NCBI GenBank assembly: GCA_965240325.2
Contig: OZ251227.1
Coordinates: 2,418,001 to 2,482,000 of the forward strand
DNA from: Rebecca billardiae RCC1528
Taxonomy: Eukaryota; Protista; Haptophyta
DNA: 64,000 nucleotides
Direction of reading: 5' to 3'
Shown one piece after another: positions 1-64,000 of the stretch. Each line of letters opens with the position of its first letter. The first letter of the stretch is position 1. The notes beneath the pieces were generated by a model. That model was not told the DNA's origin and searched no databases. It saw only the letters and a program-made list of their open reading frames with translations. The translations under genes were made by a program, and so were the position numbers.

Positions 1-426
1 TACGTCTTCGCCCCCGTGTACTTGCTGCTCGAGTACTTGAGCCGAGAGCCGATGGCGTGGCTGATTGAGCGGGCGCGCCGGGCGCCGGACTCGCCCGTGC
101 AGCTCGAGACGCAGGTCGAGCTGTCAGACGAGCAGCAAGCGGCGGCGCTGGCGTCGATCGGCTCGATCGTCAATCCGTACGAGCGTGAGCACCGCGTCTT
201 CCTCGCGCTGGGCGCACCGCTGTTCGCATGGCAGACGTTCTTCTATTGGCCTCTGCTCGCGCCTCTCTTCAGCTTCGTCAGCGTGTGCAACGCGCGCCTC
301 GTGTGCGGAGTGGGCTACTGGGGCGCGCTGCGGACAACGTTTGGCGAGCGCTCCATGCGTTCGTGGCTCGCCGCGATCGCCGGCGATCTTGCAGCTGGTG
401 TGCAGGCTGGATACCTGCTGCTGTGA
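1..426 (+). CDS. 3' end of an unknown, probably membrane, protein (5' truncated by the window edge)
   Basis: Frame 1 is open from base 1 to TGA at 424-426, with strong C/G third-position bias and hydrophobic/aromatic segments (FLALGAPLFAWQTFFYWPLLAPLFSFV). Confidence 0.7.
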   Translation, partial: YVFAPVYLLLEYLSREPMAWLIERARRAPDSPVQLETQVELSDEQQAAALASIGSIVNPYEREHRVFLALGAPLFAWQTFFYWPLLAPLFSFVSVCNARLVCGVGYWGALRTTFGERSMRSWLAAIAGDLAAGVQAGYLLL

Positions 427-3060
427 CGCTATGCCGCACGCGGCACTGCAGTCAGGCGGCGCGGCAGCTGTATGATATTAGATCCGGACGAAATGCGCGT
501 TCACACCCGGCGGCGCCATGCCCACCATGACCCAGTCACTCAGCGGGTGATGCCTATATATATATATATCATGATCATCACGACGATAGACAAGGATCGA
601 CTCGACACTTCTCTGGGCAGACGATTGCGCTTGGCCAGCGCCCAGCAGCGAGGTGGCGCCTGGCGGCCCGATGGCGATAACATTGATCGATCGAGGGTTG
701 CTACTTGCTGCTGGCCCCGCATCAGTCTCACCGTCACGCGCGCAGGCACCGCCAGCACTGCTTAGCAGTCTGCAGTGCGCGGCTCAAGCCCCAGGCCGCG
801 CGGCGCATCGGCCGCAAGCCTCCACAGCGGTGGCTCGCGGCCTCGCGCTTCAGCTTCGGCTTGGTCGGCGAGAGTGACTTGGCGCGTGCGAGGGCGTGCG
901 GGGATCGTGGCACGCGCCCGGCACCAGCCTCGAGTCTGGCGCTCCAGTTCACGGACAGCCTCCGGCTTCACGGGCGGTGACCAAGGGCCCTTGCGGTGAC
1001 ACTACTGACAGTCTTTGGCGGTCGGCGTCGATCTCGCCTGCACTGGCTGCAGAGCTACCTGAGCTGTGTGCGTCTCATCTATAACCGCGCGCGCGTCGCG
1101 CTCCTTCTGGCGATCCGGTGTTTACGATAGGCGGATGCAGGGGTTGCCTGGGGCCGCCAGTCGCCACGGGGGGGGGCAGGGCGGCGAGGCAGCGCCCGCC
1201 CGGCAGCACATCGCCCCCCCCGTGGACGCTGACTCAAGCCGCACCCACCCCAGCGCGGCGATCCCACGCCAGGGAGGGCGGGCGGGAGGCGGAGGAGCGC
1301 CGCTGGCTGTCCGTGAGTGTGCCGGCGCCGCCGCGGCCTGCCGCCCGGGGGCCCCGGGCCCGGGCGGGGCCGCTGTGCTCAGGCGTCGGCCGGGGCAGGG
1401 TGCGCCGGGGGGCAGTCGCGGCGGAAGCGGTCGGCTGCACGACGTGGGCTGCCCTGACCGGCCCCGAAGGTGCGCCTGTCACGCCGAGGGTCGGCCCTCC
1501 TGCAGGTACGCTCACTTTCCGCTTGGTACCCGCGCCGCAAAGGCGAGCTGCTTCCGACTCACATCTCGTCACCGTGCGGTCACTCCGGCGATGCCGCTGC
1601 GAGCGCCGAGCCCGCGTCCGGCCAGGTATACGCCCACCTAGCGGGGAGGGGCACGGGCGGCGGCGGAGCAGCGACGCGGCAGTCATAACGCGATAACCGC
1701 CGCGGACTGCCAAACCCACCACTCCCGTCGCGTCGGCCATCGCCCCATAACCGCGCGCGCGTCGCGCTCCTTCTGGCGATCCGGTGTTTACGATAGGCGG
1801 ATGCAGGGGTTGCCTGGGGCCGCCAGTCGCCACGGGGGGGGGCAGGGCGGCGAGGCAGCGCCCGCCCAAAGAGGCGCAGCGCCAGGCGCCACGCCGGCGT
1901 GGCCGGCGTCGGCCGGCGCGGCCGAGGCCAGGCCCGGCCCCGACCCCCAGAGGCGCAGCGCCCTGCCCACCACCACGCCGCACGCCGCCGGTGTGAGGCC
2001 GCGGAGCGGCGGACTGGGTGCCCCCCCCCCCCTCCCCCCCAGCGCTCAGCCCCTGCCAGAGGTCGCCGAGAGCCCGCAGCGACCGGCGGACCACAGGACC
2101 ACTGGCGTAACCCGCCCGTCGTCGCGCGCCGGCACAGGCCAGGCGAAGCGCTGCAGGTGACCCGCAGGCCACGCCGTCCACTTGCCCGACGAAACCGCCC
2201 AGCAGCACGCGCGCACCGCCGCCGCCGCCGCCGGCCGGCGAGAGCGCATGCGCCCGAGCCGTCGCGGAACACACCCGAGCCGACATGAGGCGCAGGTATC
2301 GACGTCGGCTTGCCGACAACGTCGTCAACCACGCGCCTGCAGACCGCACGAGCGCCCGTGAAAGCGCGCCGAAAAGGGGCGTGCGAGGTGACGCGCACGG
2401 TGCGCGAATGGTGATGGCCGTGCGGCGCACGAATGACGATCGGTGCGCGCGCACGATGAGCGGTGCACGCGCGGGCGGATCGGAGCGCGCGCATGATAAA
2501 CGGCGCATGATACTCGGCGCGCGCGCATGACGGCGCGCGCGCATGATGATCGGCGCTGGTCGGTGCGCGCGCATGATGATCGTCACGCGATGATCGGCGC
2601 GCGCGCATGACCATGCGCGCGCGTGACGAATTCGCCGCAACGGCTCGCGCGAGAGGCACAAGGCGATTGACGATGAACGCGACCACGTTCGAGCGCTCGA
2701 GCGAAGCAGGAGGTGATGAGTGAGGAAGATGGCACAGGAATGGGAGAGGAACGCGTGGCGCGTGGCGGGAAGGGCCAGGCACGCTCGGCGTGAGGAAAGG
2801 AACGCGCGTAGAAACGGAACGGAACGGAAAGCAGCGGTTCGAGCGATAGACAGGAGGTGATTGACGACGATGAGCGCGTGCGCGCTCGAGCGACGCAGAA
2901 GGTGACGAGCGAGGAAGACCAAGGCCAGGTGAAAGCGCCGCAGGTGGCCAGCGGGCCACGTCGCTTTTCGCGCCCGAAAACGCCCAGCAGCGCGCGCGCC
3001 CCGCTGCAGTGGCAGCCGACCGGCGAGAGCTGCATCCGCCAGAGCCGCCACGCGGCGCGG

Positions 3061-3400
3061 GTATCAACGCCGGCCCGCCGACAACGTCGTCCCCGACACC
3101 CCGGCCACAGACACCACGTACACCCATGTAAGCGCGCCGAAAGGTGCGCGCGAGGATGGCGCACTCGGCACCCGAATGATGATGATGGTTGCGCGGAGCA
3201 CGAATGATGATCGGCGCGCGCGGGTATCAACGCCAGCCCGCCGACGACGTCGTCCCCCACGCCCCGGCCACAGACACCACGTACGCCCATGTAAGCGCGC
3301 CGAAAGGTGTGTGCGATGATGGCACGCTCGGCACCCGGATGATGATGCGATGGTTACGCTGAGCACGAAGTGATGATCGGCGCGCGCACATGATGATGAT
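3061..3400. repeat. ~163-bp tandem duplication inside the split-repeat element
   Basis: gtatcaacgcc...cacagacaccacgtac...aagcgcgccgaaaggtg starts at 3061 and at 3224. A more diverged copy lies near 2296-2450. Confidence 0.8.
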
Positions 3401-3419
3401 CGGCGCGCGCGCATGAGAA

Positions 3420-4085
3420 GACAGGTGCGAGTGACGCGCGGAGAAGATGCGCGCGGAGACGATAGGCGCGGAGGACATAGGCGCAAGTAACGCGCGGAGG
3501 AGATAGGCGCAAGTAACGCGCGGAGAAGATAGGCGCAAGTAACGCGCGGAGAAGATATAGTAGGCGCAAGTAACGCGCGGAGACAGGCGCAAGTAACGCG
3601 CGGAGAAGATAGGCGCAAGTAAACGCGCGGAGAAGATATAGTAGGCGCAAGTAACGCGCGGAGACAGGCGCAAGTAACGCGCGGAGAAGATAGGCGCAAG
3701 TAACGCGCGGAGAAGATATAGTAGGCGCAAGTAACGCGCGGAGACAGGCGCAAGTAACGCGCGGAGAAGATAGGCGCAAGTAAACGCGCGGAGAAGATAT
3801 AGTAGGCGCAAGTAACGCGCGGAGACAGGCGCAAGTAACGCGCGGAGAAGTAGATAGTATAGGCGCAAGTAACGCGCGGAGGAGGTATAGGCGCAAGTGA
3901 CGCGCGGAGACAGGCGCAAGTAACGCGTGGGGAAGTAGATATAGTAGGCGCAAGTAACGCGCGGAGAAGTAGATAGGCGCAAGTGACGCGCTGAGACAGG
4001 CGCAAGTAACGCGCGGAGAAGTAGATAGTAGGCGCAAGTAACGCGCGGAGATGAGATAGGCGCAAGTGACGCGCGGAGAAGATAG
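3420..4085. repeat. Minisatellite: about 22-24 copies of AGGCGCAAGTAACGCGCGGAG with 2-13 nt linkers and an ~80-bp three-unit higher-order repeat
   Basis: Read directly. Linkers ac / aagat / aagatatagt cycle regularly between ~3530 and 3830. Confidence 0.95.
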
Positions 4086-4133
4086 GGTGCGCACACGATG
4101 ATCGGCGCATGATGATCGGCGCGCGCGCGAGGG

Positions 4134-4211
4134 ATAGACAGATAGACAGATAGACAGATAGACAGATAGACAGATAGACAGATAGATAGACAGATAGATA
4201 GACAGATAGAC
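4134..4211. repeat. (AGAC/AGAT)n microsatellite
   Basis: Read directly. Confidence 0.95.
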
Positions 4212-5725
4212 GCGCGAGTGAGCGACGGCGAGCTGTAGAGAAGGGTGAGTCGTGCGGCGGCGAGTGGCGGCGGCGTGCTTGCAGCGCGGCAGCGGCGTGC
4301 GGCGAGCGCGAACACGCGGAGCGCGCGCGGCTCCGCTGTTGCGCCCCGAGGGGCCCGCGCCGAAGAAGCGCGCTCGCTCGAGCGGGGGGCAGATCGAAGG
4401 TGATGAAGCGCGCGGTTCCGCTCAAGCGAAGTAGAAGGTGATGAGCGACGAGTGTGCCCGACGGACGACAGCGCAACGACACCTCACGCGCCGCCCCGCC
4501 GGCCGCCCAACAGATGGCCGAGAACGGGACGCCGAAGTAGCATGTGTGCGCTCACTGCCCGCGCCGCCGACATGCGCTCCAGCTCGGACGAAGGGCAGAA
4601 GGTGTTGTTGAGCGCGCCCCCGCGAGCGCGCAGCAGCTGGTGAGGAGCGTGTTGTTGAGTACGCCCCCGCGAGCGCGCAGCAGCTGGTGAGGAGCGTGGA
4701 GCGTGCCCGACACACGCCCGCTGGCGCCGCCCCGCCGTGCGCCCAGCCGCCGGACGCTGCCGATGGACGCAGAAGCAGCATGGATGCGCACGAGTCTCGT
4801 CCAGCGCCAAAATGCGCTCGCGCGCGAGCGAGGCAGACAGCGCCGAGCGCGCCCACGCTCGAGCGAAGCAGGTGGAGATGAGCGAGGAGCGCGCACGACG
4901 GACGGCAGCGCACCGGCACCTCACTTACCACCCCGATGTGCGTCCCCGATGTGCGCCCGGCCACCGGACGCCTCAGAAGGACACCCAGCACAAGCGTGGT
5001 CGCGCACGAGCGGATGAGAGAAGCAGAAGGCGCTGAGCGTTCCCCTCGAGTAAAGCAGTGGGCCATGAGGAGGAGGGAGCACGACGGACGGCAGTGCCCA
5101 GCACCTCGCGCTCCGCCTCGCAGTGCGCACGACCGTCGGATGCCGCCGCAGAAGGACGCCGAAGCAGCATCGTGAGAGTTCGAGCGTGATGCACGCGCAC
5201 CACGCCAGGGGGGGACAACGAGGAACGGGGAGCGAAGGAGGCGGAGGAGCGCCGCTGGCTGTCCGTGAGTGTGCCGGCGCCGCCGCGGCCTGCCGCCCGG
5301 GGGCCCCGGGCCCGGGCGGGGCCGCTGTGCTCAGGCGTCGGCCGGGGCAGGGTGCGCCGGGGGGCAGTCGCGGCGGAAGCGGTCGGCTGCACGACGTGGG
5401 CTGCCCTGACCGGCCCCGAAGGTGCGCCTGTCACGCCGAGGGTCGGCCCTCCTGCAGGTACGCTCACTTTCCGCTTGGTACCCGCGCCGCAAAGGCGAGC
5501 TGCTTCCGACTCACATCTCGTCACCGTGCGGTCACTCCGGCGATGCCGCTGCGAGCGCCGAGCCCGCGTCCGGCCAGGTATACGCCCACCTAGCGGGGAG
5601 GGGCACGGGCGGCGGCGGAGCAGCGACGCGGCAGTCATAACGCGATAACCGCCGCGGACTGCCAAACCCACCACTCCCGTCGCGTCGGCCATCGCCCCGA
5701 TTTTTTGCAGTGGGGGCGCGGGACG

Positions 5726-6967
5726 ATGGCGGCGTGGCAGCAGCCCGGGCAGCCCAGCTTGAAGAGGGCGCATGTGGGACTGTTCTTCGTGCTATTCGTA
5801 GGAGTTGCGGCGGCGCGCAAGTCACGCACGACTCTCGTGTCCGTGCACATCGACAAGGCCGGAGGCACAACCGTGAGCGCTGGTCTCATGCAGCTGTGCG
5901 TGCGCGGCCTCGTGGATGACCTGATCGAAGTGCACACGTGCAGGAACGGCGAGCACACATGGATCCCGCCCCGCTGTCAGTACCAGGTGGTCGGCGGCCC
6001 CCTCATTGCGAGCAACAGCTCGGCATGCCCGTTCACACACCTGCGCCCGAGCACACCCGTGCTCTCTCGCGGCGATGCGGTCGCTGCTGCTGCGCTCAGC
6101 GCCCCGATGATCCTGTGGGTGCGCGACCCAGTCTCTCGGTTCGTGTCATGCTGGGGTTTCATGCTGAAGGTGGACCGCGGCGTGCTGCCGATGGTCGGAC
6201 GTGAACACCTGATCGAAGACGTCAACATCTTCTTCAACAAAACGCTCTCCGCACTGCGCCGCACGCCAGGCCTCGAGCAGCTTGGCAGCGCACCTGGCAG
6301 CAAGCGGACGGATCTGGAGTGGCTGGTGAGGGTATGCGCGGCCGCACCGCACGCGCGGGAGGCGCTGCGCGCGGTCTTTGACCATGTGCCGCACGCGCTC
6401 ACCGACATCGCGCACTACATGGGCGGCCTCGCCGGCCTGCAGCTCGTGCGCGCGCGGCTGGCCTTCGTGGGCACGGCGGAGCACTTTGAGGAGAGCTGGG
6501 CAGCGATGATGCCGGCGCTGGGCAAGGCGCTCGGCTGGAGTGGCACCCATCCCAAGCCAGCCATGGCGCACGAGAACGACTCCTCCACCGGCCGCCCCCG
6601 CCGCCCGCTCTCGAGCAGCTCGGTCGAGTTCCTGCGCGCCTACTTTGAGGAGGACCTGGCGTGCATCGCCGCGCTGGCCAAGTGGGGGCTGCTCACGCGC
6701 GCGTACGCCGGGGAGGTGGGCGCACTCCGCGCGCGTGAGACGGCCGGCGCAGGGAACGAGAGCGCGAGCGTCCGGACGGAGTACACATACGAGCAGCTGC
6801 TGATTCCCCCACCGGACGACTCGCCGGCAGGCGAAGCAAAACGCCTCATTGCACGCGTAAGCGGTCCCCTTGTCGAAGGGCTCGGCCACAGCCTCCACCT
6901 GCACCGTCTCGACCGGCTGGGCGAGAATATGCAGAAGCTGAAGCGGCCAGCCGCCAGGGCAAACTGA
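5726..6967 (+). CDS. Golgi-type sulfotransferase (Sulfotransfer_2 / galactose-3-O-sulfotransferase-like)
   Basis: N-terminal hydrophobic anchor (VGLFFVLFVGVAA), 5'-PSB-like HIDKAGGTT, 3'-PB-like VRDPVSRFVS, FVGTAEHFEES and a C-terminal YFEED motif. Confidence 0.75.
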   Translation: MAAWQQPGQPSLKRAHVGLFFVLFVGVAAARKSRTTLVSVHIDKAGGTTVSAGLMQLCVRGLVDDLIEVHTCRNGEHTWIPPRCQYQVVGGPLIASNSSACPFTHLRPSTPVLSRGDAVAAAALSAPMILWVRDPVSRFVSCWGFMLKVDRGVLPMVGREHLIEDVNIFFNKTLSALRRTPGLEQLGSAPGSKRTDLEWLVRVCAAAPHAREALRAVFDHVPHALTDIAHYMGGLAGLQLVRARLAFVGTAEHFEESWAAMMPALGKALGWSGTHPKPAMAHENDSSTGRPRRPLSSSSVEFLRAYFEEDLACIAALAKWGLLTRAYAGEVGALRARETAGAGNESASVRTEYTYEQLLIPPPDDSPAGEAKRLIARVSGPLVEGLGHSLHLHRLDRLGENMQKLKRPAARAN

Positions 6968-7344
6968 TGTGATGCCACCAGCGGGGTCGCATCATCATGG
7001 AGGCGGGAGCACGGTGAGCGCGGGAGAGATTGACCGTGAGACTGAGAGAGACGGAGCTGAGCCTTGATGACTGATGAGAGACGAGATCGATGACGATGAT
7101 TGACGACATCAGATGAGACATGAGTAGTACTCGCACAGAGCTGGCTGCTCTATTATTACGGTCCTAGGAGACGGAGTATAGCAGTCTGCTTTGCTGTCGT
7201 TGTCGTAATTAATAAATTATACTTTCGACCCATCATATCATCGTCATCATCAATGTTCAATATACAATAAGACAATACATCGCGCGCGCTGCTGATGATT
7301 AATTAATTTGTTAGATCGATGATGCTCGTCGTCTTAGCAACAAT

Positions 7345-7468
<124 letters not shown>

Positions 7469-9862
7469 TAAGCCGCCATCGGCATCATCACGTTCGTCAT
7501 ACTGTCTGAAGTGTCTGATGATCATCATCGTTGTGTCCGCGTGACCGTGATGTCCGCCGTGATATATGCCAGCATCGCGGCGCATTACATCGTCGTCATC
7601 ATCGACGATCATCAGCAGCATCTGCGCTGCTGGCACGGCTAGCAGCAGCGCGCATCACTAGTTACGTACTACTGTGCGCAGCCACGATTATTCGCTGCTA
7701 TATATATATATGATCGGCTACGCCGATCTTCGGGTAGTAAACAACGAAGTTGAGGGCGCACGGCCCTAGTTGTCGCGTTCTGACACTGTTCCAGTAGTAC
7801 TTCAGTCTTATTTAATACGAATCGCGCAGCCCACGAGTCACGTTATTCGGTGAGCCGAGCAGCCGGCTTGTGTCGGACTTGCCTCGCGAGCAGCAACTGC
7901 CTGCCGTCGCAACTGCCTGCTCGGTCATCGGCTGCTCACAGCTCAGTGACCCAGTACTTCACGAATCGCGCAGCTCATCGTGAGCAGCAGCCGGCTTGTG
8001 ACTTGTGTCGCGACACGGTCGTACCGCGGTCCGACGGTGCATGAGCCGTGACGGTCCGCGCGGAGCCGAGGCCCCGATCATGCTGCTCACAGCTGTCAGT
8101 GACAGTGAGTAACGGCGACGCAGCGAGGCAGAGTGGCGCGCAAGATGATGTGACTCATCGACTGCATCAATAATTCCAAGCACACTCGGTCTCGCGGGTC
8201 TGTAGTTAGCCGCCTCACAGCTCGTCTCCACAACGGGGCTGCCGAGCCCGCCGCCGAGCCCGAGCCCGATCGGGCACTCCGGCGCCGGTCACCGAGCCCT
8301 TGAATCACCGCTGTCAGCTGCCTGGCTCACTGCCACTCCGCCACCCACAGCCACCAGTTACCGCCGCCACAATCACCGCTACAGTCCCCCCCGTCGAGCC
8401 CGCCACCATCACCGCCTACATCGCCGCCGCCAAGCCCGCCGCCGCGCCCGCACGGGCACCTGACGAGTGACGTCGCTGCGCACATCGCCGCCACCAAGCC
8501 GGCTGCCATAACCGCCACCATCACAATCGCAGCCCGGACCCCGCCGCCGAGCTCGCTGCTGAGCCCGCTGCCGTCGTAGCCGCCAGCGGTCGCCACCGAT
8601 GACCGAGCAGGCAGTTGCAGCGACTCGCTCGGAAACGCACGACTTCCTGCAAATGCTTCCCGACTTGTCGACTGACGGGAAGCTGGAAAAGACGGCGGCG
8701 TGAGTGTTGGTACCATCGATGTGGAGCGTCCGCTTCGGCATTCATGCTGAGAAGGGGTACACAAGGCTAGGCCTTCGTCGTGGGTATCCAATGTGACTCA
8801 ACACCTTGCTGATCGACCCGACGAGTGTCCGGCGTGAGCGGCACAGCAAACCATTCGTGCGAGCAACGCGGAGGACGGCGCTCGGGGCAAAGTGAGGCAC
8901 ACTGCCGCTGCGCAGCGGGCCGAGCGCGGCGAATCCTCCGCGGACCGACTCGGCCGAAGCCGCGCCTCACGCCGTGCGCAGCCTCACCGCCCGAGTCCTC
9001 CGCTGATTCCGCTCCGCTCGCACCGAGCCGCCGAGGCAAACACTCAAACTGCTACAGACCTACCCTTAGCTAGCTTGCTGCATATTAATAAGGTTAGAAG
9101 GGGCGTATAATTTGAAATACTATTTACCGGTAAGATTCCGTCCAAAAAATCCATACGAGTCGTAGCGTTTTGCGCGGCCTCGCGCCTCGCGGCGCATCCG
9201 TCGTCGTCGGCTCGTCCCGTTTGTAAGAGGCGCGCTGAAAAATATCAGCGTTTCGCTTCGAAGATGCGTCTCTTATTCTTAAGTAAACTGTAGGCGCGCT
9301 GAAAGATGGTGTTTGGCGCTTCATTCAAAGATACCGGTCGCCCCATAGAATTTCGATATGAGATCTTACAGCATGTGTATTGATCAAGGGGCTTAACCAA
9401 ATACCAACCACGATCACACACCCCACTTCAAGCGGCAGAAGAGCCGATCCACAAACTCTCTTTCCTATACTTGGTGAGCTGTTTCAGGCTCTTACAACTC
9501 AGACATCTTACCAGCATAGAATGTTCGAACACAAGGGAAGTGTGTTCTGTGCGAACGGCCCACCATATCAGAAAGGTGCAGACGCCTTTGTCCTATTTGA
9601 GTTCGATTTCTTCTATTACTTACTAACCAAAGATTAAGGGGCAGTACAAACGCAATCATGAGCAGCGATATGCGGTCACTAGCGTTCGGTCACATCTAAA
9701 TCAACCTATACAAAAATCCCCAAAATCCTGCGCGCATCCTCTTTTTTGATTTTGCGGAGCACGTGCGCCGCCCCCCCCGGCTTTGACTTTCGCTCACGCT
9801 CAGACCTTTCGGGGGGGCCGTGCGCCACTATAGCGCGCAGCTATAAGTCGTCGTCGTACGTT

Positions 9863-9864
<2 letters not shown>

Positions 9865-9925
<61 letters not shown>

Positions 9926-9932
9926 GCTCTCT
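9865..9932. repeat. (CT)n microsatellite interrupted by AG
   Basis: Read directly. Confidence 0.95.
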
Positions 9933-10186
9933 AGTATTAGCTATAATGCTACGCTCACTACTCAGTACTCAGCTAGGCACCGGTCGGCCCATTGTGTAAT
10001 TGTGACTTGCCAGCCAGGGCTGGGGCGGGGCCCCGTTCCGACGGCCCTAGGTAGACCTTCCCGTGCGCAGTTTTATTACTATTCACGAGTCATCAGTGCC
10101 TTCATGAAGGAGCTCACAGTGCCCGTAGTCTCTGGCAGGGGTCAACCGAAGCCAGAGCTCCGGTCATCAGCAGCGTCTCAGCAGCG

Positions 10187-13100
10187 TCATCCGCTGAAGA
10201 CGCGCACGACGCGATCGATCGGCGAGCGGCAGAACGGACAGCACCGGGTGCTCGCCACGGGCTGCGAGCACACCGCCTCGGCGCAGGCCATGCACATCAC
10301 CGCATGGTTACAGGGCATCACAAGGGCGCTCTTCTCCGCCTGCATGCACACGATGCACAGCCGTGCCTCGCGCTCCTCCTGCATCTGGGCGGCAATCCGC
10401 CGCGCCTCGTCCAGCAGCCGCTGCGCTTGTGCGCGGTCGTCAGCTGCCTCGCCCGCGCGTGTGGTGGCCAGCTCGTCCTCGAGCAGCTGCAAGCGGTGGT
10501 CTATCGCTGGGTGCACGGCCGGCTGCGTCTCTCCCAGCCGTGCAGCGCTCGAGACACCGTGCGCCGGCGGAGGCGGCGGCGGCGGCCGTCCGCCGCCGGC
10601 GGCAGCAGCTCCCTGCGGCGCCCCGCCGGCGCGAGCGCCAAGTGTGGCGCCGCACGAGGGCAGCTGCGCCGGCACTGGCGGTCGGTGCGCAGCGCTCGCC
10701 GCGGCCACGGGGCCCTGCCGCGGCAAGCTCTCCCACGCGGGGTGCGCCCCGCCGTGGGGTAGCGGCGGCTGGGACGGCGGTAGCGTTGCGCTCGCGCTGG
10801 CGGCGGGCTCCTGCGCCGAGAAGCTCGCCCACGCCGGATGCGCATCGTGGGATGGAAGCGGTGGCGGTGGCAGCGGCGGCGGCGGCGGCGGTGGTGCTCC
10901 GGCGGCGGCCGTCGTGGGCTCCTGCTCCCCCACGCTCGCCCACGCAGGCTGCGCGCCGCCACGCGTCGGCGTTGGCGGCGGTTGTCCTGCCCGCGCGTCC
11001 TCCGCGTCCCACACCCGCAGCTGCTCGTCCACGCGCGCCCTGACCTCTGCCTGCCACGTCTGCTGCAGCGCGCGGTCGACCCGACGGCGCGCGCGCTCAA
11101 AAGCGCCCGGGTCACAAGGCTTCGTCACCTCCTGCGGCTCCCTGTGCGCGGCAGACGGGTGCGCGATGAGCACCTTGCGGCAGAGCACGCCGTTCAGCGT
11201 GCGCTCCGCGCCGGGCACGTGCGCGGGGAACGGCTGGATGTGCGCCTTCGCCTCCGCGCGCATCGTCTGCAGCCTCTCGCCGCCCGGCCCGACCAGGCAC
11301 GAAATCGCATGCGCGGGCACCCAGACGCCCATTCGGATGCCGCTGCCGGGGCTGAGCTCGAATGGCTCCGACTTGTACTCCCTGAGCTGGGCGCGTACGA
11401 GCTGCTCCGCCTCGAAGGTGCGCGGGTGGCGGGCGCTGCTGCCCGCCGGGGACGGCGTCGCCGCGCCGCCGCGCCGCGCCGCTGCGGGCTGCGCGGCCGG
11501 CGTGGCCGCAGGCGGCGGCGGCGGCGGCGCGACGGCTCCGGCGGGCGGCACGGCTGACTGGCGCGGCGGCGAGGAGGGCGTGCGCCGCGGAGGCTGCGCG
11601 GCGGCCACACGGGTCGTGTCGGCGGAGAACGGCTGCGCTGGCGGCTGCGCTGGCGGCAGAGCCTCGGCCCAGTTGGCGGCGCGAGCTGGCGGCGGCGGCT
11701 GCACGGCCGCCGCCGCCACGGCCGCGACCTCAGCCTCGGGCCACTGCTTGCCGAGATCGGCCGTGCCATCCGCCCCGCCACTAGCCCTGCCGCCACGCCG
11801 GCCCTCGACGCACACCGCCGCGTGCTGGATCAGCTCCAAGAGCTCGAAGCGGCGGTTACACCCCGGGCAGAACTCGGACTCCGTGTCCTCCGCCGTCATC
11901 GACATGGCTAGGGCGCGCTCGAGGTCGGCCAGGTCGCTCGTGCTCTGCCCAGCCAGCTGATTCCGGCCGTCAAGGCTCGCGCGGCCGCCATCGGCCGCGG
12001 CTGCTGCGGCGCCCGCGCCGGCCGGCGGCACGGGCGACCTTCGCGGGTGCACCGGCTGCTGCTGCTGCTGTGGTGCGGCGGGCTGCCTCGCCGCGCCGCC
12101 CGCTGCCGCCGCCGCGCCGCGCGCCGCGCCACTCGCTGCCGCGCCGCGCTGCGAGCGCTGGGCGGCACCGTCCTGCGCCGCGTGCTGCGGCTTACCGCCA
12201 GCAGCCGTCGTCGCGGCGGCCATGCTGGTGCTCGCGCCTGTGCTGCTGCTGCCGACTACCTCGCGCGGCGCGTCGCTGCGCGCGGTGGCATCGTCGATCA
12301 GCTCGCTCGGGCCAGCCTCAGTGGCCGGTCCATCCCCGCGCGCCTCGGTGGGCGAGGCACGCGCAGTCGCCTCGGGTCGGCTGCGCTGCGCAGGCGGCGC
12401 TCTCGCCGGACCCTTCCGCGATCCACCGCGCCTCGCCGTCTGCGCGGCACCGCGCTCGCCCGTCTTGCCTATCGACTCCGCGAGGCGGAGGCGGTGGGCG
12501 GCCTCCGACTCCATGCGCGCGAGCTCGGCCGCGCGCTCCTCGAGCGCGCCGAGCGCGTGGTGCAGGAAGTAGCCCGCGGCGAACGCGGCCGCGTTCACCA
12601 GCACGCGCAGAGGCCGCATGTGGCGCAGCGCGCACACCGTCTCGGCCATCGCCTCCGCGATGGCCGCGCGCTCGGGCGCGCCCGGCGGCAGCTCGCGCGC
12701 CGGCAGCGCCTCGCCCTCGACGATCTGGTTGGCGAGGACGAGCACGTTGGAGAGGTGCTCGAGCACTTCGACCGCCAGCGCCATGGACTTGGTCGCCTCG
12801 TCGCACGCCTGGGACGAGGGCAGCAGCAGGCGGCTGAAGCGCGTGGCGGCGCCCACGAGATCGTTTAGGCGCTCGCGCGCGCGCGCGGCGTCCGCGTCGG
12901 CGTCTGCGGGCGCGGGCGCGCTCGGCGCGTCCGCCGCGGGCGGAGCGTCGTCGGCGGCGGGCGCGTGCGCGCGCGCCGCGGCGAGCTGCCGCTGCCGCTC
13001 CGGGTGCAGCACGACGTGCAGCGTGCCGTCCGCGCTCAGCTCCATCAGCTCGGCCGCCGCGCCGATCACGGCGAGCTCGTCCGCGAGCGCGCCGCCCGCC

Positions 13101-16100
13101 GAGCGTTCGTCCGGCAGGTCGTACACGCGCTGCAGCTGATGGCACGCGCGCGAGAGGTCGCGCACGAGGGTGCGCGTGTCCAGCGGCTCGGCCATGCCGG
13201 GCGTGTCGGCGAGGAGCACGCGCGCGGCGTTGAGCAGCGCGGGGTACGAGCGCACGGCCTCCTTGTTGTGCTCCTTCACCAGCTTGGGCTGCTTTGACCT
13301 GCTCTCAGACCGCCAGTGCGCCTTGGCGTACTCGGGCAACGCGCCGAGCGAGCTCGAGAGATCGAAGGAGCACATCGCGTCGAGCTCGGACATCGCGTCG
13401 AGCTCGGCGCAGGGCAGCGAGAGCACGGGCGCGACGCGCTCCGCGCGCGCCACGAGCGCGGCGGAGTCGATCTGCGCCAGCCCTCGCTCCATCGCCTCCG
13501 GCCGGAGGGGGCTCGCGCTCTGCGCGGCGCGGCAGCAGCGCGGCAGCAGCGCGGCAGCAGCGCGGCAGCAGCGCGGCAGCAGCGCGGGCGGCGGATGAGC
13601 GCGCGCTGCGCGAGGGCGGCACGCACGCGCGGGATCGCACGCGCGTGCGCACCAGGGTGTGCGCGAGGCCGATGAAGTCCGGCATCTCGAGCGTCTTCGC
13701 CAGCGCGTGCAGGGCGCCGCTCGGCTCGGCCAGCTCGGCCAGCAGCTTGGGCGCGGGGCTGGGCCCCTTGGCAAGCGCGACGCCGTACAGAGCGAACGTG
13801 CCGATCCTCCACTCGCGCTCGGGCTCGTCGGCCGTGGGCATGGCGCATCCGGCGCGGATGCTCGAGGAGAGCACCCGCTCCGCGCGCGCGGTGTCGAGTT
13901 CGGCCGCCGCCTTGGGCGCGCCGAGGGCGTCCGCCTCGGCCTCGGCGGGCGCCCCTGCCGGCGCCGCGCCCGCGCGCGCGCACAGCAGCACGTTGCGCAG
14001 CAGCCCGGACTCGAGCCAATAGAGGGAGGGCTCGGGCGTGGGCTCGAGTTTGATGTGCGCTTGCTTCGCGTACCTCGCGCTGTAGTACAGCAGCTCGGCC
14101 GCCCAGCCGTGCTGTTCGCGCAGCAGCTCCTTCGCGAACTCCTTCACGTGGGCCCGAGACTGGGTCTTGCCGGAGGGCGAGTAGGCGGCGCGCTCCTGCA
14201 GCGTCTCGAGCGGCAGCGGCTGCCAGCGGTGCATGCGGAGCACGCTCTCGCGGATGTGCCGCGTGGCTGCCGTGATCCCGCCCGCGCGGTGCAGCTCGAG
14301 CCTCGCGCCGAGCGAGTTGCCGCGCGCGTTGCCGCACTCGATGGTCTCGATCCTGCCCACACACAGCAGCAGCTGCCCGACCGCGTCCACGACCGGGCCC
14401 AGCTCCGCGCGCTCGCCCAGCACCGGCTTGGGCAGGGCGAGCAGCGCGGTCGCGATGGTCTCGTTCGACACGGAGACGCGCAGGATCGGCCCGTCGCCCA
14501 GCTCCCAGCGCACGATCGCCGCCGCGGCGAGGCACACCGCCCGCAGCTCGCACTCCAACGGTCCGGCCAAGGTGACGACGATCCGCGCGGCCGGGCACGT
14601 CTTGAGCCAGTACTTGAGCACCTCCAGGAGGGGGTCGGGGAAGAGGTCGTACGCGAAGACGTAGTACTCCGCGGCGACGTGCGCCTCGGCCGGCTGGAGC
14701 ACGAGTAGCGCCGCCCGCAGCGCGCTGAACAGCTCCTCCGGCTCGTCCTCGAACGCCGCCTCGAGCAGCCTCGAGAGCAGCCGCGGGTCGGCGAGCAGCC
14801 GACTCATCAGCGCGAGCACCGCCGGCACGATCAAGCGCATGCGCTCGAGCTGCTCGCGCGGCATCGACTCGACGCCGCGCCAGAGCCTGTGGAGCACGCC
14901 GGAGGACTCGGCGCGCGGCCCTTTGGCGAACTCGCGCGAGGCCTTGACCAGCGCGAGCGAGGCTGGCTCGTCGCGCCGCAAGCTCAGCTCGACACAGGCG
15001 TTGATGATGCCCTGCACCATGCCCCTATCAGTGCTGCGAATCTGCAGAGAGTGCCCGCCCGGCAGCCGCGCGAGCAGGCCCGCCTCGTACCAGAGGGCCA
15101 CGTACTCCGCGCCGATCATGCCCGTGTCGGTATCCTCGACGTCGGACCTGCCCCACTTCGACTCGTAGGTGGCACAGATCACGCGCGCGCACCACCTGCG
15201 GAAGTAGCGCATGCACGCGCCGCCGCCGCCACCGTCGCCGCCGGCCGCGCTCGACACCACCTCGTCGTCGCTGTCGGAGGAGTCGGCGCCCGGAACGGCT
15301 GCCCCGGGCGGCGGCGCGCGCTCGAGCCTCTCCGCCTCCTGCTCGCCGATCGCGATCAGCGGCTCGATCAGCCCGAGGCGCTCGAGGTTGACGAGGAGTT
15401 CGGTCTGGTACTCGCCTATGAGCTTAATCAGCGCAACCGCCCGCCTGCCGGGGATTTCCCGCCAAGTCCCCGCGCTGCCCGCGTCGTCCGAGGCGGGCGC
15501 GCGCGCAGAAGCGCTTGAGGACGACGCGCACGCGCCTTGCGCGCCGCCAGCGCCGCCGCCGCCCTCGTCCAGCTCAGCCTCGCCGTCGCCCGCGAGCGCC
15601 GCGCGGATGTCGGCCAGCGGCGCGCACGAGCGCTCGTCCTCGCGCGCGCGCTCGTCGTCCGCGCCCTCGTCCCGGCTGAGCTTGGCGAGCAGGTGGGCGA
15701 GGAACTTCATCAGCCGGTCCTCGCTCAGCCGATCCTCGCTCTTCGCCTCGGCAACCATGCGGCGCACGCCCGCGCGGAACGCGCGCCGCTGCTCGGGGTT
15801 GTCCGCCATCGTGTGCAGCGCCCTACGCACGCACAGCGTCGCCATCCGGCCGGTCGGCGGGAAGGCGCGCGTCAGCACGGTGTGCATCGAGAAGATGGCG
15901 GCGAGGAGGTCCTCGAGCTGCGACGAGTCGAGCGGCGCGCCCGCGAGGCCGGCGTGGTGGGCGCGCAGCAGCGCCTCGAGCACCTTGTGCCGCACCAGCT
16001 GCTTGCCGACCGCCAGCGCGCCGTCGGCCGAGGACGTCGACGGCATGTCGAACAGCGGCGGCACGGCCTCGGTCACGATCTTGAACGCGAGCATCGACTC

Positions 16101-18598
16101 CTTGCCGCCGCGCGCGCGCGCGAGCGTGAAGGTGAGCGCCGCGGGCAGCGCGCGCACGAACGCGAGCGTCGCCTTGTCCGACTTCTGCTTGAGCGCGCCG
16201 CACTCGATCAAGAAGAACTGCGCCTTGAGGTGGGTCGGGTGCCACAGCACGCGCTTCCACGCCGCCTCGAGGAACTCGAAGAGCGCCTCAGCGCCGCCGT
16301 CGTCCTGCAGCGCGGCCGCCGGCCAGCAGCCCGCGATGGCGGTGACCTGGAAGACAGCGGGCGCGAGCGGCTGGCGCCGCTCGTCGTCGTCCTCGGCCGG
16401 CAGGACCAGCTCGGGCATCAGCTCGCCCCACCACGGCGGGTTTCTCTCCGAGTCCGAGCCGACCATCATCTGCACCTGCATCAAGGTCTCGTGCGCGACC
16501 GCCGCGACTAACAGCTCGCGCTCGCCGCCGCTCGCCTTGATCGCCACGGCCTGCGCGATGCTCTCGCGCAGATGCGTGTACACGAGCGACCGCAAGGTCG
16601 CCGCCTGCATCGCGTCCCTCAGCGCCGAGCTCACGAGGTGCACCACCGGCGCGAGCGGGACCACGTTGGACGCGACACCGTCGTTCAGCTGGCGGCGGCA
16701 CCAGAGGGGGAGCAGCCGCCTGAGCACCTTGTTCGCCTCGACCGCGCACTGCCCGCCGAGCAGCCCGCTGTACAGCGCGTGCGAGCAGCCGAGCAGCGTC
16801 GAGAGGTAGGCGCGCGGCAGGTCGTCGGGGTCGGCGCGCTCTCCGCGAGACTCCTGCGCGCGCACCTCGTCCACCTGCGGCTTCAGCTCTGCGAGGAATG
16901 CGTCGTGCGCCTTGAGCACCTCGGGGGCGATCTGCTTGAGCGTGCGGCCCTTGGACGCGTCGGCGCCCTTCGCCTTGGCGGCAGCGGTCGGCTCGAGCGC
17001 GTCGCGGAGCTCGCGCGCCAGGCGGTAGCACTTGAGCTCCGCAACGGTCGCGCCCGCCGCCTCGAGCACCGCGACCACGTCGTCCATTAGCTCCCGCGCG
17101 GTCGTGTAGAGCTGCTCCAGCTCGGGCGCGCGCACTGCGCCGCGCTGCACACCCCTATGGCTGCTGAGCACGGTGGTGTCGAAGATGAGGACCGTGTAGC
17201 CGAAGAGCACGCGCGCCACGCTCGCCACCGCGCCCTTGTCCATGGGCAGCAGCACCGCGCACAGCTGCGCGCCCTCGCGCAGCTCGGCGGCCAGGGCGAA
17301 ACGCTCCTGCTCACCGTCGCCCCGCGGCTTCTGTGCGTCGAGGAGCGCGTCGCTGATGCGCTTGAGCCGGTTCCGGACGAGGGCGCCCGTGTCGAGCGTC
17401 GCGATCCGTCCGCCCCACATGTGGCGCACGTTCTGGGGCACCTTGTGCGTGTTGCCCATCGTCGTCAGGAGGAGCACCGCCACCTGCTCGGCGAGCGTGA
17501 AGCCGTACACGCCCCTCTTGCCGAACTCAAGGCCAAAGTTATCCGCGCTCGACTTCATCTTGCGCTGGGCCGTGGGCGCGAGGGAGCTGGTCGCTTTCGC
17601 CTGCTTCTCCTCCTCGGTGCGCCTGCTCACGGCCTGGTCGTCCGCGTCCTGCGCGATCTTCTCGCACAGATCCTTCACGGCCTCGCCGAGGCTGCCCAGC
17701 CCATCGAGCACGCCCTCGCTCGGGCGGCGCGTGAGCGCGTTCAGCGCAAACGGCGACTTCTCGGCCGGCGACTTCTCGACGGCGTGCGCCAGCGCCTTGA
17801 GGAACATGATGGTCGACTCGTCATCCATGCTCTGCGCGCGCGGCCAGCGACGCCCGACGGTGCGCGCAGCAGGGCACGCACGGTACGCGAGCCAGCGTGA
17901 GCGCGGGCTGGCGAGCGCGCCAGAGTGCGCAGGCCGCGCGCGCTCGCGCCACTCACGTTTGCGCCAAAGATCAGCGCTGCGCGCGCGTGCGTGAGCAGCC
18001 GAGAGAGGGAGACGCGGCCGTGTGCGCACCGTGCACGCGCGGCAGAGGCGGCGTCAGGCGCTCCGGGTCGCGAGCGGCGCGGGTGGGCGGTTGCGCGCGA
18101 GTGCGCGCGCGGCCTGCGACCTCTGGCCGCATGGCGCAACGCCGCGCGCAGCGCGCGACGCACCCGCGCGCGCGAAGAGCAGTGCGTAGCCGAGCAAGTC
18201 GGCCGATCCGTTGTGCTTCTCGATCAGGTTCTGCGACACATTGAGCAGATTCTGCGCGTCGTGACAGTGCGGTGCGCGGTGCGCGGTGTGCGCGCGGTCC
18301 GCGCATGCACAGCCACGCGAGAGCGTCCGCGTCAGCGCTTCGCGCTGCAGGTGGCTCGCTCGGGTGCATGCGCGCGGTGGCATGATCGCATCGGCCGCGC
18401 GGCATCACGCACTTGCGTCCACGCCATCGTCCCCTTGTCCAGCTTCGCCTTGTTGCACTCCTCGGCGATGTCGTGCGGCAGGGCGACATCGCACGGCGTC
18501 GGCGCCTTTGGCCAGGCGTTGGCCACGGCCTTGGCCGAGACGCACGAGTCAGAAGCCGAGGCGTCAGCCCCGCTGCTATCCGCCTTCTTCGGCCCCAT
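10187..18598 (-). CDS. ~2601-aa putative RNA-binding E3 ubiquitin ligase (helical N-terminus, UIM, UBZ-like zinc finger, KH, C-terminal RING). Exons: 18598-18413, 18251-18164, 17976-17957, 17831-13653, 13519-10187
   Basis: All four predicted GT-AG introns keep the frame (phases 0,1,0,0). Motifs: ADLERALAMSM (UIM), CPGC...HAAVC (UBZ-like), VPAHAISCLVGPGGERLQTM (KH GxxG loop), CIVC...PCNHAVMCMAC...CPFCR (C3HC4 RING). Confidence 0.8.
13529..13583. repeat. Intronic 11-bp tandem repeat (GCGGCAGCAGC) x5
   Basis: Read directly; lies inside predicted intron 13520-13652. Confidence 0.9.
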
Positions 18599-19695
18599 CA
18601 ACCCGCACGCGTCACGAGCGCCTGTCCGGGTCGCAGCGGCGGGTCGCAGCGTGCGCGCTGCGCGCCTGCCGCCTCGCTCGCCGCTCGCAAGCGCCAAGCA
18701 GCGCTCCTGGCGCTCCACCCGTCGGAGTGGAAGGAGTAAAGGAGTTGCGCGGGAAAATCCGCGCGCGGACGACCAAGCATTTTATTCGACGATCGTGCGC
18801 GATGGTGGAGAGCTTGGCAAGGTAGCCCTGACCAACTCTAGCCATGCCGGTCAGCACTTCAGATCGCGTGTCGCACGCGCGCGCGCAGGTTGCAGGTGAA
18901 ACACGAGGCGCACAACCGAGTGACTACCTCTGTGATCACAATCCTCTCTGGATCCCAGGGCATCTCGCGCATCGTCAAACTGAAACACAAGTTTACCAAC
19001 TACCAAGTCGCTTGGCAATGGCGTCTCGCTCGGCAGCGGCGCTGGCGGCCAGGCGGCGGTGAGACAGACGAGCTACGAGTGCACGCAGCAGGCATGCGCC
19101 TGTGCGACCCGCTCAAGCTCATTGACCGCGCGCTTGTTGACCGTCGCCTGGACGTACGCCGGCTGCAGTCTGCGGTCACGACACGAGCGCGAGTCGGAGT
19201 TGGTCTCCGGCTCCTGACTACAGTTTACTATGATTTAACGTGCACACTTGGTTAAGGCGTGATTAACGCCATCCAACACTGCACAACGACACCGCCACAA
19301 AACAGACCGGCGCAGGCAGGTGAGTGGCGCGTTGCCGCACCTCATGACTCATCGAGGCGGCCATTGCAGCAAGCGGCCGCCCCGCGCTCGGAGGCACGCG
19401 CTCGAGAGCGCGCTCTGACACCACACGGGGAGGGTGCTGCACCTGGATGTTGTATCCCAGCCACCTCGAGAGTGCAGCCACGCCAAACACCTGCCTGCGC
19501 TGTGAGCGACGCCGCGTCGACTGATCGAGCCCCAGCCGAAGGGAAGAACTGGAAGATGAAGGGTGGGCAGGTCCACATGCCCGGCGTAAACTGCGCGCAC
19601 AGTACATGCGAATTTGACTCGGAATTTCGTGCGCACTACGACCTCCCCTCCGGAAATCGCATGGTGGTCGTGAGCACTCTCGCGCCTGGCGCCGA

Positions 19696-21759
19696 ATGGG
19701 GGCCACGGCGGAGAGGGCGATAGGGGCGCTGTACCTCGTCGCGAGCCTGACCACGTCGCCGAAGGGGATTCGGTCGATCGGACCGACGCTCCAATCGCTC
19801 AGCGCGTCGCAGCAGCAGCGCCCGTTCGACGAGGTCATCCTCAACCTGCCGACTCGTGAGGAGCCGCGCGGCACGTTCAAGGTGCCGCCGTCGGTCGCGC
19901 GCGTGGCGACGGTGAACTATGTGGACGACGACTGGGGGCCGGCGACGAAGCTCGTGCCCACCGTGCGCTACCTGCTCCGCTCGCGGCTCCCTGCGATCGC
20001 CGCCACGCTCGGGCTGCCGCTCGGGCCGGGCAGTGCTGCCGATGCCGTCATGTCGCGCACGCACATCGTGCTTGTCGACGATGATGTGGTGTACCCGAGG
20101 GGCATGGCGCTCTCGCTGGGCGGGACGGCGAGCCCACGGACGTCCGAGGCGGCCTCCGGCTTCGTCCTCGTGCCGCGCACGCTCAAGAAGCCGCGCGGCT
20201 TCGAGCTGCAGTCCGGCCCGCACGGCGCGCCGCTGGACGTGGCCGAGGCGCACGCCGGCTGGCGCGTGCCGCTCGGCGCGTTCGATGCGGATGTGGAGCG
20301 CTTCGAGGGGCGGGCGCGCGAGCTGCTGAGCGATGCCGATGCGCGCGCATCCGACGACCTCGTCCTCTCCGCGTACCTCGCCGAGCGCGGCATCCCGCTC
20401 ACGCTTCATCAGACAGCAGAGCACAGCGCCGCGCTGCTGGGTGCTCCGAGGCCGCTCGGGGGGCGAGAGGACAGGCTGCGCCGCGCAAACAGCAGCAGCC
20501 CGGAGCGCTGGGCGCGGTACTGGCGGCTGATCGATTCGGGCCGATGCCCCGCGCTGCGCGTGCCCGAGCGCTGGGACGTGCTCTGCCCCGCGCAGCTCCA
20601 GCCGCTCCCCGCGCCCGCGTGCCGCAACCTGAGCGGCACGGCTGAGTACCACCTGCTGGGCGAGCGGCACAGCGGGACCAACGCGCTCGCCTCGCTGATC
20701 ACGCGCAACTTCGGCGCGACGAGCCCGTCGTTCAGGGAGACGTTCAAGCACATGTGGACGACGGACGCGCCCGCAGACCTCGCGGACATGTCCGCGCGGC
20801 TGGGCAGGCTCCACGCCGACGGTCTGCCCGTCGTGCTGATCGTGCGCGAGCCGCTGCAGTGGCTGCTGGCGATGCAGGTCACTCCGCACCACACGCCGTG
20901 GATGCGCTTCCTGCCCATGTCCAAGTTCGTCGGCGCGGAGTGGCTCTCGTGGAAGGTGGACGCGGCGCACGCGCGCTGCGTGCGGCTCGGGCTGATCGGG
21001 CCGAACGGCACCGCCGCCGACAAGATCAGCCAGCTCTGGACAAGCCAGCAGCGGCGGTGCGCGGTGCACGCGTTCAACTCGATCCTCGCGCTGCGCAGCG
21101 CCAAGCTCAAGCTGATGCGGGACGCATTCGAGCTGCGCCCCGCGGACGAGGCGACGCGGCGCGAGCAGCTCGTGCACACGGTGAGCAGGCGCGGCATACC
21201 GGGCAGCGGCCCCGTCCTCGTGCTGCGGTACGAGGACTTCACGCTGCGCGCGCAGCGGATGCCGTGCGTGCTCGCGCGCCACCTGCGCGTGTGCGCACTC
21301 CGCGCACACGCGCTCTTCCCGACGACGACGACGATCCCAGGCGGGGCGAACGCCGAGGGGTTCGTCCAGGTGGCGCACGGGCGCGGGCGGCTGCACGACG
21401 TGTCGGGCGACGTGTGCGGCCACGCCGCGCGCATCGCGCCCGCCGCGCTCGAGCACATCCTGGACAATCTCGATTGGAATCTCGAGGGCCTGTTCGGGTA
21501 CGGGCCGGCGCGGCTGTACCGCGCGTGCGCCCGGCCCAAGGGCGAGCTGCCGATCGAGTTGCCGGTTTTGCCGGGGCCGTTCGGCGCGCTGCTTGGGCGC
21601 GTGACGCAGAAGGGCACGGGCGCGGCGGCGGGCACGCTCGACGGCGATGCCGCCGCCGCCGTCTCGAGCCTCGCGGCAATGCTGCGCCGAACGGCCATGC
21701 CCAAGGGCAAGGCGAAGATGCGAGCACGGAACGACTGGCTCTCCGACTGGCCGCGATGA
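19696..21759 (+). CDS. Glycosyltransferase (GT-A-like) fused to a sulfotransferase-like domain; true 5' end uncertain
   Basis: N-terminal half: VASLTTSP, VILNLP, DDWGPATKL, IVLVDDDVVYP, DDLVLS. C-terminal half: LLGERHSGTN (PSB-loop-like), VLIVREPLQWL, LRYEDF. Confidence 0.7.
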   Translation: MGATAERAIGALYLVASLTTSPKGIRSIGPTLQSLSASQQQRPFDEVILNLPTREEPRGTFKVPPSVARVATVNYVDDDWGPATKLVPTVRYLLRSRLPAIAATLGLPLGPGSAADAVMSRTHIVLVDDDVVYPRGMALSLGGTASPRTSEAASGFVLVPRTLKKPRGFELQSGPHGAPLDVAEAHAGWRVPLGAFDADVERFEGRARELLSDADARASDDLVLSAYLAERGIPLTLHQTAEHSAALLGAPRPLGGREDRLRRANSSSPERWARYWRLIDSGRCPALRVPERWDVLCPAQLQPLPAPACRNLSGTAEYHLLGERHSGTNALASLITRNFGATSPSFRETFKHMWTTDAPADLADMSARLGRLHADGLPVVLIVREPLQWLLAMQVTPHHTPWMRFLPMSKFVGAEWLSWKVDAAHARCVRLGLIGPNGTAADKISQLWTSQQRRCAVHAFNSILALRSAKLKLMRDAFELRPADEATRREQLVHTVSRRGIPGSGPVLVLRYEDFTLRAQRMPCVLARHLRVCALRAHALFPTTTTIPGGANAEGFVQVAHGRGRLHDVSGDVCGHAARIAPAALEHILDNLDWNLEGLFGYGPARLYRACARPKGELPIELPVLPGPFGALLGRVTQKGTGAAAGTLDGDAAAAVSSLAAMLRRTAMPKGKAKMRARNDWLSDWPR

Positions 21760-22576
21760 CGGATGCGACATGGCTGATGATGACGAGATTGACAGTCTCG
21801 ATGACTGACCTCGGCCGTGTTGTACAACGAGCGCGGGCGCGGCAAGGCGAGGCGTGCAGGGGCGTTCGGTGCTCTGGGCGCATCGACGGCGCGCGTCCGA
21901 GGAGAAGGCCCGCGCCCACTGGCGGGCGGCGCCCACCGCCCAGCGCCCACGCGGAATTCGTCGACTCAACTCTCAAGGCCGCTCATCGACACAGCAGAAA
22001 ATGTGACGAAATACCCCTAGATACCAGGTGCATCTAATATCCCGTAACGGTCGAGCACCCCTCGCTTGCGCTAGGCCTAGGAGCGACCCGCCGGCCGTTA
22101 CAAGGCCATGAGAAGGCGGTGCCTAGATAGTAGATACCCAATTGTTGTTCTATAACCGTTCGGTTATGGTTGTATAACCGCTCGGTTATGCGGGTATAAC
22201 TCACCGGTAGCCCTCATGAGGGCGGGCTGGCAGCCCGGGTCCGGCTGCCCGAAGGTTTTCCGGTCGTCAAGCCGAGCCAGGCCCGGACAGGGGGTGGGCG
22301 CGGATCCGCGCAGTAGCTTGGCAAGCGATGCGCCTCTCTGCGCGCGCTCGCTGGCTGCATCCGCGGCTCGGCGGCCGGCGTGGCTGCTGGGTCACCGCGG
22401 CGCTGGTGGCTGCCCCTCCTCTGGGAGTTGTTTCTTCCAGGTGCGTGTGCGTCGGCGGTAGGCCGCCCTCAGCCCTCGCTCTCTCCACTCGTGCACCTGC
22501 CCTGCTTGCTGCCAACGCGCGATCGGGCTGTCTGTCGCTTCTGCTCGCTGCGAGGGCACCTCGGACCCCTCCGGGT

Positions 22577-22897
22577 GCTCTCTGCTTTCGATGGGGGCGC
22601 CTCGGAACCGCTTCGAGGCGTCCCCGTCTGCAATCGTCCCATGCTCTGCTTTCGATGGGGGCGCCTCGGAACCGCTTCGGGGCGTCCCCGTCTGCAATCT
22701 TCTCATGCTCTGCTTTCGATGGGGGCGCCTCGGAACCGCTTCGGGGCGTCCCCGTCTGCAATCTTCTCATGCTCTGCTTTCGATGGGGGCGCCTCGGAAC
22801 CGCTTCGAGGCGTCCCCGTCTGCAATCTCCGCATGCTCTGCTTTCGATGGGGGCGCCTCGGAACCGCTCCCAGGCGTCCCCGTCTGCAATCTTCTCA
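22577..22897 (+). repeat. Tandem array of 5 x 64-bp units, each containing a 17-bp hairpin
   Basis: tctgctttcg starts at 22581, 22645, 22709, 22773 and 22837. Hairpin: gatgggggcgcctcgga-accgc-ttcgRggcgtccccgtc. Confidence 0.92.
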
Positions 22898-23538
22898 CGC
22901 TTCGCAGTCTCGCTTGCCTTCATCGCCTGGCGGGTGGGTGCTGCTCTCTCCTTCTCTGCCGCCTCCTCTGCAGTCTGCAGTGCACTGCTGTGTGTGGGGA
23001 TGCGACCTGCTACCTTATCTGACGCTACGCGTGCGCGTGCGTGTCTCGCGCCTGCTTCCCGCCTGCGCCGCCGCCGCCGCGCATGTCTTTGTGCCTACTC
23101 GTCGCACTTACCGTCGGGTTCGTCCTCACACAATCCTGCGGGGAGCCCCTCTGGGCCTCGGCCGCCTTCGGTCCTCGCGCTACCCCTTCGGCGGCCTCGG
23201 CCTCTTCGGGCCCCCGGCCACCACCCCTACGGGGTGTGGCATTCCACACCTCCTTCTGGGTGGAGGCCCTCGAGGCCTCTGCCCCCTGCGGCGCCGCGCT
23301 CGGCCCAAACTTGCGTTGGGGGAGGGCGTCGGCTGCCAGCGCCTGCGGTCTATCTACGTGCTCCATCGAGTACTTCCTCTTCGGCGTCTAGGCGGTCGGC
23401 TTCTGTCGGCGTAGTTGCTCGAATGCATCGGCGAGTCCTTTCTGGTCGGCGTCGCATCCTGGACGGCTTCGGGGGTGTGACCTAGTCACCTCACGCTATA
23501 GGGGTATCTGGGCCAGCCCGCCGCCATGATCGGCTGCT

Positions 23539-24690
23539 CCTTTAAATTCCCCTTTATAACGGGCTCCGGGTGATCAGACTGGCGGCCGAAGCCTCCAGCC
23601 CTACCCTGGCCAGCCCCCAACCAACCACCACCCTCACCCAACCTCAAACCACTGACCGATACACCGAGTGCCTTGACACCACTCCGCTGTGGACAGCCCG
23701 CCTCCAGAGGGGGCGGGGGTATGCCATTGCCGACAGCATACAAGCCCAACACTGTGGGGTGGTCCCAGGTACCAGCAGTGCACTGCCTTGCAATTCGAGA
23801 TCATCGAGTTTGAGCCGATTGTCGGCAGACTGGGCACCCCCTAGGGCGCCCCAGTGTGGGCAGAGGGCCAGCCACTAGCCGATCCCTGCGCGGGGGAGGG
23901 GACGGAGGGGGCTGTCAGCGAGCCCAGTAGCTGGGCCGGGGTCTGGGCCACTGGTCCTGGCAGTGAGGCGCCTGTATTTCACTCGTGCTGCTATGGAGGC
24001 AGATGGTGTCATGTCAGACATGTGTGTGATATCGGGCATCAAGTCAGGGCGTGGGCCGCTGTAGGACGCAAGCAGAGTGGTGGCGATGGCTAATACGCCT
24101 GGGGAGGTGTCGTTTGCGCGCCTCTTTCTGCTGCTCTTTGCAGGGGGTTGCATACTTCGTTGCGCAGGCTGAGCCTGCCTGCCAGTTGGTGTTAGGATAG
24201 GCACATTTGCCTGGTGGGGTGGGCAGTGTCGTTTGGGCGGGGGGCTGTCTTGCTGAGCTTGACTAGGAGGAGGCAGCCTGCGCCTGGGGGCTGCCAGTGT
24301 CTTGGCAGAGCCAGCAGGTGGCTGTGTGGCCTGCTGTCCAGTGTCTGACTGTGTAATGCCGTTGTGAGCTCCGTGACCAGTGCGACTGCCCGCAGCAGGG
24401 TCTGCCTCAATCTCAGGGCCCCCATGTGTCAACACATTGTCCGACGGACGCACATCGCTGCGAGCCAGTGGGGTAACATATTGGAGCGGCCATGCCACAA
24501 GAGGTGTGGCAGGCTGCAGAGGCCACGCAATCACCATAGGGAGGGGGCGAGCACGCTGTAGGGGCCATGCCCGCAAGAGTAGCTGAGGGCGCACGTGGTG
24601 ACCGCGCGCTATTGGCTGGTGCAGGTTTCAATGCTGCTAACCGCTGCTGACCTGCTAGGGCGGCTGACCGGACCGTGCCTGGGCGGGCAG
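23539..24690. mobile_element. CpG-depleted dispersed repeat / degenerate transposon fragment
   Basis: 23581-23887 aligns inverted to ~55958-56342, and 23539-23640 aligns inverted to ~57530-57631. It has 0-2 CpG per 60 nt around 24180-24360 versus about 10 in genes. Confidence 0.7.
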
Positions 24691-24807
24691 CAAGTTCCGG
24701 GCGTCGGGTGCGCGCCCGTTATCATCGACCGCCATGAAGTTCCTGGTAGGCGTCTGTTACATCGATGGTTTCATCACGCGCCGGGCGCGTCGACAGTGTC
24801 GACACAT

Positions 24808-25740
24808 ATGGCGACGCAAGTCGCCGTGGATAGGGTAGCCTCGGTCGGCTTCGCGCAGGAGCCCAGCGCCGAGAGTGTGCGCCCGAGGCGCGGGCCCTCG
24901 CTCCCCGACGCGAACAATGCGGCACTGGCCGCGACGAGCGCACCCCCGCGCCCGCGCGCGGAGGGCTACCTCAAGGACCCGATGAGCGTCGCGCCCTCCG
25001 AGCTCGTGCCGTACGACATCCAGCGGCACGACCGGGTGGGGATCCGGTACCAGTCGGCCGCGCACCGCGAGGCGAGTCTCGAGCGCCGTGCGATCCTGCT
25101 CGGCTTGGCGTCGTACCGCTTCGAGCCGCCGCCGCCGCCGCCCGGAGCGGGCAAGCAGTGGGACCCTGAGGCGCTGCGGCTGCGCGAGAAGTTCATCACC
25201 GAGAAAGCCGAGCTCGGCCGGACGTTCACGGCGCAGAACACGGCGCGCGCGTGGGCGCGGATCGAGGAGCGGCTGAAGCGCTCGCAGTCCGCGCTCGAGG
25301 CCGTGCACATCCTCGAGGAGATGCGCGTCTTCCTCACCACCGACCCGTACATCACGCGGATCGACGTGGACGCGTCGCGCGAGATGCTGCTGCACGTGAA
25401 GCTGCCGTTCGAGCGGCTCGTGCGCAACGTGTGGGTGGAGGGGCCGGAGGTGCAGTACGACCGCTCGAAGCAGCACGTCTGCGCGCTGCTCAAGGCCGAG
25501 AGCGACGCGCGCGCCGAGCTCAAGGCCGTCGGCTGGAAGCAGGTCGAGTTTGGCCCCAAGCGCGAGGTGTCTCAACTCGTGCACAACCTCGACCTGCAGG
25601 CGCGCGCGCTGCGCGCGGCGCAGACCGCCAGGCGAGAGGCGATGCGGCCAAAGTTCAAGGGGATGAAGGTGGAGCGGCCGAGGATGACTTCGACCCAGGC
25701 CAACCAGCGCGCTCTGCTCGCCTCCTTCCGCCAGGGTTGA
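24808..25740 (+). CDS. Hypothetical protein (~310 aa)
   Basis: Strong host-like codon bias from ATG 24808 to TGA 25740; no family recognised. Confidence 0.75.
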   Translation: MATQVAVDRVASVGFAQEPSAESVRPRRGPSLPDANNAALAATSAPPRPRAEGYLKDPMSVAPSELVPYDIQRHDRVGIRYQSAAHREASLERRAILLGLASYRFEPPPPPPGAGKQWDPEALRLREKFITEKAELGRTFTAQNTARAWARIEERLKRSQSALEAVHILEEMRVFLTTDPYITRIDVDASREMLLHVKLPFERLVRNVWVEGPEVQYDRSKQHVCALLKAESDARAELKAVGWKQVEFGPKREVSQLVHNLDLQARALRAAQTARREAMRPKFKGMKVERPRMTSTQANQRALLASFRQG

Positions 25741-26351
25741 GAGCTGCTCAGGTGAGCTCCGCACACGCGCTCGCCCGGCGGCGCGCGCGCGCGGCGGGAC
25801 TAGGGAGCCCCGATGACGATACACATCTGCGCTTGGACTGAGCATCCGCGTGATGTCAACCTTTAATCTCTTCACTTTGAACCGAGGGGCTCCCCCCCGC
25901 GTGCGCACTCACCGGCAGCAGCCGGCCTGCCAACCGCATCCATGCGCTGACTGACGGCACACTTGCCCCGCTCGCGTGTCCGCAGGCACGAGTGCCAGCA
26001 TTCGGCGACGCGGGGCTCTTCGCTTGGCGCGTTTGACCCCTGCAGATTGCGTGCGTGCCGTCGCGAAGACTTCTTCACGCCGGACGTCGTGTCGCCGCCC
26101 ACGACCGCCCTCCTGGTGTGGCCCGTCATTTCATCTATCCGGCCGCTCGTCGTTGAATGCGCTCGGGACCGGACTCGTGAACCGTCAGTGGTGAGTGCAG
26201 AGTGGAGTCAGTGGCACTCGATCACCAGGCTTCAACAGGGCTCATCACCCGTTACTTGCCATCACTGCGCTGCTTATAATTATTGCACCACTGCCCAATA
26301 AGACTCAGCAGGAGGGCGCCGCAATAACTCATAAGCCGACATGAATATATG

Positions 26352-28289
26352 TAGCCTGGTCCATCCCGATTTTCGCCAGTGAAAAAGCCTTTTCGGATTT
26401 TGGGCGCCTGATTTCTCCCGATTTTCTAGTCGCTCGTCGCGCTCGTCAAAAATCGCCACCGGCCGTCCGACGGCTCGCCGCGACGAAGGTCGGGAAGGGG
26501 CTCGAGAGCCTCGACTGGACGACTGCGCCGCCTCATGTCAGGTGTAGTGCTGGACACATCGTTCGGGTGCCCCGGTGGTGTGCGTGCACACCTTTAGCGA
26601 CATGTCTGCGTTGCTTCCGCCGCCCGCGGTCCGTCGCCAGGTCGACTTCTCGCCTGACGGCGCGCGTCGAACGCTCACCTGCTGGGTTGCGCGGCGCCTT
26701 CGAGACGGGCCACCTCGGGTAATATGCGGGCCACGCGACGGCTCGTGTGGGCCACCGCCTACCCCTAGCATGTACTCGATGCCACCACCAGCGTTGGGCG
26801 CGCTGCGCATCGCCAACGCTTCATCCGGCCAGTCCCGTCACGTTTGCGCATGGGTCGTCCTGAGCGGCGGCTGTCGATTTGTGCTCCTCGTGGAGCTGTA
26901 TGACGGGCTGGTGGCGAGCAGGATGGCTCGCCTTGCGGGGCTGGGTGTGTACAGTCGCAGTGTAGTGGCTGCCGGCTGACTCCCATCGCCTGGGTGCTGC
27001 TTTACCGTCATGGCCTTTGCTGCGAGCACAAGGTCGAGGATCGTACCGCGGTCTGCGAGGCAGAGTCGACGGAGTCGTCGCTTGAAGATGGTTGAGAGCG
27101 CTCATACGTCTTCCTTGGTGTCGTGCGGCTACTCCAGCACGCAAGGCTCGCGCTCTGGCACGTGTTTGGTGTCCATGGGTGGCACATTGTGCCATTCGGG
27201 TGGCTCGGAAGCACGTGCTCGGGTGTCTTTCCCGTTTACGCGCGGTGGGCCAAGTCACCACGCAAGGCCAGAGCATGTCATGGCACGCAGAGGGTGCCCA
27301 TGAACGATCCCCACCCCGGTGGTGGCCGTAGGCGCACTCGAAGCGGTCGCATCGTCACCCGCGGATCACATCAGTCCGCCGTTGAGGCTGTCGGGCGAGC
27401 AAAGACGTGCGATCTGACCCTTGGACGGGCAGCTAGAATCGCGATTATGCCTCATCTAAGGACGCACATGTCGTCGTTGTAGGCAGTACTGATGCCCCAA
27501 GTGAAAGGGCGGGCGTGGCACGCGACTTGACAGCTTGAAATACTCGATGCACGCCGCCATGGACACGCGATCCGGATCCATTGCGAACCTGCCGTGTGGC
27601 TCACGGCGGCGCGCGTTGTGCCGCAGATCGGCCAGTTGCCACGCAGGAGATGGTCTCCAGACCAGGTCCAGCACCTGACCGACTGCCGCACGCCTGGCCG
27701 GGTGGGAGTCCGGCCCTCTTCTTGTCTGCAGGAGTGCGCGGAAGGCCAGGCGGAGCCTCGTCCGACCACTGCACCCCGAGCGCCGCACTAATCGTGCAGC
27801 CTGGGACAGCTACCCACCTATGGCGAATATGTAACGACATAGTGGCATTTTTAAGTATACAGGTCCAGAACTCATACGTATGCGGGTACATTGCCCATAA
27901 TATGAGGGTATAAATGGGTAATATATTCGATCTTGCAGTAGTTGAGTACGGCCACTTGCGCACAGACCACAGCCCATCCTAATGGCCTGTACCAGGGTTC
28001 ATGCTCGCCTCGACGTACGCCAATAAGTAAGTTCGTGCGTTTGGGCTCATTTAGGCTAAGTACTTACCCACATTCGGACTGACGATTCTCTATGTGTCCG
28101 TAGTTGTCCGCGGCGCGCGCGCGCACGCTCACGACGGGCCACGGATGCGATTTTTAGGCCGAAACTTTTGCTGCGCCCGGGCTGGGCCCATTTGTTACGC
28201 TGTTTCCGGGTGTGAGCGCGTGCCTAGGGGCCCGCGTTCATTTGGCGATAAAATCCCCGAAAGTGCTCCAGTGCGTTTGGACCAGGCTA
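26352..28289. mobile_element. 1.94-kb degenerate DNA transposon with 12-bp TIRs (TAGCCTGGTCCA) and 7-bp TSD ATATATG
   Basis: TIRs at 26352-26363 and 28278-28289; TSD at 26345-26351 and 28290-28296. The uninterrupted target (catgaatatatgaccgcg) is present at 30479-30496. Confidence 0.85.
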
Positions 28290-28389
28290 ATATATGACCG
28301 CGTTCCGCGGTCCTTTTCTGCATAGAATCAACGCAGTTGGGGGCCCGCCAGGGCTCATCACCCGTTACTTGCCATCACTGCGCTGCTTA

Positions 28390-30414
28390 TGGCCCGCGGT
28401 GCAGGGCGGAGCGCGTAGCGTGGAGCCCCGCCGGGGGCCCTCACTACGTTGTCAAAAAGATCTTTTGATCAAAGAAAAGGGGACGGGGGACGATTTTGAG
28501 GGCTGTTGGAGGGTGAGTTTTCGCTTTTTCGAGGGGTTCATTCGCCCATTGCTCTGCATTAGCAAGACGCGATTGACGAAATAGCCGCGCCCGGGCCATT
28601 CCGCATAAGTCGATGGACGGACGTGCATTTGTCAGTATATCTGGGTGAACGAATCTGCGATTTGTTGTAAATCTTCATAGCATATTGCCAAATAGGACGA
28701 GGACCCAAGCGCTTGGGTCCTCGTCCTATTTGGCGCGTGGGTGCGGGCTGTGGGCTCCTGGCAAAAAGTCTTCGTCAAGTACTCAACTTTACTAACGACG
28801 AACCTTTGCGCGCTGCCAAATTACTCAACTTTACACCTATAATGACCCCAGTGGGCGGAAATGGCCATATCTCCCGGAGATCGGGAGTACTCACACGTGT
28901 GAGTCATGTTTCGTCCTTTTTTCCGAGACGATGATTGGTCAAACGCTCAGCATTCTATGTCCACAATTCCATATCGACACAACACAACTCGAGACAACCT
29001 TCACTTTCGAGCGGGCGAAAGGAGCTTTGCCTTCGGACCCGCAGGCATATGCGTTCTCGCTGGCACGCGGCGCGCGCTGCCGCTCGCCGCCGCTGCGCTC
29101 GATGCGAGCGCGGCCGCCGCCGCGGCAGCGCGCGGGCCGGGCGGCTGCGAGGACCCGGGCGCGCTCGTGCGCAAGCGGCGGCGCCCGGTGGGCGGCGCGG
29201 CGGCGCCCGCCGACGCGCACGGCAAGAGCGAAGGCTGCGGTGCGCTGAGTGACGCCGAGGTGGAGGCCGCGGCCAGCGAGCTCGCGCGGCCCGGCGCGCG
29301 CGCGGTGCGGCTCGGGCTGGGGCACGAGGCGCGGACGGCGGCGCGCTCGGCGGCACCGGCGCGCTGGATGCGCTCGCCTGCCCGCTCGCGCGGCACGCGG
29401 CTGCGAGGCGCAGCGCGAGCCGCCGGGCTAGGCCGCGTGCGCCGAGGCGGGCGAGACGCTCGGCGTGCTCGGCGGCGCGCTCGGCATCACGGCGCGCTGC
29501 TGGCGGCGCTGCTCGCGTGCCCTTCCATCGTCTCGCTCGCCACATCCGCCGCGACGGAGCAGTCCAGCAGCAGCACCGTTTCCGGCATGCGCACGCTGGC
29601 GCTCGCGCACGCCAACTGCGAGTGCGGAGGCGCTGGGCGCCGAGCTGGCGAAGCGCGGCGCCGAGCTCGACGCGCTGCGCGACGCGGCGACGGACGCGCT
29701 GCCGCTGGGCGCGCGTGGCGCCCTCGTCGCGACGCCCCGTGCAGCAGCTCGAGCAGCCAGCTGTGGAGTAGACGGCCGTCGAGGCGATCGGCGCCGGGTG
29801 CCAGCGCGCACGGGCTCAGCCCGTGCCGCTGGCTCGGGCCGCCGCAGCCGTCTTCGAGGCCGACGCGGCGGAGGAGGCGGCGGGCGAGCTGACGGCGGCG
29901 CGGTCCGGCGGTGGAGCAGGCGCGCACGCGCGGCGGCAGGCGCGACGCGCCGCTCGCCTCGTTCCACCCCGAGCTCCGCTCGGTCTCGGTGCGCGGCTGC
30001 CGGTAGCGCAGGCCGGGGCAGCACTGCGTGGCGCGCGCTCTCGCTCCGTCTGCCGGCACGAGGTGCGCCGGCTGAGTGAGCGACCAGCGGCCCGTCGTCG
30101 AGCGCATGGCGCCGCGCGAGCACCTCAAGCAGACTGTGCGCCCGCACGCGCGCACGCGCCGGCCCGCGCCGCGCGGCGCCTATCGCCCTGCCTGCGCGCG
30201 CGCGCCGCCCCGCGGCGGCCGCTTCCCCGCGCGGCGGCCCGCCGGCGGCCCGCCGGCCCGGTGGGCGGCAACTGAGTTGTGGCGGTGGCAGCTCCGAGGC
30301 GAACGAACTGTTACACATGATTGTCCGACTGAGACAGCACTCAGCAGCCGACGGAGGGTGCACCGCGGGCCCCTAACTGCGTTGGTTCTACGGAAGGACC
30401 GCGGAACGCGGTCA
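28390..30414 (+). mobile_element. Non-autonomous element E1 with asymmetric terminal inverted repeats and a 3' hairpin (Helitron2/Helentron-like)
   Basis: GGCCCGCGGTGCA at 28391-28403 and its inverse at 30359-30371; hairpin GACCGCG-GAA-CGCGGTC at 30397-30413. The empty site gctgcttataattattgc lies at ~26268-26286. Decayed coding-like interior. Confidence 0.75.
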
Positions 30415-30488
30415 TAATTATTGCACCACTGCCCAATAAGACTCAGCAGGAGGGCGCCAATAACTCATAAGACGACGACATGAATATA

Positions 30489-31774
30489 TGACCGCGTTCC
30501 GCGGTCCTTTTCTGCATAGAATCAACGCAGTTGGGGGCCCGCGGTGGCCGTGCAATCGCGGCTCTCCGCCGTAGTGGCAGTTCGCCAGTTGAAGTCGGTT
30601 CTGAGATGACTGAAGCTATATTAGTCCGACCGTCGCCCTGCCTGCGCGACCGCGAGACTCATTCACACTTCACACAATCACAGCAGCGGACCTGAGACCG
30701 CACCCGGCACCGGTCGTCAAATCGGACGTCCGTCTGACAACTAGCTGCCAAATGTCCAACTGGCTGATCAGCTCGGATCCGACCCGTCCGCGATCGTGCC
30801 ATCGGCATCGGAATTACTACTAGTAGCTGCCAAACTGTGTCCAACTCTGGCTGATCAGCTCGGATCCGACCCGTCCGCGATCGTGCCGAGTGAGTCGTGC
30901 CGCGGAGCTCGGAGTACTGAAGGAGTCGGGTGTGACAGCAGGGTGCTTTAGCGCTGCGGCCCGTGCCAGCCAACGACCAGACGTACTCTGGCCACTTGAC
31001 CCGTTGCACGGGTGAGTGACCGTACGCCCTGCCTAGTGCCTACCGCGCGCGCCGCGCGACCGGCGACTCGGGGTGATGGAGAGCGGATGGCGACAGCAGT
31101 CTCAGCAGTCCTCATGAAGACGATGAAACTGGCGGCACGGGTGCACGAGGTGGCAGGCGAAAGCGCGCCGACGAGACCGCATTTGACACACCTGAGCCGC
31201 ACGCGCGTGCCGTCGCCGAGCGGCGAGCGCTGCAAACGCGCAACCGTACCGCGCCGCGCCACGACGGCGCGGCACTAGCTGATGCAGGCCGTACTGCCGG
31301 CACTGCTTCTGCGATCATGCGCCACGGTCGCAGCTGACTGCGTGAGCAGCAAGCGGGAGGCGGGTCCGGAGGCACGTGCAGGCGCCGTCCCGCATATCCG
31401 CCATCGCCCATCGTGCCGGGGCACGTCACCTCCGACGATCCGGATGTGGCCCAGTCCGGACGTCACGCGATCCGGGAAGACGAGTACGATTCGCTCGTAA
31501 CGAACCGTTACACTAATGTCACGTCCAGCTGACGTCCAGATCGCACTTTACTTAAGGGAATCAGCTGGGCGCGGTTTTTTTTGGCCTGATAGACCTCTCA
31601 ATGCGATCTCAAAAACTCGAAACTCGGTCTCCGCCAGCCCTAAAAATCGCCCCCCGTCCCTTTTTTTCCGCCGCCCCCCGTCCCTTTTTTCTTGATCAAA
31701 GATCTTTTTGAAACGTGGTTCGGGCCCGCTGGTGCGGGCTCCACGCTGCGCGCTCCGCCCTGCACCGCGGGCCA
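30489..31774 (-). mobile_element. Second member (E2) of the same asymmetric-IR family, tail-to-tail with E1, with a different interior
   Basis: 3' hairpin end at 30489-30545. The 5' end at ~31620-31774 is homologous to 28390-28525 (cgcgctccgccctgcaccgcgggcca; tgatcaaagatcttttt). Confidence 0.75.
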
Positions 31775-31910
31775 TGACTCCTGCTAGGCCACGGTGACTT
31801 AGACGCGGGCCTCTCGTCCAAGTCCCGAAGTCCAATGACACACTTGACACAGTAAGCCTCGTCATATTCTGTCGTCGGACCCTCCGATCCAACTGCCTCA
31901 ATAATGAAGC

Positions 31911-32813
31911 CTAGCCCGACTTCGTGGCCTCCACGATGAAGAGCGGGTCGTTTGTGTTCGGGCCCGTCGGCGAGACGTCGTACGCGTGCGCAGGCTCAAA
32001 CCCGCCCGCGTAGTGGAAGTACGCGCCGATCACGAGGGCGTGCTGCAGGTCGTTCATCCCGAGCCACATGCCGATCGCCTTGGTCGGGAAGCACCGGTTG
32101 GACTGCGAGAGGATGAACTTGCCCCCGGGCTTGAGCACGCGCCTCACCTCGCGGAACACCTCGAGAGGCTTGATGAGGTAGTCCACACTCACGACGCACG
32201 TGACGGCATCGAAGCTGCTGTCCGCGTACGGCAGCGTCGGGTCGACGTTCAGATTCCGCGGCTCAAAGTCGGAGAGCTGCTTGTTGGCCTGCAGCTCGAG
32301 CGCGTTCATGCCCGTGCCGGAGATCCGGGCCATCTCCTTTGGGAACGACTCGGGGTAGTGCGACACCCACGACGAGCAGATGTCCAGAACGGCTGACCCC
32401 TTGGGGATGTTCTCGCGGTAGTAGTTCGTCAGCGCGCGCACGGCGCCCTCGTCGATGTGGTACACAAACCGCGGCATGCCGTAGAAGTCGGCATCATCAG
32501 TCTCGTCCTGGCGCCGGAACGCCTCCGGCGGGAAGGGGTAGTCCGCGGGCCACGGCTGCGCGAACAGCTGCTCGTCGAGGCACACCTTGGGGAACTTCAT
32601 CCCCACGTCTGCTTCGACGAAGCGCTGCGCGACCACGCGCTGGCCGTCCACGTTGATGATGTCCTGCACAACGCCGGGGGGGGAGGAGCCAGCGGGTTGC
32701 GAGCTCATCGTGGCGGCGATCAGTGTCGAGCCAGCGACCACGCCACGCCGCGAGATTGGCGTCAACGACCGCAACGAGCTGAGCGCCGCAGCAACGACCA
32801 TGCCAGCGAACAT
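31911..32813 (-). CDS. Class I SAM-dependent methyltransferase (type 11), probably plastid-targeted
   Basis: FRRQDETDDADFYGMPRFVYHIDEGA, LDICSSWVSH, GMNALEL, VSVDYL, SNRCFPTKA. N-terminal signal/transit-like peptide from MFAGMVVAAALSS. Confidence 0.9.
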   Translation of the reverse strand: MFAGMVVAAALSSLRSLTPISRRGVVAGSTLIAATMSSQPAGSSPPGVVQDIINVDGQRVVAQRFVEADVGMKFPKVCLDEQLFAQPWPADYPFPPEAFRRQDETDDADFYGMPRFVYHIDEGAVRALTNYYRENIPKGSAVLDICSSWVSHYPESFPKEMARISGTGMNALELQANKQLSDFEPRNLNVDPTLPYADSSFDAVTCVVSVDYLIKPLEVFREVRRVLKPGGKFILSQSNRCFPTKAIGMWLGMNDLQHALVIGAYFHYAGGFEPAHAYDVSPTGPNTNDPLFIVEATKSG

Positions 32814-32971
32814 TGCCGAAGGCGCGCGAGCCCGTCGGCGCCGCGATGGCCGGGAAGCCCGGAAGCCGAGAAAGCATGGCTGCCGATGACCGGAGCATGG
32901 CCGCCCACGTCGCAAACCGCTGCATCATACGGTAGGGTCCTCGCTGCATGCCTGCATCCAGGAAGGGATGC

Positions 32972-34561
32972 ATGCGTAGGCCTCCCCATCGGTGGGTGCT
33001 ATCGGTCGGGCTGCCCGGTGCGCTGGTCTTGTTCCTCCTCTGGCGCGGTGTGCACGATCTCCGCGCGGTCCGGCTGTCAACGGAGGCAGAGTCGCGCTCG
33101 ACTACCAGCACTCGCGCGGGGAGCTTCAGCACCGGCACTCCTCCGGCGGCCGGAACCGAGCACGCTCGCCGCGCGCCTCTCGCGACGCCAGCCACCGCAC
33201 AGATGCTGCATTGGCTGACGTGCTTCGCAGACGAGATCGGCCCGCACATCCGCATTGGCATCGCGCAGGACATGGCGCACGGCGCGCGCCTCGCCTGGTC
33301 GACGCAACGCACCGCCGGGCTCGCCAGCATAGTCGTCGCAGCATCCGTCCGGTCGCTCGACCCAGCCGGCGCGATCAACGCACACGCGCTCCGGCTGGCT
33401 CTGGCAGGCGGGCGCGCGTTTCACGTCGACGCGGACAGCTGGGTGCGTCAATACAGCAGGCCGCGGGAGGGCTACCAGTCGCCGCTGGTGTCCACGGCCA
33501 CGCTGAGCACGCTGCAGCCGGACACGGAGTACGTGTACGCCGTCGTCAGCGCCGCGCCGAGGGGCGACGGCTGGTGCTGGTCGCCCGTACGCTCCTTCCG
33601 GACGGCGCCGAGCGCGCACGCTCCTCGGCCACTCACTCTCGCCCTCGTCGCCGACATGGGCGTGACGAAGGCTGCGCAGCGCGTCGTCCGGCAGCTTCGC
33701 GCGGGCGTCATGCGCGCGCACGCGCCGATCGAGCTGGTCGTGCACGCGGGCGACGTCGCGTACGCGCACTACTGGGACGGGCAGATGCCGCTGCACGAGC
33801 ACCTGCACGGCAAGGAGAGCGCGTGGGACGCGTGGGAGCTGCTAGTGCACCCGCTCGCCTCGCGCGTGCCGTACGCTGTCGCCGCGGGCGGCCATGACGT
33901 GCTCAGGGTGGACTCGTTCGCCTCTCGCTTTGCGTGGCCCTCCGCCCCGCAGGGCCGGGCGCGGCTGTGGTACTCGTTCGACTACGGCCCGTTCCACGTC
34001 GCGTGCATCTTCTCGGAGGACCCGGCGCGCCTCGCGCCGGACTCCGAGCAGGCGCGGTGGCTGAGGGAGGACCTGAGCGCACACGGCTGGGGCACGCCAG
34101 GGCGGGAGGCGCGGCCCTGGCTGGTGGTCGTCGGGCACACGCCGCTGTACACGGGGTGCAACGACAACGCGACCGCGTTGCGCGACAACCTCGAGCCGCT
34201 GCTGCTGAGGCACCGCGTCGATTTCATGGTCGGCGGCCACCAGCACGTGCATGAGCGCACGTACCCAGTCAGCTTCGGCCAAGTCGCACGGCGCGACTAT
34301 GCGCGGCCGCACGGCACCGTCCACCTCAACTGTGGGACCGGCGGCGGCAAGCTGTACAGCGCGCAACCGAGATGCTCGGCCGAGCGGCGCGGGGGCGTGC
34401 CAGCTATCGCCTACAGCGAAGGCCAGTGGGGCCACTGCGAGCTGAGCGCCCTCAATCAGACACACGCTCGATTTCGCTTCGTCGACGATGGGGGCTCTAC
34501 GTCAGCCCAGCGCGAGTTCATGCTGGAGCGTGACGACAGGCTGCTACGAGCCGCCGAATGA
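32972..34561 (+). CDS. Purple acid phosphatase-family metallophosphoesterase
   Basis: Signal anchor, FN3-like LQPDTEYVY, then motifs DMG, GDVAY, GGHD (normally GNHD/E), VVGH, GHQHVHER. Confidence 0.85.
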   Translation: MRRPPHRWVLSVGLPGALVLFLLWRGVHDLRAVRLSTEAESRSTTSTRAGSFSTGTPPAAGTEHARRAPLATPATAQMLHWLTCFADEIGPHIRIGIAQDMAHGARLAWSTQRTAGLASIVVAASVRSLDPAGAINAHALRLALAGGRAFHVDADSWVRQYSRPREGYQSPLVSTATLSTLQPDTEYVYAVVSAAPRGDGWCWSPVRSFRTAPSAHAPRPLTLALVADMGVTKAAQRVVRQLRAGVMRAHAPIELVVHAGDVAYAHYWDGQMPLHEHLHGKESAWDAWELLVHPLASRVPYAVAAGGHDVLRVDSFASRFAWPSAPQGRARLWYSFDYGPFHVACIFSEDPARLAPDSEQARWLREDLSAHGWGTPGREARPWLVVVGHTPLYTGCNDNATALRDNLEPLLLRHRVDFMVGGHQHVHERTYPVSFGQVARRDYARPHGTVHLNCGTGGGKLYSAQPRCSAERRGGVPAIAYSEGQWGHCELSALNQTHARFRFVDDGGSTSAQREFMLERDDRLLRAAE

Positions 34562-34791
34562 CCTCCCCGGTCCGGCCTTGGAGGTGATGACAGCCGCCAT
34601 CACTCATCAGTCAGGGTACCGCCGTACCGCCCTTCCTAGTTCCTGATGTGCATACGGCGGCGCTTGCTTCGGCTGGTGCCTGGTTGCCACTGCCGACCGA
34701 CGACGAAATACGACCGCGGAGAATTGGGCGACGAAAATTGCTGCGCTGTGTCGCTGTTGAAATTCTCGCCAAGCCGGCAAGCGCCATAAGC

Positions 34792-36624
34792 ATGGCCGTG
34801 GCGACCAGCAGTGGCCGCGAGCTCGCGGCGAGCATACAGGATCGCTTCGCGCAGGGGCCGGGCGGCTTTCCCGAGGCGAAGCGGCGGGCCCAAGAGCTCT
34901 TTCGGTCTCAACCGGCGCGCGCACGAGCCCTCGCGCTCGAAGCTGTCGACGCCCTCGTCAACGACCGCGCAGACGACAAGCCTGCCCGAAGGCATGACGC
35001 CATCTGCGCTATGCTGCTCGACGTGGCCTGCCAGGAGAGCGCGCCTCCGGCCGAGCCGGCGGAGGCGCTTCGGGCCGAAGCCGCCGCCCTGGGACGAGCG
35101 CACCCGACCCTTCTGCGCAAGCTCGCGGCCACTGCCAACATCAGCCTCGACACCGCGCTGATGCGCACGGTCGCTCTTGAGGCCGCGCACGAGATCCTGC
35201 GGGCGGGCGAGCTTCCCGCGAAGGAGGCGGCCATGCTGTTCGTCGACGCGCGCGCAAGCGCCTCCGAGATCGGCGAGCGCGTGTGGGGGCTGATCGACGC
35301 GCTCGTCGAGAAGCAGCAGTGGCCAGCGGCCACCGCGCTCGCGTCGCGCGACGGCGCCTGGGGCCGGCACGCCGTGGCGTGCTGCATGGCGCGCAGGGAG
35401 CACAAGCGAGCCATTCACTTCGTGGAGGCGCTCGATCTGCGCCCCCGCTCCGAGTTCGAGGAGCCGTACGTGGCGCTTGAGATCGGGCGCGTGCACTGGC
35501 TGCTCAAGAGCGGCCACGAGGAGCTCGTGCTGAGCGTGCTGCGCGACGCCGCGCGAGCCCTTGCCAGCGCGAGGCAAGCCTCGCCCTTGACGGGCACCGC
35601 GGCTGAGGGGTCGGCCCCCGCAGCCGACGCGTGGGTGCTCAGCGTGGAAGGCACCGTCGCGTTCGTCCGCCGCGTTCTTGGCATGGTGCTCGCCCACGCA
35701 AGCAGCGGGACGCGTCCGCACGAAGCCCCACAGCCTGCGCGCGAGTGCGAGGTGGCCCTGGCCGAGTCGCGCGCGCCAGTGGCGCAGGCACTTCTCCCGC
35801 CGCTGCTGCCGGCTGAGGCGTGCGGCTGGTGGTCGAGGGAGCTGGCTCCGATTCTCGCGCTGCCCGATCCCTTCGGCGCGAGCCACGACGACCCCGCCGA
35901 CGAGCGAGCCCTCGCGCTCCCGCTCGGTGACGAAGGCATCGCCGTCGTCGACGATGCGCACGGCGTGGACGAGCTGGCGCGCCGGCTGGCCGGCGCCACC
36001 GAAATCGGCCTCGACGTCGAGTGGCGGCCACAGAGCTTCCTCGCGCCGTCGCGCTGTGCGCTGCTGCAGCTCGCGCTGTGGGACCGCGTGTACCTCGTCG
36101 ACCTGCTCGCGCTCGTCGACGCCGGCGACGCGGCGACCACCGCCGCCCTCGACCAGGCGCTCTCGCGCTGCTTCCACGACGAGCGCACGCGCAAGCTCTG
36201 CTTTGGGCACGAGGACCTCCGCTCTCTGCACGCGTCGTACCCGCGGCTCCTCGCGTTCGCACCCGCGCGCGCTCGCGGGTGGGTGTGCGTGCAGAAGGCG
36301 TTCGGCGCGGCGTCGGCGTCCGGGGCGCTCTGCGCCGAGGACGGCTCGCCAATCGATGCGGCGAAGGCGAGGGCCAAGGGCCGGCAGCCCGGCCTCTCGA
36401 CCGCGTGCGAGCTGGTGCTCGGGAAGCCGCTCGACAAGTCGGCGCAGATGAGCGACTGGGAGCGGCGGCCACTGACACAGCAGCAGATGCGGTACGCTGC
36501 GAGTGACGCGCACGTGCTTCTGCGCCTGGACGCGGCGATCACGAGATCCGTCAGCGCACGGCCAGCAGAGTCGCTGCATTCGCCTGACACTGATGATGCA
36601 GCCCGCCTCGTCTCCTCGTCGTGA
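34792..36624 (+). CDS. DEDDy 3'-5' exonuclease, EXD3/Mut-7-like
   Basis: IGLDVEWRP (ExoI), ALLQLA, FGHEDL (ExoII), GLSTACELVLGKPLDKSAQMSDWERRPLTQQQMRYAASDA (ExoIII). Confidence 0.85.
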   Translation: MAVATSSGRELAASIQDRFAQGPGGFPEAKRRAQELFRSQPARARALALEAVDALVNDRADDKPARRHDAICAMLLDVACQESAPPAEPAEALRAEAAALGRAHPTLLRKLAATANISLDTALMRTVALEAAHEILRAGELPAKEAAMLFVDARASASEIGERVWGLIDALVEKQQWPAATALASRDGAWGRHAVACCMARREHKRAIHFVEALDLRPRSEFEEPYVALEIGRVHWLLKSGHEELVLSVLRDAARALASARQASPLTGTAAEGSAPAADAWVLSVEGTVAFVRRVLGMVLAHASSGTRPHEAPQPARECEVALAESRAPVAQALLPPLLPAEACGWWSRELAPILALPDPFGASHDDPADERALALPLGDEGIAVVDDAHGVDELARRLAGATEIGLDVEWRPQSFLAPSRCALLQLALWDRVYLVDLLALVDAGDAATTAALDQALSRCFHDERTRKLCFGHEDLRSLHASYPRLLAFAPARARGWVCVQKAFGAASASGALCAEDGSPIDAAKARAKGRQPGLSTACELVLGKPLDKSAQMSDWERRPLTQQQMRYAASDAHVLLRLDAAITRSVSARPAESLHSPDTDDAARLVSSS

Positions 36625-36895
36625 TGCTGCATGCGATATGAATTATGATGAATATGATGATGCTGCATTATTGCATGCTGCCCGCGGCTGCTGCACGGCA
36701 GCCCCAGCTGCCAGCACCGCGCGCTGTTTGCGCTCACTCTCCGCCTTCGATCCGTGCCGCGTGGCGCGTCGATGAACTGAAACGACGATACACGATGCTG
36801 CGCTGACGATGACGACGATGCTGATGCGATGCATGACTACATCAGACGACAAAGGCCATTGGTCGCGCAGCATCAGCCGGCCTGGCCTACGGCTG

Positions 36896-38968
36896 CTAGC
36901 CATCATCGTCGTCGTCCGAAGTTGGCGCCGTAGTCCAGTGAGACTCGGTCTGCCAGCGCGTGCGCGACGATAGTGCAGACGTGATGGACACTGCGTCCGA
37001 CGGCGCGCCCATGGAAGCCAGGCGTCCCCGAGCCGGCGGCGCTGAGGGCGCACGCTGCGGCGCCCGGAACGATGCCCGCCGCGCCTCGGCGGCTCTGATG
37101 ATCCGCTTGCTCGCCGCAGCGGTGGCGAGCATGGGGTCGCGCGCAAGCGACGCGCCGGCGCCCCGGCTCCCGGGCGCGGCCTGCGAGCCCAGGCTTGACG
37201 TCGCATCGGGCACAGAAGCGCGGCGCGCGCACGTGTGCCACGGCGGGGCGCTCGGGCGCGTGGGCCTCGGGGCGGCCGCGCCGCTCAGCGGCCGCGCCGC
37301 GGCCAGGCTGCCCCCATCGTGCTGGCTCGGCGCGCCGGCCCCGCCAGCGGCCAGAGCGGCAGCAGCGCACGAAAAGGGCGGCAGGCGGCGGCCGCTGCCA
37401 GCCGCGGCCGCGCGGTCGTGCCCCGGCTGCGCGGGCGGGGCGAGGGCGCGATCGACTCGGGCCGGATCGTCCGTCGCGTACCGAACAAGCGCCAGCCCCA
37501 CCTTGCGGCCGAGCTCGATGTACCCCGCCTGCGTGTACGCCGAGATCTGGCCGGCGTCGTCGCGCGCGCAGAAGAAGGAGACTTCGAGCGCGTAGCACGG
37601 CGCGCCGCCCAGCAGGTCGCTCATCACGCGCCGGCCAGTGCCCGCCTTGGCCGGGTCTGCGCAGAACTTGGAGTGCGCGAAGCTGAAGTCGTGCGCGACC
37701 TCGCCCAGCGCGCGCGGGAAGACCGACTCGCGCTCGAACTGCGCGGGCTCGTCGCTCGAGTTGCAGAAGAGAAAGCCGTTGGTCGCGGTCGAGTGCGCGT
37801 GCAGATCGAGAGCGAGCGCGGGCGCCCAGCGCTCGTTCGAAGCGTACCGCGCCATGAGCCGGCGCACCGCGGCGATGGTGGGCGCGGACCAGGTGCTCGG
37901 GCGCTGCCAGTGCCGGTTCAGGTCGAAGCCCACCGACGAGCACCTGTAGTTCCCGAGGAACACGCCGTCGGGGTTCAGCATCGGCACGACCTTCAGCAGG
38001 CAGCGCGCGCGCAGCGCGGCCGCCGCCGCGTCTTCGGAGAGAAGGAACGCGAGGAGCCCGTGCATCATGAAGGAGGCGGGCGTCTCGCCCGGGTGCACGC
38101 GCGCCGTGAGGAAGATGACGGGCGTCGGGGCGTCGCCTTCGCGCGCCGGCGCACCCGACGCGGCCACGATGTCCTTCGCGAGCAGCTGCGGGCTGCCGAT
38201 TGTGATCAGATCCAGCCTGCGGCGCCAGTTGGGCCGCGAGCGGCGCCGCCGCGGGGCGCGCGCGCGTGTGAGCGTGAGCCGGCGCGCGTGCGCGCGGCGG
38301 TGGCAGGGGCGACGGCGTGGGGTGCGCGCTCGGTGGCACCACGCGCGCACCTCCTGTGCTGAACCGTGCGGCAGAGGCACTCCCGCCGGTAGTGCGGCAG
38401 CCCGCGGCCGTCGAGCACGTGCAGCAGCCGCTGCAGGTCGGTGTACGTGTACGGGTAGCAGTACGCAAAGTAGAAGGTCTCGGCGCGGTCGAAGGCGAAG
38501 GCGAACGTGAGGACGTACTCGTTGTTGTGCCTGGCCGAGCGGTAGTAGAACACGTGCCGGTCTGCGAGCCGCTCCCACCGCGGGCGGCTGCTCGAGCAGA
38601 CCGTCGGCGTCATGCCTTCCCTGTACAGCGACTTGGTCTTGGAGTAGTTCGTGATGTGGAAGAGGCACTTCTGGCCGGCGTGCATGTTCGAGACCGCAAA
38701 GTAGAACCACACGCGGTAACGCGGGTTGAGCGTGTCGCCGCGTATGTGAATGTCCCAGTCCACCTGACTGACGCGCATCACCTGTTCGACCCCAACGCGA
38801 GTGCACGGAGCGCGCGGGCAGGGATGCATGGGCATGAGTGGCCATCACGCAGGGGCGCGATCAGGCGTAACCAGGGGCGCCAAGCTGCACCTCGCCAATG
38901 TTGCCCGACTCGAATGTGGCGTCAAACTCCAGCTGGCCCGGTGGGCGGCGCATATCGCGCGGCTCCAT
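36896..38968 (-). CDS. Cytosolic carboxypeptidase (M14D, CCP6/AGBL4-like tubulin deglutamylase). Exons: 38968-38891, 38781-38351, 38216-36896
   Basis: FESGN, WFYF, YPYTY, ARVHPGE, PMLNPDGV, NYR, DLNRHW, DLHAH. Both GT-AG introns preserve the frame. Confidence 0.88.
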
Positions 38969-39156
38969 CGCTCAGGCGGGGTCGATCTGAGATCGCCGGC
39001 CGGCAATTCGGCAAAGGGCTGGAAACTAATGAGAATCTCATGGTGAACAAGCATGGCTGACCAACCTTGGGCTGACGACTCCCTGAGGCCTGACTCCCAA
39101 GCTTGCTGGGGCTCTTGTGCGCCGCCCGATCGTTGCGCTCGCACAACTGAGCATGC

Positions 39157-41676
39157 TCAGGAGCATTCGGGCAGCAGGCTGCCGAGCAGGGCGCCAACGC
39201 TGCCGGGCTGCGCGAGGTCAGCTTTGAGTAGCGCGCGTACGATCCTGTCGTGGCGCTCCGCCTCGTCCTGCGCGCTCGTTGCCGCGGCCGCCGCGATTGG
39301 CTGCTGCGACGCGATGCTCTGCCCGATCTCCGCGGCGCGCGCGAGGATCTGCTCGGGCACGCCGACGGCGCGCCCTACGTGCGCGGCAAAGCTCGACGTG
39401 CTCTGCCCGTCGATCATCTTGTACAGCAGGTGGACCGACTCTTCGGCCGCTCCGTCGACGCGCTCGACCATCGCCTGCATCGTCTTGGTCTGCAGCGGCA
39501 CACCGCGCATCGACGGCAGGTGCAGAAGCTCGGTGAAGTGCGTCGCGACGAGCAGCTTTGGGCGCCGCTCGCGCCGCGCGTCGAGCTCGAGCAGGAAGCT
39601 CGCGAGGAACGAGAGGCCGTCCGCAAAGTGCGTGCCCTTGCCAAACTCGTCGAGGATGAGCAGACTGCGCTCCGTGCTCGCGGAGAGCATGAGCGAGGCC
39701 TGGTGCAGGTCGAGCATGAAGGTGGACTTGGCGAGCGCGGCGCTCTCGCGCGTGAAGATGCGGCAGAGGATGCGGTCGACGACGCCGATCGTGGCGGACT
39801 GCGCGGGCACAAAGCTGCCGACCTGCGCGAGGAACGCGACGATGGCGACCTGCTTGAGCAGCACCGACTTGCCCGAGCCGTTCGGCCCGGTGAGCACGAG
39901 CGTGGACGGCGCGCCGGGCGCTCCGAGCGAGCAGTCGTTCGGGATGAAGTGCTCCACGTTCGGTCGGACCAGCGGATGCCACGCGCCGCGGAGCTCGAGC
40001 TCGCAGCCGCGAGTGAGCGTCGGTCGGCAGAGGCACAGGTCGTTCGCCGCGTGCGCGAGCGCGCAGAGCGCGTCGAGCTCGGCGAGCACCTCGAGCGACC
40101 AGAGCAGCTTCTCCGCCTTGTCCACGACCCGCTCCTCCAGCTCGCGCACGTAGGCGAGGTCATGGTCGATGATCTGGCTGAGGACATCGCCGACATGCAT
40201 GTCGAGATGTTTCATGGTACCGGACTTGCAATAGACACGGCCGTCGCCCGCCTGGAAGCCGTCCACACCCTGGGAAATGTCCGGCCGGCGCTCCTCCGGC
40301 AGCCGCTCGATCGCCTCAAGCAGCGCCGCGGGCGCCCGCATGAAGAACCCGAACTGCGGCACGTACACAGCCTTCAACTCAGCGAGCAGCTCGTCCGCGA
40401 GCCCGCCGAGCACACCGGACGCGGAGGCGTGCTCGAGTTCCGTACACTCGTGCAGCGTCGCGTCGAGGTCCCTGTACATCTGCATGAGCTGGTCGCGATC
40501 CTTATTGATGCCCTCGCTGATCACCACGCGCGAGGGCTCCGCCTTGCACGCCTCGAAGTTGACGCCCGACGCAATCAGCGAGCGCAGGCGCTCGAGCGAC
40601 GCAGCGACGTCGCTCGCCTCGAGAATCACGCGCAGCGCGCGCACCGCATGCGCTTCGCCCGCGGCCGGCGGATTGAGGCTTCTGAGGAGCTCGTGCACGC
40701 GGCGGAACGCCTGGCAGTGGTCCACGACCTCACGCAGGTCGCCCGCGCGCGCGCCGGCGGCGACGCGCTGCAGCGTGCGCCCCATGGCCTTCACACCGCC
40801 GAGTGCCTGACGCATGTGCTCGAGCAGCTCGCCGTTGCCCGCGGCCGTGAAGAAGGCCACCGCGTCGTGGCGCTCGGCGAGGATGACCTCGTCGTACGTC
40901 GGCGAGAAGAACCACGAGCGCAGCAGCACGTCGCCTGCCTTCGAGCGCGTGCGGTTCATCAGCGCGAAGAGCGACATGCCCTCCTTGGCGCGCCCGCCGT
41001 ACGCGCTCGGGTGCGAATGGCGCTCAAAGATCCCCAGCGACGTGAACGCGCCCGGGTCGAGCATCACGTTGCACCCGACGCTGCCTGGGACGATGCGGAC
41101 GATCGGCGGCGTGCCCTCACGCGCGAGGGACGCGAGAAGGCCGCCGACGGCGCGCAGCATCTCGCCGTCCTCGCGCAGCTTGGTGTAGTGGAACGCGCCC
41201 AGCTCGTCGTCCGGCAGCGAGTCCGGGCAGTCGGACGTGCGGAGGAAGCTGAGCGCGCGGCGCGAGGCGGCCACGGAGCACTCGGCCGGCTTGACGAGCT
41301 GCACGAGGTAGTGCCCGTCTGCGCCAGTGGCCACGTCGGTCGAGAGCATCTCGAGGAACGCCTCGTCCGAGGACGAGGGCGCGACCAGCACGGACGGGTC
41401 GAGCTCGCGCTTGAGCGCCTGGAGCTGCTCAAAGTGCGGCGCGCGCTCGGCAGCCTCGAGGCAGTGGATCTCACCGCCTTGCAGCCACGCGGCGCCGAGC
41501 CGAGAGCTCCGCGCTGTCTTGTGCCACACGACGCATAGCGGCGTCTCGGTGCGCTCTGGCTCGTCGTCGCCGTGGATGTTCGACGGAGCCGCTTCGGGCG
41601 CGAGGCCATCCTCGGCGCGGGGCGCGCTCGGGCCTGGCGCGTCCTCGACGTCCTCAACGTCCATCGGGGAGCTCAT
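39157..41676 (-). CDS. MSH5: MutS homolog 5 (meiotic MutS-gamma subunit)
   Basis: HPS...KEGMSLFALMN, Walker A TGPNGSGKSVLLKQVA, STFMLDLHQ, LILDEFGKGT, ATHF. It lacks the N-terminal mismatch-binding domain, as MSH4/5 do. Confidence 0.88.
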   Translation of the reverse strand: MSSPMDVEDVEDAPGPSAPRAEDGLAPEAAPSNIHGDDEPERTETPLCVVWHKTARSSRLGAAWLQGGEIHCLEAAERAPHFEQLQALKRELDPSVLVAPSSSDEAFLEMLSTDVATGADGHYLVQLVKPAECSVAASRRALSFLRTSDCPDSLPDDELGAFHYTKLREDGEMLRAVGGLLASLAREGTPPIVRIVPGSVGCNVMLDPGAFTSLGIFERHSHPSAYGGRAKEGMSLFALMNRTRSKAGDVLLRSWFFSPTYDEVILAERHDAVAFFTAAGNGELLEHMRQALGGVKAMGRTLQRVAAGARAGDLREVVDHCQAFRRVHELLRSLNPPAAGEAHAVRALRVILEASDVAASLERLRSLIASGVNFEACKAEPSRVVISEGINKDRDQLMQMYRDLDATLHECTELEHASASGVLGGLADELLAELKAVYVPQFGFFMRAPAALLEAIERLPEERRPDISQGVDGFQAGDGRVYCKSGTMKHLDMHVGDVLSQIIDHDLAYVRELEERVVDKAEKLLWSLEVLAELDALCALAHAANDLCLCRPTLTRGCELELRGAWHPLVRPNVEHFIPNDCSLGAPGAPSTLVLTGPNGSGKSVLLKQVAIVAFLAQVGSFVPAQSATIGVVDRILCRIFTRESAALAKSTFMLDLHQASLMLSASTERSLLILDEFGKGTHFADGLSFLASFLLELDARRERRPKLLVATHFTELLHLPSMRGVPLQTKTMQAMVERVDGAAEESVHLLYKMIDGQSTSSFAAHVGRAVGVPEQILARAAEIGQSIASQQPIAAAAATSAQDEAERHDRIVRALLKADLAQPGSVGALLGSLLPECS

Positions 41677-41995
41677 CTCGAAGCCGGCGCCTTGACGCTT
41701 GCCCGCTGGGTGGAAGGATCCGCCGGTCGGCGTGGGCAGGCAGCGCGTCCGCCGCCCAGTCAAGTCGCGCTGCGCCAAACGACTGTTGGCTGGGTCGGAC
41801 TCCGGATGTTCTGAATGTCCGGGTGCTCAGCCGCTACTGTAAACTGTACCGTCTCGCGAGCATCTCGATCGCAGATCTCGCGGCACCCGGGTCCCGGCGG
41901 CGGCGGCAGCCGCGCGAAGGAATCGGCGTCCCGTCTGACGAGAGCCCCGTCTACTCCGGGGTGGTGGCCGTGTTGCACGAGCGCTCGTGATTGAG

Positions 41996-43157
41996 ATGGC
42001 GACAGTCCTAGAGACCGAGGGAAGCACACCAGGGGGACGTGTGCGCCTTGAGCACCCCAGTGGCGCATGCGTGGAGCTGGCGCGCTTCGGTGCGCACATC
42101 CTGAGCTGGCAGACGCCTGCTGCCACGCCTGGCGCACCAGCTGTGGAGCGGCTGTGGATGTCGAAGCTCTCCGCGATGGACGGCTCGGCACCGATCCGAG
42201 GCGGCATTCCGATCGCTTGGCCGCAGTTCGCTGACGTGGGCTCGATGCCGCTCCACGGCTTTGCGCGAGAGCGCGTCTGGTCGGTGGGGGCGGCCAAGGC
42301 CGCCGCAGATGCATCTGACGAGGCGACGCTCGAGATGCGCTTGGCAGCCGACGAGGCGACAACGAATGGCACGTGGCGCAATCCCGCGGTGGCCGCGTTT
42401 CCCCACACGTTCGAGCTCACGTACGTGCTCTGCACACGCGCAGTCGCATTTGCGTTCGCCCGCCCACGCGCGCGCGGCACACGCCATTGCATGTCTCAGT
42501 GTCTCACCCCTCCACACGCATACCGCGTGCACGTGGTCCGCGTGCAGGCTCAAGATCGGCCTCACCGCATCTGCCCTGACCCTGCAGCTGAGCGCGAAGC
42601 ACCTGGGACCGACCGAGACCGCGGGCGACCAACCGCTGGCCTTCACGGGCTGCCTGCACACCTACTTCCGCACAGCCGACTCCACGCAGGTGCGCGTCGG
42701 CGGCGAGGGCGCGGGCTCGCTGCGCGGTCATCAATTCGTCGACAAGGTGGATGGCTTCAAGACCAAGCAGCACGGCGATGAGGACGGCGGAGACGCCCTC
42801 GTCGTCGAGAAGGCGTCGCTCGCGTCCAGCGGGTACGTGGACCGCGTGTACACGCCGCCAGCCATCCCGGCCACCGAGACTCGCACGATCCCGCTCGCCG
42901 TGGGGACTGGGCTGGATGCGTCGAAGCCAGAGCAGGCGCACGCGTACACGCTCGAGCTGAGTGGCTCGTGGCCAGACGTGGTCATCTTCAACCCCTGGCT
43001 CGAGGGCAAGAAGGGCGACAAGGGGCCCGACTTTGACGACGACGGGTACAAGTACATGATCTGCGTGGAGCCAACCATCGCGAGCGCCCCCATCTGCCTC
43101 GCGACGGGAGCGGATTGGGTGGGCACGTGTCGCATCGTGATCGACGGCACCGACTAA
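41996..43157 (+). CDS. Glucose/hexose-6-phosphate 1-epimerase (aldose 1-epimerase family). Exons: 41996-42420, 42548-43157
   Basis: GAHILSW, PIRGGIPIAWPQF, HGFAR, FTGCLHTYF, VDRVY, VIFNPW, MICVEP. The GT-AG intron preserves the frame. Confidence 0.9.
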
Positions 43158-43455
43158 TGGCCAGCGCTACATCGGCTCGCGCCATCGCATGTATTCGTCG
43201 TTTAGTAGTATCGTGTCGTTACCAGTCTCATCATGCATCAGGCTGACGACTCACCAGTCACCAGGATTGTCATCATGCTTAAGACTTAACTACTACATTC
43301 GTTCGCTTAGCTGTTAAGTAGTGCAACCGTCCGGACCCGAACGGGACGAAACCTGAATGAAGATCCGGTAGATCCTCGATCGAATGCGCACGATGGGGTC
43401 CTCCACGACGGGCTCGTCGTGGCGATTTGAGATGATGTGATTGCGGGATTGCGAG

Positions 43456-45057
43456 ATGTTTTCCTCCGCGCTCCAGCCGCTCCTCATGGCAGCGCTCTCC
43501 GTGCGCTGCCCGAGGGGCCGTATGGAGTATGACGCCATGGACGTGCGGTGGACGAGTGAGCTGGGGGGCAGTTTTTTTGTGCACTCGACGTCGCGCATGC
43601 GCGTCGTGGCAACTGCGCGTACGCAGCAGCTGAACACCACTGCCTTTTCCGCACTCCTGCCTTGCGCCCCCGGTGAGCACTACCGTATCGCCGTTTTCCT
43701 TCTCGCCAACCGGTCGGCCATGGCGCGAGAGATTCCGGAGGAGGCATGGCTGCCGCTGGGCAGATTCGTCACGAGCAGGATTCCCAGCAAGCAGCGTTTT
43801 GTGAGCGTATCCGCCACTAGCTACACCACGAATATGGTGAACATCAGCGAGGTCAAGATCGCGGACTTGGTCATGGAGTGCACGCCGGGTGAAGCTACGC
43901 TCTGCGCTTCTCCACACGAAGCCCACCTAGTCGGCAGCTGGGTCAACAGGGGCAGTGCGCCCGGAAGCAATGCTGCATTGATGCTGGATTCGATGCCCAC
44001 AGTCGCGTCCCTCCCACCGAGCGCTTGGAAGGCACACACGCTGGAGTCCTTCGCGGGCAAGCTCGCAGGGGTGAGCCAGTCCGGCAAGGTGCATGCCATC
44101 CGGCCCAGTGCATCCCTCCGCTGCAACTGCCGTTGGAGCCCATTCAGCCCGAGGGGGGCGCGTGGGCCGGCGTGGCTTGACTACCTCACTGTGCCAGTAG
44201 CACAGGCCACTGCTCTCCTCGCTGGTGGAAGCACTCCACCTGCCAGGCGGCCCTGGTTGCACATCATCGGCGATTCCATCACCTCAGCGCTCGGTGCGGC
44301 TGCGTTGACCCTCTTCTTCAACTCTTCAGTCATCCTTCAGGCGATGCATTCGCTGCCTACGAGGGCAGTGCGGCGTGCGAAAGAGAGGCAAAGCGAGGTT
44401 CAAGAGAGGGTGGAAGTGCACACGGAACGAGCACGTGTGAGCTTCTCCGAGTGGATGAGCAAGTCCGTCGACGGCATGTTCGACCGCGACCCGACCCTTG
44501 TATTCGCGGAGATGGGCTTGATTTATCGCAAGGCATGCAGTTCGAGCCCGCCGCCAGGGCCGTGCGCGCACGACTACCCCGATGTGCTCATCATTGGCAC
44601 TGGCCTGTGGGATATCCAGGACCGCCCGCCGAGCTTCATGGGTAGACAGCTCCCCGTCTTACGCCGGCTCCTCGATGCCCTGCTTCCGATGACGCGTGTC
44701 GTTTGGTTCGGCCCGGTTGGCTACTACCACGGGAAACCAGCTATTGGACGCACGTGGCGCACGATGGACCGCCTCCTGCGCCACACAGACGGAGTGCTGG
44801 GCGCCCTGCGAGACCGCGCGGGCGACGACGAGGACAAGAACTCACACGCAGAGGCGTCGGCGAGCTCAGCCCGACCACGCTGGACACTCGTGGACCCAGT
44901 GCCCTTCTTTGCCCCTGTTGCAATGATTCGCACCAAGAAAACAATCGAGCGCAACGGCGGTTTCCGCAGGGACTCGCGCCATTTCTTCATCCCAGTGATG
45001 GTCGAGATGCTGAATGTCATCTTCAACATGATGGCGATCGTCGACAGCGAAGACTGA
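43456..45057 (+). CDS. SGNH/GDSL-like (PC-esterase/TBL-type) acyl-esterase or acyltransferase domain protein; 5' end uncertain
   Basis: Long ORF with IIGDSIT, IIGTGLWD and a C-terminal DSRH (DxxH). Confidence 0.65.
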   Translation: MFSSALQPLLMAALSVRCPRGRMEYDAMDVRWTSELGGSFFVHSTSRMRVVATARTQQLNTTAFSALLPCAPGEHYRIAVFLLANRSAMAREIPEEAWLPLGRFVTSRIPSKQRFVSVSATSYTTNMVNISEVKIADLVMECTPGEATLCASPHEAHLVGSWVNRGSAPGSNAALMLDSMPTVASLPPSAWKAHTLESFAGKLAGVSQSGKVHAIRPSASLRCNCRWSPFSPRGARGPAWLDYLTVPVAQATALLAGGSTPPARRPWLHIIGDSITSALGAAALTLFFNSSVILQAMHSLPTRAVRRAKERQSEVQERVEVHTERARVSFSEWMSKSVDGMFDRDPTLVFAEMGLIYRKACSSSPPPGPCAHDYPDVLIIGTGLWDIQDRPPSFMGRQLPVLRRLLDALLPMTRVVWFGPVGYYHGKPAIGRTWRTMDRLLRHTDGVLGALRDRAGDDEDKNSHAEASASSARPRWTLVDPVPFFAPVAMIRTKKTIERNGGFRRDSRHFFIPVMVEMLNVIFNMMAIVDSED

Positions 45058-45361
45058 CCACGTTGAGGATGAGGCCGGAGGTGCGTGCTGCCGATGATTT
45101 GATGTGACGACGTTATTGTCAGCAGCAGCGACTCTGTCATCTGTGACTGTAGAGTCTAGGTGCCCCGAGTCGCTCAGTCGGCCGCGGGCAGGTGGCCCGG
45201 GGCCGGCGCGGCCCGCGGCCCCGGGCCGCTGGCCAGCGAAGTCGCACGGACACGGTCAGTCCACTGTGCACTATTGCACGGCATATAACCCGCGCGTCAT
45301 CTCCAGTGAACCGTCTACTGATCTCCGCCGCCATCATACTCATCACTATATCAGTCGTCTA

Positions 45362-46774
45362 TCAGCCAGACATGCTGAGCAACGTGGTAGTAGCGGCTTT
45401 TTCACGACGACTGGCCGGTCCGGTGTTGACGCTGACCCGCCGGGGCACCCCCCCAAAGAGCGAAGCCCTCCTTTCTGAGCCATCAGCGTCGCTGACAGAC
45501 GTCATGTAGTCCTTGCCATATGGATCGCCGGTGAGGCCGAACGTGAGGACGTAACGCGCGTGCGGCCACCCGCGATTCTCGATGAACTTGGAGTATCGAT
45601 CGACGAGCTGGATGAGCAGGATACCGCTGATGCCAGTACACTCGAACGCCCAGAACCAGTGCCCCCAGTTCGTATCAAAGAGTCCATGAATGATGACGAA
45701 CATGATCAGCTGCGCGGGAGGAGGAGGGGGCGATGCGCGTCTGTAATCACAACCCGCTGCCTGTCCGATGCGCACCGGCGGGCATGCGTGGAGTCGCCGC
45801 GAGCACGCACGACTGAAAAGCCGAACACTGAAACGTAGAGGAGCCACACGCAGTTGGGATGCAGCCCGTGCCTCGAGTCGCCATGGACCGTGCGGTAGTA
45901 CTTGCCAATCACGTGCAGGTACGTGTACGCCGCGATGGAGGCGAGACTAAAGCAGACCACGGAGACGAGGTGAGAGATCGGCATGTAGTCCGTGGAGAAG
46001 GCGAGGAAGAGTGCGAACGCTGTCTCGAAGATGGAGATCAGGATGAACGCGTACATGTAGCGGTCGTCGTTCTCGTCGTCCTCGGCGACGTTCTCGAGGA
46101 ACGCGCGCAGCCCGTACTCGGACCACCTGACGGTCGCGCCCCAGGCGCGCGACAGAGGAGATAGGGACGCGGGAGGAGGAGGCCGCGGACACGCCGACCG
46201 CGCGCGCGTGGGTGGTGGGCACACTCAGATGCATGCTAGCTGCGCCGCAGCAGCCGGCCAACCACTCGCGCCATCCACGCGCGCACGTGATGAACGAGTT
46301 GCCCTTGAACGCAAAGGCCATCATCCCCGTGGAGTGCGCGTTCGAGATGAACGAGGAGAGCGTGTACCCGATGGGCCTGGGGTCGCTGGGCACGCCGGGG
46401 TCCAGGCCAGGCGTCGCAAAGCTGTCGGGCAGACCGCAGTTGTGTCGCGTGTAGTGGCCTGGGACCCAGTAGACTTGCAGCGGCAGCGTCCATATGTAGA
46501 CAAACGGCACGATCGCGGCCCACAGGCCGAAGTGAAGATAGATCATCGCGCCGTGCCTGTACTCGTCCACCCTGAAGCGCTGCGTGCGGCCTTTCTGGAT
46601 GCTGGGAGGCGTCGGTTGCTCGGCCTGCAGCGGGCGCTGCGCAGATGAGGCGTCTTCACTCCCCTTTGGATCCGCATTGCCGCGCTCTGCGTCTGCCCCA
46701 CGCTTGCTGAACAGCCGAGGCGCCCGGCGTTGCCCACGCTGCGACTTGTTGAGACTGATGACGAAGGGGGCCAT
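45362..46774 (-). CDS. Multi-pass membrane protein, Frag1/DRAM/Sfk1-like (~383 aa). Exons: 46774-46287, 46126-45811, 45709-45362
   Basis: Two frame-preserving GT-AG introns and about six hydrophobic segments, with SSFIS, a conserved-looking His and WAFE. Confidence 0.7.
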
Positions 46775-47032
46775 CGGTGAGGCTCTCCCAGCTTGCTCAT
46801 CGGATTTTGGTGCTGTTAAAAGTCATACGCTCGCATTATTCGAGTGGGCTCGGTGCATATGATCATCATGCCTTTTCGGACGACTATGACGTAAATACGC
46901 GACTGCCACGTTTCAGAGAATTATGATAAGGGGGGACCGTCACACCATGACTGTCAAGCTTGAAACGGCACCCGGATCGGGCGACGAAAAAAGATCCCGC
47001 CTTTCTCGTCGCCATGCGCAGCATGCGCTCGC

Positions 47033-50000
47033 TCATCGTCGGCACTCGGCAGCATCAGTAGCGTCGCCGCCACCCGCCCACCACGTGGCGGCGTTAGTGT
47101 CGCGTACGGCGCGCAGCAGGCTGGCTCGCACGGGCTCCGGCGCCGGCTGCGACGACGCCGGCTGCGCTCTCGGGGCCAATCCTAGGCCTAGCAAGCTGGG
47201 CATGGAGCGGCTTGCGACGCGGGCAGTGGCCTCCGCCTCGGCCTCGGCCGCGTGGCGTGCGGGCGGCGACGCGGACGCGGATGCTGGTGGCTTGGCCGGC
47301 GCGAGCGGGCCGCGCGCTCTCTCGGCCGCGCCCTCGGACGACGGGCGCCGCGAGCGCGCGCGCTCGTCCTCGGCGTCGCGGCTGATCCACGCGGACAGCG
47401 GCGCCCAGCGCGCGAGCAGGGTCGCGTAGCGCCGCTGTCTCGAGCTGAGCTTACGCACGCGCGCCTCGGCCTCCGCCTTGAGGTTGGAGAAGAGGCGGAG
47501 CGCGCGCAGCATCGTCACGACGGTCATCACGCAGCCGACGGCAAGCGGCGCGCCGAGCCGCAGCAGCCGGCGGCGGCTCGCGCGGCGCGACTCCTTCACG
47601 TGCCAGTGGATGTCGCGCGCGAGCACGGCGGCGACGGCGTGCAGCGAATTGATCCGGCAGGTCTGATTGGACCACCAGTCCGCGAGGTCGATCTGGGGCG
47701 CGTGGTCGGGCGCGGCGCGGTCGCGCTCGATCGACGCGGCGGCGATGGCGGCCCACGCCTCGTCCTCGCCCACTGCCGTCACGCCGAGCTCCTTGCGCAG
47801 CGGGCGGAGCAGCTCCGCGCGCAGCCGCATCGCGCCGACGGCGCACGGCGCGCGCCGGTGCGCACCGTACGCGCTCGCCGCGCCCGGCGGCGCGAACGCC
47901 AGAAAGGCGGCGTGGTAGCCCTCCTGCTGCGCGACGATCTCCCGGAGCAGCGCGAGCGTGGCGAGGGGCACGCTCGCGCCCGCCGCGCGCGCGTGCGCCA
48001 GCTCGCCCGCGAGCAGCGCGCGCTCGAGCCCGGCCTTCTCCTTGAGCACCACCAGGTTGACATACGCGTACAGAGCGGGCGCGAGCGACTGGCGGAGCGG
48101 CGAGCGCATCAACTCCATCACCGCGTCGGTTGCGAGGGCCAAGAACTTCTTGTTGAGCGCGGTGTAGAACTCGACGGCGCGCACGTGCGGGAGCGAGGAC
48201 ATGCCGGAGGCGCCCAGGTGCGCGTGCGAGCCCAGCCACGAGCGCCACTCGTGCTCGGCGCCGCCTCGGCCGCCGCCGCCGCCGACGCCGCCGACGCCTG
48301 CCAGCTGCTGCCGCGCGGGCGTCGCGCGCGCGTCGCGCGCGCGGCCGAGCGCGAGCCGCCGCGAGCCGGGCAGAGCGGAGAGCTGCGCGCAGATGGACGC
48401 GTGCACGTCGGCGCCTGGCGTGCGCGGCGGGCGCGCGGGCGCGCACAGCTCGTCCACGACGTCCACGAGGTGCGCGCCGCCGTCCTCCGCCCCGCTCGCG
48501 ACCGCCTCGTCGCTTGTCGCCTCGCCGAGCGCGCCGCCGCTGCCGCCGCCGCCGCCGCTGCCGCCGCCGTCGCCGAGCGCGGCGCCGGCGTCAACGGGCT
48601 GGGCGGGCGCGCCGTTGTGCTCGGTCCACTCGGTGCGCCGGGCCGAGAGCTCGAGCACGTGCTCGATCACGCCCACCGTCGACGCGAGCGGCGCGGGCTG
48701 CGCCGCGGCGGTGTCGGCGAGTGCCGCGTGTTGAAGCAGCGCGCGGATCGCCTGCGACACGGCCGCGTCTGTGCGCGCGTACTGCCCGCCCAGCTCGACC
48801 GCCATCGTGCGGCTCTCGGCGGAGCCGAGGAAGGCGGCCATCATGCCCCGCTCGATCTGCGTCTCGTGCAGCGCGTTGCCCACGCGCAGCACCACGTCCG
48901 TCCCCACCGAGCGCTCCACCGTCAGCGACAGCTCCGCGCTCTCCGCCCACAGCTGATAGGCCTCAAGACCGGTCGCGCCGAGGATGACGAGTGCGCTCAC
49001 GCCGAGCAGCCACGGGATGCGCTGGGAGGCGCGGAAGAGGGAGGGGCTGTCCACGTCGCTCGAGGCGGGCGAGACGCGCTGGCTCGAGCCGCCGCCGCGC
49101 TCGCCCTCCAGCCGCGCGTACGCCGCCGCGTGCGCGTGCGACGCGGAGGACAGCGGCTCAGAACGTTCGGAGCAGCAGCCGGAGCAGCCCGGCTCGGACG
49201 CGCCGCCGTCCGACGCGCCGCAGGGCGCGCTGCCGCCGCTGCCGCTGCACTCGCTCGACGGGCGGCGCTCGGGGCGCGGCGGCAGCGGCGCCGCCGCCGG
49301 CGCCGCCGGCGGCCGCCCGAGCTCCGCGGCGCACGGCTCGAGCTCCGAGGGCGGGGTGGCTTCGGATTCGCTCACGGAGGGCATGGCGCCTGCGGACGCG
49401 GGCGCGCCCACCGCGGCGCTGCTGGCGGCGGAGCCGGCGGTGGTCTGGCCCGCCACGCGGAGCGGGAGCGCGGCGCTGCTGAAGCCGCCCGCGTACAGCC
49501 GCGGCCGCGCGCCGCGCATCCCAACCTCGCGGCACCGCCGCTTGTGCCCTCCCTGCGCCTGCGCTCGGAGCTGAGCCTTGAGCGCGTCGCGCTCGCGCGC
49601 CTCCGCGCGCTCGCGCTCGCGCTGGCGCTCGCGCTCGCGCTCGCGGCGCTGGCGCTGGAGGCGGCGCTCGCGCCGCGCCCACTCCCTCCGCGCGAGCGCG
49701 GCCGTCGCGACCGACGCGTCCGCCAGCACCGCGAGGACCGCGAGGCCGATCGCGCACAGCCCGATCAGAACCTTGATCAGGATGTCCGCCGTGAAGAGGC
49801 CGGCGGCGGTGACGAGGGCGACGCCGACGCGCGAGTGGACGGGCATGGCGCAGAACGAGCTCTCCGCGAGCCACGCGTGCGCGCACACCTCCTGCACCCT
49901 GTTCGCCGGCACGGGCGAGAGCACGCACGCAAACATGCCTGCGATCACGACCGCGAGCCGAGCGACGTCGTTTGCGAGCAGCGGCGTCGGCTCGTCCGGC

Positions 50001-50116
50001 GGGTCGGGCGCGGGCTTGACGCAGTCCGGCTGCTCCTCCTCGCCCGCAGCCTCGTCGCCCAGCGGCGCCACCGCCTGCGGGCGCCGGGCGCGCGCACGGC
50101 CCAGCCCGATGCCCAT
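47033..50116 (-). CDS. Membrane protein with a NIT (nitrate/nitrite-sensing) domain
   Basis: NIT signatures HETQIERGMMAAFLGS, QYARTD, FYTALN, KEKAGLERA, WWSNQTCRINSL lie between two TM helices. Additional N-terminal TMs and a coiled coil. Confidence 0.8.
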   Translation of the reverse strand: MGIGLGRARARRPQAVAPLGDEAAGEEEQPDCVKPAPDPPDEPTPLLANDVARLAVVIAGMFACVLSPVPANRVQEVCAHAWLAESSFCAMPVHSRVGVALVTAAGLFTADILIKVLIGLCAIGLAVLAVLADASVATAALARREWARRERRLQRQRRERERERQRERERAEARERDALKAQLRAQAQGGHKRRCREVGMRGARPRLYAGGFSSAALPLRVAGQTTAGSAASSAAVGAPASAGAMPSVSESEATPPSELEPCAAELGRPPAAPAAAPLPPRPERRPSSECSGSGGSAPCGASDGGASEPGCSGCCSERSEPLSSASHAHAAAYARLEGERGGGSSQRVSPASSDVDSPSLFRASQRIPWLLGVSALVILGATGLEAYQLWAESAELSLTVERSVGTDVVLRVGNALHETQIERGMMAAFLGSAESRTMAVELGGQYARTDAAVSQAIRALLQHAALADTAAAQPAPLASTVGVIEHVLELSARRTEWTEHNGAPAQPVDAGAALGDGGGSGGGGGSGGALGEATSDEAVASGAEDGGAHLVDVVDELCAPARPPRTPGADVHASICAQLSALPGSRRLALGRARDARATPARQQLAGVGGVGGGGGRGGAEHEWRSWLGSHAHLGASGMSSLPHVRAVEFYTALNKKFLALATDAVMELMRSPLRQSLAPALYAYVNLVVLKEKAGLERALLAGELAHARAAGASVPLATLALLREIVAQQEGYHAAFLAFAPPGAASAYGAHRRAPCAVGAMRLRAELLRPLRKELGVTAVGEDEAWAAIAAASIERDRAAPDHAPQIDLADWWSNQTCRINSLHAVAAVLARDIHWHVKESRRASRRRLLRLGAPLAVGCVMTVVTMLRALRLFSNLKAEAEARVRKLSSRQRRYATLLARWAPLSAWISRDAEDERARSRRPSSEGAAERARGPLAPAKPPASASASPPARHAAEAEAEATARVASRSMPSLLGLGLAPRAQPASSQPAPEPVRASLLRAVRDTNAATWWAGGGDATDAAECRR

Positions 50117-50314
50117 CCCGGCTGAGGCCGCCAGGGCGTGCGCGGACGGTCGCGAAGCAGAATCCGACGATGCGCGCACGCTTTCGGGCCGTCCCAGACG
50201 GCATCTCACATCAGGGATTCAGAGTCGAGACTTAACCGAGGGTTATTCGTTCAATAGGTTTGCAACTGTATTTCATCTGCGTGAGAAACTGAGAGGCTTT
50301 CGACTGCGTCGGCG

Positions 50315-51317
50315 ATGACGATGGCGGCGCACATTGGCGGCCCGCTGCGCACGGCTCTCGCGGCGGACGCCAGCGGGTGCTTCGTGGCGACGGCGGGCCC
50401 GCACGGCGTGGACGTGATCGACCTCGACTGGCCGTACGAGCCGCGCGTCAACTTCGCCCAGCCCGTGCACGGCGGCGGCCTGTGCGCGGTCGGCGCGATC
50501 GAGTGGTGCCCGCTGCGCGCGCACGAGGCGCTCGTGGCCTCGGCCTGCGCGCACCGCGTGCTCGTGTGGGATGCGTCGCGCGTCGGCGGCGCGCGCGCGC
50601 TGTGCGCCGCCCTCGAGACGCCCGATCCCGCGCTGTGCGTCGCCGGCCTCGGCTGGAGGCGGCGCGGCGCGTGTGAGATTGCGACGTGCGCCGCTGACGG
50701 CCGACTCCTGCTGTGGTCGGTCGCACAGCGCGCGAGCAGCGTGCCGAGCGCGACGATCGTCGCGCCCGCGCCCGCGCAGCAGCTCCGGTTCGCGCCCGAT
50801 CACCCCGACCTCCTCGCGTGCGCGCACGACGACGGTGTCCGCGTCTGGGACTGGCGCGCGCCCGGCGCCGCTGCCGTCAGCTTCGGGTGCGAGCCCGGCG
50901 CGCGCGCGGCGGCGGCGGCGGCCGTGGACTGGGGCGCGGACGAGCAGCGCGGGGTGGTGAGCTGCGCCGCCGCGGACGGCGCGGCCGAGTGCTGGGACCT
51001 CGCCATGCCGCGCGCGCCCTGGTGCCGCCTGCGCGCCTCCGATGCCGCCGAGCCCTCCGCCGACGGCGCGCGCTCAAGGCCAGGCACAGCGGCACCACTG
51101 CGCAGCGCGCCGCAGCGCGCGGCGGTGCGCGCGTCGCGCGCGCGCGACGGCGTGGTGGCCGTCTGCCGCGACGGCGCCGTCGACCTGTGGTTCCCGCACG
51201 CGCCGCACGCCGCCGCGGTGCGCGTGATGCCCTTCGAGGCGATGGAGGCTCGCGCCGCCGCGCTGGACCTCATTCCTGCGCGCGCGCTCAGCGACGGCGC
51301 CGCTCGGAGCGGAGTCG

Positions 51318-51350
<33 letters not shown>

Positions 51351-53941
51351 GTCCGACTGGCGTGGGAGACGGCGAGGAGGAGGCGTCGGGCGACGAGGAC
51401 GAGGGCGGGGCAGGCGAGCGGCTCGTCGCGTGGAGCCCCGACGGCGTGCTGCGCTGGTGGCGCGTGCACACCGTCCGCGCGCGCCTCCGCACGCAGCTGA
51501 CAGGCGCGCGCGAGGCGGAGGAGGCGGCGGCGGCGGCGGCGGCGGCGGGTCCGCCGGGCGGCGCCGCGGCCGCGGCCGCTGCTGCGCCCGATGGGTGCGG
51601 CGAGTCCGAGCGGCGCGCTGCGCCGAGCGCTGCGCGCGAAGAGGACGCCGCGCCCGCGTGCGGCGACGCCGAGCTCGAGGCGTGCCTCTCGGCCGAGTGG
51701 CGCGCCCTTGACGCGCTCGTGCTGCCGCGGCTCTCGCGCGGCGTGAGCGTCGCGCCGCGGGCGCCTGGCAGCGCGCAGCTGTGCGTGCGCGCGGCCGTGA
51801 GCACGCCGCGCGCGGGCGAAGGCGCGGGCTCGGCGCACGAGGCGTGCGCGCTCGCCGTGCGCTTCAACGTCCACTTCGCCCCCGGGTATCCGCGCACCGC
51901 GCGCCCCGCCTTCGTTCACGCTCCGGCGCCACGCGCAGACGGCGCGCGCGCCGGGCGCGCGGCGGCGGGCGGCGTGGCCGAGGCGGAGGGCGCGTCCGAG
52001 GCGGAGCGCAGCGCGGCGAGCCTGGACTGGGCCCTGAGTGTCGTGCTCCCCGCGATGGTTGCTGTGGCGCAGCAGCATGCCGGCCGGCTGTGCGCCGCCG
52101 CCTGCCTCGCCGCGCTCTCGCGGCTTGTCGACGGCGCGCGCGCGGAGCTGGCGGTGTCCGCGCGCTCGGCAGAGGGCGCCGCCGCGTCCGAGGGCGCGTC
52201 GGCGCTGATCGCGGCGGCGCGGCGCGGCGGCGCGCTCGCGGCGGCGCGCGGCGCGCTCATCGGCGGCACACACGGTGGCCCAAGCCCGGAGCGCCCGCTG
52301 GCGTTCGGCGCCGGCGGCGGCGCCTTGCCGCTCGGCGCGGCGCTCCCGGAGCGTCTAATGGAGGCGGGTGAGGACACCACGGTGCCGGCGCCGCGCACGT
52401 CGGGCGCGGCCTTCTGCGCGGGCGGCGTGCTAGTGATCTTCAGCTCGGCGAGCGCGGCCGCGGCCGCGCCGCACGCGCGCGACGAGGCGGTGCGCACGCT
52501 CGCGGACTTCCACCGGCTGCAGCTCACGCACGCGTACGCGCACGCATACGGTGGCGGCGTGAGCGCGCACGCGTCGCCGCCGCGCTCGCCCGCGCGCGCG
52601 GGCGGCGGCTCGGGCTCGGCGACGCCGGGGCGGAGCGGCGCGGGCGCGGCGGGCGCGGCGGTCGGCGCGCACACGGGCTGGCACTGCGCGGCGGAGCAGT
52701 GGCGCGGCGCCGAGGCCGAGGGCGGGCTGCTCTCCGAGCACGCGCCGCCGGCGTGGCTCGCCGCAGCGTCCGCGGCCGCCGCCTCCGACGACGACGACGA
52801 CGACGACTGCTCGTCTGAGGATGGCGGCCGCTCGGTGGCGAGCGCGCCCGGCGCGTCGCCGACCCTCGGGCGCGTGTGCATGGTGGACGCGTGCGCGCTG
52901 ATGCGGCTGGACCGCGCGCTCGGCGCGGCGTACGCGCTGCCCATCGGCGGGCTGCGCGCCGCCGAGTGCTGCGCGCACAACGCGCGCGCGGCGGGCGCGC
53001 GCCACCGAGCCGACCTCGTCACTGCCTGGGGCTTGTGCGCCGACCTGTGCGCCAGCGCCGAGCTCGCGGCGCGCGGCGGCGCGGCGGCGGCGAGCGTCGC
53101 GCCGGCGGGCTGGCTCGGCACAGAGTGTGGCGCGCGGCTCGCGCGCGCCGTGCTCCGCCACTACGCCACGCTCGGCGACGTGCAGTCCGTCGCGGCGCTC
53201 TCCTGCGTCCTTGCCGCCGTCGCGCCCGACGCTCTGCTGGCAGACGGGGCGTTGGGCCGGGGCGTGCCGGGGCCGGTGTGGTTCTGGCGAGTGTACGCAG
53301 AGCTGCTGCAGCGGTGGGGGCTGCACCACAGGCGCGCGGAGCTGCACAAGATGGGCGCGGGCGCCGCCGCGCCCGAGCAGCAGCGCGCGTCCGGGCGGCT
53401 CGAGTGGGTCATGGGCGCGGACGCGGCCGCGGCAGCGGACGGCGGCGCGGCCGCGGGCAGCGGCAACAGGCCGCGCCGGCCGGAGGGCTCGGCGCGCGCC
53501 GCCGGTGGGCCGCACGCGCGCGCGCTGCAGTGCACGCTGTGCCACACGTCCGTGCGCGGCCGCTCGGTGTTCTGCGTGCGCTGCGGCCACGGCGGCCACC
53601 TCGAGTGCCTGCGCGCGTGGTTCGAGTCCGGGCGCACCGCGTGTCCGGCCGCGTGCGAGTGCGCGTGCCTCTACGCAAATAGCAGCGCGCCGCGGCCGCC
53701 CGTGCACGCGCACGCGCACGCGCACACGCCGCTGCCAATCAACCAGAGGACGGCCCCGCGCGCGCCGGCCGCGCACCTGGCCTCGCAGCCCGGCGCCGCC
53801 ACACGCCGCGTGCTTGCCAGCGGGCTCATCGATCGCACCCCGCTCGCGCCGACGCCGGCTGGGCACGCCGACGGCGCGGCGGATGATTGGGAGCTGGTCG
53901 ACGGCAGCTATGGGCTCGGCCCGCACGCGATTGCCGTCTGA
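50315..53941 (+). CDS. WDR59: GATOR2/SEA complex subunit WDR59 (Sea3)-like
   Basis: N-terminal WD40 repeats, RWD-like segment (FAPGYP...PAF), PAPRTSGAAF, CAHNA, GDVQSVAALSCV, YAELLQRWGL, and a C-terminal CTLC...CVRCGHGGHLEC...W...CPAACECAC RING. Confidence 0.85.
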
Positions 53942-54377
53942 TCACTGGTCTGGTCACGGCTGCTATCAGGGAGCCACGCGCTAGATCGCGCTCGCGCGAC
54001 CTAGAAATGACCTGTGGCTGACTGGCTGTTACGAGTGTGACTGTCCGCAGCGGGCGCCCCGGTCCGCCGCGCCGCACCGTCACCCGCCCCCGGCAACCGG
54101 CCGGGCCGAGCGGCCGGCCGGCGGCGGCAGTCTCGGTCGGCAGCCGTGCTCCGACACGGTTGATCAGACCAGCAGCGCAAAAAGACCGCTAGTCCTGCCC
54201 AGACCAAACCCCTACCCATGAGGTCATCAACCCCACACACTCCCTTGAGCCCAACTACCGATCGGGCCGCCATGCTCATGACGACGACGCGTAAATAAAA
54301 AAGGGTCGGGCCTTAAAAAAACCGATGAATGATCGCTACTCGTTCGGCCTTGCCAACGACCTGCCAAGGCCTGCAGC

Positions 54378-55737
54378 ATGTCGGAGCAGGCACGCGCGCG
54401 ATCGATCCCATCGAGCGAATGCGCCGCGCGCGAGTCGCGCGCTGATCCGTGGCTCCGTGATCCGGCGTGCGTGGCGGCACGTGGCCGCTTCGTCCGATCT
54501 TCGCGCACCGCCAGGCGTCGAAGAAGGCCAAGCTCGACCCGGGCGTCGAGCCCGAGAAGCTGGTGAAGCAATGCACCTCGGTGCTGCAGGCGCTGATGGC
54601 GATCGACCTGGCGGAGCCGTTCAACGCGAAGGTGGACTGGAAGAAGCTGGGGCTGCACGACTACCCGAAGGTCATCAAGCACCCCATGGACCTCGGCACA
54701 GTGAAGGTGCGGGGCAGACGCCCGCGCCGAGGAAGCGGCAGCGGAGGAGCTCGCGCTCACGTGCGGCGCCGCGCGCCATCGCCCCTGCACACGCGCACCG
54801 CGCAGGACAAGCTCAAGTCGGGCAAGTACAGCACGACGGGTGACTTCGCCTCCGACGTGCGGCTAGTCTGGAAGAACGCAAAGACGTACAACCAGGAGGG
54901 CTCGGAGATCTACATCGCGGCGAGCGAGCTCGAGACTGTGTTCGAGCAAAAGTTCAGCGCGGTGCCGAGGGGAGCGCTGCGCGCGAGCGACGCGCTGGCG
55001 AAGGCGAAGGACATCGTCAAGTCGATCCGCAAGCTGCCCAACGCCGACGCCTTCAACGAGCCCGTCGACTGGGAGGGCCTCAAGCTCGACGACTACCTCG
55101 ACGTGATCAAGGAGCCGATGGACCTCGGCACCATCCTGCGCAGGCTCGAGGCGAGCAACCACTACACGAGCGTCGAGGGCGTCTTCCAGGACCTCGACCT
55201 GGTGTGGCGGAACGCGATGAGCTACAACATGGAGGTCCGCGCGGCACAGCCCGCGGATGGGGCCGGCGGCCTGCCCCCCCCCCCCCCCCCCCCCACCTCG
55301 TCCACCCCGGCGCACGGCATCGCGCGAGCGCGTGTGTGACGACAACGCGCTGCGCCGCCCGCGCCGTGCACGCGCCGCGCGCGCAGGGCTCGCCCGTGCA
55401 CGAGGCAGCGCGCAAGCTGAAGGTGCTTGCGGAGAAGAAGTTCTCGGAGCTTCTGCGCGAGTCCGGCGACCTGGGCATGCTCGACGGCGCGAAGCCCAAG
55501 GAGGTCTCCTTCGAGATGAAGCAGGAGCTCGTGAGCAACGCCAACGAGCTCAGCTCCAAGGAGCTGTACGGCATGGTCTACATCGTCACGCAGAACTGCC
55601 CCGCGGCGATGGACTCGAGCCAGGAGGAGGAGGTGGAGATGGACGTGGACAACCTCGACCCGGACACGTTCATGCTCGTCGACCGATACGTGAAAGACTG
55701 CCTGGCCAAACGGAAGGTCAAGGGCAAGCAGAAGTGA
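54378..55737 (+). CDS. BET-family protein (two bromodomains plus ET domain). Exons: 54378-54389, 54515-54706, 54806-55234, 55387-55737
   Basis: BD1: EPF...DYPKVIKHPMDLGTV...NAKTYN. BD2: DAFNEPVDW...IKEPMDLGTI...NAMSYN. ET: KQELVSNANELSS...EVEMDVDNL. The first exon requires a GC donor and is less certain. Confidence 0.88.
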
Positions 55738-55799
55738 GCTGCGCCTCACCGTCTAGCTAAGCACAGACGCTGTGCACGCATGTTACGACAGTGTGCACA

Positions 55800-56342
55800 G
55801 GTGACACTCCGACAGGCCACAGGCACAGGACGCCCGGACAGTCGACTCTGGCAGCAGGCCCGTCCGACAGGAGCAGGGGCGCAGGGCTCAGAGCTCAGCG
55901 GCATGGCCATGGGCCGATGGCCGGTCACAGGCGCGGAGTCAGCTACTCCCGCAGCGGGATCACTAGTGGCTGGCGGCCCTAGCTCTGACCATACAGGGGC
56001 ACCCTATGGGGTGCCCCTTCTGCCGACTCGGCTCAGACTCGATGATCTCGAATTGCAACGCAGTGCACCATGCTTGTGCCCCGGGACCACCCCGCACTCC
56101 GCAGAGTGTTATTGGGCGTGCATGTTTAAGATGTACAGTGCTGTATCATGCTGTTGGCAATGGCATACCCTCGGCCTCGCCCCCTCGGGAGGCTGGCTGT
56201 CCACAGTAGAGTGGTGTCAGGGTCCGCACGATCGGTGTCTTGGCGGTCAGTGGTTTGAGGTTGGGTGGGGGTCAGATGACTGATGGTTGGTGGGGGCTAG
56301 CCAGGGTAGGGCTGGAGGCTACAGTAAGGCTTCGGCCGCCAG
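55800..56342. mobile_element. Inverted, diverged copy of the 23.5-kb CpG-depleted repeat
   Basis: Shared blocks on the minus strand: cctccagccctaccctggc, cccaacctcaaaccactgaccg, gggtatgccattgcc, ttgcaattcgagatcatcgagt. Confidence 0.8.
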
Positions 56343-56929
56343 CGGCCGAGTGACTCATTCTGACAGTGACTCATTCTATTTCTATGATTTAACGACACAG
56401 GTAGGAGTGTATAGGACGAGATCGCCAGCCGCTATTATTAAACTGCGGGGGCCTGGCGGCCTTGTCCCGGTGGGGCTGGTCGAACACAGCGCGTCTAGGA
56501 CGCCACGGAGAAGCTGGTTAGGGCCGGCAGACCCGTCGTCGACGATGAGACGAGTTGGTCGTTCAGCGCTGACTAACGGTATATCATCCGACGGTGGCGC
56601 GCCGCAGGCGCGCGCCGCGCAGCGCAGCAGCGTGGCACCGCACCCCCACTGCGCTTCTGCACGCAGCCCACCGAGGCGCACGGCGAGGCGCGCGTCGATG
56701 CAGTCGTCGCTGCGCACGGCCGCTCGGGCACGACGGCGCGGCAACGGCACGCACCGCGGATGGCCCACTGGTCTCCAGGCGCGGCGGGCGAGTGGCGCAG
56801 GGCACAACCGACTGCATGGCGTAGACATGCAGCCTTCGCTGAGCACAGCCCGTCGGGCACGACGTGGTACGAGCGGCTCGCGTCGGTGCGCATATTGTGT
56901 CGTGCAGCTCGCGCCGGCGGGCACGCACC

Positions 56930-57253
56930 TCCACGATGGCGCCGCGCGCCGCGGGCGGCGCGGGTGACGGCTCGAGCCAGCGCTCGAGTAGTAGTCGGAC
57001 ATTAGTCGGCGAGCGGGTGGCTTATGGTAGGCTTGTGGTACGAGCTTCCCCATCAGGCCGTTCGTGCACGTCATCTGATGCGGTTGCGGCTGCTTGATCG
57101 CCGCCACTTGCCGCTGGATCTCCGCCAGATCGGCGTCGCGCACGTGTGTTCGAGCGCGAGTGCCGGCAGCGTCGTTGAGCCACGCCGGCTGAGCCACATT
57201 CTGCGTGTCGCGCGCGGCCTTCGCCTCCTGCAGCAGCGCGCTCGTTCGTCATA
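56930..57253 (-). CDS. Possible small hypothetical protein exon (boundaries uncertain)
   Basis: Natural-looking peptide LLQEAKAARDTQNVAQPAWLND...DADLAEIQRQVAAIK with host codon bias. Confidence 0.35.
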
Positions 57254-57529
57254 CTCAATCGTGTGTGCCGAGCACGCGGCGCGGCGGCGAAAGCACTCGG
57301 TCTCGTGCGTCGCGGTTCCTCGACTTGGGGAGCGGGGTCGTAGAAAAGCGTCAACAAATAGGTGGAAATCGCAACGACATCCCTATGATGCGCGCTCAAG
57401 AAGGTAACGACATGCGTTCTCGATTCTCGAGGCGTGCCTAATCAAAAAACGTTTGAGGCCCCATTGTTCGTATTCCTACTCCGGTATTACTTTGCTCAGC
57501 AGTTGGGTGAGGGCAAAGGACCAGGTCCT

Positions 57530-57631
57530 TTGGTGAGGGTGGTGGTTGGTTGGGGGCTGGCCAGGGTAGGGCTGGAGGCTTCGGCCGCCAGCCTGATCAC
57601 CCGGAGCCCGTTATAAAGGGGAATTTTAAAG
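57530..57631. repeat. Third fragment of the same repeat (terminal part)
   Basis: Near-identical inverse of 23539-23640. Confidence 0.85.
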
Positions 57632-58011
57632 TAGGTGACACACTGACACCCAATTAAAGGGGGTCGGAGCTGGGTCTCCCAGGGCTTTGTCACGAATTAA
57701 AATTGTTTAAAGCTGTGTTCACCAGAATAATAAAGGGGATTTATTATTGTAGAAGTGCCTACAGGGTTTATTATTGTAGAAGTGCCTTACAGGTAATAAA
57801 GGCCCTACATGTTCATAGTATTCGAATGTTCTCACCGCATCATGATCTCTCGCAATTATTCAGCACCCATCACTTTCAACTTTCAGCAGATGATCCGTTG
57901 TGTTGATGATTGTGACGTCCTTCCCAAACTGTTTACCCCCAGCATAGATCCTTCGCGTAATTAGTGCGACCGGCGCGCGCCGGTGGTGTCGTTCGTCATC
58001 GGCTGGGGCGC

Positions 58012-59656
58012 ATGGCATGCCACCGAGCGGTAGTGGTGTTGGTGGGCGCGTGGCTCACATCCACGGTGCGCGTCGCGCTCGGCGAATGCGTCGGCTCCTG
58101 CGCAAACGTGCCTGCGTCGGGCGTCATCGACATCAGCTGCGCGACGAAGTCGATCGACGTCGCTGAGCTCGCTGGGTCCGATGCAGTCGGCAATGATGCG
58201 CAGTCGAACGGCGTGCTCAAGTTCGTGAACGACCGCGACGCCACGGTCCACCTCACGGTGAACACGGTCGACGAGACTCCTGGAAGCTGCGAGTCCGAGA
58301 CCATCTTGCTGTTCCGGGACACGTCTGCTGGTTGTGACCTCTTTGACGAGACCACCGCCGAGACGGACGACACCCCTGGAGAGTGCCAGGATGATGTTCG
58401 AAGCAATCGCATGCGTCGCCTCGGACCGCGCTACAGCTCGTGGTCGGATGGGGAGGAGCTGGCGTCGGTTGCCCCGGGCGAGACGATCTACGTCGTCATC
58501 GACATGGAGCGTGCGATCTCATCGAACCCCCTCAGCATAAGTTGCGATGGTGACGATGGCGACAACACTAGCTACGACGACAAGGTGCGCACGCTCAGCG
58601 TGTGCTGCTCGGCGACCGCGTTGGCCGATGCCCCCTCAAAGTGTGAGTTCGACTTCGCCGCCTCGAGATCTGGTGGCTCTTGCCTGGTGCCATCCCCTTT
58701 GCCACCGCCGTCGCCACCGCCGCCATTGTACTCTCAGCCGCCATCGCAGCCGCCAAGCCCACCGCCACCCCCATCGCCGCCACCCAAGGTCATTTGCGGT
58801 CCCCTGTGCCTCTTCACGGTGCGTGCAGCAGCACGCGCCAGTGCACGACGTGCGCTCGCTGGCTGGCTGGACGAGTCCGACCGTGCACTGCCCGCCTCGC
58901 GCCGCACCCCGCTCTGCCCACACTGCCGGCTGTGCTGCCGTGAGTGCCTGCATGTGCCCGTCGCCACTCCGCTGCGAGCTGCACACCGCAATCACGCAGC
59001 CAGCCTTGCCAGCCCTTTTTCTGTACTTCTCCTGCCACAGCTTGCGCACGCGTTTCCGCGCCGGCTGCGCTGCTGATACTTGCGCCCATTTAACCCCTCG
59101 GTGTGCCCTCGCCATCACGTATCTTCTCATCATATCATCTGCACTGTTGTCCCCCCTGGTGGCACCGCGCTGCTGGCCACGTGTACGGCCCACGCATGTG
59201 CGCGCACAGGCGGCACGCACGGTGCATAGGCTGGCCACGCGGTCGGCGCACAACGGCTGGCGCGGCGCAAGCGGCGGTTCTGGTCGGCAGCTGGCTACGC
59301 AGCTGGCTGCTAAGGGTGAGGTGCACGCATCGCTTCTTGACTCAGGAGCTGCTGGTGAGCATCGTGCGATGCTGGAGGGGCAGCAGGCCAGCGGCGCCGG
59401 CGCCACTCAGCGTGCTGCAGGCATAGCCCGCAGCATCGCTGGTGGGTCCTCGCCGACCGGCTCAGACATCAAGCCCGCCTTGGAGATGGACCCGTCGATG
59501 GCCGGCGCAGGGGCGGCCGGCGCCGTCCTGCTTCTATCCATGGCCGCACTTGTGGCATTGGCCGTCGCCGCTGCTCTTGTCCGTGGCCGTCCCAGCGACC
59601 GCGCACGCAGCGGACACCAGCAGCAGTCGCAGACAGCTGGTTCGCTGTGGCGCTAA
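58012..59656 (+). CDS. Type I membrane/cell-surface protein with a Cys-containing ectodomain and SPPP-rich stalk. Probable exons: 58012-58818, 59210-59656
   Basis: Signal peptide, acidic Cys-rich domain, PPSPPP repeats and a C-terminal TM (AVLLLSMAALVALAVAAALV). The GT-AG intron is in frame; extra small exons are possible. Confidence 0.65.
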
Positions 59657-60548
59657 CTAACTGCCGACGATGCGCACGCCATCGGTGACGGCACCTCCAT
59701 GAGCATGGACCGCCGACACTCCCGCGATAACTCGCCGACTCATCGGCCGCGGGACCGGGCCGAGGCCATGTGCTGTCCGGAGTCCGCCCGCCGCGGGATG
59801 ATCACTCCCCGCGTAATCAATACGCGTACTTGGCGCGCGGGGTACGTTACGGTACGTACCCCGCGCGCCAAGTATATATTCAAGTCGTGAATGATGCCGG
59901 GCCTGCGATGCATGCCGCGCGCCGGCCGCCCATACGGATACCGTGGCCGTGCGCATCTGCCGATCTACTGCTGAGTCGAATCAACGAATGAATGCGAATC
60001 ATCATCATCAGGCCGCGCGCGCGTGAAGCGCGCAGTATATATTAGATCTAATATATATATTATATATAGCGCAGGGTAACTTGGCATCATACTAAGTACT
60101 AAACTTGTATAGCGTATAGTCGTAGTCACCGTTCTGTGTTCGATCACGCCCGCCACGGCGCGCGCGCGTCATCACACTCATATGTCGTCTCATCACTCGC
60201 GTCATCATCGTCATGCTCTCGTCGTATATATATATATATATCATCAGCAGCAGCAGTATCCGCCATGGCCACCGTCGTCGTCGCGATTAGATCCGCCGCC
60301 GCGACTCGATCACGACTCGTCGATGATATACGTACGTAGTCGCGTATAGTACCGCGCGTCGTCGTATAGTTATTCGCAGCATATCATATTCGATCATCAG
60401 GCGGCCGCCGGCCGGCGGAATCCGGACGATTAGCACGTACGTAGTCGCGTAGCCTGCTGCACAACTGAGTCGATCGCGCGTCGCCATCATTGATCGTCAT
60501 CATCATCAATATCATCATCGTCGTCTGCTGCTGATCCGAGTCCGACGA

Positions 60549-62543
60549 CTACTGAGTACTGTAGTGCAGGTACTCGCAGAAGTGTATGCTGCGATGCCGC
60601 CCGACGGCCACGCGGCGCGTTTGCAGGGCGGGAGCAGCATCAGCACCGACGGCGGCGACTCGTCGTCCATCGTCGTCGCGTCGCGTGCTGCCCAAGGCGG
60701 CTGCTGCTGGGCCGATGCCGCCGTGCTGTTCGAATTGTTTGATGCCGCCGACTGCCCCGCTACCGTTCAAGCCAGACGCCGCTGCCAGCCGGCCGGCGGG
60801 AAGAGCACTACGGCCTGGCACAGCGTGGCGGCTGTGGCTCGCGCCGCCACCGGGTGCCTGCCTCGCGGCAGAACGCGCGACGCCAAGGCGTGGTGCACTC
60901 GATGATGCGCGAGAGCCTTGCCGGGCGCGCCAGGCGCCGTTCACTCGCGAGGCCTCGGCTGTGCAGTTGGCGTGCTCAGCGCGCCACCCTGTCGACCCGC
61001 CAGCGGCCGCGCACAGTGACGGTAGCTCGGGCGCGCTGTACGCAGGCGAGCGCGCGCCGAGCGCGTGCTGCGCGCACTCGTGTGCACACCGGCCGCGCGC
61101 CGCCCCAACGCCCGCGCGCTCGCCCTCGGCATCCAGCGCCCGCTGGCCGCACCGCTGCCGCAGCCGCAGCCCGCGCACGCGCGTGGAGAGCAGCGTGCAC
61201 GTGCGCGGCTCCACCCGCCAGTGCCGGCGCACCGCGTGCGCCAGCGCGGGCGCGAGGGCCCACGGCCACAGCACCAGCACGTCCGCGCACGTCATCAGCT
61301 GGAACAGCTGCCCATCCATCGTGGGGATGACGTACGTAACAGAGCGCCGGAGGTCGAGCGCGCCCGGCCACGGCGGAGTCGCCTCGCCGCCGAGCGCGCG
61401 CCGGAGGCGCTCAAGCAGGTTCGCGCCGACTCCGAGCGCGGCGCCGCTGAGCGTCACGTGGAGGCTGGCGCGGAGATTGACGTCGATCAGCGTGGCGCGG
61501 CCGGACGCATCGACGCGGAAGTCGGCGCCGGCGACCCCGCTGAAGCCGAGCGCTGCCACGAGCCGGGCGAGGGCGTCGCCGGCGCGCGGCGCGTTCACAC
61601 TCACGGCGGCGAGTGCGGGGCCGAGCTGGCCGTGCGTCGCGGCGAGCAGCTGGGCGAAGCCTGCGACGACGGCCCCGTCGAGGCACACCGCGGAGAAGGA
61701 GACGGTCGCGCCCGGCGCGCGCCCCTGCACGAGCGCCGTGTGGTTCTCTGCGGAGCCGAGCACGGTGGCGAGGCACTTGGGTGTGCGGCACGCGCGCACG
61801 CCGCGGCCCGCGCCGTCCTGCTCGACTTTGATGACTGCCGGCAGGAGCGCCGACGCGGCCGCCAGCCGCGCCGCGCGCGCCGCCGCGCCAGACGCCGCTG
61901 GCGGCACGACGACGGACGGCGGCGAGCGCACGCCGCTGGCCGCGGCGAGCTCGAGCAGCGCGAGCTTGCTCCCCCACGCATCCCAGTGCCGGCGCTCCCG
62001 CGGCAGCGAGCACGAGAGCGCCTGCGCGGCTGCGCGCGCTCGCGCCGTGCACTGCCGCGCGTCGCACAGCCGCGCGGCGCGCACGAGCAGCCCGCACTGG
62101 CGCGTGTCGTCGGGCAGCACGATCGCCGGCCTGAATGTGGCGACCGCGTCGAGAACGTCTCCCGCTGTCAGCTCCGCGCCCGTCTGGCGCACCCAGCTGA
62201 GCGGCTCGGCTGCGCTCGCACCGGCCCCGGCCGCGCGGGGGCACGCGCGCGGGCCGAGCATCCGCTGGCAGCCGGGCGCGAGCACGCCCACGTCCCATCC
62301 GCTGTCCACGAGGCCGCCGAGGTACGTGAGCCAAGCCGGCGAATCGCGCGTGACGAAGAGCGCGCGCGGCACGTTTGCAGCGCGGAGCGCGGCGCACGCA
62401 GAGCGGCTGCCGAGCGAGAGCGATGGGGAGTCTGCGACGACGTCGTCGCAGCGCACCGCGATGCCCAGCGCGACGACAAGTCGCAGCCGTGCCAAAGGCG
62501 CACGCGAAAGGCCGCGGCGCGGCGGGCGGGAGTAGCCCGCCAT
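60549..62543 (-). CDS. ATP-grasp domain protein with an N-terminal signal/anchor
   Basis: SKLALLELAAASGVRSP, LPAVIKVEQDGAGRGV, LVQGRAPG, GFSGVAGADFRVD...LIDVNLR. Confidence 0.75.
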   Translation of the reverse strand: MAGYSRPPRRGLSRAPLARLRLVVALGIAVRCDDVVADSPSLSLGSRSACAALRAANVPRALFVTRDSPAWLTYLGGLVDSGWDVGVLAPGCQRMLGPRACPRAAGAGASAAEPLSWVRQTGAELTAGDVLDAVATFRPAIVLPDDTRQCGLLVRAARLCDARQCTARARAAAQALSCSLPRERRHWDAWGSKLALLELAAASGVRSPPSVVVPPAASGAAARAARLAAASALLPAVIKVEQDGAGRGVRACRTPKCLATVLGSAENHTALVQGRAPGATVSFSAVCLDGAVVAGFAQLLAATHGQLGPALAAVSVNAPRAGDALARLVAALGFSGVAGADFRVDASGRATLIDVNLRASLHVTLSGAALGVGANLLERLRRALGGEATPPWPGALDLRRSVTYVIPTMDGQLFQLMTCADVLVLWPWALAPALAHAVRRHWRVEPRTCTLLSTRVRGLRLRQRCGQRALDAEGERAGVGAARGRCAHECAQHALGARSPAYSAPELPSLCAAAGGSTGWRAEHANCTAEASRVNGAWRARQGSRASSSAPRLGVARSAARQAPGGGASHSRHAVPGRSALPAGRLAAASGLNGSGAVGGIKQFEQHGGIGPAAAALGSTRRDDDGRRVAAVGADAAPALQTRRVAVGRHRSIHFCEYLHYSTQ

Positions 62544-62758
62544 GCTGCTATTGACCGCTTACCGAGTTACCGTTGGTCAATTGCGGCACGATGGCGGATG
62601 TGATGAAGCGCGAAGGAGATGGTCAGATGGACGATCGCTGTCGAACTCGATGACATCGTCGGCCGGGCATACGGCTGATGAGTCGTAGTCGACGACAGCC
62701 GCCGAGCCCTTCGTGCGGCAGCTGAATGACTATACAGTAGTAGTACAGTACTCATTTA

Positions 62759-62943
62759 TGGCCTGCGGTGCAGGGCGGAGCGCGCAGCGTGCAGACTGCA
62801 GCCCGCAGCGCGGGCACTATTATAAAAACCTGTATGATACAGTAACCTGTAATTGTAACCATGCGTTATTTCAAAAAAGATCTTAGATCAAAGAAAAATG
62901 GGCGAGGCAACGATTTTCAGGGCTGTTGGAGACCGAGTTTCGC
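62759..62943 (+). mobile_element. Truncated 5' end of the E1/E2 family
   Basis: tggcctgcggtgcagggcggagcgcg...caaaaaagatcttagatcaaagaaaa...agggctgttggaga matches 28390-28525, with insertions. Confidence 0.8.
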
Positions 62944-63188
62944 GATATAGCTAAAGCTAGAGAGCCATCTAGAGATTAGAGATCGAGATCTGAGAGAGAC
63001 ATCTAAGTCTAACTTAGAGAGAGATCTAAAGAGAGAGAGAGCTATAGTTAGAGAGACGTTCGGGAGAGCTACTGCTGAGAGGTTCCGCACGGATATCGAT
63101 CGGACGACGATCCATCTGGCCGTCACTACTAAGACGATAGCTATAAGTACGTATTACTATCCTGAGGCGTCCTAAAGGCAATAAATAA

Positions 63189-64000
63189 TGACCGCGTTCC
63201 GCGGTCTTTTTCCGTAGAACGAACGTAGTTCGGGGCCCGCGGCGCACCCTCCGTCGGCTGCTGTGTCAGTCTGACATGTGTAACAGTTCGCCTGAGCTGC
63301 CACCGCCAACTCAGTCACTGCCGCCCACCGGGCCGGCGGGCCGAGGACTGTCGCCGCGGGTCCGCGGGCCGCCGCGGGGACTAGCGGCCGGCGCGCGCGC
63401 GCAGGCAGGACGAGAGGCGCTGGCGCGGCGCGAGCCGGCGCGTGCGCGCGAGCGGGCGCACCTGCTTGAGGTACTCGCCCTGCGCCATGCGCTCGACGAC
63501 GGGCCGCTGGTCGCTCGTGCCGGCAGAGCGAGAGCGCGCGCCACTGCTGGCCCCGGCCTGCCGGCTGCGCAGCCTCGCACCGAGACCGACCGAGCGGAGC
63601 TCGGGGCGGTGGAACGAGGCGAGCGGCGCGTCGCGCCTGCCGCCGCGCGTGCGCGCCTGCTCCACCGCGCCGCCGTGCTCGCCCGCCGCCTCCTCCGCCG
63701 CGTCGGCCTCGAAGACGGCGGCTGCCAGCGGCAGGCTGAGCCGCGCGCCGGCTCACTCACACTGTGAGTCACACCCGCGGTCGCCTCGACGGCCAACTAT
63801 CCACAGCTGCTCGAGCTGCTGGAGGGCGCCGCGACGATGGCGGCGCGGGCGCCCAGCGCGTCCGTTGCCGCGTCGCTCAGCTCGTCGAGCTCGGCGCCGC
63901 ACTTCGCCAGCTTGGCGCCTAGCGCCTCCGTGTGTCACGTGCTCGTGCACGTCAGCCTGCTGATACGCCGCCGCCCATCGGCACTTCTGGCATCTGCGCG
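63189..64000 (-). mobile_element. Further E1-like copy (3' end plus interior), running off the window
   Basis: Hairpin end tgaccgcgttccgcggtc at 63189. The interior aligns inverted to ~29600-30414 (SDQRPVVERMA..EYLKQ block). Confidence 0.8.

Follow-up and report, generated by a model that had tools for sequence, protein, structure and literature searches.

An algal membrane protein with a bacterial-type NIT domain and no recognisable output domain: a candidate partner-read nitrate/nitrite receptor

Introduction

A gene encoding a nitrate/nitrite-sensing (NIT) domain flanked by transmembrane (TM) helices and lacking other domains (TM-NIT-TM) has been reported in the marine alga Pelagomonas calceolata by Guérin et al. 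(2022), and that account and a later one describe its expression as raised when nitrate is low, both in the ocean and in culture, with pelagophyte and dictyochophyte homologs that likewise have no kinase or catalytic domain (PMC9481584; PMC12054182). Three other kinds of NIT protein carry their output on the same chain. NasR of Klebsiella oxytoca (4AKK) is a soluble, cytoplasmic, nitrate-responsive antiterminator that combines its NIT domain with an RNA-binding ANTAR output in one protein, and its residues E175 and R176 have been named as predicted nitrate-pocket residues (PMC7496416). In bacterial NIT methyl-accepting chemotaxis proteins and histidine kinases, a periplasmic NIT domain lies between two TM helices, the last sensor helix runs through the second TM, and HAMP plus MCP-signal or kinase domains follow. 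In the NIT-guanylyl cyclases of placozoans, annelids, and other animals, an extracellular NIT domain between TM helices is combined with a C-terminal class III cyclase domain (PMC7400543; bioRxiv 10.1101/2023.08.02.551600).

Here we analyze a gene in a 64,000-nucleotide stretch of contig OZ251227.1 (hereafter the window), which a sequence-only reading had described as coding for a eukaryotic NIT-domain membrane sensor. The gene is real and intact, and it encodes an algal protein that crosses the membrane four times, with a bacterial-type NIT domain as its predicted outward-facing part.

Results

Gene and coding signal

The features of the gene are summarized in Table 1; the open reading frame and all elements listed in the sequence-only reading were recovered at the positions given there. 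On the minus strand the frame stays open upstream of the ATG at 50116, as far as a GTG at 50209, and no database entry was identical to the protein taken from either start. The GC content at third codon positions (GC3) is about 0.95 up to residue 910, and its value of 0.96 in the low-complexity linker indicates that this region is coding as well. A 957-aa open reading frame opposite the gene had no family match in Pfam or NCBIfam, and its codon-position GC pattern is that of an antisense shadow. No nitrogen-assimilation genes were found in the window, and a neighboring WD40-RING gene gave no tblastn match in the loci of four relatives. A search with the MSH5 protein of the window recovered this protein itself at 100% identity and no other match above 43%.

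Table 1. Features of the NIT membrane protein gene in the window (residues numbered from the ATG at 50116)
Feature	Position	Strand	Residues	Details and basis
Complete single-exon coding sequence, NIT membrane protein	47033..50116	-	1027 aa	Stop 47033-47035; open reading frame list, Pfam NIT, GC3
TM helix 1 (TM1)	49919..49978	-	~47-66	Family-conserved R53, G60; hydropathy, AlphaFold helix 47-66 (pLDDT 75-90)
Short extracytoplasmic loop	49832..49918	-		Conserved C78, F88-C89; family conservation
TM helix 2 (TM2)	49757..49831	-	~96-120	Starts R96-V97; conserved F108, membrane-embedded D111; hydropathy
Charged Arg/Glu helix	49553..49687	-	144-188	Sequence; AlphaFold helix 93-188 (pLDDT 87-95)
Cytoplasmic linker, low-complexity	49049..49546	-	191-356	pLDDT < 50
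TM helix 3 (TM3)	48953..49018	-	~367-388	Leads into NIT; invariant E385 at outer end; hydropathy
NIT domain	47579..48934	-	~395-846	Pfam, profile against 4AKK, VIA-align; pLDDT 90+ outside loops
First pocket motif, HETQIERG	48845..48868	-	417-424	Alignment to 4AKK
Second pocket motif, KEKAGLER	48020..48043	-	692-699	Alignment to 4AKK; conservation
TM helix 4 (TM4)	47498..47566	-	~851-873	R850 at outer edge, P857; hydropathy
Conserved juxtamembrane helix	47387..47491	-	876-910	R886, Y897-x-x-L900, R903-W-A-P-L-S908; pLDDT ~90
RWAPLS motif	47393-47410	-		Within juxtamembrane helix
C-terminal tail, low-complexity, unconserved	47036..47386	-	911-1027	Mostly pLDDT < 50
3' spacer	46775..47032	-		258 bp, 53% GC, then ATG of next minus-strand gene; sequence and composition

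An algal family of stand-alone NIT proteins

An exhaustive HMMER search yielded 280 matches. A quicker homologue search, run with the NIT region and with the family alignment, returned none and also missed members already in hand, so that its blanks are uninformative; low-complexity words perhaps crowded its 8,000 candidates. About 20 relatives, including proteins of Chrysophaeum and Aureococcus and marine metagenome proteins, keep the same architecture, which bears out the idea of a stand-alone NIT protein in an alga; P0001-P0005, P0159, and others are NIT-only, and a kinase or cyclase is present in none of the approximately 20. The window protein is 33-45% identical to any family member found (33-38% to those of Aureococcus over the matched stretches, too low for Aureococcus to be the source of the window), and the next-best sequence relatives are bacterial NIT chemoreceptors and kinases (e.g. 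P0014, P0015, P0018, P0019, and P0042; 30-34% identity). No animal NIT-guanylyl cyclase was found among the matches examined. In a quick tree, the window protein formed one clade with Chrysophaeum KAJ8608681.1 and Aureococcus KAH8093432.1, KAH8052936.1, and KAH8064171.1 (SH-aLRT 96), within which it branched outside the Aureococcus and Chrysophaeum-type clade. The family clade stands apart from the bacterial NITs, the exception inside it being P0010, an unlabelled partial metagenome protein.

NIT fold and ligand pocket

The NIT assignment, made originally from motifs, was confirmed by a two-stretch match to Pfam NIT (PF08376; E 3.9e-21, 76.9 bits against a cutoff of 24.9). A profile of the family alignment, composed of the window protein and its relatives, matched NasR 4AKK at E 1e-40. 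When the single sequence was searched against the PDB with phmmer, nothing above noise appeared (Sul3 and others, E > 0.5); a profile was needed to reach 4AKK. The AlphaFold model agreed with this result: residues 380-846 were aligned by VIA-align with 4AKK_B over 275 residues (Z 27.1, rmsd 3.3 Å; the second-ranked structure had Z 10.3), and 4AKK was also the top Foldseek match (probability 1.0). The domain is thus predicted to adopt the double four-helix-bundle fold of NasR. It contains two low-confidence, low-complexity loops (~503-544 and ~584-633), which are separated by a conserved helix and do not form a single insert.

Both Glu-Arg motifs picked out in the sequence-only reading as QIERG and GLERA are present, as parts of the two pocket motifs in Table 1. 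Across 97 NIT sequences, conservation reaches at least 90% at E422, R423, K692, E693, E698, R699, Q731, and R766; the first pair, E422-R423, is found in all 77 bacterial sequences and likewise in every family member covering the site, and E698-R699 is invariant in the same 77. E698-R699 align with E175-R176 of NasR, and E422-R423 probably correspond to its E49-R50, in a numbering deduced from the 27-residue offset of the 4AKK chain. No residue that is near-invariant in bacterial NIT domains has been lost, and both Glu-Arg pairs attributed to the nitrate pocket are among those kept; by analogy with these domains, nitrate or nitrite is the probable ligand of the algal NIT domain.

The same receptor might instead bind a different small anion, or else nitric oxide or one of its derivatives. 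Platynereis NIT-GC1 responds to an NO donor by making cGMP, but only with its NIT domain in place, and it was proposed to be a sensor of NO or derivatives, although nitrite or nitrate could not be excluded as the true ligand (bioRxiv 10.1101/2023.08.02.551600). For nitrate, direct binding has been documented only in bacterial NIT domains of the NasR type, from which the algal family is set apart by a long stem branch (0.93) and by substitutions of its own near the conserved motifs, one example being C820, a position occupied by K, A, or Q in bacteria. Nevertheless, every pocket residue shared with NasR is kept and, according to the available accounts, the Pelagomonas family member responds to the nitrate level (PMC9481584; PMC12054182); we therefore regard a different ligand as unlikely.

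Membrane helices and the N-terminal hairpin

As had been read from the sequence, the NIT domain is flanked by two hydrophobic helices, TM3 and TM4, both helical in the model, and is preceded by two extra N-terminal TM helices and an Arg/Glu-rich helix. The earlier reading missed that these two N-terminal helices form a hairpin that the family conserves as a module and that is no incidental extra. Position 78 is Cys in 11 of the 11 family members that cover the region and position 89 in 11 of 12, and the loop bearing them is probably closed by a disulfide, judging from this conservation; D111 within TM2 is Asp in 10 of 12. An atlas search with the hairpin gave no usable match. In the model the Arg/Glu helix prolongs TM2 on the cytoplasmic side, and the same region is basic-rich in the relatives. 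The linker that follows is unconserved, varies in length among the relatives, and is probably disordered.

Basic flanks border TM2, TM3, and TM4 on their cytoplasmic sides, and the basic flank upstream of TM3 in the relatives (KKKRRE) places the N-side of TM3 in the cytoplasm. Because the NIT side just before TM4 is also basic (K841, R844-R850), the positive-inside rule alone leaves the orientation of TM4 unfixed. R850 and P857 are found in 19 and 18 of 20 family members, respectively, and neither is among the five commonest residues at its position in 77 bacterial NITs. The family has four cysteines of its own, all on the predicted outside, two of them (C758 and C820) in the NIT domain. The model shows one unbroken helix from residue 811 to residue 922, through TM4.

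The cytoplasmic helix

After the last TM, the window protein continues as a helix to about residue 922 and then as a low-complexity tail. The sequence-only reading had noted a short helix and such a tail; both are present, but it overlooked that the helix carries a strongly conserved motif, in which W904 and P906 occur in 19 of 19 family members and Y897 and L907 in 18 of 19 each.

This motif could be a sorting signal in a protein that transduces no signal itself and instead serves as an accessory subunit for ligand binding or for trafficking, perhaps alongside a nitrate transporter as its partner, or perhaps as a receptor cycling through endocytosis. The YxxPhi pattern is a tyrosine-based sorting signal for AP complexes. 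Y897-x-x-L/V900 resembles it, most relatives have an acidic, Ser-rich stretch after Y-x-x-L/V (e.g. SWMLDDDSHDDDSS), and the conserved TM hairpin with its buried D111 could dock another membrane protein. On the other hand, the motif sits in a confidently predicted helix, while YxxPhi is read in extended form; the tail of the window protein itself is not acidic, and the invariant W904-x-P906-L907 is, to our knowledge, part of no known sorting motif. An accessory or trafficking role is thus improbable, and we favor a signaling receptor.

Absence of an output domain and the end of the gene

No recognisable output domain had been noticed in the protein, and Pfam and NCBIfam showed none, as in the relatives. 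Apart from NIT, no family matched at E < 0.1 when the whole protein and its N- and C-terminal pieces were searched; HAMP, MCP-signal, and HisKA/HATPase domains were absent after the second NIT-flanking TM at E up to 1, and no Guanylate_cyc match was found in the protein, nor a domain-bearing open reading frame downstream on the same strand. Matches to Ctr (E 0.1) and Sul3 (E 0.18) in the charged helix and first NIT helices were far below the cutoffs and were rejected.

An output domain would still be missed if the gene model were incomplete, that is, if the tail were read-through into an intron and the domain lay on further 3' exons. Open frames are cheap in sequence of 77% GC, the GC3 of the tail (residues 911-1027) is somewhat lower than that of the rest (0.82 against 0.95), and several GT dinucleotides occur in it. 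However, coding periodicity continues in the tail, with GC3 of 0.75-1.0 as far as about residue 1010, so that the tail is probably translated; GC3 then starts to fall some 20 codons before the stop, from 0.8-1.0 to about 0.5 just past it, and this collapse makes the end at 47033 look real. The next minus-strand open reading frames begin with their own ATG after the spacer of 53% GC and contain no Pfam domain in the scan within the window. In the relatives, about 19 from genomes of 58-73% GC, every protein with its C-terminus present ends some 20 to 160 residues past RWAPLS in a tail of variable sequence, and in Chrysophaeum taylorii the annotated gene covers an unbroken open reading frame of 3,006 nt. 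Among same-strand open reading frames of at least 80 aa, none exceeds 175 aa in the 3 kb below the L003 gene or the 3.6 kb below the L001 gene, by length only. The Pelagomonas gene model, which drew on transcript data, likewise shows TM-NIT-TM and nothing more (PMC9481584). Since the coding signal stops at the stop codon, the relatives end alike, and the Chrysophaeum frame is uninterrupted, there is good, though indirect, evidence that the single-exon gene end is real; hidden 3' exons are disfavored, and an incomplete model is very unlikely.

A decaying or non-functional gene copy, which the long low-complexity loops breaking up the NIT domain might suggest, is hardly credible against 1027 uninterrupted codons, GC3 of 0.95 with second-position GC of about 0.5 in the structured parts, and retention of every family-invariant and NIT-invariant residue.

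Discussion

Proposed mechanism

Taking these results together, we consider it fairly probable that the product of the gene is an algal receptor of the TM-NIT-TM family, crossing the membrane four times, that responds to nitrate or nitrite and is read by a partner. The N-terminus would be cytoplasmic, and TM1, the short Cys-Cys loop, and TM2 would form a hairpin, followed by the basic helix and a disordered cytoplasmic linker of about 170 residues. TM3 would lead out to the NIT domain of about 450 residues, located extracytoplasmically at the cell surface or in a lumen, and TM4 would return the chain to the conserved cytoplasmic helix ending in R-W-A-P-L-S and to the variable tail. Nitrate or nitrite may bind between the two four-helix bundles and shift the last NIT helix, which, as in bacterial chemoreceptors, is predicted to run on past TM4 and reach the cytoplasm. 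As a result, the juxtamembrane motif could become differently exposed or paired, and the TM1-TM2 hairpin might also pack differently; a partner protein would read the change, with no enzymatic output on the same chain; signaling through partner proteins had also been suggested by the sequence-only reading.

A further-reaching reading takes the family as a distinct eukaryotic receptor type, in which the output is a membrane and juxtamembrane unit, made up of the TM1-TM2 hairpin with its buried Asp and disulfide loop and the Y-x-x-L...R-W-A-P-L-S helix, that couples extracellular nitrate to a further pathway. This is conceivable, and we advance it only tentatively.

Significance

The perception of external nitrate by eukaryotic phytoplankton is poorly understood, and across large parts of the ocean it is the nitrate supply that limits production. 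A nitrate-perception pathway could plausibly start with a surface NIT receptor that has no enzyme domain, and such a receptor has so far been mentioned only in passing, for Pelagomonas. The present analysis adds a defined architecture, candidate sites for mutation (R423, R699, D111, the four cysteines, Y897, W904, and P906), and the peptide 876-910 as a possible bait for the partner. This is an incremental advance, since both the class and the link of its expression to nitrate are already in the literature. A pelagophyte/dictyochophyte-related origin has been proposed for part of the haptophyte gene set. If the placement of the host in the haptophytes holds, the family would be common to pelagophytes, dictyochophytes, and haptophytes, which would extend the range given in 2022 and fit this proposed origin.

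Comparison with known systems

The window protein shares with NasR the NIT fold and the Glu-Arg pocket pairs. It differs in that its NIT domain is predicted to be extracytoplasmic, is anchored in the membrane on both sides, contains two long loops, and has no output domain. With the bacterial NIT chemoreceptors and kinases, it shares the TM-NIT-TM topology and the sensor helix that runs on through the membrane; where they have output domains, the window protein has some 35 conserved residues after its last TM and then a disordered tail, and it has an added TM hairpin at the N-terminus. By analogy, the protein may work like the sensor half of these bacterial proteins, of which it is not a member. 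The animal NIT-guanylyl cyclases are likewise eukaryotic, with an extracellular NIT domain between TM helices, but their cyclase domain is missing from the window protein.

The closest match in design is the Pelagomonas type. The link is made through named pelagophyte relatives in the tree, the Pelagomonas protein itself being compared by description, and the host, if a haptophyte, lies outside the range given in PMC9481584. The N-terminal hairpin, the four cysteines, and RWAPLS were not found in the available part of that account. The features shared by the family that are new here are the N-terminal hairpin with its Cys-Cys loop and membrane Asp, the two family-specific cysteines of the NIT domain, and the cytoplasmic helix with Y-x-x-L and R-W-A-P-L-S. 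The TM-NIT-TM design of algae has already been published in pelagophytes, and the window protein is a further member of this type rather than a new kind of receptor.

A NIT domain in the minus-strand frame

The window has a GC content of 68%, similarly high to that of Diacronema lutheri (73.25%; PMC8379373), and at 47000-50000 the value is 75-81%. Because the sequence is so GC-rich, long ORFs overlap on both strands here (1058 aa, minus; 957 aa, plus). The 957-aa ORF opposite the NIT gene had no family match in the domain-family scan, and plus-strand ORFs across this stretch exhibited an antisense codon pattern in codon-position GC. The minus-strand ORF matched Pfam NIT (E 3.9e-21), and its codon-position GC was 0.77/0.61/0.93 for the reading frame as a whole, compared with about 0.75/0.5/0.95 for the structured parts alone. 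On the basis of the Pfam match and codon-position GC, the minus-strand frame alone is coding. Numbering from the ATG at 50116 gives a protein of 1027 aa.

The sequence-only reading, a NIT-domain membrane sensor with two conserved ER motifs, was confirmed by the Pfam match, the motifs and the fold. The motifs are HETQIERG (residues 417-424) and KEKAGLER (residues 692-699). A PDB search with a profile that combined the protein with its relatives and with 77 bacterial NIT segments matched NasR alone (4AKK; E 1e-40). In the profile alignment, with an inferred 27-residue numbering offset, E422-R423 aligned with NasR E49/R50 and E698-R699 with NasR E175/R176, the latter pair being named as predicted nitrate pocket residues (PMC7496416). 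Eight residues (E422, R423, K692, E693, E698, R699, Q731, and R766) were at least 90% conserved in a 97-sequence alignment, and H417, Q420, G424, Y651, W814, and T819 are likewise common to the protein and bacteria. The AlphaFold model (mean pLDDT 66.6 overall, 90+ in the NIT helices) found 4AKK as its best Foldseek match (probability 1.0), and its residues 380-846 superposed on 4AKK_B with Z 27.1 and rmsd 3.3 A over 275 residues, the next entry having Z 10.3. Within the domain, a conserved helix lies between two loops of low confidence and low complexity (about 503-544 and 584-633); since GC3 across this stretch was 0.96, they are translated sequence and not introns.

Relatives and phylogeny

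With residues 360-900 as query, exhaustive HMMER searching gave 280 proteins, of which the best five have 804-1124 aa, 39-45% identity and NIT as their sole domain. Among these five is KAJ8608681.1 of Chrysophaeum taylorii (Pelagophyceae), whose annotated gene covers a 3,006-nt ORF without interruption. Weaker matches included three hypothetical proteins of Aureococcus anophagefferens with apparently truncated models (KAH8093432.1, KAH8052936.1, and KAH8064171.1; 501-566 aa); the NIT parts that they lack were present in the same locus by tblastn (L004:8001-10226, the Aureococcus locus), and the models have the look of wrongly spliced predictions from DNA of very high GC content. Marine metagenomes supplied the remaining relatives, together with Logan assemblies and MMETSP transcripts, and the next tier comprised bacterial NIT chemoreceptors and kinases. 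Two search hits, P0017 and P0007 (733 and 507 aa), are halves of a single family member called separately on one 32,297-bp Logan contig, which suggests an intron or frameshift in that organism's gene. In a protein cluster atlas, NIT is the only common Pfam family in several Pseudomonadota clusters of about 336-356-aa proteins, which may be stand-alone NIT proteins.

A quick maximum-likelihood tree on NIT columns placed the algal proteins in a single clade apart from 74 bacterial segments (SH-aLRT 96, stem length 0.93). P0010, a partial metagenome protein not labelled as family beforehand, was placed within it. The protein of the window was sister (support 93) to a clade uniting Aureococcus and Chrysophaeum-type sequences (support 95).

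Family architecture and proposed function

Outside the NIT core, the family shares an N-terminal hairpin with R53 and G60 in TM1, C78 and F88-C89 in the short loop, and a TM2 that begins R96-V97 and contains F108 and D111. Within the NIT domain, C758 is Cys in 15/18 family members vs 5/77 bacterial sequences, and C820 in 19/20 vs 0/77. TM4 has R850 and P857 in common, and the cytoplasmic helix R886, Y897-x-x-L900 and R903-W904-A-P906-L907-S908, with W904 and P906 in 19/19 members. Every relative with its C-terminus present has a short unalignable tail past the RWAPLS motif and then a stop (that of P0001, another search hit, lies only about 20 residues past it). These NIT-only relatives bear out the earlier statement of no recognisable output domain, and the comparison argues strongly that none follows RWAPLS.

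Because basic stretches follow TM2, precede TM3 (KKKRRE in relatives) and follow TM4, we infer that both termini and the long linker are cytoplasmic and that the Cys loop and NIT domain are outside, although the NIT-side flank of TM4 is basic too. Four conserved cysteines on the putative outer side would fit a secretory-pathway ectodomain. In the model, the last NIT helix continues unbroken through TM4 as far as residue 922, the same arrangement as in bacterial TM-NIT-TM sensors. On this basis, our proposal is that a ligand bound at the Glu-Arg interface would displace the continuous helix; a separate protein would then read the signal at the conserved juxtamembrane motif, and the TM hairpin with its buried Asp could be part of the read-out. 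Ligand sensing with partner signaling is a reasonable but putative reading.

There is a small chance that the ligand is other than nitrate or nitrite, as an annelid NIT-cyclase showed a NIT-dependent response to an NO donor (bioRxiv 10.1101/2023.08.02.551600). A trafficking or accessory role, which we hold to be rather improbable, would draw on the Y-x-x-L and subsequent acidic tail of most relatives, which resemble a sorting signal. Beside the sensing and partner-signaling reading, an incomplete gene model is unlikely. Splicing was assessed by composition and comparison with relatives, which end alike; GC3 is 0.75-1.0 until about residue 1010 and drops to 0.45-0.6 in windows spanning and past the stop at 47033, beyond which lies a 258-bp spacer of 53% GC. 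Decay of the gene is also unlikely.

Genomic neighborhood

Features of the window and of the Chrysophaeum taylorii locus (L001)
Feature	Position	Strand	Remarks
MSH5-type MutS homolog	39160-41826	minus	MutS_III + MutS_V domains; named matches are MSH5
Multi-pass membrane protein gene, downstream neighbor	45362-46774	minus	Three overlapping ORFs, different frames
NIT gene	47033-50116	minus	
WD40/zf-RING_16 gene, divergent neighbor	50315-53941	plus	WD40 propeller N-terminal; zf-RING_16 C-terminal, E 3.4e-12
Ferredoxin-nitrite reductase gene	L001:2527-4188	minus	NIR_SIR domains
NIT family gene	L001:8001-11006	plus	

Past the spacer, ATG 46774 starts a separate gene with a GC content of about 60-66%, clearly below the 77% of the NIT gene; its product had no Pfam match, and its three frames are probably due to introns. 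On the 5' side, 198 bp separate the NIT ATG from the divergent gene, which is consistent with a WDR59/WDR24-type GATOR2 subunit. A tblastn search of the NIT loci of four relatives turned up no WD40-RING homolog next to the NIT gene; the head-to-head pairing is therefore not a conserved one. The other genes are ordinary nuclear ones (MSH5-type MutS, purple acid phosphatase, methyltransferase, bromodomain protein, and cytosolic carboxypeptidase), with no nitrogen-assimilation gene among them in the 64-kb window. MSH5 is a meiosis-specific gene; its best non-self relative was only 43% identical, so the protein collection holds no close relative of this genome, and the same gene is present on Logan contigs of run ERR14847151. 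In C. taylorii, 3.8 kb separate the NIT gene from the divergent ferredoxin-nitrite reductase gene; in this single genome, a functional linkage is possible.

Comparison with known NIT proteins

Bacterial receptors and NasR are the proteins in which NIT was defined, and in animals the domain occurs joined to guanylyl cyclases (PMC7400543), as the sequence-only reading had correctly stated. Guérin et al. (2022; PMC9481584) describe three NIT genes in Pelagomonas calceolata, two with kinase domains and the third a stand-alone transmembrane form that is upregulated in low nitrate, and 60 homologs, all from Pelagophyceae, Dictyochophyceae or a single putative cryptophyte transcriptome. Culture work published in 2025 bore out the upregulation of the transmembrane form at low nitrate (PMC12054182). 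The algal stand-alone class was thus already described, and the gene of the window belongs to it. Added here, and absent from the consulted passages of the published accounts, are the arrangement with four TMs, the cysteines specific to the family and the RWAPLS helix. The protein branches outside Aureococcus and Chrysophaeum, the two named pelagophytes, and if the haptophyte placement of the host is true, the known range of the family widens to haptophytes.
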